From NCBI RefSeq assembly GCF_013122565.1, contig NZ_CP053258.1: a DNA stretch of 64,000 bases, one strand, 5' to 3'. Each line of letters opens with the position of its first letter. Positions within the stretch are counted from its first letter, which is position 1. The notes under the pieces are model-generated. The model was not told where the DNA came from. It saw only the letters and a program-made list of their open reading frames with translations, and did not search any database. The DNA comes from Escherichia coli (lineage in GTDB: Bacteria; Pseudomonadota; Gammaproteobacteria; Enterobacterales; Enterobacteriaceae). A program made the position numbers and the translations under genes. Positions 1-64,000 of this stretch are shown piece by piece.

Positions 1-35850: not shown

Positions 35851-36663
35851 ATGGCTATCAAACTCATTGCTATCGATATGGATGGCACCCTTCTGCTGCC
35901 CGATCACACCATTTCACCCGCCGTTAAAAATGCGATTGCCGCAGCTCGCGCCCGTGGCGTAAATGTCGTGCTAACGACGGGTCGTCCGTATGCAGGTGTG
36001 CACAACTACCTGAAAGAGCTGCATATGGAACAGCCGGGCGACTACTGCATTACTTATAACGGCGCGCTGGTACAGAAGGCCGCTGATGGTAGCACCGTGG
36101 CGCAAACTGCTCTCAGCTATGACGACTACCGTTTCCTGGAAAAACTCTCTCGCGAAGTCGATTCTCATTTCCACGCACTGGACCGCACCACGCTGTACAC
36201 CGCCAACCGCGATATCAGCTACTACACGGTGCATGAATCCTTCGTTGCCACCATTCCGCTGGTGTTCTGCGAAGCGGAGAAAATGGACCCCAATACCCAG
36301 TTCCTGAAAGTGATGATGATTGATGAACCTGCCATCCTCGACCAGGCCATTGCGCGTATTCCACAGGAAGTGAAAGAGAAATATACCGTGCTGAAAAGTG
36401 CGCCGTACTTCCTCGAAATCCTCGATAAACGCGTTAACAAAGGTACAGGTGTGAAATCACTGGCCGATGTGCTGGGCATTAAGCCGGAAGAAATCATGGC
36501 GATTGGCGATCAGGAAAACGACATCGCAATGATTGAATATGCAGGCGTCGGTGTGGCGATGGATAACGCTATTCCTTCGGTGAAAGAAGTGGCGAACTTT
36601 GTCACCAAATCCAACCTTGAAGATGGTGTCGCGTTTGCTATTGAGAAGTATGTGCTGAATTAA
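35851..36663 (+). CDS. yidA: sugar phosphatase YidA (HAD, Cof-like)
   Basis: 270-aa ORF MAIKLIAIDMDGTLL. Confidence 0.9.
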   Translation: MAIKLIAIDMDGTLLLPDHTISPAVKNAIAAARARGVNVVLTTGRPYAGVHNYLKELHMEQPGDYCITYNGALVQKAADGSTVAQTALSYDDYRFLEKLSREVDSHFHALDRTTLYTANRDISYYTVHESFVATIPLVFCEAEKMDPNTQFLKVMMIDEPAILDQAIARIPQEVKEKYTVLKSAPYFLEILDKRVNKGTGVKSLADVLGIKPEEIMAIGDQENDIAMIEYAGVGVAMDNAIPSVKEVANFVTKSNLEDGVAFAIEKYVLN

Positions 36664-36708
36664 TCTATGGGCGGGCAAACTGCGTGAATGCGTTTGCCCG
36701 CTTACTGA

Positions 36709-37365
36709 TTATTGGTTTACTGCATATACAACCAGGAATTGCAGCGGTGCAGTGATAATGTCTAGCGTAACAGTCACTGGCAGTAATGCTGCGGAAACAC
36801 CATCCGGAATGCCTCTGGGTGAATGGTATTCATAAAATCGCACTTTAAATGGATGGTAGAAAGCCATTACGTTTGAGTAATCCATGTTTTTATTTTTCTC
36901 ATGGATAGTACCTTCCAGGTTTTCTACTGTCCGGGTACAGTGCTGAACACCACAAGCAAAACGATATTGTGTCACTCGTGCTTTTTCTTCTTCTGTGCTC
37001 CAGTTGTAATAGAGTGATATTGTGCCGGTAAATTTCTTTTTCCCCGCATTTAAAACAAATCTTGCGTCATCGGCAACCTGAATATTGTGCCGGTTAAGTG
37101 CTGGATCATTGAGCATCTTAACGATGTCATCGGCACCATCAGTGATAAGGTAATCCAGCGATTCCCCTACAAAAACATAGCCTTTTGTTCCATTACTATC
37201 TTTTGCCTGCGATAGCCCGGTGATGGTGTCTGACTGCGATTGATACTTTCCTGAAGTACCCTTTGCGGTATGGGAAACCAGAGCATACGAGATACAGCCT
37301 GAAAGCATCAGCGCCAGTGGGAATAAACTGGCAGCCTTAAAAAATCTCTTAAAATTCAACTTCAT
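36709..37365 (-). CDS. yidX: lipoprotein YidX
   Basis: ORF track 36709..37482; probable start [24 protein letters not shown] (lipobox). Confidence 0.75.
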
Positions 37366-37642
37366 GATTAATCCTTTAAACGAGTAGCTAAGCCGTTGAA
37401 AGCATACTCTTCTTTCCCTCCTGTTTAGCGCCTGTTCTCCCTTTTCAGATTTCTGCCCGACGCATGTCATTTTTTTATGCATTGTTCTTTTTGTGATCTA
37501 AATTGTAGTACAACAATATAAGTTTGTACTACATTACACGCACGGCAAACGCGAACGTCATCACGCTGGTACTACAAAGTTGCCGCGTTATGCATCGATC
37601 GGGGTAAAGTAGAGAAGAACATACAGAGCACAAGGACTCTCC

Positions 37643-38332
37643 ATGACTCTCAATAAAACCGATCGCATTGTCATTACGCTGGGTAAACAGATCGTTCACG
37701 GCAAATACGTACCAGGCTCTCCACTTCCGGCTGAGGCGGAGCTCTGTGAAGAGTTTGCAACCTCGCGCAACATCATCCGTGAGGTGTTCCGTTCGCTGAT
37801 GGCGAAGCGGCTGATTGAAATGAAACGTTATCGCGGCGCGTTTGTGGCACCGCGTAACCAGTGGAATTACCTCGACACTGACGTACTGCAATGGGTGCTG
37901 GAAAACGACTATGACCCACGGCTTATCAGTGCCATGAGCGAAGTGCGAAATCTGGTGGAACCGGCGATTGCCCGTTGGGCAGCAGAGCGCGCGACTTCCA
38001 GCGATCTGGCGCAGATTGAATCGGCGCTGAACGAGATGATTGCCAACAATCAGGACCGCGAAGCGTTTAACGAAGCGGATATTCGCTACCACGAGGCGGT
38101 GCTGCAGTCGGTACATAACCCGGTGTTACAGCAACTTAGCATTGCGATCAGTTCGTTGCAGCGGGCGGTTTTTGAACGAACCTGGATGGGCGATGAGGCC
38201 AACATGCCGCAAACGCTCCAGGAACATAAGGCGCTGTTCGATGCAATACGGCATCAGGACGGTGATGCGGCAGAGCAGGCGGCGCTTACCATGATCGCCA
38301 GCTCGACACGAAGGTTAAAGGAAATCACATGA
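37643..38332 (+). CDS. dgoR: GntR/FadR-family regulator of galactonate catabolism
   Basis: 229-aa ORF with N-terminal HTH; first gene of the dgo cluster. Confidence 0.9.
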   Translation: MTLNKTDRIVITLGKQIVHGKYVPGSPLPAEAELCEEFATSRNIIREVFRSLMAKRLIEMKRYRGAFVAPRNQWNYLDTDVLQWVLENDYDPRLISAMSEVRNLVEPAIARWAAERATSSDLAQIESALNEMIANNQDREAFNEADIRYHEAVLQSVHNPVLQQLSIAISSLQRAVFERTWMGDEANMPQTLQEHKALFDAIRHQDGDAAEQAALTMIASSTRRLKEIT

Positions 38333-39207
38333 CAGCTCGCTACATCGCAATTGACTGGGGATCGACCAATCTGCGCGCCTGGCTTTATCAGGGCGACCAC
38401 TGCCTGGACAGCAGGCAATCAGAAGCAGGCGTCACGCGCCTGAACGGAAAATCTCCGGCTGCGGTGTTAGCAGAAGCCACGACCGACTGGCGTGAAGAGA
38501 ATACGCCAGTGGTGATGGCAGGAATGGTCGGCAGTAATGTCGGCTGGAAAGTTGCACCGTATTTATCTGTTCCTGCCCGTTTTTCGTCTATTGGCGAACA
38601 ATTAACGTCAGTTGGCGACAATATCTGGATTATTCCCGGATTATGCGTCTCTCATGATGATAACCACAATGTGATGCGCGGCGAAGAAACACAATTGATC
38701 GGCGCGCGTGCTCTCGCTCCTTCCTCTCTTTATGTTATGCCCGGAACCCATTGCAAATGGGTGCAGGCCGATAGCCAGCAAATCAACGATTTTCGCACCG
38801 TGATGACCGGTGAATTACATCATTTACTGTTAAATCACTCATTGATTGGCGCAGGTTTGCCGCCGCAGGAAAACTCTGCCGATGCCTTCGCGGCTGGCCT
38901 TGAGCGCGGCCTTAATGCGCCCGCCATATTGCCGCATCTTTTTGAAGTTCGCGCCTCGCATGTGCTGGGAACACTTCCCCGCGAACAGGTCAGCGAATTT
39001 CTCTCTGGTTTGTTGATTGGCGCAGAGGTTGCCAGTATGCGCGACTATGTGGCCCATCAACACGCCATCACCCTTGTCGCCGGAACATCGCTGACCGCGC
39101 GCTACCAGCAAGCCTTTCAGGCGATGGGTTGCGACGTGGCGGCGGTGGCGGGCGACACGGCATTTCAGGCTGGTATAAGGAGCATCGCTCATGCAGTGGC
39201 AAACTAA
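38329..39207 (+). CDS. dgoK: 2-dehydro-3-deoxygalactonokinase
   Basis: 292-aa ORF overlapping the dgoR stop; conserved operon order. Confidence 0.9.
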   Translation: MTARYIAIDWGSTNLRAWLYQGDHCLDSRQSEAGVTRLNGKSPAAVLAEATTDWREENTPVVMAGMVGSNVGWKVAPYLSVPARFSSIGEQLTSVGDNIWIIPGLCVSHDDNHNVMRGEETQLIGARALAPSSLYVMPGTHCKWVQADSQQINDFRTVMTGELHHLLLNHSLIGAGLPPQENSADAFAAGLERGLNAPAILPHLFEVRASHVLGTLPREQVSEFLSGLLIGAEVASMRDYVAHQHAITLVAGTSLTARYQQAFQAMGCDVAAVAGDTAFQAGIRSIAHAVAN

Positions 39208-39808
39208 ACTCCCGCTGATCGCCATTTTGCGCGGCATTACGCCCGACGAGGCGCTGGCGCATGTTGGCGCGGTGATTGACGCCGGGTTCGACGCGGTTGA
39301 AATCCCGCTGAATTCCCCACAATGGGAGCAAAGCATTCCCGCCATCGTTGATGCGTACGGCGACAAGGCGTTGATTGGCGCAGGTACGGTACTGAAACCT
39401 GAACAGGTCGATGCGCTCGCCAGGATGGGCTGCCAGCTCATCGTTACGCCCAATATCCATAGTGAAGTGATCCGCCGCGCGGTGGGCTACGGCATGACCG
39501 TTTGCCCCGGCTGCGCGACGGCGACCGAAGCCTTTACCGCGCTCGAAGCGGGCGCGCAGGCGCTGAAAATATTTCCGTCATCGGCTTTTGGTCCGCAATA
39601 CATCAAAGCATTAAAAGCGGTATTACCACCGGACATCGCAGTCTTTGCCGTTGGCGGCGTGACGCCAGAAAACCTGGCGCAGTGGATAGACGCAGGTTGT
39701 GCTGGGGCGGGCTTAGGCAGCGATCTCTATCGCGCCGGGCAGTCCGTAGAACGTACCGCGCAGCAGGCAGCAGCATTTGTTAAGGCGTATCGAGAGGCAG
39801 TGCAATGA
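39191..39808 (+). CDS. dgoA: 2-dehydro-3-deoxy-6-phosphogalactonate aldolase
   Basis: 205-aa ORF, KDPG-aldolase-like. Confidence 0.9.
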
Positions 39809-40953
39809 AAATCACCAAAATTACCACGTATCGTTTACCTCCCCGCTGGATGTTCCTGAAAATTGAAACCGATGAAGGCGTGGTCGGCTGGGGCGAGCCA
39901 GTGATTGAAGGCCGTGCCCGCACGGTGGAAGCGGCAGTTCACGAACTGAGCGACTATTTGATTGGTCAGGATCCATCGCGCATCAACGACTTATGGCAAG
40001 TGATGTATCGCGCCGGATTTTATCGTGGCGGTCCAATCCTGATGAGCGCCATCGCCGGGATCGACCAGGCGTTATGGGATATCAAAGGCAAAGTGCTGAA
40101 TGCGCCGGTCTGGCAACTGATGGGCGGCCTGGTTCGCGACAAAATTAAAGCCTACAGTTGGGTCGGCGGCGATCGTCCGGCGGATGTTATCGACGGCATT
40201 AAAACGCTACGCGAAATCGGCTTCAATACCTTTAAACTGAACGGTTGTGAAGAACTGGGGCTCATTGATAACTCCCGCGCGGTAGATGCGGCAGTCAGCA
40301 CTGTGGCACAAATTCGTGAAGCTTTTGGCAATCAGATTGAGTTTGGTCTTGATTTCCACGGTCGCGTCAGCGCGCCGATGGCGAAAGTGCTGATTAAAGA
40401 ACTGGAGCCGTATCGCCCACTGTTTATTGAAGAGCCGGTGCTGGCGGAACAGGCCGAATACTACCCGAAACTGGCGGCACAAACGCATATTCCGCTGGCG
40501 GCGGGTGAGCGCATGTTCTCACGCTTCGATTTTAAACGCGTGCTGGAGGCAGGCGGTATTTCGATTCTGCAACCGGATCTCTCCCACGCAGGCGGTATTA
40601 CCGAATGCTACAAAATTGCCGGAATGGCAGAAGCCTATGACGTGACCCTTGCGCCGCATTGTCCGCTCGGCCCAATAGCACTGGCGGCTTGCCTGCATAT
40701 CGACTTTGTTTCCTATAACGCCGTACTTCAGGAACAAAGTATGGGAATTCATTACAACAAAGGCGCGGAGTTACTCGACTTTGTGAAAAACAAAGAAGAC
40801 TTCAGCATGGTCGGCGGCTTCTTTAAACCGCTAACGAAACCGGGCTTAGGCGTGGAAATCGACGAAGCTAAAGTTATTGAGTTCAGTAAAAATGCCCCGG
40901 ACTGGCGTAATCCGCTCTGGCGTCATGAAGATAACAGCGTAGCAGAGTGGTAA
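39805..40953 (+). CDS. dgoD: D-galactonate dehydratase
   Basis: 382-aa [35 protein letters not shown], enolase superfamily. Confidence 0.92.
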
Positions 40954-41072
40954 TTCCTGCCACGTAAGCCCCTCATCGGGCACTAAAACAGCAATACAAA
41001 AATATAACCCTCTGTAAATTACAGGGCATGGTGAGCGGCTTCGCTATGCCCAAAATCTGGAGAAAGCTCGCT

Positions 41073-42365
41073 ATGGATATTCCCGTTAATGCAGCAAAGC
41101 CGGGGCGTCGGCGTTATCTGACGCTGGTGATGATCTTTATTACGGTGGTCATTTGTTATGTTGACCGCGCTAACCTGGCCGTGGCTTCCGCCCATATTCA
41201 GGAAGAGTTCGGTATTACGAAAGCGGAAATGGGCTATGTATTTTCGGCCTTCGCCTGGCTTTATACGCTATGTCAGATCCCCGGCGGTTGGTTTTTAGAT
41301 CGCGTAGGTTCACGCGTGACTTATTTTATTGCGATATTTGGCTGGTCAGTGGCGACTTTATTCCAGGGCTTTGCCACGGGATTAATGTCATTAATTGGTC
41401 TGCGCGCGATAACCGGTATTTTCGAAGCGCCCGCTTTCCCGACCAATAACCGGATGGTGACCAGCTGGTTCCCGGAACATGAACGCGCTTCCGCCGTTGG
41501 TTTTTATACGTCTGGTCAGTTTGTCGGTCTGGCGTTTTTGACTCCGCTGCTGATCTGGATTCAGGAAATGTTGAGCTGGCACTGGGTGTTCATTGTCACC
41601 GGTGGTATCGGCATTATCTGGTCGCTGATTTGGTTTAAGGTTTATCAGCCGCCGCGCCTGACCAAAGGCATCAGCAAAGCTGAACTGGATTACATTCGTG
41701 ATGGCGGCGGTCTGGTGGATGGTGATGCGCCGGTGAAAAAAGAGGCACGTCAGCCGTTAACAGCCAAAGACTGGAAACTGGTGTTCCATCGTAAACTGAT
41801 CGGCGTCTATCTTGGGCAATTTGCGGTGGCTTCTACACTGTGGTTTTTCTTAACCTGGTTCCCGAACTATTTAACCCAGGAAAAAGGAATCACGGCGCTG
41901 AAAGCAGGCTTTATGACCACGGTGCCATTCCTCGCGGCGTTTGTCGGCGTCCTGCTCTCTGGCTGGGTCGCGGATCTGCTGGTACGTAAGGGCTTTTCAC
42001 TGGGCTTTGCGCGTAAAACGCCGATTATCTGCGGCTTGCTGATCTCCACCTGCATTATGGGCGCTAACTACACCAATGACCCGATGATGATTATGTGCCT
42101 GATGGCGCTGGCATTCTTCGGCAACGGTTTTGCTTCGATTACCTGGTCGCTGGTCTCTTCTCTGGCACCGATGCGCCTGATTGGTTTAACCGGCGGCGTG
42201 TTTAACTTCGCCGGTGGTCTGGGCGGCATCACCGTTCCGCTGGTGGTGGGGTACCTGGCGCAGGGTTACGGTTTCGCACCTGCACTGGTTTATATCTCCG
42301 CCGTCGCGTTGATTGGCGCGCTCTCTTACATCCTGCTGGTGGGTGATGTGAAGCGCGTTGGATAA
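41073..42365 (+). CDS. dgoT: D-galactonate MFS transporter
   Basis: ORF track 41028..42365; probable start [16 protein letters not shown]. Confidence 0.88.
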
Positions 42366-42533
42366 TCTTTCAACTGTGGAATATGCGCCACACCACTGCG
42401 CATAATCCACTTTCTTAAAGCCGGTGCGGTCAGGCATCGGCTTTTTACTATCTTGCCGAAGAGTTTTAAATGCAGTTTGCTCATTGCCACGTCGAAATGT
42501 TCCATCCTGGTGTTCTGAAAAAGTAATACGACG

Positions 42534-43211
42534 TCAATCAAACGAATCCCCAGCTTCTGCATCATATGCCATTAAAAACAATGCGCTGCATTCTCTCGAA
42601 TCACACCCCCAGGCGATGCTTTCATGCTTTTTGTTGAACCAGACGGCCGTCGCGGCGGCGTTGATGCTGAAATTCCACTTTTTACCGTCGCTTTTAAGTA
42701 CCCCCTCAACCGTGCAGGGTAAAGAGTAGTAACCATCGCCGGGTAAATAGGCGCCCGGATATTTCGCGCTATTTTCGAAGATGAATTTAATGTCTTCTTT
42801 CGTGAGCTGTTGCTGCCACTCTTTGCACTCATTGGCGGGCAATGTAACGTTCTCTGTACTGGCGGGCCTCACGACTTTAAGAATTTCGATTTTTTCCAGC
42901 GGTGCGGTGGCGACAGTTACACTCCATCCTTTTTGGTCCGGGGCCGTCGATTTTGCGCAACTGACCTTGACCGCATCGTTCTCCCCCTTGCTGTTCTTCA
43001 CCCACGTTGAAACGAGAGGAACCGCGCAGCGTGAACTCACGGCATCGTAGGGGACTTCCAGGCCACGGCGTTTAACCGGTGTTTTTTCGGCCTGTTCGTG
43101 GAGAAATCGTTTGGATTCGCTGTTAACGTCGTACCACGCCTGCAATGGATGTGTGCCATGACCCCAGGCAGAACTCACCATAAGCGTAAGCAATAAACAT
43201 TGAGACTTCAT
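42534..43211 (-). CDS. hypothetical secreted protein (signal peptide), unknown family
   Basis: 225-aa [22 protein letters not shown]..., several Cys; sits where I expected cbrA from my recollection of the K-12 gene order. Confidence 0.6.
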
Positions 43212-43321
43212 CTGTCTATTTCCCTATAGATATGTGAATTTTAAGAATACTATCTCATGCTGATATCCGAGAGAAAGTGTGCTGTACTAGCCAACTCCGA
43301 TGGGCTTGTCAGGACCGCGCC

Positions 43322-44536
43322 ATGAAACAGATAACCTTTGCTCCCCGTAATCACCTGCTCACCAATACCAACACCTGGACGCCCGACAGCCAGTGGCTGG
43401 TGTTTGATGTCCGCCCCTCCGGCGCGTCGTTTACCGGCGAAACTATTGAGCGTGTGAATATCCATACCGGTGAGGTCGAGGTTATCTATCGCGCGTCACA
43501 GGGCGCACACGTCGGCGTGGTGACCGTTCATCCGAAGTCAGATAAATATGTCTTTATTCACGGCCCTGAAAATCCTGATGAAACATGGCATTACGATTTC
43601 CATCATCGACGCGGAGTCATTGCTGAAGGCGGCAAGGTGAGCAATCTCGATGCAATGGATATTACCGCGCCGTACACCCCAGGAGCGCTGCGCGGCGGCA
43701 GCCATGTGCATGTCTTTAGCCCGAACGGTGAAAGGGTGAGCTTTACCTATAACGACCATGTAATGCATGAACTCGATCCGGCGCTGGATTTGCGAAACGT
43801 CGGTGTTGCTGCGCCGTTTGGCCCGGTCAACGTACAAAAGCAGCATCCGCGTGAATACAGCGGTAGCCACTGGTGCGTGCTGGTGAGCAAAACCACGCCC
43901 ACGCCGCAGCCGGGCAGCGATGAAATCAATCGTGCTTATGAAGAAGGATGGGTAGGAAATCACGCGCTGGCGTTTATTGGCGACACACTTTCGCCAAAGG
44001 GCGAGAAAGTGCCGGAGCTGTTTATCGTTGAGTTACCGCAAGATGAAGCTGGCTGGAAAGCGGCAGGTGATGCGCCGTTAAGTGGAACGGAAACCACCCT
44101 GCCCGCGCCACCGCGCGGCGTCGTGCAGCGACGTTTAACCTTTACCCACCATCGGGCTTATCCGGGGTTAGTCAACGTCCCGCGCCACTGGGTGCGCTGT
44201 AATCCGCAGGGTACGCAAATCGCGTTTTTAATGCGTGATGATAACGGCATTGTGCAACTGTGGCTTATCTCGCCACAGGGCGGCGAGCCGCACCAGTTAA
44301 CCCATAACAAAACGGATATTCAGTCTGCATTTAACTGGCATCCATCAGGAGAATGGTTGGGCTTTGTGCTGGATAATCGAATTGCTTGTGCCCATGCGCA
44401 AAGCGGCGAGGTTGAGTATTTAACCGAAAACCACGCCAATCCACCTTCTGCGGACGCCGTAGTCTTCTCGCCGGATGGTCAATGGCTGGCGTGGATGGAA
44501 GGCGGCCAGCTGTGGATCACCGAAACTGATCGCTAA
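43322..44536 (+). CDS. yidR: YidR (beta-propeller/TolB-like protein)
   Basis: ORF track 43277..44536 (GTG); probable ATG start MKQITFAPRNHLLTNTNTW; start uncertain. Confidence 0.8.
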   Translation: MKQITFAPRNHLLTNTNTWTPDSQWLVFDVRPSGASFTGETIERVNIHTGEVEVIYRASQGAHVGVVTVHPKSDKYVFIHGPENPDETWHYDFHHRRGVIAEGGKVSNLDAMDITAPYTPGALRGGSHVHVFSPNGERVSFTYNDHVMHELDPALDLRNVGVAAPFGPVNVQKQHPREYSGSHWCVLVSKTTPTPQPGSDEINRAYEEGWVGNHALAFIGDTLSPKGEKVPELFIVELPQDEAGWKAAGDAPLSGTETTLPAPPRGVVQRRLTFTHHRAYPGLVNVPRHWVRCNPQGTQIAFLMRDDNGIVQLWLISPQGGEPHQLTHNKTDIQSAFNWHPSGEWLGFVLDNRIACAHAQSGEVEYLTENHANPPSADAVVFSPDGQWLAWMEGGQLWITETDR

Positions 44537-44537
44537 A

Positions 44538-44870
44538 TCAGTTATCAGGCATTCTGGCCGGTGGAATAACCGCATTGGTGGCTTGCGCGTTGGCTTCGCT
44601 TTTTTCAACGCGTGAGCGCACCGAGCTGTCTTTGCGGAACACATCCCACGGTAATAAAAGCGTGTCCATCACAGCGGTAAACGGCATATCGAGAATCGCC
44701 AGCGACTTAGTGCCCCAGTTGGTTTCATCATCGCCAATCATGGTGGCGCTGGCGCGGGTGCCGGGATACGTTCCTTCTTTCCCCCCGGTATGGGACATCA
44801 CGCTGGAGCATCCTCCGAGTAATGTCATTCCGCTGCATATCATGAACGCTAACAACACATTTCTTATCAT
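44538..44870 (-). CDS. yidQ: outer-membrane lipoprotein YidQ
   Basis: ORF track 44538..44945; start MIRNVLLAFMICSGMTLLGGCSS (lipobox). Confidence 0.8.
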   Translation of the reverse strand: MIRNVLLAFMICSGMTLLGGCSSVMSHTGGKEGTYPGTRASATMIGDDETNWGTKSLAILDMPFTAVMDTLLLPWDVFRKDSSVRSRVEKSEANAQATNAVIPPARMPDN

Positions 44871-45044
44871 AATAAATTCATCTGTTGATCGTGGGTGTTG
44901 GCCTGATGAGTTATAGCGATCCCTTGCTGAAAATAACATCATCATTACGTCGCTCTGTGGCGGCTATCGCACTTTAACGTTTCGTGCTGCCCCCTCAGTC
45001 TATGCAATAGACCATAAACTGCAAAAAAAAGTCCGCTGATAAGG

Positions 45045-45073
45045 CTTGAAAAGTTCATTTCCAGACCCATTTT
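45045..45073 (+). promoter_or_regulatory. sigma-32 heat-shock promoter of ibpAB
   Basis: cttgaaa -35 and cccatttt -10 separated by about 14 bp, matching the sigma-32 consensus; the long 5' leader is consistent with the known RNA-thermometer region. Confidence 0.7.
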
Positions 45074-45175
45074 TACATCGTAGCCGATGAGGACGCGCCT
45101 GATGGGTGTTCTGGCTACCTGACCTGTCCATTGTGGAAGGTCTTACATTCTCGCTGATTTCAGGAGCTATTGATT

Positions 45176-45589
45176 ATGCGTAACTTTGATTTATCCCCGC
45201 TTTACCGTTCTGCTATTGGATTTGACCGTTTGTTTAACCACTTAGAAAACAACCAGAGCCAGAGTAATGGCGGCTACCCTCCGTATAACGTTGAACTGGT
45301 AGACGAAAACCATTACCGCATTGCTATCGCTGTGGCTGGTTTTGCTGAGAGCGAACTGGAAATTACCGCCCAGGATAATCTGCTGGTGGTGAAAGGTGCT
45401 CACGCCGACGAACAAAAAGAGCGCACCTATCTGTACCAGGGCATCGCTGAACGCAACTTTGAACGCAAATTCCAGTTAGCTGAGAACATTCATGTTCGTG
45501 GTGCTAACCTGGTGAATGGTTTGCTGTATATCGATCTCGAACGCGTGATTCCGGAAGCGAAAAAACCGCGCCGTATCGAAATCAACTAA
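45176..45589 (+). CDS. ibpA: small heat-shock protein IbpA
   Basis: [29 protein letters not shown]..., 137 aa, alpha-crystallin domain. Confidence 0.95.
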
Positions 45590-45700
45590 TTCCCTAAGGC
45601 CGCCTGGCGCGGCCTGACATCTCCATGCTCGCCGTCAGGGAGCATATGCGAATCTTCGGATTTGCAGGTACTTACTCGCTTCTTAGAAGGAGAAATGACT

Positions 45701-46129
45701 ATGCGTAACTTCGATTTATCCCCACTGATGCGTCAATGGATCGGTTTTGACAAACTGGCCAACGCACTGCAAAACGCCGGTGAAAGCCAGAGCTTCCCGC
45801 CGTACAACATTGAGAAAAGCGACGATAACCACTACCGCATTACCCTTGCGCTGGCAGGTTTCCGTCAGGAAGATTTAGAGATTCAACTGGAAGGTACGCG
45901 CCTGAGCGTAAAAGGCACGCCGGAGCAGCCAAAAGAAGAGAAAAAATGGCTGCATCAGGGCCTTATGAATCAACCATTTAGCCTGAGCTTTACGTTGGCT
46001 GAAAATATGGAAGTCTCTGGCGCAACCTTCGTAAACGGTTTACTGCATATTGATTTAATTCGTAATGAGCCTGAACCCATCGCAGCGCAGCGTATCGCTA
46101 TCAGCGAACGTCCCGCGTTAAATAGCTAA
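45701..46129 (+). CDS. ibpB: small heat-shock protein IbpB
   Basis: [27 protein letters not shown]..., 142 aa. Confidence 0.95.
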
Positions 46130-46144
46130 CTAGCTATTCTCTTT

Positions 46145-46172
46145 GCCCCGCCATTCTGGTGGGGCTTTTTTT
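46145..46172 (+). terminator. intrinsic terminator after ibpB
   Basis: gccccgccattctggtggggcttttttt. Confidence 0.6.
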
Positions 46173-46324
46173 GTCTTACTTACTCAACAATGCGTTAAAT
46201 TTCGACTGTTTAAGATATTTCGGCACGTTCTTTCCCGTGATAATGTGCGCTATAAGGCAAATCTGCTTCACCGATTCAGCCATAATCCGTAGCAATTAAA
46301 ATGTTATCTCAAGAGAAATGGACG

Positions 46325-47986
46325 ATGAGTGATATAGCATTAACGGTCAGTATTCTGGCTTTGGTGGCAGTCGTCGGTTTGTTTATCGGCAACGTCAAAT
46401 TTCGCGGCATAGGATTAGGTATTGGCGGCGTGCTGTTTGGTGGGATCATCGTCGGCCATTTTGTTTCTCAGGCGGGGATGACATTAAGTAGCGATATGCT
46501 GCATGTTATTCAGGAATTTGGCCTGATCCTGTTCGTTTATACTATCGGGATTCAGGTAGGGCCGGGCTTCTTTGCCTCATTGCGCGTCTCCGGATTACGC
46601 CTCAACCTGTTTGCTGTTCTGATCGTCATCATCGGTGGTCTGGTTACCGCCATCCTGCATAAACTGTTTGATATTCCACTGCCGGTAGTGCTGGGGATTT
46701 TCTCCGGTGCGGTAACCAATACGCCAGCGCTGGGGGCAGGGCAGCAGATCTTGCGCGACCTGGGTACACCAATGGAAATGGTCGATCAGATGGGGATGAG
46801 TTACGCGATGGCGTATCCATTCGGCATTTGCGGGATATTGTTCACCATGTGGATGTTGCGGGTTATTTTCCGCGTCAATGTCGAGACAGAAGCCCAGCAG
46901 CACGAGTCTTCACGCACCAATGGCGGCGCGCTGATCAGGACTATCAATATTCGCGTTGAGAACCCTAACCTGCATGATTTAGCCATTAAAGATGTACCGA
47001 TTCTCAACGGCGACAAAATTATCTGCTCGCGTCTGAAACGCGAAGAAACCCTAAAAGTTCCTTCGCCAGATACCATTATCCAACTGGGCGATTTGCTGCA
47101 TCTGGTGGGTCAGCCAGCGGATTTACATAATGCGCAACTGGTGATTGGTCAGGAGGTCGATACTTCGCTGTCCACGAAAGGCACTGATTTGCGCGTCGAG
47201 CGTGTGGTGGTCACCAATGAAAACGTGCTTGGTAAGCGTATTCGCGACCTGCATTTTAAAGAACGCTATGACGTTGTTATCTCGCGCCTGAACCGTGCCG
47301 GGGTCGAACTGGTCGCCAGTGGCGATATCAGCCTGCAGTTCGGCGATATTCTCAACCTGGTGGGGCGTCCGTCCGCAATTGATGCCGTTGCCAATGTGCT
47401 GGGAAATGCGCAGCAAAAACTGCAACAGGTTCAGATGCTGCCAGTGTTTATTGGCATCGGGCTTGGCGTATTGTTAGGTTCTATTCCCGTCTTTGTGCCT
47501 GGGTTCCCGGCCGCGTTGAAACTGGGGCTGGCGGGCGGTCCGCTGATTATGGCGTTGATCCTCGGGCGTATCGGCAGTATCGGCAAGCTGTACTGGTTTA
47601 TGCCGCCAAGCGCCAACCTCGCGCTGCGGGAACTGGGGATCGTGCTGTTCCTCTCGGTCGTTGGTCTGAAATCTGGTGGGGATTTTGTGAATACCCTGGT
47701 CAATGGCGAAGGGCTAAGCTGGATTGGTTATGGTGCCCTGATCACCGCCGTTCCGCTGATTACTGTTGGCATTCTGGCGCGGATGTTAGCCAAAATGAAT
47801 TACCTGACCATGTGCGGGATGCTGGCTGGCTCCATGACCGATCCTCCGGCGCTGGCGTTTGCTAATAATCTTCATCCAACCAGCGGTGCGGCGGCGCTCT
47901 CTTACGCCACTGTCTATCCGTTAGTGATGTTCCTGCGCATTATCACCCCCCAATTACTGGCGGTGCTCTTCTGGAGTATCGGTTAA
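46325..47986 (+). CDS. yidE: AAE-family transporter YidE (two TrkA-C domains)
   Basis: ORF track 46301..47986; start [16 protein letters not shown]; 553 aa. Confidence 0.88.
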
Positions 47987-48699
47987 CTCTTTTCCGGGTG
48001 GAGTCGCCGTAAATGGTACTCCACCTGGTATTCGCTGGCATTTCTGAACATCACTGAATAATTCAAAAACTCCCCGCTCTCGCTATATGACAACGAGGTG
48101 ATCCGCAGCAGTGGCGTGTGTTCCGCTACCTTCATTTGCCGCGCCAGCAGTCTATCGGCGAGCACCGGCGTCAGGCTTTCATAATTACCGCCAATCAAAA
48201 TCCCGCACTCTTGTTCAATATATTCAAACTTCGACCCTTCCAGATGTTGCAGAGAAAGGTTACGGAACAGTTTTACCGGCATATAGCTGTCTTCCAGCAT
48301 CAGCGGTTTCCCTTCCACAAAACGAACGCGACGGGAGAAGTAGATCTGCTCGTTGATTTGAATCCGTAACTGGCTGGCAATGGCCGGAGGCGCAGGCATG
48401 ATTTCAAAAATCAGCACCTGGCTGGTGACCGTTTTTCCCTGCCGTTTTAACACCTCCACCAGCCCGGTCAGACTGGCGGTTTGATGCAGTACATCTTTGC
48501 GCACCAGGTAAGTGCCACTACCGTGGCGGCGGACCACCAGCCCCCACGCTACCAGCAGGTCAATGGCTTTACGGATGGTCATCCGCGATACCGCAAACTC
48601 TTCCGCCAGCTTTTTTTCACCGGGAAGAAGGCTGTTTAGCGTGAAATCCGCGGAGTTAAGTCGAATTCTTAACCGCTCCGCAATGCTTTTGTAGATCAT
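47983..48699 (-). CDS. yidP: GntR/HutC-family transcriptional regulator YidP
   Basis: 238-aa ORF with N-terminal HTH ([17 protein letters not shown]) and UTRA-like C-terminus. Confidence 0.88.
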
Positions 48700-48995
48700 C
48701 TCTAGATCTCTTTTTTGCCTGCAAGCCCGGGTAATGCGCCCACAAGTTCTGCTTAATCGATTGAAAAAAACATCTTTTTTTTAAAGATGTGTTCGATGCT
48801 GTGTACCTGTGCTCACAGAGGTCTACTTTTTCGCGAAAACGTAGATCTCTACCGCCCAACGAAAAGCATGAAAGCGATCACGAATCCCATTGGGTCGTCA
48901 TGTTCTGCCGATCGCATCTTCCTATCCTCGCTCCAGGCCTGCCGCATAACCAATCAGGCTTCCTACTTACAGAATTGAGAAAAGAGGATGTGGAA

Positions 48996-52824
<3,829 letters not shown>

Positions 52825-52990
52825 TTTAATATCCCTCCGGCGAATTATGCTCACAACCTGAACTTAACAGAAAACAATCCGTTCAGGGATACGACGTTTG
52901 TATTTTAAGAATCTGACTGCCTGACCCGACGCATTTTACCTCTCCCTATATTCATGCGTCCGGGACATAAACATAAATAAGGGCTATGAG

Positions 52991-54706
52991 ATGAATTCGT
53001 TACAAATCTTGAGTTTTGTCGGTTTTACGCTGCTGGTGGCGATCATCACCTGGTGGAAGGTTCGCAAAACAGATACCGGATCGCAACAAGGCTATTTTCT
53101 TGCCGGACGTTCACTAAAAGCGCCGGTTATTGCCGCTTCGTTAATGTTAACCAACCTTTCCACGGAACAACTGGTTGGTCTTTCCGGGCAGGCCTACAAA
53201 AGCGGCATGTCGGTGATGGGCTGGGAAGTGACTTCAGCGGTGACGCTGATCTTCCTCGCGCTAATCTTTTTACCGCGCTATCTGAAGCGCGGCATTGCCA
53301 CCATCCCCGATTTTCTGGAGGAACGTTATGATAAAACGACGCGTATTATCATCGACTTCTGCTTCCTCATTGCCACTGGCGTCTGCTTTCTGCCGATTGT
53401 TCTCTACTCTGGCGCGTTGGCGCTCAACAGCCTGTTTCACGTCGGGGAATCGCTACAGATTTCTCACGGTGCGGCTATCTGGCTACTGGTAATTTTGCTT
53501 GGTCTGGCGGGAATTTTGTATGCGGTGATCGGCGGACTGCGCGCAATGGCAGTGGCGGACTCCATCAACGGTATTGGGCTGGTTATCGGCGGGTTGATGG
53601 TGCCGGTATTTGGCCTGATCGCGATGGGCAAGGGCAGCTTTATGCAGGGCATTGAGCAAATTACCACCGTTCACGCCGAGAAATTAAACTCAGTCGGTGG
53701 CCCGACCGATCCCTTGCCGATTGGCGCGGCATTTACCGGTTTGATTCTGGTGAACACCTTTTACTGGTGTACAAATCAGGGCATCGTGCAACGCACGCTG
53801 GCGTCAAAAAGCCTGGCGGAAGGGCAAAAGGGGGCGCTGTTAACGGCGGTGCTGAAAATGCTCGACCCGCTGGTACTGGTGCTGCCAGGGTTGATTGCGT
53901 TTCATCTGTATCAGGATCTACCGAAAGCCGACATGGCCTACCCGACGCTGGTCAATAACGTTCTGCCAGTGCCACTGGTGGGTTTCTTCGGCGCGGTGTT
54001 ATTTGGTGCGGTGATCAGTACCTTCAACGGCTTTCTGAATAGCGCCAGTACGTTATTCAGTATGGGTATTTACCGTCGCATCATTAACCAGAATGCCGAG
54101 TCGCAGCAGCTGGTCACCGTCGGGCGCAAATTTGGTTTCTTTATCGCTATCGTTTCGGTGCTGGTAGCGCCGTGGATCGCCAACGCGCCTCAGGGGCTGT
54201 ATAGCTGGATGAAACAGCTCAATGGCATTTACAACGTGCCGCTGGTTACCATCATCATTATGGGCTTTTTCTTCCCGCGCATCCCGGCGCTGGCGGCAAA
54301 AGTGGCGATGGGGATTGGCATAATCAGCTACATCACCATCAACTATCTGGTGAAGTTCGACTTCCATTTCCTCTATGTGCTGGCCTGTACGTTCTGCATC
54401 AACGTGGTCGTGATGCTGGTGATCGGTTTTATCAAACCGCGCGCCACGCCGTTCACCTTCAAAGATGCGTTTGCGGTGGACATGAAACCGTGGAGAAACG
54501 TCAAGATCGCGTCAATTGGCATCCTGTTCGCGATGATTGGCGTCTATGCCGGGCTGGCTGAATTCGGCGGCTACGGTACGCGCTGGTTAGCGATGATCAG
54601 TTATTTCATTGCCGCCGTAGTGATTGTCTACCTGATTTTTGACAGCTGGCGGCATCGTCACGACCCAGCCGTAACCTTTACTCCCGACGCGAAGGATAGC
54701 CTATGA
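52991..54706 (+). CDS. yidK: sodium:solute symporter-family transporter YidK
   Basis: 571-aa polytopic membrane ORF. Confidence 0.88.
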   Translation: MNSLQILSFVGFTLLVAIITWWKVRKTDTGSQQGYFLAGRSLKAPVIAASLMLTNLSTEQLVGLSGQAYKSGMSVMGWEVTSAVTLIFLALIFLPRYLKRGIATIPDFLEERYDKTTRIIIDFCFLIATGVCFLPIVLYSGALALNSLFHVGESLQISHGAAIWLLVILLGLAGILYAVIGGLRAMAVADSINGIGLVIGGLMVPVFGLIAMGKGSFMQGIEQITTVHAEKLNSVGGPTDPLPIGAAFTGLILVNTFYWCTNQGIVQRTLASKSLAEGQKGALLTAVLKMLDPLVLVLPGLIAFHLYQDLPKADMAYPTLVNNVLPVPLVGFFGAVLFGAVISTFNGFLNSASTLFSMGIYRRIINQNAESQQLVTVGRKFGFFIAIVSVLVAPWIANAPQGLYSWMKQLNGIYNVPLVTIIIMGFFFPRIPALAAKVAMGIGIISYITINYLVKFDFHFLYVLACTFCINVVVMLVIGFIKPRATPFTFKDAFAVDMKPWRNVKIASIGILFAMIGVYAGLAEFGGYGTRWLAMISYFIAAVVIVYLIFDSWRHRHDPAVTFTPDAKDSL

Positions 54707-56196
54707 AACGCCCCAATTTTCTGTTCATCATGACCGATACCCAGGCCACCAATATGGTCGGTTGCTATAGCGGTAAGCCGCTGAATACGCAAAATATTGA
54801 TAGTCTGGCGGCGGAAGGTATTCGCTTTAATTCCGCCTACACCTGTTCACCGGTTTGTACACCGGCGCGCGCCGGGCTGTTTACCGGTATCTACGCTAAC
54901 CAGTCCGGGCCGTGGACCAACAACGTCGCGCCGGGTAAAAACATCTCCACCATGGGGCGCTACTTTAAGGATTCGGGCTATCACACCTGTTACATCGGCA
55001 AATGGCATCTCGACGGTCATGACTATTTCGGCACTGGCGAGTGTCCGCCGGAGTGGGACGCTGATTACTGGTTCGATGGGGCGAACTATCTTAGCGAACT
55101 GACGGAAAAAGAGATTAGCCTGTGGCGCAATGGCCTAAACAGCGTCGAAGATTTACAGGCGAACCATATCGACGAAACCTTCACCTGGGCGCACCGCATC
55201 AGCAATCGGGCGGTGGATTTTCTGCAACAGCCTGCGCGCGCAGACGAGCCTTTCCTGATGGTGGTTTCGTATGACGAACCGCATCACCCGTTCACCTGTC
55301 CGGTGGAGTATTTAGAGAAATACGCTGATTTTTACTACGAGCTGGGCGAGAAAGCACAGGATGACCTGGCGAACAAACCGGAACATCACCGCTTATGGGC
55401 GCAGGCGATGCCATCGCCAGTCGGTGATGACGGGCTTTATCACCATCCGCTCTATTTTGCCTGTAATGACTTTGTTGATGACCAAATCGGACGGGTCATC
55501 AATGCCTTAACGCCAGAGCAACGTGAAAATACGTGGGTTATTTATACCTCCGATCACGGCGAAATGATGGGCGCACATAAGCTGATCAGTAAAGGGGCGG
55601 CGATGTATGACGACATCACCCGCATTCCGCTGATCATCCGTTCGCCGCAAGGGGAGCGGCGACAGGTCGATACGCCAGTCAGTCATATCGATTTACTGCC
55701 GACAATGATGGCGCTGGCAGATATTGAAAAACCAGAGATTCTGCCGGGGGAAAATATCCTTGCCGTGAAAGAGCCACGCGGCGTGATGGTGGAATTTAAC
55801 CGCTACGAGATTGAGCATGACAGCTTTGGCGGTTTTATTCCGGTGCGTTGCTGGGTGACGGATGACTTTAAACTGGTGCTCAACCTCTTCACCAGTGATG
55901 AACTTTACGATCGCCGTAATGATTCAAATGAAATGCATAACCTGATCGATGATATCCGTTTTGCCGACGTGCGCAGCAAAATGCATGACGCCTTATTGGA
56001 TTACATGGACAAAATTCGCGATCCGTTCCGCAGTTACCAATGGAGTCTGCGTCCGTGGCGTAAAGATGCACGGCCGCGCTGGATGGGGGCGTTTCGTCCA
56101 CGTCCACAAGATGGCTATTCGCCAGTTGTACGCGACTATGACACCGGCCTACCGACACAAGGGGTGAAGGTGGAAGAGAAAAAACAGAAGTTCTGA
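54703..56196 (+). CDS. yidJ: sulfatase YidJ
   Basis: 497-aa ORF with the sulfatase active-site motif CSPVCTPARAGLFTG; overlaps the yidK stop. Confidence 0.9.
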   Translation: MKRPNFLFIMTDTQATNMVGCYSGKPLNTQNIDSLAAEGIRFNSAYTCSPVCTPARAGLFTGIYANQSGPWTNNVAPGKNISTMGRYFKDSGYHTCYIGKWHLDGHDYFGTGECPPEWDADYWFDGANYLSELTEKEISLWRNGLNSVEDLQANHIDETFTWAHRISNRAVDFLQQPARADEPFLMVVSYDEPHHPFTCPVEYLEKYADFYYELGEKAQDDLANKPEHHRLWAQAMPSPVGDDGLYHHPLYFACNDFVDDQIGRVINALTPEQRENTWVIYTSDHGEMMGAHKLISKGAAMYDDITRIPLIIRSPQGERRQVDTPVSHIDLLPTMMALADIEKPEILPGENILAVKEPRGVMVEFNRYEIEHDSFGGFIPVRCWVTDDFKLVLNLFTSDELYDRRNDSNEMHNLIDDIRFADVRSKMHDALLDYMDKIRDPFRSYQWSLRPWRKDARPRWMGAFRPRPQDGYSPVVRDYDTGLPTQGVKVEEKKQKF

Positions 56197-56242
56197 CGAT
56201 AATGCCCGCTGATGAACACCCGGCGGGCATTATTCAGGCTAC

Positions 56243-56692
56243 TTAAGCCAGCGAACCGCCGGTCAGGAAAGAAAAAATCAGGAACATCAGCAGAAGGCCG
56301 CAGACAATGCCGATGCCAAAAAGCAAGGTATGGAAAGCCAGCGTCCCGCCGCCAAAAACCAGCGCGCCGCGAATGCCCCAGCGATTTTCCTTACGCATAC
56401 CGCCAATAAATGCGCAAAGTAGCGCAGCAATGGCCAGTGCGATACCGCTTTGATCGAGGATTTTATCGACATCCACGTCCTCTTTTCTCTCCACGGTGGT
56501 AATTTTTTCGCCTTTTATTCCGGCGAGAAGACCTCTTTTAATTTCAGCCGTTTTGTCCGCCACGATGCTTTCAAGCGTTGGCGGTGGTGCGGAAAAAGGG
56601 CCGAATGAAAAGTGGATAATCCCCATCATTAAAGCGATGGCACCGAACAGCATGCCCAATGAACTGATTTTATTTTGCGCTATGATACCCAT
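56243..56692 (-). CDS. yidI: inner-membrane protein YidI
   Basis: ORF track 56243..56800; probable start MGIIAQNKISSLGMLFG (149 aa). Confidence 0.75.
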   Translation of the reverse strand: MGIIAQNKISSLGMLFGAIALMMGIIHFSFGPFSAPPPTLESIVADKTAEIKRGLLAGIKGEKITTVERKEDVDVDKILDQSGIALAIAALLCAFIGGMRKENRWGIRGALVFGGGTLAFHTLLFGIGIVCGLLLMFLIFSFLTGGSLA

Positions 56693-56799
56693 CTGACCTC
56701 CTTGTAGCGGATGGCAAAAGCATATCAGGAAACGGGCGGACGAAATTCTTAAAAAAACCGCTAAAGGCAGAGCGTTAGTGAAATTGCAAAGGAGCAACA

Positions 56800-57147
56800 A
56801 TGAAAATTTCCCGCCTCGGAGAAGCGCCCGATTACCGCTTCTCGCTGGCTAATGAGCGTACTTTTCTGGCGTGGATCCGTACCGCACTAGGATTTCTGGC
56901 GGCGGGGGTTGGTCTTGATCAACTTGCGCCAGATTTCGCCACGCCCGTCATTCGCGAACTGCTGGCATTGTTGTTGTGTCTGTTTTCCGGCGGTTTAGCG
57001 ATGTATGGCTACTTGCGCTGGTTACGCAATGAAAAAGCGATGCGTCTGAAAGAGGACCTGCCCTACACCAACAGCTTATTAATCATCAGCTTAATATTGA
57101 TGATCGTGGCGGTGATCGTTATGGGACTGGTGTTGTATGCCGGATAG
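56800..57147 (+). CDS. yidH: DUF202-family inner-membrane protein YidH
   Basis: 115-aa ORF MKISRLGEAPDYRFSLANERTFLAWIRT. Confidence 0.85.
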   Translation: MKISRLGEAPDYRFSLANERTFLAWIRTALGFLAAGVGLDQLAPDFATPVIRELLALLLCLFSGGLAMYGYLRWLRNEKAMRLKEDLPYTNSLLIISLILMIVAVIVMGLVLYAG

Positions 57148-57499
57148 CCGCAAAGCCAGACGCATTGCCGACCCAGGGCTGCAGCCGGAGCGCACATCAC
57201 TGGCGTGGTTTCGTACCATGCTGGGCTACGGCGCGTTGATGGCGTTGGCTATCAAACACAACTGGCACCAGGCGGGCATGTTATTCTGGATTTCGATTGG
57301 CATCCTCGCCGTCGTGGCGCTGATCCTCTGGCACTACACCCGTAATCGCAATTTAATGGATGTCACGAATAGCGATTTTTCCCAATTTCACGTAGTCCGT
57401 GACAAATTTTTGATCTCCCTCGCGGTGTTATCTCTCGCAATACTGTTTGCTGTAACGCATATACATCAACTTATCGTATTTATTGAGAGAGTCGCATGA
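57137..57499 (+). CDS. yidG: inner-membrane protein YidG
   Basis: 120-aa ORF overlapping the yidH end; ERTSLAWFRT motif paralogous to YidH. Confidence 0.85.
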   Translation: MPDSRKARRIADPGLQPERTSLAWFRTMLGYGALMALAIKHNWHQAGMLFWISIGILAVVALILWHYTRNRNLMDVTNSDFSQFHVVRDKFLISLAVLSLAILFAVTHIHQLIVFIERVA

Positions 57500-57993
57500 C
57501 AGGAAGTCAGGTCATTGATGCTGAAGAGGACAGGCATAAACTGGTTGTAGAGTACAAGGATGCTCTGCAACCTGCCGATTTTTATCACAATTTCAAACAA
57601 CGGGGCATCCGCTCCGTACAGCTCATTCCCCATCTTGAATTTGATGAACTTGGCGATCTGACGGCCGCTTCGGTGACAGCAGAGCTGTGGGGGAAATTTT
57701 TAATTGCCCTGTTTGAGTGTTGGGTGCGGGCAGATATCAGTCGTATTTCGATTGAGCTTTTTGATGCCACTTTACAAAAATGGTGTGGCAGCGAAAACCC
57801 GCACCCGCGCCGTGACTGCCAAACGTGCGACTGGCATCGGCTGTGTCCGCACGCTCGGGAGGAGACGCCAGACAGCGTGCTATGTGCGGGCTATCAGGCG
57901 TTTTATTCTTACTCCGCACCGCATATGCGGGTGATGCGTGATCTGATAAAGCAGCATCGTTCTCCCATGGAGCTGATGACGATGCTGCGGTGA
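57496..57993 (+). CDS. yidF: YidF (Cys-rich, possible radical-SAM-associated protein)
   Basis: 165-aa ORF overlapping the yidG end. Confidence 0.82.
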   Translation: MTGSQVIDAEEDRHKLVVEYKDALQPADFYHNFKQRGIRSVQLIPHLEFDELGDLTAASVTAELWGKFLIALFECWVRADISRISIELFDATLQKWCGSENPHPRRDCQTCDWHRLCPHAREETPDSVLCAGYQAFYSYSAPHMRVMRDLIKQHRSPMELMTMLR

Positions 57994-58000
57994 CGTGAGC

Positions 58001-59185
58001 TTAAACGGGCTGCCCCTGATGCGACATCCGCGTCGCCAGCGGTAGCCAGCACAGCACGATCAACAATCCCATTAAGGTCATCAACAACCCCAGACTGCCC
58101 TGACCGGTTTGCGGCAACATCGCAGAGAGCGACGCCAGCGCGCCGGAACCAATGTTTTGTAGACCGCCGACCAGCGCGCCAGCCGTGCCCGCCAGGAAAG
58201 GGAACGGCTCCATCGCGCCGCTGGTTGCCAGCGGAAACAGCATCCCGGCACCAAAAAAGAACAGCGCGGCGGGAACGAGCAGCGTCCAGACATTCATCAC
58301 GCCAAACCAGTCGGGGATCCACATCAGTAAGCCAGCCAGCAGGCAGCAGATAACCGACTGCCACATCAACGTTGAGAAGCGTTTATTAGGACGCCCGGCA
58401 AACCATGCCCCAAAAAATGCCGCCGGAATCGGCAGAATAAACAAAATACTGACCGTCATACTGCTCAGCCCTAACACCGCGCCCATCAGCACGCCGGAGC
58501 AGGCTTCAAAGGCGGCAATCCCGGCCAGACCGCCAATCAGCATCAGCAAATAACAGTTAAAACCGCCGTTACCGAAAAGCGTTTTATAACTGGTAAGCAG
58601 GCGCGTGCGCGGTGCGTCGACCGGACGCGTTTCCGGCATCCAGCGGGCCATACTGAAGGTCACACCAGCACAAAGGACCAACAAAAAGAGATAACAGGCG
58701 CGCCAGTTCCACATCGTATCCAGCAGACCGCCGATTAGCGGTGCGAGCAACGGACTGACGAGAATTCCCATGTTTAACAGGCTGTTAGCATGGCGCAACT
58801 GTGTCCGTTCATATAAATCTCGCGGCAAAGTACGCGCCATTACGCCGCCAACGCCGGTGCCCATCCCCTGCATCGCGCTGGCGGCAATCAACACCGTCAA
58901 ACTGGAGGTCGTGACCGCGACTAGCGTTGCCAGCATAAAAATGGACATTCCGACGAGGATCACCGGTCGGCGACCGACACGGTCGGAAATCGGGCCATAA
59001 AACAGCTGTGAGACACCGTAAGTCAGCAGATAAGCGCCCATTACGCTCTGCACCGCCCCTTCACGGACGTTGAGATCGCGCGCCATATCGGCAATAGCTG
59101 GAATATAAATGGTTTGCGCCATCTGACCGACGGCCACGAGTAATACCAACATCAATAACAAATTGACGTTTCTATGCCTTTTCAT
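58001..59185 (-). CDS. emrD: MFS multidrug efflux pump EmrD
   Basis: ORF track 58001..59191; probable start MKRHRNVNLLLMLVLLVAVGQ (394 aa). Confidence 0.9.
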   Translation of the reverse strand: MKRHRNVNLLLMLVLLVAVGQMAQTIYIPAIADMARDLNVREGAVQSVMGAYLLTYGVSQLFYGPISDRVGRRPVILVGMSIFMLATLVAVTTSSLTVLIAASAMQGMGTGVGGVMARTLPRDLYERTQLRHANSLLNMGILVSPLLAPLIGGLLDTMWNWRACYLFLLVLCAGVTFSMARWMPETRPVDAPRTRLLTSYKTLFGNGGFNCYLLMLIGGLAGIAAFEACSGVLMGAVLGLSSMTVSILFILPIPAAFFGAWFAGRPNKRFSTLMWQSVICCLLAGLLMWIPDWFGVMNVWTLLVPAALFFFGAGMLFPLATSGAMEPFPFLAGTAGALVGGLQNIGSGALASLSAMLPQTGQGSLGLLMTLMGLLIVLCWLPLATRMSHQGQPV

Positions 59186-59344
59186 TATCACGGATGCTTT
59201 TATAAAAATAATTAGAATAAGTCACTACGCATTCCCATAAATGCGGGAGAGGAATCTATCACATTGATAAATGTTAGCCAGATATACGCCAGGAATGGGG
59301 AATTGTTTAGCGGCAGAATATGTAAACAAAAGCGGCAATAAATG

Positions 59345-59400
59345 TTGCCGGGAGAGATGGTAGGGCGGATAAGATGCGTCAGCATCGCATCCGACTCCAA
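59345..59400. repeat. REP-like palindromic element
   Basis: gcggataagatgcgtcagcatcgcatccg between emrD and tisB. Confidence 0.4.
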
Positions 59401-59464
59401 CCCGCACGCTAAATATAAAAGGGGAGCGGTTACCCGCTCCCCTTTGGTGCGACTTGAATCTGAA

Positions 59465-59554
59465 TTACTTCAGGTATTTCAGAACAGCATCAAGCAGTTG
59501 CAGTGCTGCAACAATGAGTTTGAGGATAAGAATGGCAATATCCACCAGGCTCAT
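59465..59554 (-). CDS. tisB: SOS-induced membrane toxin TisB (type I toxin), intact
   Basis: Reverse-complement encodes MSLVDIAILILKLIVAALQLLDAVLKYLK (29 aa). Checked against the plus-strand ORF-track translation of 59342..59590, which reads ...NNEFEDK... across this region. Confidence 0.85.
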   Translation of the reverse strand: MSLVDIAILILKLIVAALQLLDAVLKYLK

Positions 59555-59790
59555 ACGCGTCTCCTGTGGTTCAGGAGCACTGCCAGCTGACGTACCTTTC
59601 CGCTGCCTGTTGCCAGCTGTTGTGCACGCGGTATCTCAAGGAGAAACGTTGTGCTTGTTGACATAACACAGTGTGCTCACGCGGGGTTAAGGCGCTGACG
59701 GCACCACCCGTTTCAGCCAGGACTTAGTGCGCCGGGTAACGATGCGGCCCCCGCATAACACATTGCGTACAGTGATATTATAGAAGTTTA

Positions 59791-59806
59791 CTGTATAAAT
59801 AAACAG
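59791..59806. promoter_or_regulatory. LexA box (SOS operator) of the tisAB/istR locus
   Basis: ctgtataaataaacag, a perfect CTGT-N8-ACAG, about 240 bp upstream of tisB on its strand. Confidence 0.75.
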
Positions 59807-60118
59807 TAATATTTGGACAAAACGCAAACTGTGATCGATACTCAACTATGCACTAAATACGTCAAAATTCGTGCCGAAATTGCGCGTTCTGCGCGGAACA
59901 GGTATACTTTCAGTGTTGACATAATACAGTGTGCTTTGCGGTTACCAGCCGCAGGCGGCTGACGAAACCTCGCTCCGGCGGGGTTTTTTGTTATCTGCAA
60001 TTCAGTACAAAACGTGATCAACCCCTCAATTTTCCCTTGCTGAAAAATTTTCCATTGTCTCCCCTGTAAAGCTGTGCTTGTATAAATATTGTTAAACACA
60101 AAACCAACAAGGTCCCCA

Positions 60119-60217
60119 ATGACTACTTCCATGTTCAACGCAAAACTACTACCAACTGCGCCATCCGCCGCAGTGGTCGTCGTGCGTGTGGTGGTGGTCG
60201 TCGGCAATGCGCCGTAG
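60119..60217 (+). CDS. ivbL: ilvB operon leader peptide
   Basis: MTTSMFNAKLLPTAPSAAVVVVRVVVVVGNAP (32 aa), with Val/Leu-rich regulatory codons. Confidence 0.9.
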   Translation: MTTSMFNAKLLPTAPSAAVVVVRVVVVVGNAP

Positions 60218-60244
60218 GGACTGGAACAACACACGATTCCAAAA

Positions 60245-60275
60245 CCCCGCCGGCGCAAACCGGGCGGGGTTTTTC
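60245..60275 (+). terminator. ilvB attenuator terminator
   Basis: ccccgccggcgcaaaccgggcggggttttt immediately downstream of ivbL. Confidence 0.7.
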
Positions 60276-60322
60276 GTTTAAGCACCTCCCGGAAAGTCGG
60301 CCCAGAAGAAAAGGACTGGAGC

Positions 60323-62011
60323 ATGGCAAGTTCGGGCACAACATCGACGCGTAAGCGCTTTACCGGCGCAGAATTTATCGTTCATTTCCTGGAACAGCAG
60401 GGCATTAAGATTGTGACGGGCATTCCGGGCGGTTCTATCCTGCCTGTTTACGATGCCTTAAGCCAAAGCACGCAAATCCGCCATATTCTGGCCCGTCATG
60501 AACAGGGCGCGGGGTTTATCGCTCAGGGAATGGCGCGCACCGACGGTAAACCGGCGGTCTGTATGGCCTGTAGCGGACCGGGTGCGACTAACCTGGTGAC
60601 CGCCATTGCCGATGCGCGGCTGGATTCCATCCCGCTGATTTGCATCACCGGTCAGGTTCCTGCCTCGATGATCGGCACCGACGCCTTCCAGGAAGTGGAC
60701 ACCTACGGCATCTCTATCCCCATCACCAAACACAACTATCTGGTCAGACATATCGAAGAACTCCCGCAGGTCATGAGCGATGCCTTCCGTATTGCGCAAT
60801 CAGGCCGCCCTGGCCCGGTGTGGATAGACATTCCTAAGGATGTGCAAACGGCAGTTTTTGAGATTGAAGCACAGCCCGCGGTGGCAGAAAAAGCCGCCGC
60901 ACCTGCCTTTAGCGAAGAAAGCATTCGTGACGCAGCTACAATGATTAACGCCGCCAAACGCCCGGTGCTTTATCTGGGCGGCGGTGTGATCAATGCGCCT
61001 GCGCGGGTGCGTGAACTGGCGGAGAAAGCGCAACTGCCTACTACCATGACCTTAATGGCGCTGGGTATGTTGCCAAAAGCGCATCCGCTGTCGCTGGGTA
61101 TGCTGGGGATGCACGGCGTGCGCAGCACCAACTATATACTGCAGGAGGCGGATTTGTTGATTGTTCTCGGTGCGCGTTTTGATGACCGGGCGATTGGCAA
61201 AACCGAGCAGTTCTGCCCGAATGCGAAAATCATTCATGTCGATATCGACCGTGCAGAGCTGGGCAAAATCAAGCAACCGCATGTAGCGATTCAGGCGGAT
61301 GTTGATGACGTGCTGGCGCAATTGATCCCGCTGGTGGAAGCGCAACCGCGTGCAGAGTGGCACCTGTTGGTGGCGGATTTGCAGCGCGAATTCCCGTGTC
61401 CAATCCCGAAAGCGTGCGATCCATTAAGCCATTACGGCCTGATCAACGCCGTTGCCGCCTGTGTCGATGACAATGCGATTATCACCACCGACGTTGGTCA
61501 GCATCAGATGTGGACCGCGCAAGCCTATCCGCTCAATCGCCCACGCCAGTGGCTGACCTCTGGCGGGCTGGGCACGATGGGCTTTGGCCTGCCTGCGGCG
61601 ATTGGCGCGTCGCTGGCGAACCCGGATCGCAAAGTGTTGTGTTTCTCCGGCGACGGCAGCCTGATGATGAATATTCAGGAGATGGCGACCGCCAGTGAAA
61701 ATCAGCTGGATGTTAAAATCATTCTGATGAACAACGAAGCGCTGGGGCTGGTGCATCAGCAACAAAGTCTGTTCTACAAGCAGGGCGTTTTTGCCGCCAC
61801 CTATCCGGGCAAAATCAACTTTATGCAGATTGCCGCCGGATTCGGCCTCGAAACCTGTGATTTGAATAACGAAGCCGATCCGCAGGCGGCATTGCAGGAA
61901 ATCATCAATCGCACTGGTCCGGCGCTGATCCATGTGCGCATTGATGCCGAAGAAAAAGTTTACCCGATGGTGCCGCCAGGTGCGGCGAATACTGAAATGG
62001 TGGGGGAATAA
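60323..62011 (+). CDS. ilvB: acetolactate synthase I large subunit
   Basis: 562-aa ORF MASSGTTSTRKRFTGAEFIVHFLEQQGIK, ThDP enzyme. Confidence 0.95.
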   Translation: MASSGTTSTRKRFTGAEFIVHFLEQQGIKIVTGIPGGSILPVYDALSQSTQIRHILARHEQGAGFIAQGMARTDGKPAVCMACSGPGATNLVTAIADARLDSIPLICITGQVPASMIGTDAFQEVDTYGISIPITKHNYLVRHIEELPQVMSDAFRIAQSGRPGPVWIDIPKDVQTAVFEIEAQPAVAEKAAAPAFSEESIRDAATMINAAKRPVLYLGGGVINAPARVRELAEKAQLPTTMTLMALGMLPKAHPLSLGMLGMHGVRSTNYILQEADLLIVLGARFDDRAIGKTEQFCPNAKIIHVDIDRAELGKIKQPHVAIQADVDDVLAQLIPLVEAQPRAEWHLLVADLQREFPCPIPKACDPLSHYGLINAVAACVDDNAIITTDVGQHQMWTAQAYPLNRPRQWLTSGGLGTMGFGLPAAIGASLANPDRKVLCFSGDGSLMMNIQEMATASENQLDVKIILMNNEALGLVHQQQSLFYKQGVFAATYPGKINFMQIAAGFGLETCDLNNEADPQAALQEIINRTGPALIHVRIDAEEKVYPMVPPGAANTEMVGE

Positions 62012-62014
62012 GCC

Positions 62015-62305
62015 ATGCAAAACACAACTCATGACAACGTGATTCTGGAACTCACCGTTCGCAACCATCCGGGCGTAATGACCCACGTTTGTGGCCTTTT
62101 TGCCCGTCGCGCTTTTAACGTTGAGGGCATTCTTTGCCTGCCGATTCAGGACAGCGACAAAAGCCACATTTGGCTACTGGTCAATGACGACCAGCGTCTG
62201 GAGCAGATGATAAGCCAAATCGATAAGCTGGAGGATGTGGTGAAAGTGCAGCGTAATCAGTCCGATCCGACGATGTTTAACAAGATTGCGGTGTTTTTTC
62301 AGTAA
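62015..62305 (+). CDS. ilvN: acetolactate synthase I small subunit
   Basis: 96-aa [35 protein letters not shown] (ACT domain). Confidence 0.95.
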
Positions 62306-62335
62306 GGAGCGACATTAAACCGCTCGGGGGATACT

Positions 62336-62354
62336 GATGAGCGATTTTTGATAG
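62336..62354 (+). promoter_or_regulatory. conserved 19-bp upstream box, copy D (gatgagcgatttttgatag)
   Basis: About 210 bp upstream of the 62567 start; just downstream of ilvN. Confidence 0.55.
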
Positions 62355-62566
62355 ATCCGTTCAGATATATAGGGTGAAATTGTGCCAGAGACCATCTCAG
62401 GCACAATTTATTAGCCCTGAATGTTAATTTAAGTCGCTGCACCGGTAATTTGGGGGTTAACAGTTAGGGCTAAAATTTCCAGCGATGGTGTTAAATTCTG
62501 ATTGCTGTCTATACCAATGGTCATGACCAGCATTCTATTAATTAATGGTTCATCGTGAGGTATATT

Positions 62567-64000: not shown

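Follow-up and report, generated by a model that had tools for sequence, protein, structure and literature searches.

A rare exported two-domain protein between dgoT and yidR of Escherichia coli, a candidate orphan immunity protein against Amidase_2-type effectors

A 225-aa gene at the junction of dgoT and yidR in an Escherichia coli strain, here called X, seems to encode an orphan immunity protein of the periplasm, directed at T6SS effectors of the Amidase_2 type and carrying a second domain. We hold this reading, which is based on the comparison of protein families and gene orders, with moderate confidence. Observed were the homology of X to other proteins, its export-type N-terminus, purifying selection on the gene, and a repeated gene order, toxin and then homologue, among its relatives. 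The window, meaning the whole stretch of DNA analysed, is 64,000 nucleotides of contig NZ_CP053258.1 (RefSeq assembly GCF_013122565.1). The features around X are given below in window coordinates.

41028-42365, plus strand: dgoT, galactonate MFS transporter, the left flank; a 445-aa ORF of E. coli type.
42362-42480, minus strand: cbrA 3' remnant, 119 nt, the last ~39 codons; contiguous with the dgoT match to the cbrA-bearing genome L001.
42483-42506, minus strand: cbrA 5' remnant (ATGGAACATTTCGACGTGGCAATG), the first 8 codons, ~24 nt; 22/24 identical to the cbrA start of L001.
42507-42533, minus strand: spacer between the X stop and the cbrA stub, compared with L015, L003 and L006.
42534-43211, minus strand: gene X, 225 aa plus stop, two-domain, export-type; ATG start.
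42537-42899, minus strand: C-domain of X, aa ~105-225; four invariant Cys and the motif INAAATAVW; homologous to small exported proteins downstream of Amidase_2 toxins.
42900-43160, minus strand: N-domain of X, aa ~18-104; a helix and a beta-sheet, with invariant C62 and C85; distantly FlgA-N-like.
43161-43211, minus strand: signal-peptide-like N-terminus of X, aa 1-17, with small residues at -3 and -1, as read from the sequence.
43212-43308, minus strand: upstream region of X, the foreign part of the divergent X-yidR spacer, with AGGGAAATAGACAG conserved before the ATG.
43322-44536, plus strand: yidR (DUF3748), the right flank; E. coli-type, ATG at 43322.

The usual occupant of this slot is cbrA. 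A sequence-only reading of the window had given dgoT-cbrA-yidR as the K-12 gene order and called the locus variable; the order was correct, since cbrA sits there in annotated E. coli genomes, and the variability is supported by a synteny comparison at dgoT-yidR, where the ~5,420 complete E. coli genomes matching the locus carry cbrA and never X. X is absent from all 5,426 complete E. coli genomes searched: the flanks have a match in 5,421 of them, the middle in none. When the slot was searched by blastn at low stringency, the sole match was of 81 nt, in the annotated 3' end of cbrA, in 5,420 genomes. The minus-strand ORF of 225 aa that the same reading had described between dgoT and yidR is there, its GC content was rightly called ordinary (0.47-0.55 in the slot, similar to the surroundings), and a protein search with it finds homologues in five clusters, which makes it more than a chance ORF. 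The flanking dgoT is 98.9% identical to dgoT of L001, annotated as an MFS transporter. On the other side, past yidR, a ROSE_2 RNA thermometer stands 5' of ibpA (45110-45182, plus strand; 100 bits, E 5e-23), an ordinary known feature of the locus.

Other departures from the usual layout were seen on the dgoT side. In some O157:H7 and O145 genomes the match begins at query base 361 and a "hypothetical protein" is annotated in dgoT's stead, while in E. coli strain EC96 the match is limited to the first 377 query bases. These cases are further structural variants at the dgoT-cbrA junction.

X opens with an export-type start, in line with the signal peptide claimed for it earlier, and the several Cys noted at that time number seven. 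By inspection of the sequence, the signal pattern (K/R, a hydrophobic core, then A-W-S or G-H-S) is kept in all five X clusters, and from this Sec-type layout we infer that X is exported to the periplasm. Six of the seven Cys lie in the mature part, and all six are invariant across the family. An alignment of 22 family members, the most distant at 48% identity, has 80 invariant columns, including the six Cys and the motifs WYDVNSE, KRRGLE and INAAATAVW. The conserved Cys are even in number in each domain, and such pairs would fit disulfide formation. Six E. coli-type alleles of X show dN/dS of 0.07-0.15 at dS of 0.14-0.25, and by this measure X is a real gene under purifying selection. The conserved AGGGAAATAGACAG before the ATG, shared between genera, is likely the ribosome-binding region; a scan for a consensus sigma-70 promoter or a terminator at X gave nothing above shuffled sequences.

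Neither Pfam nor NCBIfam assigns X to a family. Nothing exceeds threshold, the lone NCBIfam match having E 0.04 and 14 bits against a cut-off of 285, and X lacks an FAD-binding oxidoreductase domain (~354 aa), as the observation of no oxidoreductase motifs had indicated. With the 22-sequence family alignment the AlphaFold model has a pLDDT of 56 and is too weak for use; an alignment of 126 sequences gives a usable model, with the C-domain above 90. No fold match was found for X that would support or contradict a role as an inhibitor.

X is rare wherever it was looked for. It matches five clusters among 5.8 billion proteins, which are as follows.

E. coli, one cluster, 95-100% identity, including the exact window protein WP_171460111.1 and HBE6261958.1.
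Pseudocitrobacter-like Enterobacteriaceae, two clusters, 62-68% identity.
Leminorella grimontii, one cluster, about 50% identity.
Metagenomic, one cluster of one protein.

A scan of species representatives found X in one of 100,044 genomes, that of Leminorella, and a phage search with X found no homologue. When X and three domain relatives were searched by tblastn against plasmids, the only matches were one mislabelled Salmonella record (C-domain) and Rhizobium megaplasmids (N-domain). Within Enterobacteriaceae X is always at this junction. Across the X alleles of the window (42534-43338), L002, L013 and L015-L017, 70 sites vary, and they are grouped in blocks: towards either end the window allele agrees with L002, the second E. 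coli carrier, and in the centre, over ~nt 260-530, with L015. Such a mosaic indicates intragenic recombination among X alleles from a larger, unsampled population of carriers.

The relatives of X divide along its two domains. A profile search run exhaustively over 1.84 billion representatives yielded 296 hits, which fall into two classes, one covering profile positions ~1-110 and the other ~110-226. Most relatives in the two classes are stand-alone exported proteins of 115-155 aa, those of the C-domain being ~125-155 aa with a signal peptide or a lipobox. Tandem repeats within one exported protein also occur: the C-domain is doubled in P0027, and the N-domain is doubled in P0126 and in P0138 and tripled in P0040. 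Pfam and NCBIfam searches with X and 20 relatives, and a PDB sequence search with the family profiles, found nothing above threshold for either class. Below threshold, four of 16 N-domain relatives match PF17656, the FlgA N-terminal domain (structure 3frn), at E values of at least 7.7e-4 and at best 20.2 bits against a cut-off of 27; the gathering threshold is not reached, and X itself has no hit. By sequence the N-domain of X resembles FlgA-N only weakly, and it may do so by fold. N-domain relatives in Rhizobium adjoin an MBL hydrolase and a phosphotransferase, and the N-domain is without toxin association.

The C-domain relatives keep different company. About six independent contexts of relatives were examined, and a metagenome scan with a narrower C-domain alignment returned five loci. 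The closest stand-alone relative, P0024 of Budvicia diplopodorum (profile E 3.7e-31), lies in a T6SS cluster of the order Hcp-VgrG-Amidase_2-P0024-...-TssM, in which the Amidase_2 protein has 242 aa (E 1e-13). A related module is found in E. coli itself, where an amidase and a homologue follow vgrG; at an identity of at least 99% it is present in 80 of the 5,426 complete genomes (1.5%). In APEC O2-211 the gene order is tssK, tssL, OmpA-family, hcp, tssH, vgrG, amidase, homologue, hypothetical, tssM, tssA, PAAR, so that the module fills the VgrG cargo slot of a full T6SS cluster. Between E. coli and Budvicia the effectors are 63% identical and the downstream proteins 44%. The C-domain of X is 38% identical to the T6SS-linked downstream protein of E. 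coli (E 5e-23), and the C-domain HMM matches all the Amidase_2-linked downstream proteins at E 1e-37 to 1e-48. A distant metagenomic relative, P0063, begins 7 nt past the end of a protein of 853 aa that has an Amidase_2 domain at its C-terminal residues 683-835; as far as the arrangement tells, this is how a polymorphic toxin and its immunity gene are laid out.

An Amidase_2 toxin is thus directly upstream of relatives in three diverged settings, and because those relatives are also exported and Cys-rich, the family carries the signature of periplasmic immunity proteins. Some relatives stand apart from this pattern. The Salmonella C-domain relative is an orphan among Rhs-tip fragments, and its DNA has no match in the E. 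coli genomes; one stand-alone C-domain relative sits among housekeeping genes.

Two database records met along the way deserve comment. The E. coli homologue in APEC O2-211 (L033 9725-10114, WP_024196213.1) is annotated as 129 aa, with a start inside the hydrophobic core. The RefSeq start is probably too far downstream, and the 149-aa ORF, or its fifth codon, would restore a signal peptide. The Salmonella relative comes from a 302-kb record named as a plasmid (pCFSAN022626 of Salmonella Abortusequi, CP075030.1), which holds the chromosomal genes fbaB, yegS and yegQ along with an island of Rhs fragments, and looks like a mislabelled or misassembled piece of chromosome.

We suggest from these comparisons that the C-domain of X represents an undescribed family that would neutralise toxins of the Amidase_2 (N-acetylmuramoyl-L-alanine amidase) type, and that these toxins may reach the periplasm by T6SS or as the C-terminal tips of large polymorphic toxins. 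X would be exported via Sec, after which its disulfides would form. It could then bind the incoming amidase effector of a competitor, for example an E. coli with the VgrG-linked amidase, and cleavage of the cell wall by the bound amidase would be blocked. That the family confers immunity, and that X still binds an amidase, are predictions, as is the choice of amidase. Since 38% identity is low for cross-protection, X may have as its cognate toxin an amidase other than that of the E. coli module. No Amidase_2 gene lies beside X in the window or at any X locus examined, the window neighbours being yidR and the cbrA stub, and X would accordingly be an orphan among immunity genes. All full-length X genes are orphans, and in no case was a toxin seen beside an X-type fusion.

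Among known systems, Tae1-4/Tai1-4 and Tae5/Tai5 of Salmonella provide the general framework: immunity proteins with signal sequences neutralise peptidoglycan-cleaving T6SS effectors in the periplasm. Tae1-4 cut within the peptide stem and have other enzyme folds, whereas the toxins linked to the relatives of X are of the Amidase_2 (PGRP/T7-lysozyme) type; X and its relatives match no Pfam family, those of immunity proteins included. Kirchberger and colleagues are said to have described, in 2017, orphan T6SS immunity genes in Vibrio cholerae. With such orphans X shares homology to an effector-linked gene through its C-domain, the lack of an adjacent cognate effector, and purifying selection (dN/dS ~0.1). 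Described orphans usually form arrays inside T6SS or auxiliary clusters, whereas X is a single gene at the core-genome yidR-cbrA junction, fused to a second domain.

The closest parallel is VT1, an experimentally demonstrated ETEC effector of a vgrG-island T6SS that, as a review describes it, cleaves the MurNAc-L-Ala bond and has the immunity protein VTI1 (Ma et al. 2018, BBA Gen Subj 1862:1635, via PMC6730261). The C-domain relatives are likewise small exported proteins, encoded in an E. coli T6SS directly after an amidase gene with vgrG before it, and the E. coli vgrG-amidase module matches VT1/VTI1 as far as the review's description goes. X, for its part, is 38% identical to the T6SS-linked downstream protein, has an extra N-terminal domain, and stands outside a T6SS locus with no effector beside it. 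Among the sources searched, Amidase_2 T6SS effectors receive indirect mentions only, VT1/VTI1 being known from the review, and orphan immunity genes are already known in E. coli (PMC6730261).

The resemblance of the N-domain to the FlgA N-terminal domain, weak in sequence and tentative in fold, would hint at a chaperone-like role, and X could on that basis be an envelope assembly factor, or act in the periplasm to regulate or inhibit peptidoglycan amidases of the cell itself. The N-domain relatives without toxins and the C-domain relatives that are orphans in housekeeping contexts would suit such a role. A housekeeping function is, however, a poor fit to the extreme rarity and patchiness of X (5 clusters in 5.8 billion, 0 of 5,426 E. 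coli, 1 of 100,044 species representatives). Conflict genes typically show mosaic, recombinant alleles of high dS, as X does, and the Amidase_2 toxin genes directly upstream of relatives in three diverged settings also argue against it, so we regard this reading as unlikely.

The history of the slot bears on further readings. The rearrangement was mapped by comparing the window with L001. E. coli-type sequence (98.9% to L001, up to its position 3581) extends to window 42480. In ordinary E. coli dgoT and cbrA converge with a 4-nt overlap (window 42362-42365), and in the window the cbrA stop TAG has become TAT, the codon change in dgoT, GGC to GGA, being synonymous. About 921 bp are lost from the inside of cbrA, in frame, and 143 nt survive; the remnant reads MEHFDVA and then the C-terminal ~39 residues, and, its stop being lost, the in-frame stub runs 12 codons further. 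The 5' stub agrees with the cbrA start of the L015 type at 23 of 24 positions and with that of ordinary E. coli (L001) at 22 of 24. Between the cbrA start and yidR lies a foreign segment of ~800 bp (42507-43308) that carries X and has no counterpart in ordinary E. coli, where the spacer is 86 bp; E. coli homology restarts at 43309, 13 nt ahead of the yidR start.

Two separate changes were therefore made at the slot, the segment with X and the in-frame internal deletion of cbrA. The earlier description of X as standing where cbrA was expected is right in that cbrA normally occupies the slot; as a simple swap, "in place of cbrA", it does not hold, because the changes are two and both the 5' and 3' remnants of cbrA persist. 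A mobile-element origin was considered and rejected, there being no significant flanking repeats, transposase, integrase or tRNA-type junction.

Other haplotypes show what the junction looked like with both genes present. In L003, L006-L008 and L015-L017 the order is yidR(-) X(+) cbrA(+), with an intact 353-aa cbrA 62-75 bp downstream of X. The E. coli-like contigs L015-L017 have an X that shares 94-96% identity with the window's and a cbrA that shares only 84% with ordinary E. coli cbrA. L002 has the same cbrA deletion junction as the window. In Pseudocitrobacter cyperus (L012 5779-6603), where X is annotated as 157 aa, the full 231-aa ORF has its signal peptide intact, and cbrA is cut down to a short stub (MAHFDVEIIAPGK...) before yidA. 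This loss of cbrA is independent of the one in the window and L002, and because X is kept where cbrA was lost twice independently, its function does not depend on cbrA. In a metagenomic haplotype (L013/L014 806-1742), X is followed after 21 nt by a 270-aa yidX-like protein with a YidX_N domain, with no cbrA and no dgo operon in between; since X joins the yidX-like gene directly there, this junction is a hotspot of structural change. We infer that the haplotype of X, with the order yidR-X-cbrA, is an alternative and older one, shared with other Enterobacteriaceae, and that it came into a rare E. coli lineage, or survived there, through recombination in the conserved flanks. The in-frame deletion would have destroyed cbrA in this lineage when the X haplotype recombined in, or afterwards.

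The spacers differ in regulatory sequence. The 86-bp yidR-cbrA spacer of ordinary E. coli contains a perfect CreB cre-tag, TTCACAAGGACTTCAC (L001 4574-4589). In the intact-cbrA haplotypes a degenerate one, TTCAY-N6-TTCAT, comes directly after the X stop, ~45-50 nt before cbrA (L003 3526; L006 6709; L015 807), and since this repeat follows the X stop, cbrA probably keeps its own promoter. The spacer at 42507-42533 is without the 33 bp that bear this repeat, as is that of L002, and no cre-tag was found near the locus in the window, including upstream of X.

CbrA saturates the alpha-isoprene unit of undecaprenyl-phosphate (C55-P) carriers and so blocks colicin M cleavage (PMC8469651). Since the deletion destroyed cbrA, CbrA-mediated colicin M resistance should be lost, and the strain has presumably lost it. 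X shares with CbrA the chromosomal slot and strand, and, if the role proposed for X is right, both shield the cell-wall pathway from a bacteriocin or toxin that acts in the periplasm. CbrA is an FAD enzyme of 354 aa at the cytoplasmic face, whereas X has no FAD motif, is of export type and is unrelated in sequence.

The immunity reading can be stretched into a two-headed protein, in which the C-domain would neutralise T6SS amidases and the FlgA-N-like domain would anchor X at the cell wall or neutralise a second toxin. The order yidR-X-cbrA would then be an ancestral "cell-wall defence islet" of Enterobacteriaceae, pairing the lipid II colicin M resistance enzyme with an inhibitor of injected amidases, of which lineages would keep one, both or neither according to the competitors they meet. 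As a whole this is quite unlikely.

X might also be a periplasmic partner of CbrA in the same pathway (modification of C55-P-linked precursors and colicin M resistance), for example by detecting the modified lipid, or dealing with it, at the periplasmic face. Its place directly upstream of cbrA, on the same strand and 62-75 bp away in three haplotype groups, invites this idea, and CbrA acts on C55-P (PMC8469651), so both proteins would concern the peptidoglycan pathway. The three adjacencies are, however, one syntenic locus by descent and not independent cases, and the cre-tag-like repeat between the genes suggests a separate cbrA promoter. X stays intact in the two lineages that deleted cbrA, that of Leminorella is not near any cbrA-like gene, and the partners of the stand-alone C-domain relatives are amidase toxins rather than reductases, all of which leaves a partnership with CbrA very unlikely. 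That X is a relic without function, left by a segment acquired horizontally, with its ORF open by chance, is extremely improbable: the rarity of X, the degraded cbrA next to it and the lack of a consensus promoter or terminator fit, but many substitutions give a dN/dS of ~0.1, every lineage has the ORF at full length, different genera share the ribosome-binding region, and the predicted fold is confident (C-domain pLDDT above 90).

The reading of X as an orphan anti-amidase immunity protein leaves the general principle unchanged. It delineates an unannotated, putative immunity family of about 300 representatives, without a Pfam model, whose Amidase_2 partners range from Enterobacterales to distant phyla. 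At this strain's single locus one anti-bacteriocin trait, cbrA, is absent and another is probably present. If X is indeed an orphan immunity gene, then E. coli can carry antidotes to T6SS amidases at core-genome junctions, which effector/immunity surveys do not search, far from the secretion loci.
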